A stretch of DNA of 63,986 bases, counting the filler, from Basidioascus undulatus (lineage: Eukaryota): the NCBI GenBank assembly GCA_000826855.1. It is 5 parts of 5 records of this genome, joined end to end, with 100 filler letters (N's around TTAATTAATTAA, not from the genome) between each part and the next. Parts side by side here need not be neighbours in the genome. Positions count along the whole stretch, not along the records: positions 13,089 to 26,052 come from JTLS01000856.1; 4 more parts are not named here. One strand, written 5' to 3'. Shown here one piece after another: positions 1-63,986 of the stretch. Each line of letters begins with the position of its first letter. The first letter of the stretch is position 1. A program made the translations under genes and the position numbers. Below the pieces are notes generated by a model, which made no database searches, was not told the origin of the DNA, and saw only the letters and a program-made list of their open reading frames with translations.

Positions 1-170
1 TTGGCTTAGATCAAGTGTAGTATCTGTTCTTTCAAGTTTGACAACTTGAACGAGGTCCTTGACCTCATCATTGTCATCTTTATTTTTGCGCGCGGCCGCC
101 CCCGTCCCTGCTTGCATACGGAGGCGGCGAGATGGCCTTGGGTTGCACTGCTCCGCGTGCCGTCAACGCT
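1..170 (+). ncRNA. U2: U2 spliceosomal snRNA (5' end truncated by window/contig start)
   Basis: TTGGCTTAGATCAAGTGTAGTATCTGTTCTT matches the conserved U2 5' region, with branch-point recognition GTAGTA at 17-22. Stem IIa TTCAAGTT/AACTTGAA at 31-50, whose loop is complementary to TGTCA at 72-76. Stem IIb at 52-66, Sm site ATTTTTG at 82-88, stem-IV loop TTGCAC at 143-148. Confidence 0.96.
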
Positions 171-3100
171 TCTTGATATTGTTGTGTATTAATGTAACCC
201 TAACCCTAGAGTGATAATATGTACAGACAGGTGACTGCACAAGACTGCAATTGCTGCAACGGAAAAAGGCCGTGCTATGGCACATCCAGGCAAATTGTCC
301 AGGCTTGACGGTGCAAAGTTCCAACATACGGGTCATGAATCCTGCGGTAAGCCTCATTGCCATTGAATTTATGAATGTCAAGTACTCTTGTGAAGCGCAC
401 GCAGTCTTACAGGTCATGGGCCCGTCGCTAACATCCCTCATAAACAGGCCTGGGGCTACCTAGTGCTCAAACTTCCCTTACACTGCGGGGCTTTTGGCGC
501 GCTCGGGCCTGTTTTTTTCCGTGAATAATCCTCAAGCAGTCGACTTCGAGCGAGAGGCAAGAAACTGCCTTGGTCTGCTTGCTGAGCACGGGTCGCTCGG
601 CACTATTACATTGGGCCCGGGGATTTTGGCAGCCATGCCCCGATTATGAGGTCAGTGAAGCCTTCAAGTTCCATCACCACTTGCAGTGGAAGATCAGAGT
701 ATAGTATACATGTTCTCATCGTCAAATACCGAGGTGTACTCGCAACGGCACAACGCTGGATAATTCATGTCAACTATTTAAGCACGGTCAAGTAGCCATG
801 CCTATAAATGTCGTCTGATTCATAATCAAAGCACGTCGGTTCCGAGAAGAACATCTGAAATAGGGGAAGGCTGCATAGTCGTACGTGGTTCGCAGTGGTA
901 ACGATGGCCTCGGGTCCGCTAACAGCTAGGCTCTCGACCGTTGAAGAGGCCCGCTTCCCCAGTCTGTTGCTTTGCCCTGCTTTCAATAAAAAATGCATCA
1001 GAGTCTGTACCAATGGAAAGCTGTGAAGGGCTCCAGAAGGCTCCAATTCCTTGGACTCACCGGAGCTTGCGGCACCATGCGTGCACGCACCATGTTGCAG
1101 AGCATGATCTTGCTAGCCTGCGGCAGGTTGGTGCCCCAAGACAGGCGATTTTGGGCAAGCCTAAACAGTCATAAATGTATAGCGGGATCAATTGCCACAC
1201 TCGGACACTCCAGCAAGCAGGGAATGTGGGTGGTTCCACGTACACTTTCCGCACTCCGTAGCGTTCTCTTCCACCTCCCCAGCCACTGAGCATTCTTGTC
1301 TGGTTTTAAAAAATCAGATTGTGTTTGCTATGTACGAGATTGTTTGTGCCTATGTACGAAGAACGGCCAGACTGGCCCTCACTGCAGCCACCTTCACCTC
1401 TTCTGGTAAACGACCCTTCCCCGCTTACCTACTGGCACGCCTGCATCCATAGGCCTTGCAGCTGATGTACTCAACCCGTCCACGTTCCCTTCTTTCCCCA
1501 CACACGTAATGTTGCCTACCGTGACGTATACAGTGACTCATCACACCATTCCTCCCTGTAAGCACGTAGCTTCGCGGTGCGCAACCTCTTTCGCCCTGTG
1601 TATGCCTCCAGCCTCCTCAATAACAGTCGGCCCTGCTACTATTGTGCCATTCATTGCAGGACGGCTTCTCATCTGATTGGACCATCTAATAACAGAAGCA
1701 CTTAAGGACTTGAGACGCGAACTGAAAACAAGGGGTAAGGGCGGCGGGGTTCCCTCTGTACCCTGCCCTCTCCACGCGTCCCCGCACGGCTGCAGTGGAT
1801 TCTTCTTCGACTCTGTGCGTCCTCGAAGATAGACCGCTTTTGTGCACAACTGCCTTGAAATTCTTCAGCTTTTTCAATCTCTGTGAGTCACTTTCTGAAG
1901 TGAGCCAAGCGTTTTAGTTCTGGACCTGCACGCTTTTGGTATATCCTCGACGGCTGGCACTGCCTTGTTCGGCAGACTTTGTTTTGTGCCGGGAACATAT
2001 AAAAACTACCTCAGCCGAACCTCAAGAGCCTCAAGTGATGGGTATGAAATCAATTTCTGGCCCATCTGTCCTTCCTGAGCATTCAAAATGTTGATCAGGC
2101 GTGACATGATGGAAAATGTTGACGTGTCAGTAGCGCTTCCTATCAGCTCAAAGTCGACTGACATCCCCCCATGTCATGGCACTCTCCCTCCAAAGCCGTT
2201 TCTGTGCGAAATAACCTTCCCCCATCAAAGAATGAGTGAGTATCAATCACCCAATCCTCAACTGGACCCCAACTTGCCCATAGACGGAAGATGTGATGCG
2301 GTCTTTGCCAAGTCACAAAGACCACGTACAGCTGCGAGCTAGCCGGGCACGTGTCAGGTTGCGAATATTCTACTGCGTAAAGCCTCCGCCCCGTTTTCAG
2401 GTGGCTGTCCCATAGATCGAACCGGACAGTGGAAGGGGGTAGGTGATGTAAAGGTTACGGCTTACAAGGTGATATGTGAGAAGAGCGGTAAGGGTGTGGC
2501 TGAAGAAAGCTGAAGGGAAGGTGAGAGATGGTCAGGAGGATGACAGAATTTTGTATGAGCTGTCTCAAAAATTTGGTGAGGATTGGCGCGAGAAGATTAG
2601 AGGAGAGAGGAGAAAAGGAGAGGAACAGCGCAGTCATCGGGTCCAGCCAGGCACACCCAGAAGACTATTGCCAGTGTGACACCACCAACACCCCCTTGAA
2701 GCTAGAGCCTTCTCCAAATTTTGGAAGCACAGAAGGGTTGAGGTTCAGGAGGGCTGTCAGAGTATAGGAGGGACCGGGCGGGGGGTGGGAGGGAAGGCGA
2801 CGTTCCGCAAGTGTTTGGTAAGTACATCCTTTCTTGGACACCGAGCACTCTTCCATTTGCACAGTATTCTGAGCCTTCCGCCCCGATTCTCCGTGCTTCT
2901 GCGCACGGGCTAACTACTCATGGTAGTAGAATACGAAGACTGGCAAGATCAGTGATATGCGCAGTCGATCGCGAGTTAAGTGTGCCCAGGTGCCAGTTCA
3001 ATAATAACGCGTCGCATTTGTCTCTGTACCTGTTTGTGCCTCGATCTTGGCGAGCTGGTGTGACTCGTTGGGTCGTTGAGGACGCCACTGTGTTCAAAGC

Positions 3101-3937
3101 CCACGATACATGCGCCTGTTCGCCAGACTTTCGATATCTTGAACGAAAGGGCGAGCAGCTGCTCGTTTGCTGTTAAGGAATGGAAGAACGGTGCCAGTGC
3201 GAGGTGTGAACGTGTGGGCCGGAGGTGCACTTGGCGCGGCTGTCGAGTTGCCGGCGTTCGTTGCGTGATCCTCGTTGGACCCAATTGATCGATACCGCAT
3301 CGGTGATTACTTCACCGGCACCTGCAAAGATCTGCAGCACCTGACCCGACCCAAAAGCTGCCCGGGAGCTATCGGCGGAGTTTGTGTAGGCCGCATTCAG
3401 TTCAGTGTTGTCGTGTGAGCGGTCTTTCACGTTCTCTTCAGCAGTAGCATTGCTGGTGTCCCTTGTCCGAGGTCATTGTATTTTTAGGCGGGCAGGTAAG
3501 CGCACGGACCACTTAGCAGCGTCAGCTCCAAATATGCTCTCTAGAAGTCCCGCCGGTCGGTTCCCGACGGTGAGGTTTCGAGACAACGTTCAGCGTTACT
3601 AGCGCCCTTATTCGACGGACCACCGCCTCCACTTTGCTCCCATTTGCCATGCAGGCAGTGTACGTATCAAGCTGTCAAGGCTGCACCCTGAATTGCGCCT
3701 TAGCGACTTTCGGTTCGGTTCATACACGAACGATGAGCACGAGGGTCTACAGACCGGACGAGTGCAACCATTTCTGCTGGTGTGGTGCTTGCCGATCGGT
3801 TGCCTCCATCACGACTTTTCATCCCCTTTCTTGCGGCCTGGCCGCCCTCTTGCTCTTCTACCATACTCTGATTCCTTTCCACGACAAAGCGACGACCTGC
3901 ACACATACAACTCGTAAGATCTGCAGGTTACCGGAGC

Positions 3938-5764
3938 ATGGCGTCCGGGGACGACGAGCTCGCCGGACTACTCGGTCTGCCGCCGGTTCCGCCGCTACCG
4001 CATGTCATCGCCTTTTTCACTCTGCACCTGTCCACGCTCCCTCTCCTCGGTGTCTTGCTTGGGACCACGTTCTGGTCCAAGCGAATCCATCGCCATGCGA
4101 CCAGCCCATCCTTCTACCTCGCCATGATCGTTGCGTCCGTGTTCGACGCACTGCTCCTGCTTGGCGGGCATCCCAGGACTCTCATCCCGCCTGAGCGGCT
4201 GCGTATCGCGAGTGCTGCAGGAGCGATCGGTGCACCTCTTCTGCAGGGAGGCGTAACGCTTGCATTGGTTCTCAAGGTACGTCCTCTGCGCCCATCTTCT
4301 GCGAGCGATCACTGTCAATGCTAAGGGGGACGGACGGCCTTGAACAGATCTGGTCGGTTGTCGTCTCGGTTGCTGCCCCCGGACGCCCCACCCATTTAGC
4401 CACTTGCTTTACAAACACGGCATTTGTGAGATATCCTTTTATTCACCCCGGACATGCGCACCCCTTCTGATGGTAGCGATCAGCTTCTCGCATTCCCTTG
4501 GCTCTCTGCGGCTGCAGTCACCGGCTATACCCTTTGGGTGAGCTATGGCTGTATTCATTGATATAACGCGTACTCTTCATGACCCTTCTACCAATTCTCA
4601 GTACGGTATCACCCATCCGGCCGACATAATCCGTGCAGGATTCTACTGCACAGGTGCGCCATTTGACACAGCCTGCCGAAACCACATCGCTGAGCGGAAG
4701 TCTGCAGTCAATCCCAACGTGAACCCCATGTCTGTTCTTTATTTGAGGTATTGATTGACTGTTTTAGGCGAGTTTGCTGACATTGTGCTGTAACAGACAT
4801 AGCATTGTAGTAATCATCTCCATCGTCTATCTCGCGCTGGCCATCGTCCTCTCCATCTGGTCCTTCTGGCTCTTCCGACGGAACTGGGCCGGCATGATCC
4901 GGAGTAAGACCGAAGTCAACATTGACACCAGTGAGTATATCTCAGTTTCTAAAACCGTTATACGCACTGCGTCGACTGATCCATTATCTGCTGGGCAGTC
5001 TTCCGGGTGCTCACTTTCTCACTGTGCGCTTGCCCGTGTCGCCTTCAACCATCGGGGTGCTTGGCGCTGATGACCTGATCATTTTTCAGTTGGGTTATCT
5101 TGGCGCTTGGGTACGCCAACTGACCCTTACGAAAATTGTCGGCTTGACTGACGTCCTGCCCATAGTGTCCTGTCGTACGAGTACGCCACCGACACGGTGC
5201 ACCCTCCAGCACTCATCATTATCGCTACCATTGTGAGTATAGATTCTGAAGTCACAAAGGTAAAGATTAGGTCTAACAACCACGTCTGTCCTTCTTTCAG
5301 GGCCCTGTGGTGTTCGCCATCTTCGCTAGCCAGCGGGTAAGTTTTGCATCCTTCTCTGCATCCCCTTCGCAACCCGTCGCTGAGTGCTCCGCAATCTCGA
5401 GGACATCTTGCGTGTATGGGGCGTCCCCGGGCGTTACGTCGGCTCGGGCTTCAGCCCCACAAGCGACCACGCCCACACCGGCACGGGACAGACTTCCGTC
5501 AAGCCGCTCAGTCGTGGCAAGATGGCCAGTTTCGAGCTCGATGACGGCCTTTCCGACACCCGGAGTGCCAAAACGGGCCAGAGCGGGGCGGTGTACACGT
5601 CGGAGGGACAAGTCTTCGAGATCGTTACTGTACAAAACCCTGGCATCGGTGATGATGAGGTTCCGGTCGACACGGTCGCTGGCGAGCTGGGGGTGAGGTC
5701 CGCGGAGGGGCGGGAGCCCCTGCCGCACGCGCGAGATTCGGGCATGCCTTTTGTGGAGTATTAG
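3938..5764 (+). CDS. Multi-exon orphan multi-pass (probably 7TM, GPCR-like) membrane protein
   Basis: ATG at 3938. Successive hydrophobic exons (VIAFFTLHLSTLPLLGVLLGTTFWS; FYLAMIVASVFDALLLL; IVVIISIVYLALAIVLSIWSFWLF; GPVVFAIFASQR|DILRVWG) are separated by GT..AG introns. A hydrophilic C-tail ends at stop 5764. The last intron appears to use a rare GAG acceptor (5399-5401). Confidence 0.7.
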
Positions 5765-6020
5765 TACAATTGTAAAGTGTATTAATTTTTGACAAGTTCA
5801 GTGTCTGCAAATATCGTGTGTTGCGGGAAACCTTCTGACCAAGGCGTCCAACCCTGACAAGTGCCCACACTGCAGGGAGGAGTGGCTCAAACGCCCACAG
5901 AACGACTACGATCGACATGCAGCCACAAACTTGTAGCAGTAAAAGATGTCTATAATATCTATATGTTCGTGATGCTCGGGACGCACGGGCAAGAGTCGCG
6001 CAATTCCCTGCTACCCGGTC

Positions 6021-9000
6021 TCATTCCACCCTCCCACGCTTCCTCGGGCCCTCGCCTGACTCGCCAGCGACGCCGCCCGCATGCGCCCCCTCACTCTCCT
6101 CAGCCTGCGTCTCCGCCATCCCAGACCGCTTCTTCCCTGCAACCAACGTGCCGACCTCCTCTGTCGGCGGCTCGTCGCCCTGCGCTTCCACGAATCCTCC
6201 GCTCTCGCCCCCAGCGAACAAGTCCCCCAGGTCGCCGGTACCCCCGAACGCCGCCGCTCCGCTTGCCAGATGTGCCTGCGCCGACGCCGGTGGGGCGGGA
6301 GCGAGCGCAGGCGCACGCTGCTTCACTGGGCTGCTCCCGGTGCTCGCGTTGCCGTGCGCATACTCGAGGCCGACAGTGAGCGCGTCGTTGGTGCTCGAGA
6401 ACCGCTGGAAAGAACGCGATGCGTGTGCGCGCGGCGTGGACGACGTTGACGCCGCCATCGCCGGCGGCTTCATGGGCATGCTTTGCGCGCTCTTGTGGAC
6501 GTGATCTGTCCCGACGGTAAGCGCTTCGTTGAAGCTCGCAGCCTTCGACAGTGTACGGCGCTGCTGGCGCTGCTGCTGCTCTGCGTGAGGCGTCGGGCCC
6601 GTTCGCTCGTTGTTGTCGGGTGAGTTGGGCGCCGGTGCCTGGCAGGGCGACGAGGCCGTCGGGGCAAATCGGTTTGGCTCGCCGAGCTTCTCGCGCGCGG
6701 CGCGGAACGCGTGCTGAACGGCGCCGAACTGATAGTTGAGTCGAGAGAGAAAGTCAGCTTGCGGCCACGAACAGATGCAGAAGCCGAATGGCGAACCTTG
6801 GAGGGGTCTGAAGGTGGAAATGGTGGTCAGTCATTCTGCTGGACACATGCAAGCCACATGGACATAGTAGGCGCACCCCTCGTAAAGCACCGAAGCCAGA
6901 TCTCCTCGAAGCATTCCGGACGGGAGTAGCTCCACTGGTCCGGACGCATCAAGAAGCTCTCTGTTACAACAGAGCCATCATGTGAGCATGCCATCTTTTC
7001 CCCTTGCGACGGGCCTACGAATCGAGGGCAACGATTGGACTTCATACGCACGGTTCGGCCCACCGCCTTGCTTGCTCCAGAACTTGACCTTGCTCGCAGG
7101 GTCCACCTTGCCCATGCCGTGGTGGATCTTGGTCCTGCAGCGCGACACAAAGCCCCATACCCGCTCATTTAGCCGAGCCGTTGACCAGCAAAGCCGGGCC
7201 GCAGGCGACGAACGTACCAGTCAACGATGATGTCATTCTCGTCGAGCGGCTTGCCATCCACCGCACAGCTCGCAATGAATGCGGGCGTCAGTGCGTCTCG
7301 GTACTCCTTGCTGATGTCCTCGGACGGGTACGTCGAGTAGTCGACGCAGCGGTACAAGTCGCGCCGCGAGAGTCTGCGCAGGAGCGCACGCGCCTCTGAG
7401 AGTTCCTGAGATGTGCAGCATACCAGGGCAAAAAAGTGAGAAGAGGGAAGAGACGTAGAGAAGGCCAGAAGGCGCACGGGTAAGATCGAGCGCTGAATGT
7501 CCTCGACGACAGAGTCCGTCAAGTACAGGTACTGCTCTGGATCGTCGATTTTGGAAGAAATGCCGAGGTGCTTGTCGGCCGCGATCAACGCGTCGACGAT
7601 CATGTACTCGATTGCCTTGGCTGTCGTCCGTGCCCGCCTGTTGGTCAGAATGCTTCCCAAGTCCCAAGACGTAAGGCTGCGAGGAAACGCACAGGCTTTG
7701 TGGGTATAAATCCGCCTGTGAAGGGACCACCGCGTGTGGAAAAGTTCCGCGATGTTGACCACCTGCAATCCACAGCATATTCCAAGTCAGAACGGCGGTG
7801 GCACGTAGTAGCATTTGCGGCAAGCTCGAGAACATGGCACTCGAACCTCTTTGTGGTCATAGCAAATGTCATCGCCGACCACGCGCACAGACTGGAGGAT
7901 GCGCGTCGTGTCGTGCGTGGAGTTGATGCCAAGGTTGCGAGTCTGTGAGTGGTCCTCGCCCGTCAGTAATCCAGACTGTTCGCCAGAGTGGCTGGGAGAT
8001 GGGGAGTGAAAATGCGAACGTCGCGGGCGATGTACTGTCATACGTTGACTGAAATCAATATCCTTTTGGCATGGGGAAAAGAAATACGCAAGGAAATGGT
8101 AGGGAGGGTCAGGGACATACGTCAAACTTGTCCACGTCCAAGCCTGACACCGCGTTCGCGACGATCTGGAACAAGAACATCTTCTCAATCCTGCACTCAC
8201 CGCATTCGGACAGCACATATTGTCAGTCTACCTCATTTGGTTCAAATTGGGCATCTTCCCGCGACGCACCTGGTAGTGCCTTCCCGAGGCTTGCCCCGGA
8301 TCAAGTCCTGGATGAACTCGATTTCGTCATCTGCAACAAGGCGTTCGCCGCGCTCCGCAAGCTCCTTGAACAGCGCAGCGAGCATCATCTCGCTCGCTTC
8401 CTCGTGCGACCATTTCTTGTCAGGACGCGCGCGAGGAATGAGAGTGTTGTCGAACACCTGCAAGGCGAAGCGATTGAAGGGTTGAGGACCGGAGGGAAGA
8501 CGGAGAGAACGAGGGCGCAGAGGTAGAAGGAGCACGGACGTGGGAGAAAGGCCCATGCCCAAGGTCGTGGCAGAGACCAGCGACTGTCAGGCAAGGGCGT
8601 GAGCAGAGCTAGGGCGCGGAGCATGGCAGGGTGCGTACGGGTCACGCAGCGCACGTCGCGGGCAGTAATCTTCCGCTCGGGGTGGCGCTCCCGGAGGAGT
8701 TTGACGACCTGGGAAGCAAGGTGTGCGGTGCCTAGAAAAGGCCTCAGGCCGAGCTTCGTCAGCTGGGACGCGCTGAAGGAGGATACCGAGAAATGAAGGA
8801 GCGCACCGATAGAGTGTTCAAACCTGTTGTGCGTCGCGCCCGGGAAGACGTAGTAGGACGATCCGAGCTGCTTGAGATTACGAAGACGCTGGAACTGGGG
8901 CGTGTCGATGACTTTGAAGCAGATGGGGTCTGTGACCGCCCGACGCCCAGCCATGGCGCGCCTTCTCAGCTAACCGATGCTCATTCTCGTAGACACCGAG

Positions 9001-9195
9001 AATCCCTTCTGCTCATTCAAGACGCACCAAGCTCAATGTATCCGTGTACCTTGAGATGTAGCATCGCGAGTCAGGACCTCGGGTCTACCGCGAAATTAGC
9101 AACGCGCTACGCACAGGATCGTTGATCTTCCTCAAATTGTAGTGCTCGGTCAAGGGGAGGACGTCATGCTCCTCGTCCTCCTGCGAATGCGACAT
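6021..9195 (-). CDS. SAMHD1-like HD-domain dNTP triphosphohydrolase (multi-exon)
   Basis: Exons encode [60 protein letters not shown] (HD motif), [23 protein letters not shown] and YLTD..RRDLY, followed by a low-complexity C-tail. ATG at 9195. Confidence 0.9.
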
Positions 9196-10349
9196 TAGCC
9201 AGCAAAAATCTAGTTTGGGCGCGGCGTGGGGAGTGTGTGTGTGTCAAGGAGAAGATGGGAGTGAGCAAGGAAGACGCGTCCAGGTAAGTTGGAGAGCACC
9301 GGCAAGGGCGCGCTTGATTTCTTTCTTCCTGTCAGATTGCTCACGTACAGCGGCTGACCTTTCCACCCAATCCTCTCGGACGGCATCTGCACAAAACTTC
9401 CTGTGGCAAAAGGCTTAGATTCTCAATAATAAAACGGGACTCACGTTGGAGAACGCCACTGCGACCCTGCCAGTGAACGTAAGAGCAACTACTGGTACCC
9501 GTGCCAGTCGTGGAGCAATGGCCGGCACCCGACGCAGTTTGAAGGCGCGCATCATGTTCAGAGATCCAGGCCTGGGAAGCAAAAGCTAAGGGCCAAAGAG
9601 GGCAGGCTGGAGTGTATGAGTCGCTCATGGTCTGAGGCCAACTTACGCGCAGGAGAGCGTGGCGGAAGAACGGGCGGAAGAACGGCCAAACAGTCTTTCG
9701 CAACAACTAGATTATTCTGCCCCACACTGCCAGAGCAGTTCATGATCAAGAGAGTACGATGGCTTTTAACAAGGTCTTCGAGCTGGCTGGAGAGAAGCGA
9801 AGAAGAGGCTACGAGCAGACAGATCCGTCACAGAGGCGATATGGGAGCGAACCTTGCGTGAATGGCAGCCAGTCAGAAGATGAGGGAGCATAGAAACAAT
9901 ATGGAGTTTACGAACAACACTTTATTCAATAGCGTCACTATAGTCACTTTACGACCCACTCTGCACTGGAGCTCTAAGTAATGCACCGTCCGCCAGGCTC
10001 ACAGCTCACGAGGCCACCAGCGTTATAGAAGCGTTGAACGGTGCTCTTCCACAATGGAAAAGGAGGTGCCGTGAGAATATAAGCAGGCGTGAATATTAGT
10101 ACTTACCAATGGCAGACGAAGGTATACCAATAGCCAAGAAATTCAGTCGCATAATTGCGCACAAGCTTGAGTATATGATGGGAACCCGTGGTTCATTTTG
10201 CACAAGCCCGATATTCTCTTTCCGTATTGTCACCCTGCCAACCCCCCGTTCCACCCACGTATAGACAATAGACCCTTCCAACTCAGAGGCATTCCTCGAT
10301 GTTGGCTGAAAGACGGAAGAGTGTCTCGGAAAGTCGCTGCACTTACCTG

Positions 10350-11750
10350 CTGTGCAAGCGTGACGTTCTTGTCCACCAAGAGCGCTTCGGTCACACCCCT
10401 GTACGTACAGTGCAGAGTCAGTAAGGGTCAGAGAGCAGCAATTATTGGAAGCAAATGAACTTTCGGGAATTGGATGCCCGTGTAGCCCGGCGCGTAAACG
10501 AGGTGATTGAACCACTCACGACCGGCGAGGCCCCCTTGCTCAGGAAATCGCGCTCGAACTTGTACAGCTTGACGCACAGCGCCTGTATGCGATGAAGGAG
10601 TTCTTCGGTGTGGGGGTGCCATTTTTTTGTTGTCCTTCACCTCGCTGCCCCTTGTTGACCTCCTTCATCAGCCGCGAGACCGCACGCATGACGGCGTCGA
10701 TGCCCTGCGAAATGGGCCCGATATCCACTGTGGTGCCATTTGAAGAAGCGATCTGCTGAAGGCTTTAGAAAAAATCATGTGAGCTGGAAACAAACTTCAC
10801 TTGAATATAAGCGAAACGCACTCTTCTCGGTAGCAAGCCAGAGCAACCATGTAGTCGGTGAGGTTAAGAGGAGGCTTATCTTGTTGGCAAGACGGAGGAG
10901 TACTAGACCTGCGACCTTGTGGAAAGTGCGACATGCTTGACTGGGCGGTGAGTAACATTCACATTTTTGACGTACCTTGTGGAAACCGGGATCACCCCAC
11001 TGGGCAACCCAAGTGTGACTGATACATGGAATGACTGGAAAGAGAAGTCATCAGCCAGACGTGTAGAATTGAAGGCAAGAGCGGCGATCGGGATCCTTAC
11101 TACTGGTACACCGCCTGCTTGGGTCCTTGGAACATGAAGTCGCTGCAAGCGACGCCGAGGTGGTCCATGAAAGCAGTGTCTGTCCAGTGCCAACAGAACC
11201 TTTGTCAAATCACTCCCGACTTCTCGAGCTTGCGCAATGTACAGTCTGATCCAGACCCGAGATTGATCAGCTCCGACTGCTCTTCGTCCCACACCGGCTT
11301 GCTCGAGTTGTCCGGATGCGGGATCTCGGAGGCTGCTCCGCAGATAACTTCGATGAGGGAAGGTGATGCGCCGCCGAAGATGCTGCCGCCTATGGTAGAT
11401 GAATATAGGTGGGTAGATAATCAGCATGATGGAGAATTAGAAAGTGGACTGCTGGATGATCTTACCGACGTTCAAGCAGACGACTGCATTCTGCTGAAGC
11501 CAGTCGGCGTGGTCTTCGGCGAACTCAGTTGAGCCTGCAGGTATGGTGAGATTCTTGAGGTACAACAGACAGCTTTCTTGCTCGTGGGAAGTACCGAGAA
11601 GCCCGTACTGTGGCCGAAGGCCATGTTTCAGCTTTACACAAACAAAAATTTGAAGACAGCAGCCACGCACCTCTTCGCCATTCCAAGAGGCAATCACAAT
11701 GGTTTGCAGAGGCCGCCAGCCTTTCTTCCAAGGCTTCCCAAGGCCCTTGG
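10350..11750 (-). pseudogene. 5'-truncated, decayed glutamate carboxypeptidase II / transferrin-receptor-like (M28) gene
   Basis: KKGWRPLQTIVIASWNGEE|YGLLG|STEFAEDHADWL..CLNV and the C-terminal GREWFNHLVYAPG are recognisable and still carry introns. The N-terminal part is absent and there are frameshifts near 10620-10650. Confidence 0.75.
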
Positions 11751-11762
11751 AGGCAGAACGCA

Positions 11763-11975
11763 CGAAAAGGACGACGTTCTCGAGCCCCACGCTGGCGCGA
11801 ACGAACTCGAGGTAGTCCTCCGCCTCAGCGTCCACGCTGTCGCCGACGACGAACTCGTGCGTGGATCACCTGTCGCCGAGCTGGACGAGTTCGCTCGCGT
11901 CCTGCACCGCAACCGCGAGGTAGGCCTTGCGCGCGAGGGGGCGCGCGCGGAAGGCGAGGACGTAGTCGCCGTTCT
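11763..11975 (-). pseudogene. Isolated exon of an unidentified gene abutting the M28 fragment
   Basis: cag|AAC GGC GAC TAC ... GTC CTT TTC|gtgcgt, with strong GC3 codon bias. It reads NGDYVLAFRARPLARKAYLAVAVQDASELVQLGDR*STHEFVVGDSVDAEAEDYLEFVRASVGLENVVLF with one in-frame TGA. Confidence 0.45.
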
Positions 11976-12988
11976 GGGCGGGGGGGGAGGTCGACGGCGT
12001 GGCGGGCGGAGGTGGCCTGGGCGGGGAAGAACAGAGGCCATGGAACTTCGCACGCCTCCCATTACACTTCTGATTCTGATTGCATTGACCGAGTCTTCAG
12101 TTGGATTCTGGACGTTTTGTAGGTGCGAAGGCGCAAGAAGAGCGCCTAATCCGCGAGCTTGCGATGTGATTGCGTTTTCCCCCTTCTTCCATTTCGTCCG
12201 GTGTGCGTCGTGTACGTCGCGGGAAACAAGCGCGGACGAGAGATCGCGCAGATGCAAAGGGGGAGACATGCAGTGTTTGGGAAAGCAAAATGGAGGACAC
12301 TGGCGTCCAGTAGGACGGGGAGACGCGCCAAGCGAGGACGAGGGGCGTGAGCTGTATGGCGTTCCGAGTGACGGGTGAAAGCGAAAGAGATCCGAGAAGC
12401 TGAACGAATCAGGGAGAGCCAGCGCGCGCTGTGGTCAGAAGCGTCGTCCGCGCGCTGAGATGAAGCCCGACACTTGCGAGGACGCGAAGGTATCCCTCGA
12501 GAGTCGCAGACTAAAGCCCTCCAGCTACCGGCACGACCGAATGATGAAGAGCGTCGTCAGCTCTCAGGGCGCAAAAGTTGATCGACCGACGCGCGCTCGA
12601 AGATGCGACGACAGGAGCTAGGCCAGATCATGCATGTGATATTCTCGCTCGGAGATGCGAAGACGAAGGAAGCCATTGTCACGGTACAAAGGAGCACAGT
12701 GCCGCAAATGGTGGGTGAGCGTAGGTATGGCGGATGGACATGGCGGCTTTGTGGGAGAGGCAGTGTGAGGGAGGCCCGGCCGCGTCTTCTCTGCTCCGGT
12801 CGCCTGTGCCTCACAAACCTGCGCGGGAACCTAGCCATTAGTCTCGGGAAGCAGAAGGAATGGCTGGACATGCAGAATGGTCGACGAAGACGAGAAAGCA
12901 GATGGAGACCCTGCGCGGACGGAGCAAGCAGAGCGTACGATGGGCAGGATGATCCATCGCAAATTTGAACCACCCTCCCCCCCCCCCC

Positions 12989-13088
12989 NNNNNNNNNNNN
13001 NNNNNNNNNNNNNNNNNNNNNNNNNNNNNNNNTTAATTAATTAANNNNNNNNNNNNNNNNNNNNNNNNNNNNNNNNNNNNNNNNNNNN
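12989..13088. other. Artificial contig-joining linker (N44-TTAATTAATTAA-N44)
   Basis: 100-nt spacer carrying a 12-mer with stops in all six frames. Identical to the other three linkers. Confidence 0.97.
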
Positions 13089-13325
13089 GTGGGGCTTGTG
13101 GTGAGGGGGGGGGGGGGGAAGAAGCGGGAGAGATGGGGGACCGGGGCGTGCAAGGGCCCCTCCCACCGTTGCGCCTGAGCGACCAGAACCAGAGCGAAAG
13201 GGGAGTGCGAGTTGTTGTTGGGGTGCGGAACTAAGATCGGCCTCGAGCGACTGCGCGAGGGAAGACAAGTCGCTGTCGTCCTCGGACCCGAACACGTCGT
13301 CGTCGTCGTCGCTGGCGGAAGGCAT
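13089..13325 (-). CDS. 5' end of an unidentified gene truncated by the contig end
   Basis: ATG at 13325, reading MPSASDDDDDVFGSEDDSDLSSLAQSLEADLSSAPQQQ... open to the gap. Divergent from PHO88. Confidence 0.55.
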
Positions 13326-13626
13326 CGTGCCTGCCCCGTGGCGATGGCAATGCGATGGCAGTGAGCGAGCGTAGAACGTCGATGGAAAGATACTGTAGCA
13401 CGTCCGAGGGCTATCGGACGTGGTGTTTACGCAAAGGCCGGAAGGTAGCCGAGATGCGCGCAGCGTGCAGGGAATCGCGTGCGTCGCCCGCCTCGGCGCC
13501 GTCTTCTCAGTCTTCTCAGTCTCCACGTCGTCTTTCCTCGTACGATCGCTTGTTGCCTCTCACTTCCATCTCCTCCTAATCTCTACGTTCCATCACCCCG
13601 ACTACACACTCCGCATAGACGCCAGC

Positions 13627-14848
13627 ATGAACTCCCAGGTCCGCTCCCCCCACCACGCGCTATCTCCCCGTCAGCTCACATGATGTTCTCATGTTCTCAG
13701 ATCGCGAACCTCGCTCTCTCTCTCGGGCTGATGCAAGGTTCGCCGTTCTCCCACCGAAACAAGGAGGAAGATATTGATGATGGGGAGTGTTGGGTGTGGG
13801 CAATCAGTTGCCCGCAAGATCCCCTTCGACGACGAGAAGGTCCTCCTCGGCGTCCGGATAGGCTACGTCGCGAGCATGGTCTTCTCCTACATCCTCTTCC
13901 AGTTCATTGCGTCCAAGGTATCTCTCCTTCCCCCTCTCCGTCCCTTCCTCTTACCTATCTTTCCCCACTCTCGCTCTTCCCCTCCCTTCCCTTCCCTCTC
14001 CCCGACATATCCTGACGTGAGGAGGAACACCAGATCCGCAAGAAGAACGATACGACCGTGCTCAAGTACGTTGAGCCCAAGAGCCCGATGAGCCAAGAAG
14101 AGCCCCAAGTCATCACCACCACCAACCGGGACTACGACCTCGGGGAGGTGTCCAAGCTCGTCCGTCCTTTTTCTCCCTCTCCCCCTCCTTCTCCTTCTCT
14201 TCCTCTCCTCCTCTCTCCATTCGCTCCCTCCTCTTCCCCTCCACCTTCCACCCCCCTTCCCTCCTCCCTCTCTTCCTCCCTCTTCCTCCCAATCCTCCCG
14301 CAACTCCACCTCTCCGACGCGAATCAAACCTGACCTGAAACCCAAACGAAACCAGATCAAGGGCCTCTTCACCTCCCTCGCGATGATGGCGTTCCTGCAC
14401 GGGTACATGAAGTACACCCAGCCGCTCTTCATCCAGGGCATCCTCGGCATCAAGAACGCGCTCGATTCGAAGCCGGCCAAGATCTACGTGTGGGGGAACG
14501 TGCGTCCCGCTCCTCTCCCATCCCCACCTTTCTCTCCCTCTCCCTCTCCCTCTCCTCTCCTCGGTTCGACCTGGCGAAGGCGGAGACTGATGCGCGGGGT
14601 GTGGTGTTTGTTGGGTTGGGACGGAAACAGTCCGCCAACGGCGACCTCAAGCGCCCGTGGAAGGCTGCGAACCCGTTCGGCCTGCCCGGTGCGTTTTTCC
14701 CTTTCCTTTCCTTCCCTTTCCCTTTCCTCTCCCCTTCTCTTCTCCTCTGACTGACGCTTTTTTTCAAACCGCAGGCGCCGACAACGCCACCGACGCAGCG
14801 TCCATCAAGCAGGCGGAGAAGATTGGCGCGGCGAAGAAGGACGAGTAA
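13627..14848 (+). CDS. PHO88: Pho88/Snd3 ER membrane protein (SND targeting pathway), multi-exon
   Basis: MNSQ|IANLALSLGLMQ|VARKIPFDD..|IRKKNDTTVLKYVEP..TTNRDYD..|..MMAFLHGYMKYTQPLFIQGI..|GDLKRPWK..KKDE*. Confidence 0.9.
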
Positions 14849-16111
14849 GGGCGCCCGCCCATGTTTCGGTCTGCGGGATCCGATCGGGAGGAGTGAGGAG
14901 AAAGGAAGTGCGGAGGGTGCGAGGACGGCCGCAACGTCAGGTAGCGTTGGGACGGTTTGAAAGGCGCGGTGTGTGGGCAGTGGGAGTGCGGATAGTGGAG
15001 GGGGTCCTGTTGTGCTCTTTCGTTCGGTTTGTAACGATGCTCTGCGCGCGTGGAGATTGGCGAGTGAGCGGAAGGGCGTACGTGCGTATGTGCGTATACT
15101 GCGGTTCGAGAATGGTTTGTGTTGGGACTGCGTTGCGTGGGCAGCGGACCGTGGGGTGGAGCGGAGCGCGTGGATGGATGGATGCCCCGAAGTTGCCATG
15201 AGTGGTAGTTGATACGAGAGCAGATCAGGCTGGACTGTACAGGACAGGACAGGGCGTGGTTAATTCATGTCTTCGTTGTCGGCTCGTGCACGTTTTATAT
15301 GGAGATCAAATGCGGGAGATAAGAGGACAGCTGAAATAATAGGTAAAGAGGGAGCAAGAGGGCTGCGAAGCCGCTCTTAAAGCCCCCGTCGCTTTTATTT
15401 CATCGGTCTAGGTCAACCTAGGCTAGGTCAACCTTTGGTGGCTTATTGGATATTAGAAGCAAGAGGACAGGACATTGAGGTTTTAGTAATACTAATACCC
15501 AAAAACTCAACATGACAAAAATGGAGGTGAGGGAAGGCCTAATAGGGGAAGGGGGCGGCGACCATGTGCGTTTATTCAGTACCCAGCTGAGTAGTCTGGT
15601 CTCGCGGAGTCGGATGGCTATGGGTCTGGCTAGACGAAATTTAAAACAGTTGTAGCAAAACGAGGAGACCTGATTCGGAGGGCAAGTGCAAAGCTGACGA
15701 GGGTACCTTGTGTTCAGGCGAGGCTGCATTCGTGCTTCGCTGGACAGGCTGTGTTTGATTCGGGGATTTCCAGAAAAAAGGTCTGTAGGAGGGAGAAAAG
15801 AAGAAGAGATAAAGGCTTTTCAAACATGCAGATATTCGTTAGATGGAAGGCGGAAAAGCATACAGCCCTGCAGGCGGAAGTGGGGGTCTTGTGGGTCCAA
15901 AGACTGACAGGTGTTTATCTGCTTTGTGCTCTGAGGGGGCACTTAGCGAAGGTGTCCCTTGGGCTTGATATACTAAGCTATGAAGGGCAAGGTGAATATT
16001 AAAGATTACTCTGTTCGGGTCTTACGAGGTTGAAGCAACCCGATCGCAGCAAAATAAGGCGAACCCGACAATCGGCGGACAGCCCACTTCTCCCCATCGC
16101 ATCACGCCAGC

Positions 16112-16116
16112 AAAAA
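16112..16116 (-). terminator. RNA polymerase III terminator (T5) of the permuted tRNA gene
   Basis: TTTTT lies 5 nt after A37 of the 5' half (…CGTA CTGTC TTTTT). There is no T4 or longer run anywhere in the predicted transcript upstream of it. Confidence 0.7.
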
Positions 16117-16121
16117 GACAG

Positions 16122-16205
16122 TACGAGTGGCGCGCTCTACCACTGAGCTAAGGGGGCATCTGAAATGAATGCCCTCTGGCTGGATTGAACAACCGACCTC
16201 ACCAT
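16122..16205 (-). tRNA. tRNA-Thr(CGT), circularly permuted: 3' half 16205-16170, 12-nt linker 16169-16158, 5' half 16157-16122
   Basis: The minus strand reads ATGGTG AGGTC GGTTG TTCAATC CAGCC AGAGGGC A [TTCATTTCAGAT] GCCCCCT TA GCTC AGTGGTA GAGC G CGCCA CT CGT A. Reordered, the halves give a 72-nt cloverleaf with anticodon CGT at 16125-16123 and the break at 37/38. There is one C5.A68 acceptor-stem mismatch. Confidence 0.85.
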
Positions 16206-16268
16206 TTCGCTGCCGAACGACTAAGAAGACGTTGTAGACTCAACTCTGGAGAAATTATTCCAGTGTTT

Positions 16269-16280
16269 CACACTGCACTA
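16269..16280 (-). promoter_or_regulatory. Candidate Pol III A-box upstream of the permuted tRNA
   Basis: TAGTGCAGTGTG resembles the A-box consensus TRGYNNARNNG and lies ~78 nt upstream of the B-box GTTCAATCC (16190-16182). Confidence 0.5.
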
Positions 16281-16771
16281 AGCACAATCCGACATCGTAT
16301 TTCTCTTCCAATGGGAGGTTTGGGAGACGTAGGGCTCAGGAAATAAGTGTTTAAGTAAGCGTGGGCACAGTCAAAGTTTGGTCTGTTCGAAATCGACAGG
16401 CAAGCGCACAGGCCTTGGGGCGCCGCCGGCTATGACTGGAACTGGCACTAGAAAGAACCGACTGGCCGCTTCTACCTTGAGACATGAGTTGAAAGGATAA
16501 GTAACCTGTATCAAATCTGCGGAGGCGCATGGCAGCTTCGTCCTGCCAGCAGTAGTATAGCTGTTGAGAAAGAAAGTAGACCAACTCACCCTAGTATCAG
16601 GGTGCGTACTGGCTGTAATATCCATACCCAGCTGACTATGGCTGGGGTGGGTCACCACACGCGTCGCTCTTCGCCCCTTTCCTCATTCCTCCTCCCGCTC
16701 TCACGCTCTCGCGCTCGCATATCCTGCTCATACGGACGGCTAAATATCACGGGGACAGTATAGGACGGAGA

Positions 16772-16965
16772 ATGAAGAGCTCGCTTCCACACATTGCTGC
16801 GCTCGCGGTTGCAGCGCTGCCTGCTGTTGCCGGCAGTGCACCGCTGGAGGCGCGGCAGCTTGGGGGGTTCATTCGGGGTGTGAACATTGGAGGTTGGCTG
16901 CTTATGGAGTACGTCTTTCACCCACTACTCCTCGTGCATTCTTACACTGCAGGCCCTGTGTGACG
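16772..16965 (+). pseudogene. 5' fragment of a secreted GH5 exo-beta-1,3-glucanase
   Basis: Signal peptide followed by IRGVNIGGWLLME, an intron (gtacgt..cag), then PCVT (normally PW[IL]T). No recognisable continuation. Confidence 0.65.
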
Positions 16966-18210
16966 GCTGGTGGACAAGGCGGCATAGAAGCTCAAGCGAG
17001 CCTTACCGAAAGTAATGGACACCTGCCGAAAAGTACCGGTGACTGTTTTTGGATAATGTCAACACAGACAAGTCTACTGGGCCTTTGGTGTTCAAGAGAG
17101 AACCGGCATTCTGGCAAGAGCTTCGCGGCCCTTCGCCGCACTGAACCTCTTCGCCTGCTTCCCTACTGAGCGCCTTGGAATAGGATCAAACTCGTACTCG
17201 CCTGTATATTTGGCCATGTCTCTGGGAGCCCAGTGTTATGACCAGGCCGAACGCCCCTCGGTGGTAGGCGGGGACACTGCCGATGAGTTCAATCGACCTG
17301 TTCCCAATGCCATCAACGGGCAAACGCTTGGCCCAAGTTGAAAAGTGCACAGGCAGCAAGTGCCTGGTGAGAATTATGTTTCTGGAATGAGAATTTATGG
17401 ATAAGCTAGCCAGGCTCTCTAATTACGCAGAATCTGAGAGAGCCGAGGAAATGGGCGCCGTCAAGCGCCATCCTGACAAAGCCTCATTCCGTCGATCGAC
17501 CACCAGATCTTTAAGATATCCTGTGCTCCGGAGCGGGAAAGATGAGAAACTTCAAGATGTTACGGCCTTAACACCTGTTTGGATTGACCAAAACCTATGA
17601 TTTGGCGCAGTGAGCGTGTAGGTCTTTCCTGGATCCTGTTACTATTTGCATGCACGAAGCCATTGCGCAGGGCTCCCGCGGAGAAAACGGGGCTCCTTGC
17701 CCTTCTTGCCTGGTTAGAGTGTCGAGTCGAAGAGGGAAAGTGGGAGAAAAAGGAAGAGACGAAAGAGGAAGGTAGAAGACAGGTAAGGTGCACCGCTCGC
17801 GAAGATGTCCTGTTTCGACCATATTTTTTGAGCCTTCAGTTCGTGGAAAAGCTTCGGCGTTAAGCGGTCAACTTACAGCGTCGAGACCGAAAAGACGAGC
17901 GGCGAATTGGGGAACACTAATTACCGCCAGACTTTGCTTCTAGCGGGCTGTAGTTATCTTGTCGAAAGCGCTCTGCAGCCGTGGAGGGTTACGGAGTGTT
18001 GCCACTATTGTTTACTAATTTGCCTTGCGCACTAATATGCTTTCGTTCTCTTCCAATGTGCGAGGCAGCGCTCAATGTCAAACGAATAAGAACAGTGTCC
18101 ATGCTGTGTCCAGCGCTACAATCACAGCTTCGCAAGAGCCCTCCTGTTCTGCTCAAACTGATCAGGTTGCCTACAAGCCTCCCCGCTGTCAGCTCGGTCC
18201 CATTCCATGC

Positions 18211-19163
18211 CTATGATTCACGAGTGAAAGAAGCTGACCTCTTGTCCTCCTGCGCAATCTCGATGACCCCCCTGTACGCCTCCCTCTTGATGCTGCCCCA
18301 CACGCCCGTCTTGGCCTTGCCGGCGACGCTCCGCGCAAGCTCCTCGGCCTTCTGCTGCACCTGCTCCTCGGACGCAAGCGCGTCGATGACGCCGACGGCG
18401 TGAAGCTCGGCCGGCGTGTACCGGTGGCCTTCGAGCACCGTCTTGCGGAGGAGGGCCGTCGTCGGAAGCTTGAGGCGCAGGATAGAAAGGAGGCCGGGAG
18501 GAATCGAGGCGCCGAACTCGACCTGTGATGATGACTTTCTGTTAGTGGTTCAGGAGAGCGAAGGGGAGGCTAGAACGCACCTCGTTCATGCATAGCCAGC
18601 CGCGCCCAGACTGCTTGCCGATGATGTAGTCCGAGCAAAGCGCGACCACGAAGCCGCCAGCAAAAGCGTGGCCGTTAAGGGCGCAGACGGTGGGGACTGT
18701 GAACAGTTTGGAGTTTAACTGCGTGGCAAGGTAGGCTAGTGGACGGATTGTGGACGCACTGGGGAAGGTGAGGAGGCGGACAAGCAAGGGGTCGAGGACG
18801 GAGCCAAAGAAGCCCGGCTGCACACATCGTTATTCAGCTTGCTATCTTCCAAATTCAGCAAAGGGAAGATGGACGTACCTCCGCGATGGCCTTCTCGAAG
18901 TCCAACCCGTTGCTGAAGAACTTGGCGCCCTTCCCGGTAATCACCAGCGCAGCCTCATCCCACTTGCCGCCCTTCTCCGAGCTGCGCCAGTCGCGCTCGA
19001 TCTCATTCAGCGCAGGGTGCAGCGCTTCGGTGATGAACTGCGTGGTGAGCCGGTTGTCGGCGCCGTTGTGCAGCGTGAGCGTGTAGAGCGTCGGCGTGCC
19101 GGACTTGGTGACAGTGCAGAGGGCGGAGGAGGCGGAGGGGAAGGGGACGGGGAACTGAGCCAT
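18211..19163 (-). CDS. Enoyl-CoA delta-isomerase / crotonase-family protein
   Basis: DNRLT..ALVITGKGAKFFSNGLD; PTVCALNGHAFAGGFVVALCSDY; LCMNE|VEFG; LEGHRYT; KAKTGVWGSIK. Three introns. Confidence 0.88.
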
Positions 19164-21104
19164 TTTCGGATGGATGTGGATACAAGACTTGGACGAGATG
19201 ATTGCGGTAGAGGCAGAAGAGGCAGCTGGCGTGAACGAAGGAAGATGCTGAGGCTGAGGCAAGGGGGAGCCCGGCTCGGGCGCGACATAGCCGGTGCACG
19301 TGCATTTCGGACAGTTCACAGTTCGGTCAGTTGGCAATTTGCGGTGGACAACAGTAAACGCATTCTAAGACGTGATGATCCGATACAAAGCAAAATTATG
19401 CTAGAATATGTAGAGCATGGTACGGATCTGCGAGGTAGCGGGAGGTTGCGGCGAGGCATACTGGATGGGCAGAGATCCGATGCCCATGCTTCCTCCCTCG
19501 CCGTCATCTTCCTCGGCCGCTCTATTCGGCGGTTGACCACGGATACGGCTGAAAAGATCTAAACCCTTCGAGAATTGCTTTTCAAAAGTTACAGAAGAAG
19601 GTCTGGCCTGGCAGAAGTGTGTTCAGGCGCCAACAGCGTGCCGCTCAATCTCTATGCAGGGTGACTGGTCGGCGAGGGAGGGGACGCAGCTTGAACAGTG
19701 TCAGAATGGAATGAATAGACATTCAAAGTCCCTGTGTCCCTAGTGGGTTTGAATGCTACCTGGCTCAGCTCTGTCGACCGCTTTCAGGCTCTGCACTGCA
19801 AGTCACTCACCGGAAGACACAGAAGCCGATGCAGTTCACGGCAGTTGGAGTGTGTGCTGGGTGCGAAGCACATCATTGTGAGTCGAAAAGCTTGTTCAGG
19901 CCACAGGAGTATGTGTTAAATACTATATTTCCCAAGATTGAGCCATCAATCTGGCGAAAGAAGAGCACCTGGTACTTCGCAATACTGTGAAAGGTAGCAG
20001 GACTGCACCCTGTCAAGGTCTGCTTCGAGGACCCGGGCTAGCCGCATAGTCAAGGCACAAGACCCCGCACCACGAAGATGCGTGAGTGCTTTCCGCTGAC
20101 TGCAATCAAGTGCTTTCAGGTTCGCAGACCTTTCGTCAACTTTCGTAAGTCGGTGGCCGTGCACTGTGTACAGCGGGATGTCATTGTAGTACTACTTGCG
20201 CGCGAGACTTCACAACGGCGGCACAGCGTTGCCAACAACCAATTCGCTGCGCTTTATTAGTTACCTAACCTTAAGCGGAGGTAGACACCGATGTGCTCGC
20301 AGACATAACTCGTGGACGGAAGAATCCCCCCAGCAACGTATTTAAGCATGCTCGAGCTACGGAGGTGTACTAGCAGTCCGGATTCTCACAACAAAGCAGA
20401 TAACTGAAAGTGTGTTGGAAGGATTAACGGGAACACCGTGGCCTCTAATTTCCAATTCAGGCTTCCAGTCTTCACTTTTCGAAGACTCGAGGTCGATGTA
20501 CCGGCTCAACTTTGGGCAAGGAAACCACCTGCCTGTTCCTCACTTCAGGCTAGCGCTGAGACGGGTAGCTTTACCCAGAACTTGATGGATATCTAAATGT
20601 CGAGTGCAAAGGATAAAATCTTCCTGTCGAGGGAACCCGTCAAGCCCTCTGCCTAGACGGAGCGCTCTGAACTGACCTCTGTCAGCGTACCCCAGGGGAC
20701 TCTTTCGAGGCTTTCTGTGTGAGTCTGAAAGTTCTGGATAGTCTTCCTGGCGTACACGATCGACCATACTGCAAATGAAACGTAAACAGAGTCGCTCCTA
20801 GATTTGCATCGCTTGGCCAAGGTCGCCGCATTTGCGTCTTGGTGACGGGGTCAATCAAAGCAAATCAGCAATTGTTTAAAGGCTAACTAACCATCTAAGG
20901 ATTGTAGAGCGTTACATATGGCAAGACTCCCAGTGTGCGGTTACAGCGTCGACTGACGACAGCTCAACAGCACGATTCGGGTCACGTGACCTGAAGAGCG
21001 CGAGCTGGCTTCCGGACATTGGAACTTGCCCTCGACCATCTCGCAGCTCAGCGGTCTTCTTCCTTCGCGCGTTCTCTTGACAGGCATAGTTGCCCCAGCC
21101 AGCA

Positions 21105-22846
21105 ATGTCCTCCGAGATTCTCTCGCAGCTTGACAAACTCGGGGCGGTCCGCCAGTTCGACGCGTTCCCAAAGACCTCGGCCTCGTATCAGGCACGCGCC
21201 ATCTCCAGCACTCCCTCCTGCCAAACGCTGACCTATTGCGATACAGGTCCGCTCCGGGAAAGGCGGATTCGCGACCATCGCAGTCATCGTGCTCTGCTTC
21301 CTGCTCGTTATCAACGACTTAAACGAGTTCCTCTGGGGCGAGCAGGAGTACGAGTTCAGCGTCGATGCCGAGCCGCACGCGGACTTGCAGCTCAACGTTG
21401 ACTTGACTGTCGCGATGCCTTGCCATTGTGGGTAGCTCTCATTTGTTTGAAGCGGGTAATCGGGTTGCTGACTGGGTTGGAATCGTAGTCTTGTCGGTGG
21501 ATGTGCGGGACGCGGTGGGCGATCGGGTGCGGCTGAGCAAGGAGCTCAGCATGGACGGGGTGCGTCTAACATTCTTTCCATCCCTTTACCTTGCCCCGAA
21601 GCTCTTGAACGACTTAGTTAATTTACACTCCGGTCTTCTTTCGATCAGACCATCTTCGATACCCGCGTGGCCTCTCAGTCCGTCGCATGCTTCCCTGCAC
21701 CCCACCATCCGCTCACCCACCCCTGACCATCCTCAGAACCTCCTACTCCTCCCCAACCGACGTCTCCCGTGTTGTTAAGTATGGGCGCAAGTCGCGCGGA
21801 TGGTTCTCTCACTCGCGCGCCAAGTTCGCGCCCACGCGCAAGCCCGTGCCGAACGGACCGGCATGCCGCATCTACGGCAGCTTCGAGACGAAGAAGGTCA
21901 CTGCCAACCTGCACATTACGTGCGTCCTATACTTATTTGGGAAAGGGGAAGAATATGGGCCATACTGAGACGGCACGGAGAACAGTACGCTTGGACACGG
22001 CTACATGAGCTTCGAACACACCGACCACAAGCGTGCGTCTCGGGCTTTAGTCTCTGCTGTGGGCGGGACACACGCTCACCCACGAGAATACGGACTCAGT
22101 GATGAACCTCTCGCACTTCATGAACGAGTTCTCGTTCGGGCCGTACTACCCCGACATTACGCAGCCCCTCGACGGCTCGGTCGAGGTTACCGACCAGCGT
22201 GCGTTCATCTCCACGTCCCCATGCGCAGCCGACTACATGCTCACGCGTTTTCTTGGCGCGGGAAGCTTTCCCCGTTTACCAATACTTCTTGACCGTCGTC
22301 CCCACCACGTACGTCGACGCGGGCGGGCGCAAGATCAGCACGAACCAGTACGCGGCGCATGACTACGTCAAGACTGTGAGGCATGGCGAGGCGGTGCCTG
22401 GTTCGTCCCCACCTTTGAATTCTGCCGGGCTTTCTTCATCCTCACATTGTCACTCTTTATCAGGCATCTTCTTCAAAGTGCGTGTCTCGTTGTCTCCGCC
22501 AGCCTCTCTCGCGCGCGCTTTACTATTGACACTCCATTGTCTCCTCTTGCAGTACGAGTTCGATCCCCTGCACCTAACCCTCCGCGAGCGCACGACATCC
22601 CTCCCACACCTTCTCGTGCGCCTCGCGGGTGTAATAGGCGGCGTCTGGTGCTCCGCGGCGTTCGCGTTGCGCGTGCTCGATCGCTTTGCGCCCGCGCCGC
22701 TCAAGCCGCACGCTGGCGAGAAGCCCGCGCCGGCGATTCCGACGAGCAGCCCGGCGCTTAGCAGGGGGAATTCCGGCGGATGGCTTGGCGGAGGGGGGCG
22801 CGGCGCGGGATGGGGAGGCGGCGGAGATGGGGTAGGGTGGCGATAG
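21105..22846 (+). CDS. ERV41: ER-Golgi COPII vesicle protein Erv41 (ERGIC2)
   Basis: FDAFPK, LNVDLTVAMPC, CRIYGS..KKVTANLHIT, NLSH..EFSFGPYYP..PLD, YQYFLTVVPTTY, PGIFFK|YE, LVRLAGVIGGVW. The first intron (21192-21246) is GC-AG. Confidence 0.92.
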
Positions 22847-24315
22847 AGTTTGGTGGATAAGCGCGGACTGAGAGGGTTACTGGGGATGCACTCGCGTTCG
22901 AACGCTGTTTGGTATGGCATGGGTCTCCGACTGCAGTCGCGGAAAGAGCGGGAACGAAGGCGCGCAATGGTTGTTACCTTCGATAGGCCATATGGAGAAT
23001 GTATGTGGGCGCTAGCTAGAAAAATGCGTTACTGTCCACATCATCTCACTGTGTAGCGAACTTGATGAAAGTGTGTCGGATGCACCTTTCAAGACTGCAT
23101 GCGGTGCGCACAGCAAGCGGTTGGGCGCCATGTTTGCAGCCGCACTGCATCGCACGGCACACTCTCGGCTTCAAGATCAAAAAGAAATTTAATATTAGGT
23201 CAGTCTTACTCCAACGGCAAGATGCGTTGATTGTAGAAATGCTGAGGTGGAGATGAACTGCTGCAGGCAGTCATGTCGGACATCGCGAAATGGACTTGAC
23301 TAGGCCTCGCGGTCCACATATCTGAACATCTCAAGTCTGAAACCTGCGTAGAAATTCCTTGTATTTATAATAGGAATTCCTCTTGTGCCATCTCAATTCA
23401 TAACCGTACCACCAACGACGGCAACGACACGAATGAGAAGGCTGAACGGTCCGGTCAGGGTGGTCGCGATGCCTCATCCCAACCTCATGATCGACGAGAA
23501 GCTCGCATGCGATGCCCAGGAGTATGGTACTTTCCAGATCTCGACCGAAAATCTTGGTAGTGTGGAGAGGCAAACTGCACTTCAGAGAGCGATGCAGGAG
23601 GATCCGGGGTAAGCGTCGGTTCCCTGACTCTCTAGCGAGTTCAGTGAAACGCTGCTGAACCCATGGACTTACCTCCAGGTACCCGTCCTTTTCCCCGAGG
23701 GGGATGAAGGTGTTGGCTGTGGTCCTAGTCATCTTCTGCTGCAAGTCACATTGATACTTTGTACGCCCATGCACGCCTGGACAACCCAGCGTATGAACGC
23801 CATGCCGACTGAAGACGCGACAACGACACTGCAATACGGACACTAACAAGCCTTCATGTCTCATGTTCAGGCTCTGACGATTCTGACTTCGAATCAACGG
23901 TTATGTCCGTAATTAACTCGATAGTGCAGTATCAGCGCTACCTTGGGCTCAGCTCCGCAGGTGCGAGGCCTGGGACATTTTCGCTCGCATCCACACGTTC
24001 TGACAAGCCTATGGCATCCTTCATTTTAGGGGGTCAAGACAGGGATTGTCTTTGGGGCGTACTAGGGCAGGGTAGTCGCTGTTTACAGTCATGTTAGCGA
24101 CGTTCCCCCACTCGCCAGCTCATGCAAAGCTCTCACGCAACGCTTTCAACCCTCTTCGTACACACCGGCGAGCTCGGCGGGCGGTGGCGGACCGTCCTTC
24201 TCAGGAAGTGGAATTAATTCTTGCCTGCCATTCTTATAAGTAATTCCATGCCCTGGCCGAACACAGCCTCGTCTGCAACGCCGCGATGCAACCAACGGCG
24301 ACACCCTCACCACTT

Positions 24316-24727
24316 CCCTATGAACTTTTGCAGGCTCTGCTGGCCGTGTAGCACGGCAAGCTTGGCGCGAGGACAGAGCTGCCGGGTGCACGGCAATATG
24401 CCGGACTGGCACTACAAAAGCAGGGAGACACCGGCTGTTTGCCGGCGTCACTATGGGTGCATTGGCCGGATTGCACGGCAGGCATCACTGCCTAGAGCCT
24501 ATGAACCTGTGCCGTGTCCTGCCTACTGGACACCGGAGGATTGCCGGTAAAACGGCAATATGCCGCGGAGCACAGGCAAAATGTGCATTCTTTGCCGTGA
24601 AACAGGGCTGAGAACCATGGGAAAGAGGAGACCAAACGCTTTTGTAAAAGGGGCACTTCAGAGCGGCGGCATATTGCCGTAAGCCCCGCCAAATTGCACG
24701 GCAGCGAGCTCCAAAAAATTCATAGGG
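24316..24727. mobile_element. 412-bp non-autonomous DNA transposon (MITE)
   Basis: Imperfect ~35-bp TIRs (CCCTATGAACTTTTGCAGGCTCTGCTGGCCGTG versus reverse complement CCCTATGAATTTTTTGGAGCTCGCTGCCGTG). Perfect 5-bp TSD CACTT at 24311-24315 and 24728-24732. Internal repeats of CACGGCA, CGGCAATATGCC and TTGCCGG. Confidence 0.85.
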
Positions 24728-25677
24728 CACTTCAACGTCCTATTCTTGCAACTGACTGTTGCACTTCGATACATTGGATATGTGGTCACTATATTGTTGA
24801 AGGAGTCTATCGTCGTGGTTGTTGTAGTGCTTAGACGCTCACAGCCCCCAGCGCTCGTTGCGCAAGCATTCGCCAGCTGACCCAATTCGACCTCTTGCCC
24901 CATGACGACTATGAGCACCACGCGATTCGTTTTCCCCAACGCACTGTTACCTTAAAGCCGCGCCACCCCTTCCTTCTTTTCCTTCTCCCCTCCATCCCTC
25001 GTCATCGTGTTACCCCCCCGTAGCACCCAAGCGCGCTCATGACCCCGAGGTGTGCAACATCATCCAGTGCGTCCTTTTGCCACGCGGGAGATGGCCGTAC
25101 GCTCTAGCGCGCTGCGTACTTCACCCTCGTTGATAACATGCGCGTTGGCAGCGCCGCCCCAGCGCGGCGCGCCCACGATCCCGCGCTCTTCCAGATCGCA
25201 GGCAGTGCAGTCTTCTCCCCTGACCGGAAGAACGACCGTGAAGAGGGCGAGATTCTGGTCGCTTCCGGGGTAATACAGCGTGTATAGAGCTGATTTATCG
25301 GGAAAACTCGTTGAATTCTGCTTCTCGATTTGGGCCTGTCGTGTGCATACTGGGAGTTACACCATGCGTGCCGTTGACAACAGAGCGGACTGGGTCCCCT
25401 CGCTGCCAGCAGACAGGCAGCGAACAGGATGTAGCTCGATTCAGGACCAGATCCTAACTAACGCGGGCGGCTCGTTTGTGAAACATTAGCAGTCTCGAGG
25501 AGAACACGTCCTGCAGCGTTAGCTGAGCTGACCACGAGCTGGACATGTGCGCCTGCGGAAGACTGTCCTTTCCTCTCCGCCCGACTCCCACCAGCACACC
25601 AAGCAAGACCCTCAAACGAATCCGAACAGAATAAAGAGATGTGTCATCCCTTCATCCTCCCTTCTCTCTTCCCCCAA

Positions 25678-25890
25678 TCAGCCCCTCCCTGGCCTCACCC
25701 TGCCCACAGCGCCCAAGCGCCCCGCATGTCGCTGCATCCCGCCCCGCAGCGCACCACTCCCGGCCGCTCCGCCGCCCCGCCCGCGAGATGACGCATATCC
25801 AGACGCGGGCGGGCTCGAGGGGCCGGAGCGCTTCTTCACGAACACGACGACCTCGCCGCGCGCGCCGGCGCGGCCGGTGCGACCGGCACG
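25678..25890 (-). CDS. Last exon of a DEAD-box RNA helicase (rest lost at contig end)
   Basis: cag|RAGRTGRAGARGEVVVFV corresponds to helicase motif VI. A Gly/Arg-rich tail runs to the stop at 25678. Confidence 0.7.
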   Translation of the reverse strand, partial: RAGRTGRAGARGEVVVFVKKRSGPSSPPASGYASSRGRGGGAAGSGALRGGMQRHAGRLGAVGRVRPGRG

Positions 25891-26052
25891 CTGGGGAACG
25901 CAAGAGTGAGAGTCAGTTTTCGGGTTGGGGGGAACGAAATGAGAGGGACGGGAAGGGGGAGGAGGGGGGTGTGAAAGAAAGAGGAGAAAAGGGGAGAAAG
26001 GTGGAGAGAGGGAGGAGGGGGAAGGAGAACGCACCGTCACCGAGGAGACGGA

Positions 26053-26152
26053 NNNNNNNNNNNNNNNNNNNNNNNNNNNNNNNNNNNNNNNNNNNNTTAA
26101 TTAATTAANNNNNNNNNNNNNNNNNNNNNNNNNNNNNNNNNNNNNNNNNNNN
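26053..26152. other. Artificial contig-joining linker
   Basis: N44-TTAATTAATTAA-N44. Confidence 0.97.
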
Positions 26153-26259
26153 GATAGGCGGTGCATCACCTCTCCCCCCTCCCCCCCCTTCCTACACACA
26201 CACTCGTGACAAGTCGCTGAAGCTGATGCTCGACGCTGCGCATGACTTCCCAACTTCAG

Positions 26260-26818
26260 ATGCCGCGCATCCGATGTCTTTTGCTCGCGGCATCGGCGCG
26301 AACTCGGCCTTGCTGGACGCCGCCAACCTGGGCGACCTGCTCACGCAGTGGCGGGAAGGGAAATTGTCAATCGACGAAGTGCTTCGGATATACGAGAAGG
26401 AGGTAAGCCCCCTTTGACGGTTGTTGACCGGTTGAAGCTCTTTGTTTCTGACGGTGTGCCCCTTTTTTAAGGCCCTTCCCCGCTCACGGTATGCCATCTT
26501 TCGATGCTCACAGCCGTGGCGTTGCTGACTTCCCTCAAGCGCTGCCGTCGAGCGTTCGCGCGAATCGCTGTTCATGCTGCACCGCGGCAGGCACGGTCTT
26601 GGTACTTTAAGAAATCTTGGTCTCGCCTTCGCTCGTGCAGGAGGCCCGGGTATGAAGCGGTCCATGTACCGCAAGGTGTGTGCCCTTCAACGCGTTCTTT
26701 ATACCGCTTCTTGCAAGCTCACACACGTTCAAACGTTTATTCAGGTTTTCGAGGGCCTGTAGATTACGAAGAGACATCTGACGCTGTGATATCCTCGTCG
26801 ACATTGTATACCTGCTAA
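26260..26818 (+). CDS. 3' part of an FAD-dependent monooxygenase (5' lost at contig start)
   Basis: (D)AAHPMSFARGIGANSALLDAANL is the GD motif, followed by LRIYEKE|ALPRSR. Spliced exons continue to the stop at 26818. Confidence 0.75.
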
Positions 26819-27916
26819 TAGTGTATGGTCTCGCATCTCCGCTTATTACAACTGTTGTGTCTGTGAATGTTCCGAGGCGCACGTTGAAAGCTAGGACTGG
26901 AACGCATTGTACCGGCCTCACGAAGCGTGACAGTCAAGGATATTTCTCTCTCACCGCTGTATTATCCTACCATTCCGTCTCAAATGATAGTATGTCTCAA
27001 AGGCCAACTTCGCAGCACTTGTGCTCGGAGGCAGTCCCCGGTGTTGTTCGGATATCCGCATCGTGCCCCTCCCCTTGGTGCGCATACTTGTTCGCCGCCG
27101 AGAGTTGTTGTAGACAGACGTCCAATATGAGGTGCTTGCGCCAACAAGGCAACGCATGCGATGAGCTCTAGGGACTACTCTTGGCCCAGTGTTGCTATTT
27201 GCTGCTATCTGTGGCCCATGCCAAGCGGACAAGAAGCAACTCCCCAGCCACCGCGCCTCGCCTCGCTGACCATCCCCGCCTGTGCCTCAGCGGCGTCTCG
27301 GCCCGGAGCGTTCGTTGTGGAAGATAATAAAACCTTGTTCCAGCCAACGTGAACCTGCGGCAAGGTTATAAGAATTGCAGCACGTGGGCGTAATATTCTC
27401 ATGCTGCTGCCTTGAAGCTCGCGGCTCGCTGCCGCCTGCACTAGCAACATGATTGCCGCTCCCGCTAAATTTTGAACGTCTTTCCAGCTGCCGCTAAAGA
27501 TAGATTTATATATGTCTGATGTTTGGAAAGCTTGAGACTGTGCATTGCTGTTGGCTGCAGTGTTGTACAGCGCGAGCCTGATCCGGACGATCGTGGAGAG
27601 TGACGTCTTCTGCCTATCTGAAGGCTTGGCTCATCCGCCAAGATGCATGCTCGCAAGTTGCCGAGGCTTCGCTCCCGTTCGCCTTGAGATGGATTGGCAT
27701 TTTGATAACTGGGTCGTTCCACCTTGAATTCCAACGTCTTCATCTCGGACGACGAAGACGCTACTCGACCGCTCACTAACCGACGCGCTCACCCTGTGTC
27801 GCAGCCTCTCGACAACCAACACCGCATACAACACACTCACGCACACCTCCCTCTCTTCACCCTCTAACGACTCCATTCTACCCGCCTGAGCACTCCTCTC
27901 GAGATCACACCTCACC

Positions 27917-30900
27917 ATGACCTCCAAGAAAGGTCCCTCGGACACCTCGTCCGGCACCGAGACTTTGACGCCTTCTAGCACTGGCCTGACGGGTACGTCT
28001 TCTTCCACAAGTGCGAGTCGGTGATGCGTAGGTTGAGAGAGGTGGAATCGTGTTGCCCAGTTGCGCCCCACACCATCGCGACCGAGAAGATCCTCAATGA
28101 TAACGATGTCGACCCGCTGCTTGGTCTTAGCACCGACAAGGCCAAGCAGTTGCTGGAGCAATATGGGCCTAACCGACTCAAACCGCCCCCGAAACCGTCC
28201 CCGATGAAGATCCTCGGCAGGCAAATTGCCAACGCGATGTGGTAAGTCTCTGTCTGTACTGGTGTTCACGGGGCTGGAACTGATGACAAGCTCGCAGTCT
28301 TGTCCTGTTGGCAGCCATGGCTGTGTCGGTGCGTTTGTTTTCTCGAAGCGATCGAGACCCAGTCGCTCATTCGCGTCTTGTCAAACCATCATAGTTCGGA
28401 ACCCAAGGTATGCCGAACGCTCACGCCACAAAATACGTAAGCTGACCTCCATTGGCTACAGACTGGATCGAAGCAGGCAAGTCTTCTCGCTGATCAGGCG
28501 ATGTCTTGCTCACCGCGCTTTGACGTGCCTTGCAGGTGTCATCGCCGCGCTTGTCACTATCAACGTCACTGTCGGCTTCACGCAGGAATGGAAAGCGGAG
28601 AAGACGGTGGCCGCTCTTGAATCGGTATGTTCCGTTTGCTCTACTGGGTTCGACGAATGCAGGGTTGACCCAGGGCCACTGCAGGTCGGAAGCCCGGTTG
28701 CCATCGTTATCCGCCATGACGCCGCGAAGCGTGGCCGCGAGGGTCGTGTGATGGAGCTTACGACCGACGAAGTGGTTCCCGGAGACATCATCCTCACGAA
28801 GATGTACGTACTTTATCTTCCAGCAAAAACGATATTGCCCTCATTTCTGTCGATCAGTGGCGACGTCGTCCCGGCCGATGCTCGTATCATCCCGGGTCAC
28901 ATCTCGAACCTGGAGGTGGACGAGGCGCTCCTGACGGGCGAGAGTCTGCCGGTCGCCAAGGTCTCCGAGCCCCTCGAGCAGGCGGACTGCCCCGTTGGTG
29001 ACCGTATCAACATGGTGTGTCTTCGCATCTACCCGGTCAACCCGAGCGCATTTGACTCCGCCTGTTCAGGTCTACTCCGGTTCTCAAGTTACCAAGGGAC
29101 GTGCTCGGGCTATCGTGACCGCTACCGGCATGAACACGGAGCTCGGCAAGATCGCGAACGCGCTTGACAGCAAGGCACAGACGAAGAACCGGGGTTGGAA
29201 GCGGACGTGGGAGAAGACCAAGGTACGCTGACTCTCTCCGTACCAATTTGGAGACTCGTGATCCCGACAGCAATTTCTTGTGTAATCAGATCGCTCTCGG
29301 TGTTGCCGGTACGACTCCTCTGCAAATTAAGCTCAACAAGCTGGCGTACCTGCTGTTGGCCCTTGCGATTGTCCTTGCTATCATCGTGCTCGCGTCAACG
29401 GCTTTCTCGGACGTGAGTAGGAAGGATTCTTGGAGCTGGGTTTAAAGCAGCAGCTGAATATCGATCCCATTGCTCTCCAGATCCCGGACTCGATTGCCAC
29501 GTAAATATCTGCTGTCCACCGCTTTGCACCCATGATGAGAGTACCGCTGACATTCGGCTGAGAAACTCCTCCCAGCTACGCGGTCGCAACGGTTGGTCTG
29601 GTCATTGCGCTCGTAGGCGGTCTCTTGAAGCTAACTCCCATCGAACTTGCCAGGCCATCTCACTGCTTCCGGCGTCTCTCGTTGCGGTCGTTTCGTTGAC
29701 TCTTGCCACGGCGAGCCGGGAGTTGGCGAAGCGGAACGCCCTTGTCAGGGTACGTGACGCGCTGCAGATCCCTCACCGGTCCCGGTTCTGACGTATCCTA
29801 AACCTGTAGCGCATGGATGCGGTCGAGACGCTGTGAGTCAGCTCATCTCGTCAATCAGCCACGCCCCGGCTGACAAGGTTTTCTATCTAGCGCTGGGCTT
29901 ACCGACATCTGCTCTGACAAAACCGGCACTATCACTGTGGGCCGCATGGTTCTGTAAGTGTCCTCCCGATACAAAGCACAATATGCATGCTCATACGGCA
30001 CCCCACAGCAAAAAGGCCTGGGTGCCGGTCGCATCGGCATCCCGCACCGAAGACGGCTCACGGGCATCTTACACCACCGAGTCCGGCCAAATCTACACTG
30101 TCGAGTCCGGTCGCGAGTAAGATTTGCGCACATACTTTTTTGTTTTCTCTCCAGCTGACCGGGGTGGCCCTTGGCAGCGCGTACTATCCCCGTGGTACCA
30201 TTCGTGCTCTGCACTCAGATGAGTCTCGCGATGTGGGCGACAACAGCAACCCTGAGAAGGAGGAATATGAAGACGACAGTGCGTATTCTATCAACTGTAC
30301 CTACAGGATACGACTGAACCCTTTCATCTTCCCTAGTCACCTCGGACGATGTTGTCCACGTCGATGATCTCGAGCCCTCGCTGCAAGACCTTGTCCAGTC
30401 CGCTGCGCTGAACAACATGGCCACCATCCACCACGGCGAGGAGGGCCAGGACTACCAGGCGAACGGTGACCCTACGGAGGTGAGTGGCACCCGAGAACCC
30501 TCCCATGCGATCGCTGCTGACCCGAAGCCCTCTCCAGATCGCGCTCCAAGTGTGAGTAATCTTTAAGGACCGGTTCCACAGGACTGTTGCTTAACCGACG
30601 GCCTTCAAGATTTGCACACAAGGCAGGACACGGAAAGCCCCACCTGTGAGTAGAATGCGTGATGCATGAGCTGAACCTGCTAGTACGTATGTTGACCTCT
30701 GCGAAACAGCACGCACCCTCGTCGCAAGCACGGCAGCGTCGCGAACAAGCCTCCGAATGCGCCACGTGGCGAGTCCCTCACTCGGATCACTAGCGGCGGA
30801 AGCGGTCACGTTGCGCCCCGCGCTCAGCTCGACGGTCACTACGAGATGCTGGTCGAACACCCCTTCGACAGCACGATCAAGCGAATGTACGTCCTGGACC

Positions 30901-33641
30901 GCAGCGGTGTGTGGCAGGTGTGTTGACATCCGCTTGCAGGGCAACTGCGTGGGAGTACATTCCAGCCAACCCGAAGGAGATGAGTTCGGAGCAAGACATT
31001 ATCATCTGTGCGTTGTGCAACCGGGCATGGGAGCCAGTTCGATGCGCTGACTGCTGCTGGGACTGCCAGACATGAAGGGAGCCGTGGAGCGCGTCCTCGA
31101 CCGCTGCACCCACATCGGTTTGGGAGAGAGCAAGGTGCCCCTCACCGAGCAGGACAAGGAGAACATCATCGCGAAGAGTATGTCTTCTCGTTTCAACTTG
31201 TGTGAAGTCGTTTCCTGACACCATTGTTGCGCAGTGGACGAGGCACGCTTTTTCACTTCTCGATATTGTACTTTGAGTTGGGCTAACGGGCCGTATCCGA
31301 CAGCTCGCCGAGGAAGGTCTCCGTGTACTCGGGCTTGCTGGCAAGGTGGCGCCGCACGACCAGAAGGAGCACATCAAGACCGCTAAGCGTGACGAGCTGG
31401 AGTCGGAGTGCGGATTCCTTGGCTTGGCGGGTATCTAGTGAGTCCTTCGTTGCAGCAGGAAGGGTACCGAATGAGCCCTGATAACTGTTTCCTTCCAGCG
31501 ACCCGCCCCGTGCCGAGTCGAAGGGCGCTGTCATGGACTCTCTTCGGGCTGGAATCATTCCTCGCATGCTGACTGGTGACCACGTAAGTCTAACATTCCG
31601 AGCATAGATCCCGTTCCAAGGCTAACAGTGCTACGACGCAGGCTGCTACTGCCTCGGCCATTGCGCTCAGCGTCGGCATCCTGTCGAAGAACCACCCCAA
31701 GAGCGCAGTCATGGTAGGTTCTCACTCAACCGCGGCGAACCGCATTCTTTGCTGAAACGCACCGCTCTACAGACCGGTCAAGAGTTCGACGCCCTCAGCG
31801 AAGAGGAAATTGACGCACTCCCTGAGCTTCCGGTGGTCGTTGCTCGCTGTGCACGTGAGTGAAACGTTGCCTCTTCCTTGGCGGCTGTAAGCTGAGCACC
31901 CATCTTGTGCAGCCGAGACTAAGGTCCGCATGGTCGACGCCATCCACCGTCGCAAGCGTGTTACTGTCATGACCGGAGATGGCGGTACGAGTCTTCACAC
32001 CACTTCGCGCGTGGAAGCCCTCGCTCACACTCCTCAACAGTGAACGATTCTCCCGCCCTCAAGCGTTCGGACGTCGGTGTCGCCATGGGTCTTAACGGTT
32101 CCGACGTCGCAAAGGGTGCCGCCGACATCGTCCTCGCCGACGACAAGTAAGACTTTGAAACGCGACTTGACCTCCGTACGCATGCTGACTGCCGGAATGA
32201 ACAGCTTCTCGACCATCGTCCGCGCCATCCGCAAGGGTCGCTCCGTCTTCTCTAACCTCGCCAAGTTCCTTGTTTACCTACTTTCCGGAAACGTCGCTGA
32301 AGTCCTCGTGCTGATGGTCGGCCTTTGTGAGTGGTGTCGGAGAGAGACGTATCCTATGACCCTGCTGAGTGCTTGCGTCACTCCAGCTGTCCGTGACGCT
32401 GAGGGAACGGCGGTGTACCCACTTTCGCCCGTTGCTGCTCTTTGGATCAAGTACTTTTTTGTAGTTTTGTGATCAGGACACTCCCAGGGCATCGCACTAA
32501 CATGCTGTACAACTTACAGCACGATCGCCGCTGGTCCCCCTGCCCTCGCGCTCGGTCTGGAGCCGACTGCGAAGGACGCTATGCAACTTGGTCCCGAGCA
32601 CTACAAGACCATGTAAGAACCTCTGCGTCAGACAAACTGAGAACCGCTGAAACCTACGGCGGTGCAGCTTCACGCCTACCTGGTTCATGGACCTGTTCTT
32701 CTTCGGCATCCTCATGGGCGCGCAGACATTCGCCAACTTCATGTACGCCTCTTTTTTTGCTCCCCCTGAGATGCGAACTCACACTTTCCATTCCGACAGT
32801 ATCGTCCTTTACGGTATCGGCGACGGCGCGGCCGACATCGGGCTGCGTTGCAACGATGGCTCTTTCACCGATGACTGCGTAAGCTTTTCAGCTGCAATCG
32901 TCGTATTTGTCGCCCTGGATATTAACCTGTCCGGTTATCCAGCTTATTGTCTACCGTGCTAGGGCCTGCGCATTCGCGACCATGACGATCCTGCTCATGG
33001 TTCACGCTCTGGAGGTAGGTCGATACTCTCGCCGTATGAAGAGAGCTGGCGCTCACGAAAAGTTGCTGCCTTACAGTGCAAGCACTTGACGCGGAGGTTC
33101 GTTACGCTACCTGACTGCACAGTAGATAATTAAAGGCTCATTCTCCGCCGCACATTGCAGTCTCTTCCAAATGACCCTCAACGACAACCGCCTGCTTCTG
33201 TGGTCCTCGGGCGCCCTGGCTCTCACTGTTTTCCCGTGAGTGTTCAGTCCTCCATCCCCCGAAGTTCCTGCCCAAACGATCCCCGATTCAGTGCTATCTA
33301 CATTCCCACCATCTCCGACTACGTATTCCAGGTCAAGGCTATCGGCTGTTCGTCCTCCTCTCCATCCCTTCTCCTTCTCGCAGCGGTGTCTCACGCTCTG
33401 ATCCTTGTACGCAACAGACGAGTGGGGCTTCGTCTTTGCGCAGGTCCTCTTCTACCTCATCTGCGCCGAGGCGTACAAGTTTGTCCGCCGGCGCATCCTC
33501 CGCAGGCAGCTCAACCAAGGCGGCGACGAGGAGTCCAACACCGACGAGCCGGGCCGCGTCAAGTTCGGGAAGGGCGAGAAGGGCGACAGGGACGACCGGC
33601 AGTTCCGCCTCGCGGACACGATCGAGCCGTCGAACGTCTGA
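27917..33641 (+). CDS. ENA1: ENA-type (P2D) Na+/K+ efflux P-type ATPase
   Basis: [46 protein letters not shown] (phospho-Asp at ~29916), GDPTE, MKGAVE, MLTGDH, MTGDGVNDSP and LLSGNVAE. About 39 introns counted by eye. Confidence 0.93.
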
Positions 33642-34729
33642 GGTTCGGAGAAGAGGTGAAGAGGGGAAGTGTTTGCATCGTCTACGGACAGCGCAGTATC
33701 CGGTCGGCGGAATTGGGTTCTGGGTTGCTCGGGGCGCCGCACAACGCGGCGGAGAGTCAGCTGGTAGACTCGGAGACCGGCGATGCAAAGGAGGGAACGA
33801 CTTTTCGCATTTCTCCTTTTCCTCGGGGCGACTCAGATTGCTCATTAATGAATGGAATATCACCTTTCTGTACTGTGGCATTTAACATGGAACCACTTTT
33901 CAAAAGGCAATCTGTGTGCTCGAATGGTTTGTGAGTCGGGTGTTTTTATCTCCTCGTCATAGCTTTGACCTGCAGCTTGAGGTAGCCAACTGACCTTCTC
34001 AGGCTTATCGTGCGGACAGCTTGATTCAACGAAGATGGTTCTTGAGGCCGGTTGCCTTTCAATTTCTCATACTTCCCATTGCTCACGTCCAACATGGTGG
34101 ATATTTTAGGATGAACGCACAAAATAATACTGTGAGGGAAAGAAAAAGGCAGGTAAAGGCTGAAAGGCGGCACAATGACAAGGCCTAAAGGTGTCCGTCG
34201 GGACCGCAATACCTACGTTGCCGGCAGGCTACATCGCATCTAAGTTAAAAGACATGCAAGGCACGCATTTTACCAAAAATCATCAGGGCTTGGTCCTTCG
34301 TAGATGCGACATGAACGTCCGGCCACCATCCACGCGAGCGTTGCGTTTCAGACCGGCTGACTCAGTGCTTCCGCCCACAGACATTCTGACATTCTCGCTC
34401 CTCTTCCCTCGAGATACTCCAGTGTGACACCTCCCCGAGCTTGGTACCTCCCTCTAGTTCAATCTTCGTGAACGAGGAGCCAGCCCACCCGGAGATTGAA
34501 TGTTTTCGCCACCGAGCGAGGGTATAATAAGGGGGTCGACCCCCAACGCAACTCTCCCTCACGCATTCTCAGCCACCTACCTCTCTCACTTGAGCCACCA
34601 TACCCCCGACTCTTAACAAGACTGTCGAGCCCTCGTGAGGTATTAGGGTGAGACTACCTCGCCTCTCTGGATTCCCTCCCCTCTCAGACGGTATGCTGAC
34701 TCGCTCGCTTGGTCGCACAGCGCCCCCCG

Positions 34730-35125
34730 ATGGACTGGGACGAGGTCGTCCGCATCCTGGAGCCTCAGGTCAACGACCCGGCATTCCAGGCCGAGTGGGC
34801 TTTGATGAGTCTTATTCACCTCATATTCTCCAATATAAAAACGAAAGTTCCCTCACACGCGCCTATGCATGCACAGCTCTTGACTCTGCCCCCCGCGCGT
34901 TCTGTCCAGCCGACCCAGCTCACTTGCTGCGGCGCCCCCGACGTGCTCTCCCCCTCTCCGAGCACTTCCTCCTCTTCTTCCGCGGTCTATGAGGAGGAGG
35001 AGTCCATCCCGTCGCCGGACGTTTGCCCTCAACTCCCGCTTCTCTCCGTCCGACCCTGCCGCCGAACCGTGGCCACCGTCGGGCTCTTCGACAACGCGCA
35101 GGAGCGGCTCCGTCTCATTTCTTAA
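34730..35125 (+). CDS. Small orphan protein (~100 aa), spliced
   Basis: TATAATAA at ~34523, a likely 5'UTR intron ending at 34720, ATG at 34730 (MDWDEVVRILEPQVNDPAFQAE), a probable intron, then a Ser/Pro/Glu-rich exon to TAA 35125. Confidence 0.5.
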   Translation: MDWDEVVRILEPQVNDPAFQAEWALMSLIHLIFSNIKTKVPSHAPMHAQLLTLPPARSVQPTQLTCCGAPDVLSPSPSTSSSSSAVYEEEESIPSPDVCPQLPLLSVRPCRRTVATVGLFDNAQERLRLIS

Positions 35126-36336
35126 TTTTGTTCTCGGGTTACGGGAGGGGCCATGGAGGGGGTTTGATTGCTCTTTCCGGAGTGTGATGTCTGAATGTTG
35201 TACATTAGTTGAACTCGATGTTGTGTAATGCTCGAATCTCCCTGTTTGAAACAAGGCACTCTTATCAAGCCCGTTTTACCAGTTTCTTAAAGGAGAAACA
35301 CGCGCGTCGAGTTCAACTGCAAGTTATAGATAGTGTCAGGAGGAGAGCTTGAGCTCGACACGTAGCGTCCATTTTCGCAAGTTGGCTCCGCGCAGATCCT
35401 GAGCCCTCTCCCATGTGCATAGGACATCTGCGGCGAACGAGGACAGCGTTGACCGAGATTTTGTACTTGCAAAAGCTTCTTTTTCATGTCAAGAGCAACT
35501 ATCATATTCCGGTTCACGATCGGTGGGTCTTTCTTCTCCATGCATTGAGGAGCTTCCCGAGCCTTCAACATACGTCGCCGTCCGCCTCGGACAGACTTCT
35601 TCTAGTAGCCGACCTGTATGATTCGAAAAAATGGAAATATTTATATCGTCTTAAGTGAAGTCATTATGGACTCTCGCTTTCGGGGACCGTTATCGGCCGT
35701 CTCGGTGCGCAACGCTCCTCGCAGAAATGCGGCTGTGTCGCTTTCGTTAAAGCACGGAAGACACTCCGTTTTCACGACTATTCAAGCTTGCTGAAGTGTT
35801 AGGAGGTATCTGGACGATGCTCGAGTGCCATCGTAAAACGGCCAGGCCAGCTTCACCTCGATGGCACTCGTCCGTGAAAGACTCGGACAGTCGAAAACCT
35901 GCAAGAACTGACGTTGCATCGGTTCTGCATAGACTATCACTTTTCCCGTGCCGAGGTGCAACTGATTGAGGGTACCAGCTCGAAAACGTCCTTGTCTGGG
36001 TCTCGGACGGAAAAAGGTCGTCCGGCGCTGCTTTTATTCGAACTGTGCCGGCCTTCCGCACGCCGACCACCGCCTCCTCGAAAGCATCCCGAAGAGTCGT
36101 CCGTCCTTCTCCCTTCGTCCATCGCTCGCCGCCGTTGAAGGGATTCTCAAGAACGATGGGCTTCTTGCCACTCGTTTGCCACTCAACCATCAATACTGTC
36201 TCAGTCGTTATTTGATTCACCCCCTCCTCCCCCACACCGCCCGCGTCTGCCTTATCGAACAAAAACAGCGAGCCCAGGAACCGCACGCAGCGCTCCCTCA
36301 ACCCGAGCCTCGAGTCACCTCGAACAACTCGTCAAA

Positions 36337-36696
36337 ATGGCTACTACCCGCAAAACCGTCCGTCCCCTCTCCCCCCCCACAAGCTCCTCAGCTCAGGACA
36401 ACACCGAACTGACTTTGGGAGACGACGTCAGTGCAACCCCTCCCCAGCAATCTGCAGCGCCTGCCCGCTCGCCTGCTCGCGCTCGCAAGCAGCGCCGGCG
36501 CTCAGCATCGGGAGCGGCTTTAGCGGGGCGGGCGGGACGCCCGCGCATGGGAGGTGGGTCTCTTCCCTTCCTCTTTCCACTTCCACTTTCAAGTCCGGAT
36601 GCGAGGCTAATGCGGGGAGGCTGACGGGGTAGTGGGCAGGACGGGAAAGGGAAGAAGGACGGGGAAGGGGGGAAGGGGATTGATCTGGCTTGGTGA
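36337..36696 (+). CDS. Possible ~70-aa orphan protein, three exons
   Basis: AAAATG context, MATTRKT|gtccgt..cag|CNPSPAICSACPLAC..|gtgggt..tag|..KGIDLAW*. The last acceptor is ambiguous. Confidence 0.3.
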
Positions 36697-37077
36697 GGGT
36701 TTAAAGTAGGGGGTGTAGGAGAGGATAGAGAGGACAAGAGGGTGGAGAGGAGCGGAGGGAGGGGAGGTCGTGTACTTTCGTCGAGTTTGTAAGCTAGTTG
36801 GGTTTGCGTTAATGCGAGGTCGCTGTGCGACTGCCGTGCCGTCTGGGTTTTGGGAGCTCTGTTCGAGAGAAATGGAGCGGCATTTGGAGTCTCCAAGGGT
36901 GTGAGACTGTGTGCTGAAAGTTCGAAGGATCAGGAGGACGTGAGGTTCGCCCGTGCACCGCCCTTCCGTCTCCTGCAACGCACACCCCTTCTGTGCGGAA
37001 AAGTAATAATACACATCACCGGTACAAAAATCAGCGTCCTTGCCTTCCCCCTCCGCCCTCCCAGCCCCTTGGGCCGC

Positions 37078-37884
37078 CTACGCATCGTCCTCATCCTCGT
37101 CCTCGTCCGCCGCCTCCCCAGACGCCTTCACAGCCGCCGCCAGGTTCTCCACCTGTGGCTCGGCGGAGCCGCCCAGTCGTTGCCCTACACCACCCCACGC
37201 ACACAGAATTCAGTCGGCGCCGGGTGAAAGCGGAAGGAGAGGAGGGAAGAGGGAAGAGGGACAGTGGTGTGGAGGAAAGAGGGAAGAGGGACGCACGGAT
37301 GAGAGTGTGGATCGCACTCTCGTTTGCCCGGTCTAGCCGCGCGAGCTTCTTCCCCAGATCGCGCTTCAGATCCCAGTTTGGTTTTTTGGGCGCGATGTTG
37401 AAGAGGTCCTGTAGTCGCACCCGGATGTCAGTTCGCGTCGAGCCAGGTGGGGTACCCAGCATCACTTCTCCCCGGACGAGGTGTGGGAAGAGAGACGCAC
37501 GAGCTCCTCCTTTCTCCTCGCCTCATCTTCCGCAATGATCTTCTCCGCCAAGCCCTCCACGGCGCGCTCGACCGTGTCTTCCTCCGCGTCTGTCTTCTCC
37601 CTCTTCCGCGCCTCGCCCGTCGTCGGGTCGTAGTTCCGGAACTTGACAATGGCGGGACTGTTGATCGACCAGTGAGTTACCGTATGAGGGGAGAGAGTGG
37701 GATGGGAAGAACGCACGCTGATGAATCCCCGTCCGCTGCTCCATCGCCCTCCTGCTCCGTCTTGCGCTTGCGCAGCGCGAGCAGACGCGCCTTGCGCGAT
37801 TCGGAGGCGGCTTCGAGGGACCTGTGTGCCAGGGTCAGCATGCACCTGGAAATACAGCTCCCTTGGGGAGGCTAGGACGGACAT
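37078..37884 (-). CDS. CWF18: Spliceosomal protein Cwf18 / CCDC12
   Basis: MSLEAASESRKARLLALRKRK, KFRNYDP, DLFNIAPKKPNWDLKRDL..KLARL. Acidic tail ends at TAG 37078-37080. Confidence 0.9.
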
Positions 37885-38097
37885 TTTGGTGAAAGTGTAG
37901 TGGTGAACGCGGTCGTGGATCTTGGGCGAGTGCGAGGTTGAGCGAGCGACGCGCCTGAGGCTATCGGCCGTAAGCGCTACTATGGTCTGAAAGCGATCTA
38001 CTAGCCATGCCCGGGGCGACCCTTGCTCTCCGCCACCACCATTCCTCCCACATCCTTCCTCACACAAAGCATACAGGCATCTCACACCAACAATCTC

Positions 38098-39115
38098 ATG
38101 GTCTACGGATCCCAAATAGTCCGGTCCCGCGCGTCCCGCGCGTCCACGTGCTCCGAACCCCGCAGCAGCAGCGGCGGGCGGCACGTCCTCTGTGCGCCCG
38201 AGCTAGCGGACGACGGGACGCCCCTGTGCGGGTGCGGCGGCAAGGCCGCCCAGCTCACGAGCCACACGGCAAGCAACCCCGAGCGCGACTTTTGGGCGTG
38301 CAGGAAGAAGAGGGACGATCCGAAGCGGTGCAAGTTCTTCTGTGTGTCCCCCCCTTCCGAGCCCCACCATCTTCCGCTTCTCGCTGGCTGATGGTAGGAC
38401 GGATAACCAGGCTGGGCAGATGAGATGCGGCAGCGCATCGACGCAGCCGTGGCCACCCATCCGTCGTCCTCCGGGTCCGCCCCGCCCTCGACGCCCTCCG
38501 CCTCCGCCTCCGCCTCCGGAGGACGCACGCTCGGCTCCGCCCATTCCGCGCGCGCCCCTCCCTCCTCCTCCGCCCCAAAACGCCGCCGAATACCTGTCGA
38601 GGAAGACGGCGGCTCCCCTTCCGAGGAGATCGCTGACTTCCATCCCCCTCCCTCCGCTGGCAAGCGCCGCATGATCGAGGAGGATGAGGCGTACCCTTCC
38701 GACCCGATTCGCTCGCCGTCGCCCGAGGCGCAGGCGGAGCCTGCAGAGCAAGGCCGCAAACGCTTCCGCTTCTCGCAGCCGCCGTCGTCGCCTGCGGTTG
38801 AGTTGCAGGGCGGATGGAAGGTGTTTGGTTCGCAAGAGCCGGAGACGCCTTCGAAGGGGAAGGGGAAGGAAAAGGACGGCGCGCTGCCTACTCCGCCGGC
38901 GAGTGGAAAGGGCAAGTCGCAATGGGAGAAGATCAGGGACGATCCCGTGCGTCCTATCGCTTCCCGTTCCACTCTTCTCTTCCTCTGCGCTCATCCTGTC
39001 CGCCTCCCAGAACAACCCCTACCACGCCCGCGCCGCCGCGCTCGCGTCCGCATCCGCCACACCCACCTTCTCCTTCCCCACTTTCGCCGCCCCCCCCTCC
39101 TCCTCACTTCTGATC
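38098..39115 (+). CDS. GRF-type zinc-finger protein (3' truncated by contig end)
   Basis: PLCGCGGKAAQLTSHTASNPERDFWAC..KRCKFF|LW matches the zf-GRF pattern. A disordered region runs on to the gap. Confidence 0.75.
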
Positions 39116-39215
39116 NNNNNNNNNNNNNNNNNNNNNNNNNNNNNNNNNNNNNNNNNNNNTTAATTAATTAANNNNNNNNNNNNNNNNNNNNNNNNNNNNN
39201 NNNNNNNNNNNNNNN
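39116..39215. other. Artificial contig-joining linker
   Basis: N44-TTAATTAATTAA-N44. Confidence 0.97.
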
Positions 39216-39830
39216 TCTCCAGAATGCATCGAGCTGAACATGCCGCCTCCGACACGCTCGACCTTGTACCCCGCCGACCAGACGACGAGGTGGCCGTTGT
39301 CGACCTGGGTTGTCAAGTTCGGTTCAATGGAAGCCAGTCCGATTTATCGAAGGACACGCACGCACAATCCACTCTTCGCCCTGACGTAAGTCGCGCTTGA
39401 TGATCGCCCCGAGGGATTGGATGAACGCGATGCCATGGCCCTGCAGGTGGGCAACAAATGAACCCTCTCCGGAGACTGCCCAAAGACGTGACATATGTCA
39501 GCCCAAAGCGCAAAACGAATGAGCAGATCTTACAAAACGCCTTCCCAAGCCCTTGGCTCTTTGAAGAGCGCTGAACCCCGGGAGTGTGAGCCAAGAACGC
39601 ATCCTTCCCCGTCATCCAGGTTGTGCGCCCGTCCAGAGGTAGCCGGTATAATGTCCACCCACACTTCCGGGGCCAGGAGCACCTGCACGAGGCCGTCAGC
39701 GTGAGCGAGGTAACCCAGATTGAAAGGGAAAACCGCTGCTACACTTACTTCGCCCGGACCCGTGCACGTGCTCTCGGACATCTCGCCGCCCGCGATGAGC
39801 TTTTTGAAGCTGAGCTTCATCTGGCCGGCG
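39216..39830 (-). pseudogene. AIM24: AIM24 (DUF124)-family fragment, apparently 5'-truncated and diverged
   Basis: MKLSFKKLIAGGEMSEST.TGPGE|VLLAPE; GKDAFLA..KSQG..KA; SGEG..QSLGAII; VDNGHLVVWS..YKVERVGGGMFSSMHSG. No N-terminal exons are visible upstream. Confidence 0.65.
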
Positions 39831-41042
39831 TGGTATGGTAGGTACGAGCTAGGTCAGTTTATTCTCGCTAAATAATCCGGAAACCATCTTGTCCCCCCCG
39901 GATGAACGACAGTTCGGCATTAAGAGTGATTGAGTTCCAGCAGTCGTCATTGCCGCATCGGGATGTTTCTTCAAACCATATGCTAGTATGCTGACAGGAC
40001 TAATCAACACCCTCGAGTTTAAGCCCCCTGGTTATTTTCTGGGGGGAATGAGGGCGGAGAGGGGCATCAAAGGTGGGTAAGTGAACGTTTCTGCTTGCAA
40101 GACGGGCCGAAAATAGACCACGAAGGACCAGATACACCTCACGGCACTAAATAGTTCTGAAATATACCACTTTCTGTACCTCAAACTGCTCTGAGAGAAC
40201 GTTGGGAAGCCTGCCGTTGACGCGCACCCACTCCTACCAGGCACTCAGCACTATTCACAATTCTTGCCTGACCTTTCACCTTTACCTCAACACCATTTCG
40301 AAACATTTTCCGAGATAATTAAGATTAATCTTCGGCTTATCCACCAATGCACGGTAATTACCTAATAATCAGAGCATGACCCTCTTGTCGGGGTGCGAGT
40401 CTACCAGTCTGCGCGTTGAGTGCCGTCGCAAAAGTGCCGGTGGAGTTGTATCACAAAGTTACACCTTGTAGGCTGCCGCCAGAAAGCTTTTCGTGTTCTA
40501 GGCCTGAAATAGTCAGAAACCCGCGAGTGCGAGGGGCTCTGTGTTGCACGGCCGTCACCCGCGACTGGGAAGTGGCAGTTTTGGCGGTTCCTGCCCACCT
40601 TTGCTCATCATCGGTGAGAGAAGAGTCCAGAAATTTGGGAAGCATTAATGAAATTTATTTAGAGGTCCCAAAGGCACTCTGATCTGACGGTTACCCAAGG
40701 TCATCCGGTGATAGGCGTCCAACTGGCCCGTCGACGCGGCCGGCGCGGCTTGACAGGCCTCGCCACAGCATTCCGACGAAAACTCCAGCGTCTTCGCATC
40801 CTCTCCTCCTCACCAAGACCCGGGCTGCTCGTGCCGAACTGGCCGACCAAAGCGAACAGGCCCATCTCCGAGATTCTCATGGACTCTCTGGGAGTGCTAG
40901 CGTGAATTGGCATGGAGCTGGAGATATAAGGTGCCTCGCTGCCGCTGGAGAAGGTCCTCATCCTCAACAGCAACTCCTCCCGCATTCGGATACTACATCT
41001 CAACAACTTCTATTCTCTTTGAGAACCCCACTTCACCCCAAC

Positions 41043-41529
41043 ATGATCCCTACCCACCCCCGCTTCGCCACTGCTTCTTTCGGACCCCACCGTCCGCCGC
41101 AGAAGGGCTTCAAGATAAGGTATGCTGTACGTCGTCTGTTTACCTTTCTCTACAGGAACTTCCACACTGACTTTAGTTATATTCAACCCCTCAAGCCCAG
41201 GATGTACCTTGAGGTGTGTCTTTCATCCTTGGTCTAGCAATCTGCCGAGCCTCTCACATCGGTTTCTGCAGGTCCTTCCTCTCGTCGCAATCGTCACTTG
41301 CGTGCTTTCCCTGAGCGTCTACTACTCCGTGCGAGGATTCAGGACCAACGACGTGGTGGTCTACCGGACAGTGAGTATACTATCAGCATAATCCTCATGA
41401 CGAAGGGTTCCTCTGACAAGATCCCGTCACCCCTCTGTGCAGAACTCGCCCTTCCCCTGGCAAAAGACGCCCACGAAGCAACTCACTCTCGAACAGGCCC
41501 TTGCGGCTGATCAGGTGTGGTGGAAATGA
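41043..41529 (+). CDS. Small NDUFA4/MLRQ-like mitochondrial membrane protein, four exons
   Basis: ..YLE|VLPLVAIVTCVLSLSVYYSVRGFRTNDVVVYRT|NSPFPWQ..* fits the E-x-x-PL / single TM / DV / N-x-x-PW pattern of this family. Confidence 0.6.
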
Positions 41530-41573
41530 GCTCTGACTCCCCCTTGTTTCCTTTAGTCTTGGGTTTACGACTA

Positions 41574-42120
41574 TCCCCGGTCGGAGATGGTGGCCATCTC
41601 GTCGGCAACGTAGGTGATACTGAACGCGGCAACTGCTGCAGAGACCATTCTCCTCACCCTCCTTGCCACCTCTCTGTCTTGCAGGAGTTCAGCCGCCGTG
41701 CATTACAGCACTACGTGACCAATGGACCCCTTCTGAACCGCGCCGAGGGTGCTGATCAGCGACGGGTCACCGAGCTTCGCGTGTGCGACCCGTCTGCCTC
41801 CTCCTGCAAGCGCACGCACCACATGGAGGTACCGGATCGGACTTCTGCCCTTCGAGTCCAGGGAGGCATACTGAGGCAGGGACTGGCCCCTCCCTGCTCC
41901 AAGATCGAGGATTACTCGTGAACCACCCCGACCCGCTGCCTCTGAGTATATGACGCGCTTGAGCTCGGCACACACGGCCTCCGCCCTACCGATGGCGAGG
42001 AGGTCACCCTCCTCGCCCGCTGCGGACTGAAGCACCGCAAGGCAGGCGGCTGCGTCGTTTTCCAGTGTCTTGTCGGGCCTGTGGAACACCTCGAGCACCT
42101 CCACGCTGGGTCTCTCCTTG
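41574..42120 (-). pseudogene. Decayed intronless SAM-methyltransferase ORF with an upstream RxDKxxxN motif; probable endogenous viral capping-enzyme fragment
   Basis: RPDKTLEN at 42080-42057, then LKRVIY, VILDLGAGRGQS (41906-41886), an in-frame TAA at 41705-41703 and AAVAAFSITYV at ~41630-41607. Confidence 0.55.
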
Positions 42121-42762
42121 TGTAGATCTTGATAATGACTGTGACGCAGAGACTGGCTTTTCTGTCGCATTGTTTGAGGCAATGCTAGCTTCACCTGTTT
42201 GAAAGATCATGGTTTTCGACCTTTAGTACCTTTTGCCTTTATGGAGCCTGGGCTGTCCCCGCATAGAAGGCCTTAACCTTTCATGTGAAGCGGGTCGACC
42301 GACAAACGTTGTCTTTCCAGCCGACCTTGTTTTCCAAGGTATGCACGCTTAACCCACCCGTTTCTGGTTGTTTTTTGGGAGGTCGAACTCAGTTCAACCC
42401 CCATCTTCTGTTGACCAGACACGCCGGCACACTTTCATTGAGCGGGCAGCAACGGCAGCAACGGGCAAGAAGACTGCGTTCTCTTTGTGAGCGTACGCGT
42501 GCGAGAGCTGCGCAGGCCACTGCGGTTTTCCGGATGCATGTTCTCGAAAGACGTAAACAGTTTGAGTACGTATCTAATAATTTCCGCATATTTTAACAGC
42601 CTCGATAACATTGCACGGAGGACTGGACAGTGACAAGCTCCCTCCGTGGGTGACAACGCTTTCAATCCATCGTTGACTGAACACGCGGTTAGCGTCGCCC
42701 ACGCTCAGCAGGGCATTCACAACAAGTGACATAAAGAGTCACCGTACAAAGCGACAATAAAT

Positions 42763-45700
42763 CTAAGCCTTTTTCTTTTCCTGCACGTCCACGTCGGTAC
42801 TTCCCCCTTGCCGAGCCGGCTGTGTATCCGCCGGGTTCTCCTCCACGCCCACCTTAGAGTCCGCGTGTGCGCCCGCGCCTCCGCTACCCAATTCGCCAAC
42901 AGCAGGGACCGCTTCGTCTGCAGCTTCCGCGGGGGACGCCGCTTCGCTCCTTTCTGCCGGCGTCCGGCCGGACTTGAACGTGTTCGTTTTGAGGCTGTAC
43001 TTGCGCAGCAGCAACGTGCACTGTACAGAATTGAGTGAGCTCGTGCTCCATTGTACATGCGGGGAGGATGCACGCACGAGGAAGCCGACGGCCACCAGCG
43101 GAGTGATGACAAGCCAGATGGCTATGATGAAACACAGTCTCAGTGCCCGCAGAGAGTAGTGGGGATAATAAAGTAGACACGTACTGCTGATGCTCTTCGC
43201 GTACGCGTCAGCGACCTCTCCCCGCACCGCCTTCGGCAAGTGTTTGATGGCTTCGACGCTGGCAGCCCCGCCCTCCCCGCCGGAGGGCAGTTGGACATCG
43301 CGCAGGCGCTGCTTGAGCTCTGCGCACCATCGTCAGCAAATCTTTCAACCGTCGCCTTCAGGAGGACTCACGGGTGTTGAGAATGACTCCACCAACAGAG
43401 ATGGCTACCGTGCCTGCGAGCGAGCGTATCAAGACGAAGGCTGAAGTCGAGGTCGCCATGTCGGCCAATGGCATTGCCTGTCGATCCAGAAATGTGAGCA
43501 GACGCAGAAAGTCAGATTCAGCGCGCGGTACGAAACGTACAGCCTGCAAAGCAATCAGCGGGACCTGGAAGAGACCTCCTGTCCCCAGGGCGGCGACGAG
43601 CAGGTAAAGCACCTGCTTCGCTCGATTCGAGTGCGCGTCCAAGCTCGACATCAAGCCTGCAGATATTGGGCATTTAGACAGATGAGGTAAGGAACGCAAA
43701 CGCAAAAGAAACTCACCGAAACCCACAACACTCCATAACCAACAAAACCACATTACTGGACGATATCGACCAGTACGCGCAACGATAATGCCCGATGCGA
43801 CCTGATTGAAGTTGTTGTCAGGCGTGTCCAGGCCGGTAAGCATGTTCAGAGCGTATGCGTACTGAAACGATGGAAGTGCCGAGCGAGTACGGCAGCATCT
43901 CGACACCTGATAGGGCCATGTGAGCTGGTTCCCGGGATGCAAAGCGCATTAACACACCTGCCATAGTGGCGCTGCTGCCGTTCGCAGTCTGAAAGTACAA
44001 CGGAAGACTGTGATAAGGCTTGTCAGGAGGCACTACTTTCAGACTAGACCGTGTCGCAACGTACTAGTAGGCGGCGTTAAAGAAAGCCAGACCGTGTAAG
44101 AACACGGTGATGAGGACTGCCGCTGTGGTTCGGGTCTGCACAGAGAGTCAGATTTTAGCGTAGAGGACAAGCTAAGATCAATTCAAGCGCACGTACCTTG
44201 AACAGCCGAGGGGGAATGATCGGCGAGCGCTTCGTGAAGCACTCCCACACACCGGCAACAATGATCATGACACCGCCAACACAAACAAGCGCAATCGTTG
44301 TTGGCGACTGCCACGACGCGGTCGACGCGTTTGAGAACCCGACGAGGAAGAAAACCACTCCAGCGATGATCAGGAAGCTAAGTCGTCAATGCGAATCACG
44401 TTCTGGTCAGCGCAGAACAATACGGCGGAGGGATTCTTCGAGTACGCACAGGCCGATGAAGTCGAACGTGTTAACGTAGTGCTTGATCGGCTTGCGAGGG
44501 ACAGGAGTAAGGTTGAGGAAGAAGAAGAGAACGGCCAGCGCAGCCCCGCCAGTGGGGAGGTTGATGAAGAAGCTAAGTCGTCAATGCGAATCACGTCCTG
44601 GTCAGCGCAGAACAATACGTTGGAGAGATCTTCGATTACGCACATCCAGCGCCAAGAGGCATGATCCGTCAGAGCGCCCTGGAGACAAAGGATGTTTAAT
44701 TGAGGCATCAAGTCCGGGCCTGAGAAAGGATACTCACGCCGACCAGCGGACCGAGCACCGAAGCGATGCCCCAGGTAGCACCGATCAGGCCCTGCGATTG
44801 GCGACGGTCAGCAAAAGTGTCCGTGCCTGTCAATGGGTATGCAGTACGCACTCCGTACTTCCCGCGATCTTGCAAGCTCACGATATCCGAGATGACGATT
44901 TGACTGGATACGGATACTGATCAGTCACCACTCCTAGAGCATTGCGAGCGCGTTGCAAGCCGTACACCATGCCGACGATCCCCCCGCCGCCCAGTCTATC
45001 GACCACACCGGTGTCAGCTACGCAAAAGTCGCGCCAGTCTACAGACTGACGCTTACCCTTGAACGCCTCGACAAAGGATAAGCCATATCATGCTCTGTCC
45101 CGGGGCGATCATGAGCACTGGCAGTCCGGTGTCAAGGAAGGCGCAGAGGAGGCGGACCTGTGCTGCCCCACACAGCGCTGACCCGAGCAGGAATACTGCG
45201 ATCGACCCGAACAATATCGGCTGTTCTCCATGCGACGATTAGAGAGTCATCTCAAGGGACGTCTGAACTGGTGGATTCATACTTTTCGCCCGAGCATGTC
45301 GGCTGGAAAGTGACGAAGGCTTTAGCAGGTACACCGGCTTATCATGGCTGAAAGCGAAACATACAAAGTTTTCCATACTGCACTCCGCCACGCCAGTTAG
45401 CCGTGCGGAACACCAAGAAGGGCATCTGGAAAATGGAGAATACGCACTAGCGGTACGAGCGCCGTGGACATTAGCAGGTCTGAGGGTCCCATAGGACGAG
45501 ATTACGCATAGGTCAGCAACGAAGGCGTGAGTACTTGCTGTTAGAAGGAATCGCACAAGCCACGCCAATCCACGAATATGAGCTGCAATTCCAGTCAGCC
45601 TGACTTCGAGGGGTGCGGCAAGAAGACGCGTTACCTTTCTGACCCACCCAACTCGGACGTGATTGTAGGCAGCGACGTCGCGACAATGGTTTGGTCCAGC

Positions 45701-46037
45701 GCGGACAGGAAGACCGTCAACATAAGCCTGTAGCTGTTGTGAGCTCCCAGACTTGTCTCAGGTCATGAGCGTTGGCAACGCACCCGCAGAAGACGACCGC
45801 CAGTTTATTATGCGGCAACTCCACAGCCTCCTCCTCCTTCCTCCATGCTGCCCTGACCTTCTTTCCCTTCTCCCTAGACGCCTGCGCACCCTCAACCTCT
45901 CCCTCGTGATCTCCGCCTTTCGTGCTCGACTTTCCCAGCCCGAGCTCCGGATCGGGCTCCTGCACGCCTTCGGGTCGAGGCTCGGACGGAACGAGCGTCG
46001 AGGGTGATTCCGAGCCACGCATATCCGCTGCTGCCAT
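42763..46037 (-). CDS. MFS drug:H+ antiporter, DHA2 (14-TM) family, multi-exon with micro-exons
   Basis: VFLSALDQTIVATSLPTI, ADMLGRK, FLLGSALCGAAQ, IVISDIV, SWRWI|FFINLP, PIIPPRLFK, LPLYFQ, GRYRP, PLIALQ|AAMP, IRSLAGTVAISVGG. Confidence 0.9.
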
Positions 46038-46891
46038 TAAAAGTACGCGCGTTGGAAGAGGGAGATGGTGGTGAGAAAGGGAGAAGGTGTTCGGGCGCAG
46101 TGGAAAGACCGGTGATCGCTGTCGCAGGAAGGTTTCTGTGATGAACGGCTATTCGGCACGGCCACGCGACGGATCGAACAAAGCTTCGGCCGGTGACTCG
46201 GGCCCGAGTCATCCGGAGACAAGAGTCGCGTAAACTCCTCCAGGCGCCACGTTGGCCTGCCTTCCTTTTTGCATCCCATAGATGACCGTGATCCCACTAT
46301 TCGACTAAAGGGAGTACCTTGAATCTGTATACCAAGGACATCGAGTAACTCGGACGCAGTTAGTGCAGGATATCTTGGCAGACGGACTCGGCTGGCTCAC
46401 TGCTGTCGTCTTTCAGTCTTCTCCGTCATTACGTTTGGGTCATCTCACTCAACTTTTCAGTCCAAAGAAGCAAAATAGAATTCTGATAGTCTGAATAGGA
46501 AGTGACACCTACCTGACGAGAAGTACTCGGCTTTGTGAGCTTCGTATCTTCGACATTCGTTCGGAGCACCATGCATCTGCATGGCTGTTGAACAGCACTT
46601 AAGCAAGTGTAGTTGCATCAGATCTCCCATTGCATCAAAATCTCATGCGTCCTCAATCCTCAAGCTTGAAGATGCCTCGCAGCTATAGCGACCTTCCTGC
46701 TGATCTCTTGACGCAAATCAGAGCAGTCTACTCGCACGCAGTCCGTGAAACAATACACTGAACAACGCTGTAGAGCCGAATTCAGTATGAACATTCTTCA
46801 TAAATCGACAGCGACAAGTGTGACAAAGCAAGGGAAAAAAAAACTCCGGTCACGCTCGAGCAACATCCTATCCCGATCACCACACTCAACT

Positions 46892-47620
46892 TCACCAGAC
46901 GAGCAACTCCTCAACCTCGTTCCCGCCCTCATTCTCCCTCTCGTCCCTGCAGCCATGCCCCGCTCTTTCTTTCCCTCTCCCCTTCCGGACCTCAACCCCA
47001 GCAAGCCCCGAACCTTTTCCCCTCCTCCCCACCCCGGCGCCGTCGACGGTGTGCCCGTCGTCGCTGATGCATCCCAGCGTGGCGACCCTCCTCACTGCCT
47101 CCGACACCCCTCTCGAGCTCGAGCGCTGGCGGGCGGAAGGCTGAATCGCGAGAGGAGGGATATCGGGGACCGTAGCGGCGTCGACTGCCGGTGCCGAGGT
47201 CGCTTGCGCAGCGGGGGCTGCCTCCTTACGAGGAGCGCTCGCGGGCGAGGCAGTCCGGGCAGGAGTCTCCCGGGTATCGAGGCCCGAAAGCGGAGAGGAA
47301 ATGACCTCGAACTCGCCCAAAGCCTATGGAAAGTCCTCGATCCCGGGCTCAGACGGCTCCGGCTGCTCCGCAGGCGGCTCGGGCTGCGGCGGGTGGACGA
47401 TGACAGCGCGTGGGAGATCAAGGATGGAGAGGTTCTCGAGGGAGGGAGTGTGGGAGATTGTCGGAGGGGGGCTGTAAAAGCGTGAAGAGGTGGTTTTGGT
47501 AGTGCTCGCTGGGGAGGTGGGATGGGGAGGAGATGGCGGGGGAGCTCGGGAAGATAGCCGAGGAGGGAGAGGTCGGGGATGATGGGGATGAAAGAAGATG
47601 CTGTGCTTCATCAATGCGGT
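46892..47620 (-). pseudogene. Low-complexity hypothetical ORF interrupted by an in-frame TAG
   Basis: ORFs 47324-47758 and 46892-47320 are in the same frame (..GIEDFP*ALGEFEV..). Pro/Ser/Ala-rich with no recognisable domain. Confidence 0.3.
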
Positions 47621-49019
47621 AGGGTTCGAGCGGGAGGGACGCTTCGTTGGGCGAGGCAGGCGAGGGCGGGGCAGCGGACGTGATCGCAGACTCAGGGTCA
47701 CGCTGCGTGCTGTGGGACGCAAGCGAACCACGCGCAGGCCAAGGCCATAGACGGCCACGGGGTCGGCCTAAGCTCTGTGCGGATGGGAAGGGGATATCCG
47801 AGTGCGGCAGCCCGGAAGGCGACTGGGGCCGACGCGGTTCGCCGTGCGGCTGCGCCGACACAGGGAGGTTGTCGAACTGGGGGAGCAGTCTTAGGCGCTA
47901 TTGGGAGGGCACGTTCCGACCCGGATTCTAAGTACGGACAACAACTATGAAATGTATGTGTATAAACGCACCAGAACATCCGCCGCCCTTCCCAAAGTCG
48001 CAAGCACCCGTCTGTCGACATCCCCGCGCAGCCGATGACCATCGACATACGCGACCAAGGCCTCCCCCAGCCTCTCCACGTCTCCACCGCACCCAGCACA
48101 CCCTCATCTACCCTCCAATACTCCTCCCATAAAAGCGTCTCCAGCACCTCGGCGACGTGGGCCGCCCCTCTCCGCGCTGAAGCAGCGCCTCGAGCGCGCG
48201 CGCGCACAGCGCCGCGAACGTCTGGCGGTCGGGTGGAGAGAGGTCCGCCCCGTACGCGGCCGCGTAGGCTCGACGTGCATCGGCGATGGAGGAGAGAGGG
48301 CTAAGAGAGAGCCCGGAGCGGACGGACTGCGAGCGCGTGAGGGTGAGAGAGGAGGACGTTGCGGCTGTGCGTAGTGACTCGAGCGCCGCGGTGCCGGTGC
48401 TGGCTAGCAGGCGCTGGTGCCCGGTAAGAGCGGGGCACCGATTCTGTGGAAATTCAAGATTATACCGCTGCGTGTTGCTCATAAAGGTATAGAAGGAGTA
48501 CAGTGTTGAGAATGCAGCTCATTGTCTGCCTGAGACGCAACAACTGGCGGGACCACTGAACACTTGCGTAAGCTTGGATTTCTGCGTGTAATATTCTACG
48601 TCGGGGTAAAGAAGCATACCTAGAGGGTCAAGTCGCTTCGATGAGAGCTGTGTAGTAGCGAGAAGGTGAAGGCCAAGGTCAAGATCAATCCGCTCTTGGG
48701 AGATAGTGCCACCAGCTGGGCTTTTGGGCCCGCTGCGTTCGAACTGCGTCCTCGCTTTTTCAGTCGTCAAGCATCCGTTCAGTTTATATGGCAGCCAGGG
48801 TTGGGCATGCACAAACCTCACCTTATTTCCAGATGGGATAGTGTCGGCAGATTGTACTACAGCGCATTGAATAGCGCACGAGGGACTGTGGGCGGCTGCC
48901 GACGCCGCTCCACTCGAAGGAGCGCAGCAGGTCCATCTCGTCCAACAAAGCGCACAGCTCTGCAGGCCCACCGACGTCAACCGCCTACCTATACAAAGAA
49001 GCGGAGACGGAACTCACGC

Positions 49020-49372
49020 ATGAAGATGTCCCTCGGTGTTGCCCACTGCGTTTCGACCTGCGGGTCGTTCGCCAGAGTCGGGCCCTCGGCCTCGACGTCC
49101 GTCTGTTCGCACAAATAGACCGTGATGTCCCTCACAGCAGCGCCCAGTTCCTCCGTCCGTTAACGAATGTGCTTTGAGAAGACACGGTCGAGCTCTTGGT
49201 AATGGGCGGTCGAAAGCGAGGGGCCTTCGAAGAGGCGTGCGAAGGCCGCATCGCGCATGCGCTTCGCAGCGCTTCGGGGGGCGACGCCGAGCCAAGCTTT
49301 GAGACCGCCGGGCTCAGCGGATTTGGCGATGTGGTGCCAGATGTCGAAATGGAGGGTGTCGGGGATGGGCAT
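49020..49372 (-). pseudogene. F-box-like gene fragment
   Basis: MPIPDTLHFDIWHHIAKSAEPGGLKAWLGV..MRDAAFARLF shows an F-box-like pattern. The frame breaks after ~70 aa. Confidence 0.45.
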
Positions 49373-50755
49373 ATTGAGTTCGATAATGGTTTGGTGAACA
49401 GTGAGAGGAGTGGGAGTGGGGAGTGGGGAGTGGGGGGGTGAGAGAGGTTGGATGGGAGAGGGAGATAAGACGCGTCCAATGCTCAGCGATCTAGATTGCA
49501 GCGCCGCGTTCACGCGTCCACCTGCATGGAGGTCTGCAGCTCTGGATACTGGCCAATAGCCCATTCTTCTCCAAATGTTCTGAAGTACACGCGTGCGTAT
49601 CTGCTTGTGCCATTGTCCACTTGAAGAAGAGAGGACTTCGAAACACGTTGGCCGAAATTGGCCACCGTTTGAATAGTAGCTTAACCAGCATTTTCACGTA
49701 TACGTTGGCTGGGAGGAAGGGAAGCATGTACAGATGCGGCGGGCAGAGCTCGGTAGACGACGGGGCAATGACCACTGGTTCTTCGACATGGCTGAAAGCA
49801 ACCAGCATGGAACGCCATCGTCCTCCTCAGGCGGATTGGTTGACCATCACCCAAGAACTTCCAAAAAATCACAGCCGGGACATGATAGGTATTTGCATCT
49901 TGCTTTGGATTTTTCCGCAGTAGAGAGAGAGAGACCTGGGATCACTGCCACTGACGAGGATCTGCCGGGTAGGCTTCTGTGCGAGAGGAAAGAAGTGATG
50001 TGTATACCAAAGGTTGAGGGCATCAAGTTATTTTGTAGTATCCAAGCCACCGTGCAGAGCCAGGACAGAGACGTGCAGGCCCCCCATCCCCTCTCCGAGT
50101 CCCTTCCGAACACAAGGACAGCGACTGCACAAGACTGCACACGCTTTTGCAGGGCCCAGAGGTTGTTCTTTGTGCAACAACAGGGCAGCATGCTGAAGGT
50201 TGCTCATCTGGTGCGTCACTTAATCTGCGGCAAATGGCTCGTGTAGGACGGGCTGCGTTTGCGGAAACGTTGCTGTCACAGCGGGTAGGAAGGACTCGAA
50301 GAGGTGGGCCATTAGTGGGATGAGGATGCTTTGGAGACCACGCGTGGACATATTAATGCAGTTGTATTAAGTTGTACGAAGATGGAGCGCGCGAGGCCCC
50401 TAAGGCAGTTATGAAGCAGTGTGTGATCGTTGCCAGGAAGCACCGACGAATCCATCCCACTCATTGCCAAGCCACATCAACTCCGAGGCGAGAGGTTGTT
50501 CTTTTGCGAGTCCCAGGAGATAGAGACAGCGTAGCGCTACTGTACAAGCAAGGGGATTCAAGAGGCAAGGAAAGCGAAGGAGAAAAGAAAGGGGGCGAAA
50601 AGCGAAGTTCACCAGCGATGAGACCAAGTGCGATACCGACCGGCGTGGAGAAGGGTAGATGGAGGGGCAATGAGGGAGAAGCCAGTGCGTGCAGTGGGAG
50701 GTCCAGTGGACGCAAGAAAGGGGAAAGCGAAGAAAAGCGGTCGACGCCCATCGAA

Positions 50756-52175
50756 TCATTCGATCCCGAACCCGGCGGCCTTCTTCGTCCACCGCTGCAC
50801 GAGCGTGTCGAGGTCGGCCATGACGAAGCGGCAGACGACGCCGGCAAAGAACTCGGCTGAGCGGCGCAGGCGCGCGTCGATCTGCCCGCGCGTGTCGGGC
50901 GGGAGGTGCGCATACGCCGCGGAGGAGTGCGTGGATAAGGAGGACGGCGAGGGCGGGTAGAGGTTCGAGAGGTGCTGGTCTGCCCGGGGGGAAGGGGAGG
51001 CGGAGTTGAGAGGTGGGGGGCAGCGAGACGTGGGTGGGGATTGGGAACGACGCACCCAGCGTTTGGGCGGCGAGGAAGACGCGCGACATGGCGTCGACGT
51101 AGGTTGGGAGGGAGTCGCTGTGGCGAAGGAAAGTCAGGCGTGTTTGCACAGCAGCTATTCGAACAAGGGAGCGAAGCACGCACTCTTTCCTCCCATTTGA
51201 AACGCCAAACGACCTCGAAATTTTGGACGTCCACATGCCCATCTACCCAGCAACCCACCGTCCAGGATCAGCGCCTCGTCACCGTTTCCTCCCTCAGACG
51301 AAGACGAAGCCCACTCACCGACCCCGCCTTCTTGCCCGCAACGGTCTCGTACCCGAGCTTCTTGGCAATCTGGTTCTGCGCCTCGTCGAGACCCGTACAA
51401 AAGTCTACCATGGCGCTGGCAAACTGCGCCCCAGCGCGCTCCATCTCGAGGCTGGTCGGGCTCGTGACCTCCTGCTGCTTCTTTCCCGCGTTCGCCTCCT
51501 TCCCCTCCGGACTGTCCGGCGACGCAGGCTCCATCTCGCCCGACGCTTTCCGCGCCTCCTCGAGGAGCTTCTCCCCCGCGCGGTCGACCTCGCGGAGGCC
51601 GACGAGGACAGCTTCGAGCGTGCGAACCTTCACGTCGAGGTACGCGAGCTTGACGGCGCTCCGGCTGTCGGTCCACAGCTCTGGGGCGATGTACAGCCTG
51701 CGGGTGACGTACCCGCCCTCGCGGATGGACGTCCGCAGCGCGCGCATGAGGTGGAACGGCCGCCGGAGGGGCTGCGCGGGCGGGGGCGCGTACGCCGCGG
51801 GCGGTTGCGATGGCGGCTCGAGCCCCGGCGCGAAGGGCAGGGCGAATGCGAACGAGAGGGACGAGGGCGCAGGCGTGTCGGGGAAGGAGAACGGGGAGGA
51901 CGCGCCGAAGGAGGGCGTGAGCGGCGTCCAGCGCGGAGTGGCTGCCGAGGAGGCCGACCTCCCAGCCCCGCCCGAGAGGGTGTTGCTCCGCACGGCCCGC
52001 GCGGCACCGGCAACCTGCTGCAGGCTGCTCGGGACGCTGCTCTTCCGCATGGTGGGGACGGGCGGCGCGCTGCGGTCCGCCCCTGCCCCGGCGGACCCTG
52101 CCCCGGCGGACGTGGCGGTGGGGAGCATGCCGACGGGAGAGGAGTACGAGCCGACGAGGCTTGGTCGCCGGCCGG
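50756..52175 (-). CDS. 3' part of a conserved fungal protein (family usually carries an N-terminal MIT domain); 5' lost at contig end
   Basis: LRRPFHLMRALRTSI..GGYVTRRLYI..LW; YVDAMSRVF; RLRRSAEFFAGVVCRFVMADLDTLV. Confidence 0.7.
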
Positions 52176-52275
52176 NNNNNNNNNNNNNNNNNNNNNNNNN
52201 NNNNNNNNNNNNNNNNNNNTTAATTAATTAANNNNNNNNNNNNNNNNNNNNNNNNNNNNNNNNNNNNNNNNNNNN
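52176..52275. other. Artificial contig-joining linker
   Basis: N44-TTAATTAATTAA-N44. Confidence 0.97.
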
Positions 52276-53758
52276 GTCGGCCAGCCCTGAGCCACGCCGC
52301 CCCACCGTTCGCCGTCGTCATTTTCCCATTTCCTCTTCCTCCGCCTCCCCACCCTCAGTCCCACCACCCCAACCGCCCTCTCTCGTCCCGCCCCCCTCTG
52401 CCGACCCCCGAGATACAGGCGACGCCCCGGCCCCCGGCCCCGCGTCAGCCCTCACCGCCGCAGCTGCGCCTGCGCTCCCGCTGCCTGTGACTGCGAAGGC
52501 AGCGATGGAGGGGCGCGAGCTGTTCCTCTCGGATGGGGATGGTAATGGGAGTGAGAAGGAGAAGGAGACGTGGATCCCCCCGCGCAGGCCACCGCAGCAG
52601 CCCCAGCTGCGCTATGACTACTCGTACTGCTACAAGTGTGGTATCTTCAAGCCTCGTGCGTCTCCCTCCCCCGCCCTCCTTTTTCCTCCCTGTCCCCTTG
52701 CTCTCACCCCCACCCACCACCTTCTCACTACCCCCACGCACCTCCTCACACACCTCTCACCCGCCCCCACAGCCCGCGCGCACCACTGCCGCCGGTCCGG
52801 CGCGTGCGTCCTAGAGATGGACCACTACTGCCCGTGGGTGGGGCAGTGCGTCGGCGCGCGCAACCACAAGCATTTCGTCACCTTCGTTTTCTGGTCCACG
52901 CTCTTTACCGGCTGGCTGTTTGTGAGCCTCCTCGCTGTGCACCGCCCGCTGTTTTCGGAGGAAAGAGGGAGGAGCGGCTTGTGGGGGGAGGCGGGGAGGG
53001 GGGTGGTTATCGCGCTGATCGCAGTGTGCGTCTTTGTTCTTGTGAGTGGGAGATAAGGAGGGAGGCTGAGAAAGCCGTGGGACGTGGAGGACAGCGCCGG
53101 CTTCTTCACGCTCTTCACCACCGGCCTGCTCGGTACGCACGTCAAGATGCTCCTCGACAACCAGACGACGCTGGAAATCCTGCTCGTCTCTGACCAGCGT
53201 GCGCGGGACGAGGCCGTCCTGGCGCGGCACTTTAAGTGGTGGGATGTCAGGTGCGCGCATTCTCCCCCTCCTTTCTTCCCTCCTCTGCCTCCCTTCCTCT
53301 CCCCTTCACTCCTTCCTTTTCCCTCTCCCTCTGCCTTTCCGCCGTCCCTCCTTCTTTTTCTCAAGATTCTCTTTCGTGCGCGTGAGGAACAAGGTCCTCA
53401 TACAGCTGGATGTGCGCGGGAGCAGTGGCAAGCGCCGTGTCAAGCGCGCGTGGGACCACGAGTGGGGCAGGCTCAACCAAGAGGCGAACCTCTGGTGGCT
53501 CGGCTCGAGGCGCCGGAACTGGGAGGCGAGAATGGGGGAGAAGTGGTGGGGGTGGTTCGGTACGTCGTTCTCCCTTTTCCTCGCACCTTCCGCGTTTGCC
53601 CTGTCTGTTGGAAAATGGTATGGCTGATCGGACGTGGGGGATGGACAGCGCCATGGGTCAACTCCCCCTGCGATGGGCTCGACTACCCGCGTAACCGTCG
53701 CTTTGATGAGGAAGGCCGGTGGAGGCCTAGGGGAGAGTGGCCGGAGGATCTGAGGTAG
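52276..53758 (+). CDS. DHHC-family palmitoyltransferase with a DHYC motif (5' truncated)
   Basis: YCYKCGIFKP|.RAHHCRRSGACVLEMDHYCPWVGQCVGARNHKHF; NQTTLE; NLWWLG..NWEARMG; DGLDYP..RFDEEGRWRPR. Confidence 0.85.
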
Positions 53759-54619
53759 CGACGAGGTATGGGTTCGCTTGGGGATGCTTGTGTCTGCGAC
53801 TGCTTGACTCTGAGTGGCTGCGCGGCGGGGCTCGGGAGTGGGGAGGGGGTGGTGAGTAGGTGGAAAAGAACTCTTTATGCGAATTCTCTCTGCTCAAGTC
53901 CGTTGGTGATCTGGGCAGGCCAGCGGAGGGCGGGGAGATGTTAAGGGGAGAGGAAGGGAGGGGAGATGCGAGGGGAAAAGCGGAGGTGGTGCTCTCCGTC
54001 CGCTTCACTTCATCAGGTGGCGTACCCTGCGTGCTGGCTTTGCTGAAGCAAACAGCTTGGATGTGCCTGGTCACGCTAGCAGACTGTGTTGTTGCACAAA
54101 CGAGAAAAGTACTATGTGATGCGCGGGTTGCACAAGGTCATCCCATCGGCTGCATCATTCATCAGGCATTCTCCCAGTGCTCTTCCCGTTGCGTGATTGA
54201 TACTGTACAAACGGATGGTCGATGGACCTGCTTGAGGCAGTGCAAACCTCTGCTGGAGGGGTGTTCATGCTGAGAATGATGGTCATCTCCTGCGTACTAC
54301 CGAAACGGTTTCTGGTGGGTGTGGTGGCTACCTGCCTACTCCAAAAGGCAGACAACCAGGTTTGCAAAAATTGGAAACTACTGAAGCTGTTCTGTTATAG
54401 ACTAGCCTGCTCCTTGACTCTCAGCGCGGGCCGCTGCGACGGCTTTGCGCTTTGACAAGGTTTCGTGCCTCCTCGACCCCGTCACAGACCGCAGTTGGGC
54501 ACAATATTTCATACAGTATGACCACCAAACAAGCAATTTTATGCGTAGCGTCCTGAGAACACCGCGGTCCAACAGGGACTGTTCCACGCAGTCCTACTGC
54601 TCACTCCCACCTGCCTTCT

Positions 54620-55291
54620 TCAGCCATTCTGGGCTCGCTGACCATGAGCACAGGATTCTCTCTGTGCAAGGTACCAACTGAGGCCCAGCCAAGACGGGTG
54701 TACAGGGGCAGGCCTTCCTCGTCCGCGCGGTAGGTGCCCCAACGCAGGATCGCAGTGGCTGCGCCCTTCCGCATAAGCGGGATGGGTCTTGAGGGTGAGC
54801 ATATGTAGCTTTCGCCGGAGCATGGTGACCATACGGTCAGTTTCCCTCTGGCCTGCAAGTCTGTGAGTTGCCTCAAATGCCGGCTGCTCACAATAGTGTC
54901 TCCTCCCTCTCATAATCTCCTCATACCTCTCCCTTAGCTCCATCCAAAACCCCCTCCTCGGATCGTCCTTCGCCACGTCCACAGGGTACTCCATGAGCTC
55001 CTCCCCAAGCGGATGTTCCCCGTCCCGCAGCGGCGCATGCCACACCCCGAAAGCGACGAGTTCGCCCGTGTCGGTCCTCACGGCCTTGACGGTGGGCACG
55101 CCCGTGTCGTTGTCCATGCTCTGTATGAGGAACCACTTCATGCAGGCGAAGCGCGTAGAGTCGAGGTCGGAAGCGTGGGCAGAGTCGAAGGCTTGGAAGT
55201 GTAGGAAGCAAGGCGTGAGGGAGGGCGCTTCGGAGGGAGATGCTACGAGGGAGAGGAGGAACTATGCGCGTGCGGTGGAAGAGATGGACAT
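54620..55291 (-). pseudogene. GNAT N-acetyltransferase pseudogene (tandem copy 1)
   Basis: TAG at codon 10, a frameshift after THPAY, and loss of the CYLEATDVGLP segment present in copy 2. Confidence 0.8.
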
Positions 55292-56036
55292 GTAAGCTTG
55301 GAAGTGGAGCGACGGGCGGAGGACAACGCTGCTCCCGGGTACACTTTCAGGCCTATATGGACGGGTCTGTAGAAGATAAGTCTTCGGCTGTAAAGCTGCC
55401 TCGGCTAATCGTTGGCAGTGACACTGTAGGGTGCATTTGTGTCTTGAGAAATCAGCAAAGAGGAACGGGATTTACAACCTTACTGGGTATTGGCATAGGC
55501 GACTGGGGGGAGGCAGGCCGACGACAATCAGTTGGACCTTTGAAGAGGGATGCAGCGTGCACATAGTTTCCATTGAGGGGTCCGAGTGGGCAACGGGGAC
55601 GTATGGAAAACACAAATCCCAAAGTTTTTGTGAAATCAGTCTCAGTAAGCCCCAACATACCGTGTCAACACCGATACCTGGGGGCTGAACACTTCTGACT
55701 GAAGCGTCAGCACATCCCTACCAGACAGACGGTTTGAGTTCCCGGGAGGCAAGGGAAATGGTTGGGGATGAGAGAAGGCTGTCGATAAAGCCGCGATATG
55801 GGATCATGCAGCGAGAACCGCATTTGGAAAACTGACTTTCACGTACAGCAGCGGGCTGCAACATTCGACAACATTCGCCAAGGAATCGACGCAGGTGCTG
55901 GCTTTGTGGATGTTTCACAACCCAAACTGTAGCTTCAAAACATCATCACAACGAACAAACACAGCTCTACAGATAACTCCATTCGCTGTAGTGGGATAAG
56001 GCGAATCCGCACAACCACGCTCCCCCATGCCCATTT

Positions 56037-56770
56037 TCAACTTTCCCCCGTCTTATCCAGCTCCAGCGCATCACCCTTTCCAGGCTCCCTGACCATGAGC
56101 ACTGACCCCGACCCAGCTTCTCCTCTCACCACCCTATCAACCGGGGTCCACCCCAAGCGTGTGTACAGTGGCAGACCGACGTCTGTCGCTTCGAGATAGC
56201 AGGGCAGGCCTTCCGCGTCCGCGCGGTCGGTGCCCCACCGCAGGATCGCAGTGGCAGCACCTAGTCGTTGATGTGCGGGATGGGTCTGGAGGCTGATCAT
56301 GTCTGGATTCGGGTGATGTGCACTCAGTCGGCTTCCGTCCGGGTTGCATGCTTGTGAGTTGCCAGAATTAACGCTTACGGTAGTGCCTTCTCCCTCTCAT
56401 GATCTCCTCATGCCTTTCTTTCAGCCCCGCAATGTACGCCAGCCTCGGATCTTCCTTCCCCACCCCCTCCGGGAACTCCATGAGTTCCTCCATCGGGGCG
56501 ACCTCCCGTCCCGCAGTGGGGCGTTCCACACCCCGTACGCGACGAGCTCGCCCGAGTCGGCGCGCACAGCCTTGACGATGCGCGTGCTAGGGTCGTCGGC
56601 CATGCTTCGGGTGAGAAGCGGGCCATGCGGTTGAGGCGTTCCAGGTCGGGGGAGGAGGCGCGGCAGGGGTCGAAAGCTTGCACGTGTAGGAGCGCGAGGC
56701 GGGGGGCTTCGGAGGCGGCTGTTACGATGGAGAGGGTGAGCGTTGGACGTGGCGCGGGGGAGGAGGACAT
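56037..56770 (-). CDS. GNAT N-acetyltransferase (tandem copy 2) with two apparent 1-nt frameshifts
   Basis: KAVRADSGELVAYGVW; THPAHQRLGAATAILRWG..ADAEGLPCYLEAT..GLPLYTRLGW. Frameshifts near 56616 and 56505 both fall in short homopolymers. Confidence 0.7.
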
Positions 56771-57189
56771 GGTGCTCGTTGTGGGTTGGAGAGAAAAAAT
56801 GCGACTCAGGACGTTTGCAGAGATAAAGGAAACGGGTCGTCGGCGGCGGCGGCCCGCCTCGGCGTACGGCGTTGCACTGCCCGCGCAGTCAAACGGCAAC
56901 GCGGGCCAGGATCACAAATATGTCCCGACCTCCGGTGTTGAATGCGGGAGCTGGTGGGTTGATCGGGAACGCTCGGCCAGAGTAAATTTCGTCTTGTCAG
57001 TTCAATGGGTGTGATTCCGTGAACAATAGTTTACATGCCACAGGCACGGTACAGAGGGGTCGCGACGGAGAATGCGACTGTCCAGTATGTGCGATGAAAG
57101 CAACATGTAGGTACGTGCACAAGCAGGGGTGTGGCAAGCATATGTAATGTTCTTCAGGGTCATCAAGGTTCAGCAGAAATATCAGAGCG

Positions 57190-57245
57190 CAGAGGCGGGC
57201 TTTCAGAGGCGGGCTTTCAGAGGCGGGCTTTCAGAGGCGGGCTTT
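57190..57245. repeat. Minisatellite (CAGAGGCGGGCTTT)x4
   Basis: Four exact 14-bp units downstream of the GST gene. Confidence 0.95.
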
Positions 57246-57372
57246 TCTACATGAAGTGCAAGCATTCAGGTATCCAAGACAAATAGAAAGCAACGAAGAA
57301 GACGTAGGAACATAGGGGCAGCGCTCGAGAGGATGTAAGAACAGGCTCCCAACTGCGAAGGATGCGTGTTCC

Positions 57373-58796
57373 TCACTCATTGTCGGCATAGCCATACTTC
57401 CCTCCCTTCTCGAGGGCCTGCGGGATGCTCGGAGAATGTTCTCAGATCAGGTATCAACGAAAAGAGCCACAACAGTCGTTACGTACGCGCTTGTATGCCG
57501 GCCTGCACATGCGCGTGTATGAGCGAACATCCTACTGACGAAGACGGAACGACGAAAACCTCACCGGCTCTGCACCTGCTGCACGAACCGCTTCGTTGCG
57601 TCGCCCGTGCCCCCAATGCTGTCTGCGCGGTCGCCGTGCACCAGCGTCTGATCTCGGAAGGGAGTGAGGTGTTGAGTGCTTGGCCAGGGGGGACAGCGTG
57701 AGAGAGTGTGAGGATGCCACGCACTTCAAGATTGAAGGACATCAAGAAGTCCGCAACCGTCGGCCCTCCGTTTTTGTCTCCGCCCGCGAACCACCCGGTG
57801 GGCTGCTTGGAGAGGTGCTCCTCGATCTGGGGGAGGACGTGAGCTTAGTCGAGGCGGGGTTAGAGATGGGAAGACCAACGAAGGCGAGGTTCTAGGATGA
57901 GGTTCGGGGGGATGTCAGTGGGTGGTCGGAGGAGGATGGCGGAGATAGAGGGGTGCGTGCATTCTTCAACTGGGGGTCGTTCACGGCGGAGATGATGCCG
58001 CTTGTGACAATTGATGCGATCGGGCGGATGAAGAAGGGCAGGCGGGAGGGGACGACGGTGACTGCGTGACCCCTGTGTCAGGTGAATGATTCGGGGCGGT
58101 ATTTGGGCGGTGCGACGCACGGATGAGCTTCCACACCGAGAGCGGCACTGTGATGTGAGCGTCAGAAGGGGTGCGGCCGACAATGCAGCAGGACAACGGT
58201 CGACGCACTGAAAGTGCCTGTGTGGACGTCGTTCGTCAGATCTGGCAATCAATGAGGTTTTTATGAAGAGAAACGCAAGCGTACCTTCGGCATAGTGCTT
58301 AAAGTAGAGCTCGTCCAGCTCATTCTGCTCGCCCTGCGCAACGAAGCGGCCCTGCCCGAACTCCTTGACGAGGTACTCTGTCCCACGCATCACCTCCCCA
58401 TCAGCCGATGCTCCGGATCTTGATGCATGCGATTTCGCGCACCAATGATCGCCCCCGACTCCGCCAGCGTTCGCCCCTTGTGCTGGATGACCGGTGCCTT
58501 CCCAAGCGGGTGCACGTCGCGCAAAGAGCGTGGGGCGAGCATGTTGATGCCTGTGGAGGCACGTGTGTGTGAGATGGCCAGGTCTGGTAATAAAAGTTTC
58601 GACAGACGCTTATGCTGTGCGATCTCATACTCCACCTCCAGCTCCTCCAGCAGCCACAAAATGCCTTCAAACCAGCAACAACACACGTCAGCCACGGTCG
58701 ACCAGTCAGGACGCGCTCCGGACCGCTCTCGCACGTACGCTGGGAGCGCGAGTTGTCGAGATGGTGCAAAACGACCTGGCTGTCGTTGTTGGACAT
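57373..58796 (-). CDS. Glutathione S-transferase (Gtt1-like)
   Basis: VVLHHLDNSRSQR|ILWLLEEL; APRSLRDVHPLGKAPVI; LAESGAII|EYL; HYAE; RPAYKR|ALEKGG. Confidence 0.88.
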
Positions 58797-59462
58797 GGCT
58801 AGTAAATAGAGGGTATTATGTTGTAGATCGAGAGGAGAGAGGGAAGCGAAGGAGAGAGGGAGAACAGGACTGCAGGAACGTCATCTCGGCGCCGGCGGCA
58901 CCACCGGCGGGGCAGTCATCGGTGCATGACCCGGGAGCAATCAAGGTCGCTGCTCCACTTTCATGAGGACAACGACATTGCGGAAATGGTCACTGCTCGC
59001 AACAGCAGTTGGAATAAAGATGCGGTAGACGCCGCAGGCACCGCAAGAAGCATGGCGAGTTGGAGGTTAACCATATTCAAGTTGTAATCCTGACCTGCAG
59101 TATCTCCGTCGCCATTAGGCCAATGCACATGGCTTGCTCGACGCGCAGACCCAAATGTTCGCCTTGCATTATAATTGCAGTGCTAGCTCCTCCTCCCCGT
59201 CTTCCATCCAGCCTTCTTCGCTCCAACGAGCGCCGCCGTACATCCAATAAAACCCGCCCTTCAGCGCCACCTTCTCTCCCTCTCTCCTGGCGCCCCAAAC
59301 CGGACACGGGTTATACTCCCGCCCGCCGAGAAAGTCCTCCCAACAGACCCTCTCTAGATTGCTCAGCTTCTTCCCCGCTCCTCGAACGCACTGCGGAGCG
59401 CCGAGCGGACAGGGTTTCATCCAAACAGCCCACCACCGGAGCCGGTCCACGTAATGCTTCTC

Positions 59463-60789
59463 CTAGAGCGCCGCTTCGGCCAAGAGGTCGCCCTCTAGCT
59501 TGGCGATCTCGTCGTCATCGACGGGGTCTCGCCAGATCGACAGGTACGGGGCCAAGGGGGGGCAGTGCAGCGGCGTGACCGCGCCCGCAATGCGGACGCG
59601 GCGGAGGGAGGGGATGCTGGAGATGAAAAAGGCAACGGCGTTCTGAAGGCGTATGGTGGCAGAGAAGAATGAGGAGTGGGACATTTGCTAGAAGGATGAA
59701 AGGTTCGAGATGATGTGAGCTACTAAGTTCTGGTCGTCCTTACCCCGAAGCAAGTGCCATTCCACATTGAGCTCCTCAATGCGGCACAAGGTCTCCCCGA
59801 TTCTCCTCAGAGCTCCGGCATCCGGTGGGCCGCCGAGCTCCACACCGAGGGCTTGGAGGAGGTGGGGGGACGCCAGCGTGCCGAGGCGCTGGAGCAACTC
59901 TTCGCATGTGACATCGCAGAGGCGAAGGCGGCAGAGCGAGGGGCAATTAGTGAACGACAAGATACTGGCGTAGCCGTACAGCCTCAAGCGAAGGGTGGCC
60001 GGCAAGAAAGGTCTGCCACCATGCGGCAGGGTCGCCCAAATGAGGGTAGACCCGGAGCTCGCGAAGGAACCGAACCCGGAGCTCGCGAAGGAGCGGAAGA
60101 CGAACCAGAACGAAGGAGAGTAGAGAGGAGCAGGGTCCACTGCTGCGGGTAGACCTCAAACGCTTTGAGCATTGGCGCTACATGGGCGATGAGGGCGGCG
60201 AGACCCTCGGTCTCGGTTCCCCAACCCAGCCGGATGATGAGGCGTTTGAGCCGAGGAGGGACGCGGGTGACGGACGGGGCCCATCCGCCGCCGCCGAGGT
60301 CGAGCGAGACGAGCGAAGCGCAGTTGGCGATCGCGATTGCGAGGGGCCCGAGATTGGAGGCTTCGTTGTGAGCTGCTACGGAGAGGTGCTGGAGATTGGG
60401 GAGGGCTCGAACGATGGCGGCGGCGCAGTGAACGATAATGGGGTAGACATCAGGAAGGGGGGAAGGTGCCTCGTAATTGGCGCTGAGAGTGACTCGTCTT
60501 TGACAGAAGCACACCGTCAGCATGAGGCTTGCACGAATGCGGGAAGATATGCTTGGAAACACACCTGACAAACTGCGCGCCCTCCCATCTCTCCTGGCAG
60601 ATCTTGCGCATATCGACGGTCCGTATTGAGCAGAGTTGAAGTGTTGATGGAGCGCAGGACACGAGGGCAGGCGGCAGCCGAGATCGAGCGGGAGACGAGC
60701 GAAAGCGACTTGAGCTCGTCACGAGCCAGAAAGGGAGTGCATAGGTCGAGGACGCGTGCGCTCTTCTGAGCTGAATGGTCTGAAGACAT
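59463..60789 (-). pseudogene. F-box/LRR-like pseudogene
   Basis: LCTPFLARDELKSLSLVSRSISAAACPRVLRSI (F-box-like) and LRR-like LPNLQHLSV, LVSLDL, PSLRRVRI. Frameshift at ~60140, in-frame stop at 59688 and a 24-bp internal tandem duplication at ~60051-60098. Confidence 0.6.
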
Positions 60790-61079
60790 GAAGAGGTGGT
60801 GAAGAGTGGTGCGCCAAAGGAGTGGCTTGGAAGCCGACCGCTGTTGCCTCAAGCGTGAAGAGCGCAGGGCCCCGGCGTAGTTGGCAAAGAAAACAGGACA
60901 TGTAGAGGTGGTCACGAACTTAGGCATGCCAGCGCAGGCAAGTATTGCAGCGTAAGTAGTTAATGAAATATGTAATACGTATACGCGTAAAACTAAAAAG
61001 GTGGGGGGGCGGGTGCGAAAATGGAAGCGCAGCGTTGTACTGTGCACTGTGTCGAGAAGCGATGTCGCTTGCATCTAGA

Positions 61080-62372
61080 AAGTGCGCCAGATACTCAGCG
61101 TAAACCCAAACAGCTGACGGATCAGGATCGAGGTCAAGGGCAGTCGCGTAAGCCGGCGCCTTGTGCGAGTGCAGGTCCGAGCAATCGCAGCCTCTGAGAC
61201 CGGAGCTCCAGGTCAACAACGAGAAACAGCAATGACGATAATGCATGATCATCAAGTATCCCAAGACCCAAACTCCCCACCATCGTGATCGACCAATATC
61301 ACGTCCAGCCGTTCCTGAAGGAGCGCAGCGAGTGCTTTCCATACTTCCGTATGGATCTCGTATCGTTTGAAGGACACAGGTGCGCAATTCGAGCGAGCGC
61401 CGGTAGCTTGTCTTTGGACAGTGCCTCAAAGAACTCCCAAAACGCACCGAGCATCCGCGTATCGTTGATCACGAGAGCTTCGATAGCGGGGTGACTGAGC
61501 GCGCTGCCGTGAGAAAATGGGCACGGCGTAGATCTGTAGAGAGGGGCACGTGGTGGGAAGGTAAATCCAGCGAGTGAATGCACAGCGTGCGAAGGTGAAA
61601 TCCGATCTGGTCGAGCACCCTGCGCAAGAGGCCGCTTGGGGGCTGATGCAGGGATAGGTTGAGACTGCGAAGTCTCGGAAGAGTCGACTTGGCGAGAACC
61701 TCGAGAAATGAGTCTTTTTGATACTAGGCAACGAAAATGCCAACAAATGCTACATTAAGGATATGCAGGAACGGCAGGTCGAGGTAAAGTCGGGCAGAGG
61801 GCTCGAAAAGTCGTGCTCCAAGTTCGAGAGCTCCAGTTTGGTCTCCCGCAGTTGAGGCAGGCGCGACAGCATTGATACGACCGCTTAAACGGTGGCGTGC
61901 CTGTCTAGCGAAAGGGTGCTCAGCTGCTGTACCGACGGGCTTAGCGAGAGGCCATTGACGAAGGCCGCGCCGAGGGTCCATCGCCCCATGCACCCAGCAG
62001 CGTCCAGAGACCGGGGTCCGCCCAAGTGCTCGAACGGCGTGAGAACCTCCGCGTCAGTGGCAGGGGGTCGATCGAAATCTTCCTCGTCCTCGATCTCAGC
62101 GTCGTCATTGTTGAAGTCGAGGATGAGGCTGTCCAACTGCGTCAGGAGGCCGCGTCGGGCGCCGCGCCCGATGAGATCGCGTGTGAGCCGCTCGATATGC
62201 GCCGCGGAGATTACGACCTCCGGGAGCGGCATGCAGTCGATGAGCGCGTGCCATCCGCAACACACGAGCATCAGGTTCAGCAATGGGGACAGGTCCCAGG
62301 CGTACCACCACGTCGTCTCGCTCATTGCTAATCTAAGGATACGACAAGGACCTCGCTGGGGATGCAGTCCAT
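61080..62372 (-). pseudogene. Second F-box/LRR-like pseudogene
   Basis: MDCIPSEVL..I..LLNLMLVCCGWHALI is F-box-like, followed by LRR-like segments. Several stops and frameshifts. Confidence 0.55.
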
Positions 62373-62982
62373 GGTCGACAAAAATATTGATTTCGAGGCG
62401 ACTGAGAAGACGGACGGTTGAGCGTGCCAACGTGAAGGTGAGCCGAGATGGTGGTCGCGGGCGAAAAGGAAGGCGGCTCGAGCTGTCGGAGTCAGCTTGC
62501 GCTTGGGCAGGCAGCGTGACATAGCTTTGCGAGTATCGCGCCCTTTTAAGGTCTGTCCCACCCACCCCTTATTGAGCACTATGATTCCAAGCTGGTATAG
62601 TACGGATCAACTCACATCGAGCTTGTTTGAAACACTTCTGTAGTTGCCAGCTGGGTCCTCAGCCTCGACGTGTCAGAACGTCTCTTTCATGTACTTCCTC
62701 TTCCTCTTAAGAGCACCGAGCATGGTCGCCCTACGTAACAACCCACCCCTCGTCCAATTCCCGAGCTCGACTACCCCCAATACGCGCAGCGCGACAACCA
62801 CATATCTCAGGCCCAGTCGTTGCCAGCCAGGGTCGAGTCCGAGTGTATGTTGTACAGACAAGCGTCTACAACAGGACGGCAAGATCGCAGATCGCGCCTC
62901 ATAAGGGAAAGAAGAACAGTGGGAAAGAACAAAAGGTAGTAATGCGTGAGAAGCAGGAAGGTGAACGGAATGAGGCCGCGGC

Positions 62983-63986
62983 TCAGCCATGCCACCTGTT
63001 CCCCGGCTGGGCGTTGAACGTCGTCGCGTACGAGAGCTTCTCGCGCGTGGCGATGACGGACTTGTGCAGCTGGAGCGTGTCAATCGCGGTCTGCGCGTGG
63101 GTGCCCAGTCCAGAGCGCGTCAGCTTCCTTCCTCCTCGCGCCGCAAGGAGAGAAGACGAACCTGCCACGTATCCATATCGAGCTCAAACACCGCCTGCTG
63201 CTTCTGCAGTCCCTCCTTGTAATCGAGCTCGCTCGGGGCCTCGCACGCCACTACCCCACGTCCGCCATCCCCCTCATCAGTTTTTCCTCTACCAAAGGGA
63301 ATAGAAAGGCAGGGAGAGGGGGAGAAAGAACGCACTGAGCATTGGCTCTGCGGTGTGCTCGTCGGGCACGAGGCTCGCCTTGCCGTCGCGGATGAGGAAC
63401 GAGAGGTAGAAGAGGTTCTCGACGGACTGATCGAAGTGCTCGGGGTTGATGATGAACCGGAAGAGGTTGATCCCGTTCTCGCCGCCGTGCATCTCGAGCA
63501 GGCGCGAGATCTGGGCCGCCGGACGGTCGGGGTGATTAGAAGGAGGGAAAAAAAAAGGGAAGAAGGGGGGGGAAGGCAGACTCACCTCAGTCACGTTCTT
63601 CGTCGTCTCGTTCTCAGCGCGCTGGATGTCATCCTCGTTCAACTGGCGGGTGCGAGAAGGGCCAGATGCCAGTCAGACTGTGCTTCGGAGCAACAGATGC
63701 GCAGGGGAATGGGGGCCAGACGGACTTGTTGAGGCGCCGTCTTCGCCGCGACGTTCTTTTCCAGCTTGGAGCGTTTTGCCGCCTGCGTGCGCTGCTTTTG
63801 CTCCACCGCCAGGGGACCAAGCCTTTCCCCACCCAAGTATCAGTCCTTCCGCCGCATTAGGTACTGAGCCCCCTCTGAAGACGCACATGAAGTCCATCGC
63901 CGGCGCCCTCCTCGTCCTCCTCGCTGCCAGATCACCCAGCACGCCCCAATCGAGCTTCGGCCCGCCCCGCCCTCCTCACCAGTCGT
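62983..63986 (-). CDS. NSE4: Smc5/6 kleisin Nse4 (5' beyond window)
   Basis: RRAPAMDFM|.GPL; ENETTKNV; INLFRFIINPEHFDQSVENLFYLSFLIRDGKA; QAVFELDMDTWQ. Confidence 0.92.

Follow-up and report, generated by a model that had tools for sequence, protein, structure and literature searches.

Background

Circularly permuted tRNA genes carry the two halves of a tRNA in reversed order on one strand, with a short spacer linking position 73 to position 1. Table 1 of PMC3978253 gathers 34 of them, from Cyanidioschyzon merolae, four prasinophytes, the nucleomorph of Bigelowiella natans and Thermofilum pendens, and their intervening sequences span 1-74 bp. According to that source, the type II genes have an intervening sequence of 5-64 bp, a relaxed bulge-helix-bulge-like (hBH) junction at 37/38, a T-stretch past the 5' half and, no more than 50 bp upstream, a TATA-like element; hBH junctions of this kind are typical of nuclear introns as well as of type II permuted genes, and they suit the eukaryal endonuclease (PMC3978253). 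In algal permuted pre-tRNAs the joining comes first and gives rise to a circular intermediate (PMC3978253). Regarding their origin, the same text credits Tocchini-Valentini 2012 with the proposal that permuted genes arise from co-transcribed tandem tRNA genes containing introns. More recently, permuted tRNA genes were described in the trebouxiophyte Auxenochlorella in a 2025 preprint (PMC12633428), where they came to light through an incomplete tRNAscan-SE set. A 2026 review still places permuted tRNA genes in algae only. We found no report of a fungal permuted tRNA gene in the full-text literature, subscription journals lying outside its coverage. In the literature searched, one archaeon and a few algae are the only hosts reported for these genes so far; a fungal case would be new to the kingdom.

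Here we describe such a candidate in a basidiomycete, in a window of 63,986 bases, by which we mean the whole stretch of DNA that was analysed. The closest described systems are the type II genes of the prasinophytes (Ostreococcus, Micromonas) and of the B. natans nucleomorph (Maruyama et al. 2010, tabulated in PMC3978253). The fungal locus resembles them in having the 3' half first, a short intervening sequence (12 nt as against 5-64 bp in those genes) and a T-stretch past the 5' half, in lacking an intron, and in its predicted relaxed hBH-like junction at 37/38. It differs from them in its basidiomycete host, in being apparently multi-copy and in being known from DNA alone; furthermore, its isoacceptor, Thr(CGT), is absent from the green-algal cases listed in that table. 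The permuted tRNA-Thr(CGT) gene of C. merolae (Soma et al. 2007; PMC3978253) matches the locus in amino acid, anticodon and type II 37/38 junction, and, by the account in PMC3978253, the two also have in common an AT-rich element upstream and a T-stretch downstream, although the intervening sequence is 31 bp in the alga and 12 bp here. According to the same text, C. merolae has no recognisable TFIIIC subunits for binding the A and B boxes and its transcription is TATA-driven, whereas the fungus is expected to have TFIIIC, and circular intermediates and aminoacylation have been demonstrated in the alga, whereas the fungal locus is known from its sequence. In Auxenochlorella the halves are likewise reversed, but the host is a green alga (PMC12633428).

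Results and discussion

Organisation of the locus and the joined tRNA

Read base by base on the minus strand, the locus consists of a tRNA 3' half, a 12-nt linker, a 5' half, CTGTC and a run of five T's. Its parts are the following:

16206-16214, minus strand: leader GGCAGCGAA, of which GGCAG pairs with the trailer CUGUC and CGA with U33-C34-G35 in the unconstrained minimum-free-energy (MFE) fold
16170-16205, minus strand: 3' half of tRNA-Thr(CGT), from A38 to the discriminator A73, holding the T arm and the B box (about 16191-16181); from the sequence and ARAGORN
16158-16169, minus strand: 12-nt intervening sequence (linker) TTCATTTCAGAT between A73 and G1; from the sequence
16122-16157, minus strand: 5' half of tRNA-Thr(CGT), from G1 to A37, with the A box at 16150-16140 and the anticodon CGT at 16125-16123; from the sequence, ARAGORN and Rfam
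16117-16121, minus strand: trailer CTGTC, partner of the leader; from the sequence and the unconstrained fold
16112-16116, minus strand: T5 run, candidate RNA polymerase III terminator, 5 nt past the 5' half; from the sequence

This layout agrees with the structural definition of a type II (37/38) permuted tRNA gene, that is, reversed halves on one strand with a short spacer linking 73 to 1. The T-stretch is also where such a gene has it: the T5 stands after the 5' half, and the longest T run in the linker is 3, so the linker holds no T4 or longer.

Joined by script at 37/38, the two halves were recognised by ARAGORN as one tRNA-Thr(cgt) of 72 nt; its cloverleaf is normal, with a single mismatch, C5.A68, in the acceptor stem. 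The original prediction, that the halves are broken at 37/38 and complete each other as one tRNA-Thr(CGT) with this very mismatch, is thus borne out. It had also called the D and T stems perfect, which is not strictly so for the T stem, where there is one G.U pair; the anticodon stem has one as well. By eye, the joined molecule has U8, A14, G18G19, U33, A37, G53-T54-Psi55-C56, A58 and C61, together with G15:C48, G1-C72 and A73, all of them typical of eukaryal elongator tRNA-Thr. The halves are clearly far beyond chance, since they amount to 72 nt with all the usual tRNA invariants.

Predicted fold of the precursor

From the leader to the T-run, the unconstrained MFE structure (-33.0 kcal/mol) is a permuted cloverleaf: T arm, D arm and anticodon stem are all present, the linker caps the acceptor stem, and 8 leader pairs with the trailer and the anticodon loop are added. 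At the junction, the leader and the trailer form a helix of 5 bp, a central helix of 3 bp reaches nucleotides 33-35, and the bulges are of 2 nt. The cut site after A37 lies in one of these bulges (U36, A37) and the cut site before A38 lies in the other, formed by the last A of the leader and A38 and placed opposite C32; one extra unpaired A stands between the leader CGA and A38. The pairing of CTGTC with GGCAG and of the anticodon loop with CGA, the unpaired cut sites and the relaxed character of the junction had all been proposed beforehand, and each of them appears in this fold. In the model, then, the 37/38 junction is a relaxed BHB-like motif and not a strict 3-4-3 BHB.

Regarding the leader/trailer pairing, it goes only modestly beyond chance. 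Flanks drawn at random from the window were tried 3000 times: 98 trials gave at least 8 such pairs, and in 342 the MFE was no higher than that of the real flanks.

Detection by standard finders and searches of the window

ARAGORN did not see the locus as written, and the Rfam tRNA model missed it in the whole window, both at the gathering score and at E up to 1, as had been anticipated for standard finders. Searched by itself, the small region did give an Rfam tRNA match, based on the 5' half and below threshold at 23.9 bits.

We also looked for related elements in the window. Both strands of the 63,986 bases were scanned with ARAGORN in rotated chunks, which gave no other permuted tRNA, blastn gave no further copies of either half in the window, and the ARAGORN and Rfam searches of the window left no ordinary tRNA gene. 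Outside the window, the layout of 3' end, linker and 5' half had 0 matches in two metagenome pattern scans and 0 matches in one scan of prokaryote genome contigs.

Two other calls were set aside. ARAGORN reported a tRNA-Arg(tct) of 91 nt at 21833-21923 on the minus strand, which looks false: it has neither an A-box-like nor a B-box-like sequence, goes unreported by Rfam even at E = 1 and is contained in an ORF with an ERV (ER-vesicle-transporter) domain, so that it was rejected as a control gene too. A match to the YrlA-type tRNA-like Y RNA (RF02553) at 16104-16213 on the minus strand was likewise rejected, with 17.4 bits against a gathering score of 69 and E = 0.91; what the permuted unit has in common with YrlA is a rotated tRNA topology, not membership of the family.

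Copies in public sequencing data

Contigs of two public DNA runs, X1 (possibly the source of this record) and X2 (from another study), were aligned to 15700-16650; a further run, X3, was left out, as it had the 3' half only, at low depth and with 4 differences. A contig of 88 letters in X1 is identical to 16122-16209 and thus bridges the 3' half, the linker and the 5' half, with 36 and 40 letters either side of the linker. Furthermore, in both X1 and X2 contigs from the flanks of this very locus extend to 16138 and 16192 with zero differences. As the core occurs more than once in the genome, the whole stretch is not covered by any single contig.

One of the repeats is a second permuted copy. 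It is found in a contig of 12,390 letters in X1 (depth 16.7, the own-locus flank contigs having 15.8-20.5) and in a contig of 28,968 letters in X2 (depth 45.4, own-locus flanks 44-45). These depths are those of single-copy sequence. In both contigs the unit 16121-16208 is complete and ungapped and differs at 9 positions, and the sequence beyond the unit cannot be aligned. Of the other reversed half-pairs that the original prediction had named as support, the genome outside the window yielded this one and the rest of the window yielded none. The possibility of a misassembly, which had been raised with the prediction, was answered by the same data, namely by the bridging contig in X1 and by this paralogue in X2.

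Seven of the 9 differences could be placed: 5 fall in the linker (16159, 16160, 16162, 16167, 16168) and 2 in the halves (16153, 16175). The other 2 may sit near the ends of the matches and could fall in the halves. With those 2 left aside, the placed differences affect 2 of the 72 nt that make up the halves and 5 of the 12 nt of the linker (Fisher p = 0.0005). Read on the gene strand, those in the halves are C5>G (16153) and A68>U (16175), one partner in each half, so that the C.A of acceptor pair 5:68 becomes G.U; by our arithmetic, the chance that a second random change meets the partner of the first is 1/71. Halves that are kept while linker and flanks vary freely, as observed in one genome and with 2 differences unplaced, would be expected if the gene needs both halves together and discards its linker. 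This second permuted copy is the best evidence for the locus and suggests, indirectly, a gene in use.

Regarding the number of copies, the identical 88-letter contig has a depth of 45.6 and a contig of 39 letters (16109-16147) a depth of 56.7, which is about 2-3 times that of single-copy sequence. Among the 13 of 26 loose contig ends that were listed, several distinct upstream flanks meet the common leader, at 16208, 16214, 16221, 16224 and 16228, and three distinct other downstream flanks (at 16117, 16118 and 16122) each have, within about 10 nt of the 5' half, A4-A5 on the plus strand, which reads as T4-T5 on the gene strand. Including the window's own, all 4 distinct downstream flanks seen among those listed ends thus have T4-T5 after the 5' half. 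The upstream and downstream flanks cannot be assigned to the pairs that form individual copies. In a genome with about 56% G+C such recurrent T-runs are not expected by chance, and they would fit polymerase III units that end just past the 5' half. No joint marking a conventional gene with these halves was among the contig ends listed, contigs being unable to show that such a gene is absent.

Transcription

Fungi are expected to depend on TFIIIC. At this locus the B box (about 16191-16181) is upstream of the A box (16150-16140). An order of B before A is unsuited to TFIIIC, according to PMC3978253. In the upstream flank there are two candidate elements:

16252-16259, minus strand: AT-rich AATAATTT, a weak candidate for a TATA-like octamer, 47-54 nt upstream of A38, by analogy with PMC3978253
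16271-16282, minus strand: CTTAGTGCAGTG, similar to positions 6-17 of the 5' half (A-box-like), about 80-90 nt upstream of the B box

The A-box-likeness of CTTAGTGCAGTG was not supported by local alignment of the 5' half with the upstream flank, as 690 of 2000 shuffles scored as high. Transcription is the weak point of reading the locus as a working gene, and both the box order and the weak or non-significant promoter candidates count against that reading.

Origin of the permuted unit

Past the 5' half there is a further stretch that recalls a tRNA:

16081-16109, minus strand: degenerate remnant resembling a 3' half without T arm, part of the 23.9-bit Rfam tRNA match, which is below the gathering score

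It is made of TGGCG (16109-16105, the exact complement of CGCCA, a strand of the anticodon stem), 16 nt, AGTGGGC (16088-16082, complementary to the acceptor strand at 6 of 7 positions) and a T. The combination of TGGCG and AGTGGGC occurs in 1381 of 296516 random window segments, in a post hoc test that was designed after the Rfam alignment had been seen. A local alignment of the downstream flank with the 3' half was not significant (129 of 2000 shuffles as high), and no outer 5' half was detectable in the upstream flank, where the 690 of 2000 shuffles mentioned above apply. Among these tests for outer halves, the post hoc one on the stem complements was the only one to stand out. From its sequence, the stretch 16109-16081 may be a decayed outer 3' half that lost its T arm, and it would fit a remnant of rearrangement equally well.

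A probable source of the gene is a tandem pair of genes with introns that were transcribed together and whose outer halves later decayed. The locus is like that model of origin in the short, terminator-free linker between 3' half and 5' half and in the decayed outer 3' half downstream. It is unlike the model in that the outer halves are non-functional here, and hence only the permuted reading can give a tRNA.

Interpretation of the locus

The reading that we prefer, with a probability of roughly 0.6, is that the locus is a circularly permuted tRNA-Thr(CGU) gene of type II (37/38) which works and which belongs to a small family in a basidiomycete genome. RNA polymerase III would start upstream of the 3' half and stop at the T5, giving a transcript with leader, 3' half, linker, 5' half and trailer, in that order. 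This precursor would fold into a tRNA body with the acceptor stem capped by the linker, while the leader and the trailer, paired with each other and with the anticodon loop, would make the two ends mimic an intron at the canonical 37/38 site. Recognising the intact tRNA body and the 37/38 junction, the tRNA-splicing endonuclease would then cut after A37 and before A38, tRNA ligase would seal A37 to A38, and RNase P and tRNase Z would excise the 12-nt linker, after which CCA would be added. If cutting and joining came first, a circle would be formed, as in algae; if the ends were trimmed first, there would be two base-paired pieces, and the final tRNA would be identical in either case. In budding yeast the trimming of the ends is nuclear and precedes splicing, which is cytoplasmic.

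The same locus may be looked at as a dead remnant, left when a tandem pair of intron-containing tRNA-Thr genes was broken, its inner halves surviving and being spread by segmental duplication with no tRNA as a result. The degenerate stretch past the 5' half that lacks a T arm would suit this, and so would the roughly three copies with an identical core and 13-16 nt of flank, which look like a recent duplication, as well as the wrong order of the A and B boxes and the C5.A68 mismatch of this copy, which speaks against a working gene in any case. However, an old paralogue that keeps its halves, with its placed changes in the halves confined to one base pair while linker and flanks diverged, speaks against a sequence that yields nothing, and so do the T4-T5 runs in every distinct downstream flank seen among the 13 of 26 loose ends listed. 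The inner halves are also flawless where the outer ones have decayed or gone, and selection on the inner pair can be argued from this. In principle, intact halves could also be maintained through gene conversion from conventional Thr genes. We consider that a dead remnant is unlikely, but it is the more serious objection when compared with an RNA that is expressed without decoding, to which we would give a small chance. Such an RNA might be a short 5'-half transcript started from the internal A box, a mimic of tRNA, or the product of a dispersed repeat derived from tRNA. An A box followed by T5 could indeed give a transcript of the size of the 5' half, the topology is reminiscent of the YrlA tRNA-like module in spite of the weak Rfam match, and the unit is multi-copy with short flanks common to the copies. 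But an RNA of this kind has no need of an anticodon stem built from two halves, of U33, A37, A38 and the identity features of Thr, or of leader/trailer pairing across 37/38, and the old paralogue retains the 88-nt core alone and no longer repeat body.

An assembly artefact that fused two tRNA fragments is hardly credible. The halves are repeated in the genome and the whole stretch is in no single Logan contig, which is what would invite such an error, but the 88-letter contig crosses both joints of the linker, the same layout is found within long contigs from two studies, and the flank contigs of the locus itself run into both halves with no difference.

If the fungal family is real, as the reading of a working gene would have it, the phenomenon would be extended to the opisthokonts and to organisms whose transcription relies on the standard A and B boxes and TFIIIC. 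It would also offer a tractable setting in which to study transcription with the B box ahead of the A box, the choice between a circle and a two-piece intermediate under an order of the yeast type (ends first and cytoplasmic splicing later), and the origin from tandem pairs, the decayed outer half being still visible. Furthermore, fungal tRNA sets that seemingly have no Thr(CGU) or other isoacceptors may be incomplete, because standard finders miss such genes.

A bolder proposal is that every tRNA-Thr(CGU) of this basidiomycete comes from the circularly permuted family. On the sequence evidence we put this forward tentatively, as something that could well be so but to which we would give slightly less than even odds. 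If true, it would be the first supply of this kind in fungi and in opisthokonts as a whole, and it would mean that a four-subunit Sen endonuclease and a Trl1-type ligase mature back-to-front precursors in an organism containing TFIIIC. With such an all-permuted supply, a two-piece intermediate might occur instead of a circle, and either a leftover A-box-like element or the AT-rich element upstream might drive transcription.

Host and context of the window

The fungal origin that had been assigned to the DNA was confirmed by protein matches. An exon ORF with an HD domain (7172-7786, minus strand) had 32 of them, the best being from Wallemia at 48% identity, followed by many from Agaricomycetes; two weak green-algal proteins were also among the 32. 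Since basidiomycete proteins top the HD-domain matches, the host belongs to the basidiomycete fungi and is not an alga. A green or red alga as host was rejected on these grounds and because a gene of the Pho88 family lies near the locus.

The window contains a U2 snRNA gene and intron-rich genes with Pho88, cwf18, ERV, P-type ATPase, GST and Nse4 domains, among them:

1-171, plus strand: U2 spliceosomal RNA gene, cut by the start of the window (104 bits, model positions 17-192)
13732-14751, plus strand: Pho88/SND3-like exon
37094-38202, minus strand: exon of the cwf18 gene
63292-63672, minus strand: exon of the Nse4 gene

The genes are broken up by many short introns, and actually only one ATG-started ORF of at least 300 aa was found in the 64 kb. 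Four regular pairs of 44-N runs, about 13 kb apart (12989-13088, 26053-26152, 39116-39215 and 52176-52275), look like masking and not like assembly gaps. About 30 nt past the U2 gene, at about 198-212 on the plus strand, there are two telomere-like units (TAACCCTAACCCTA), which form an isolated interstitial motif and no array.
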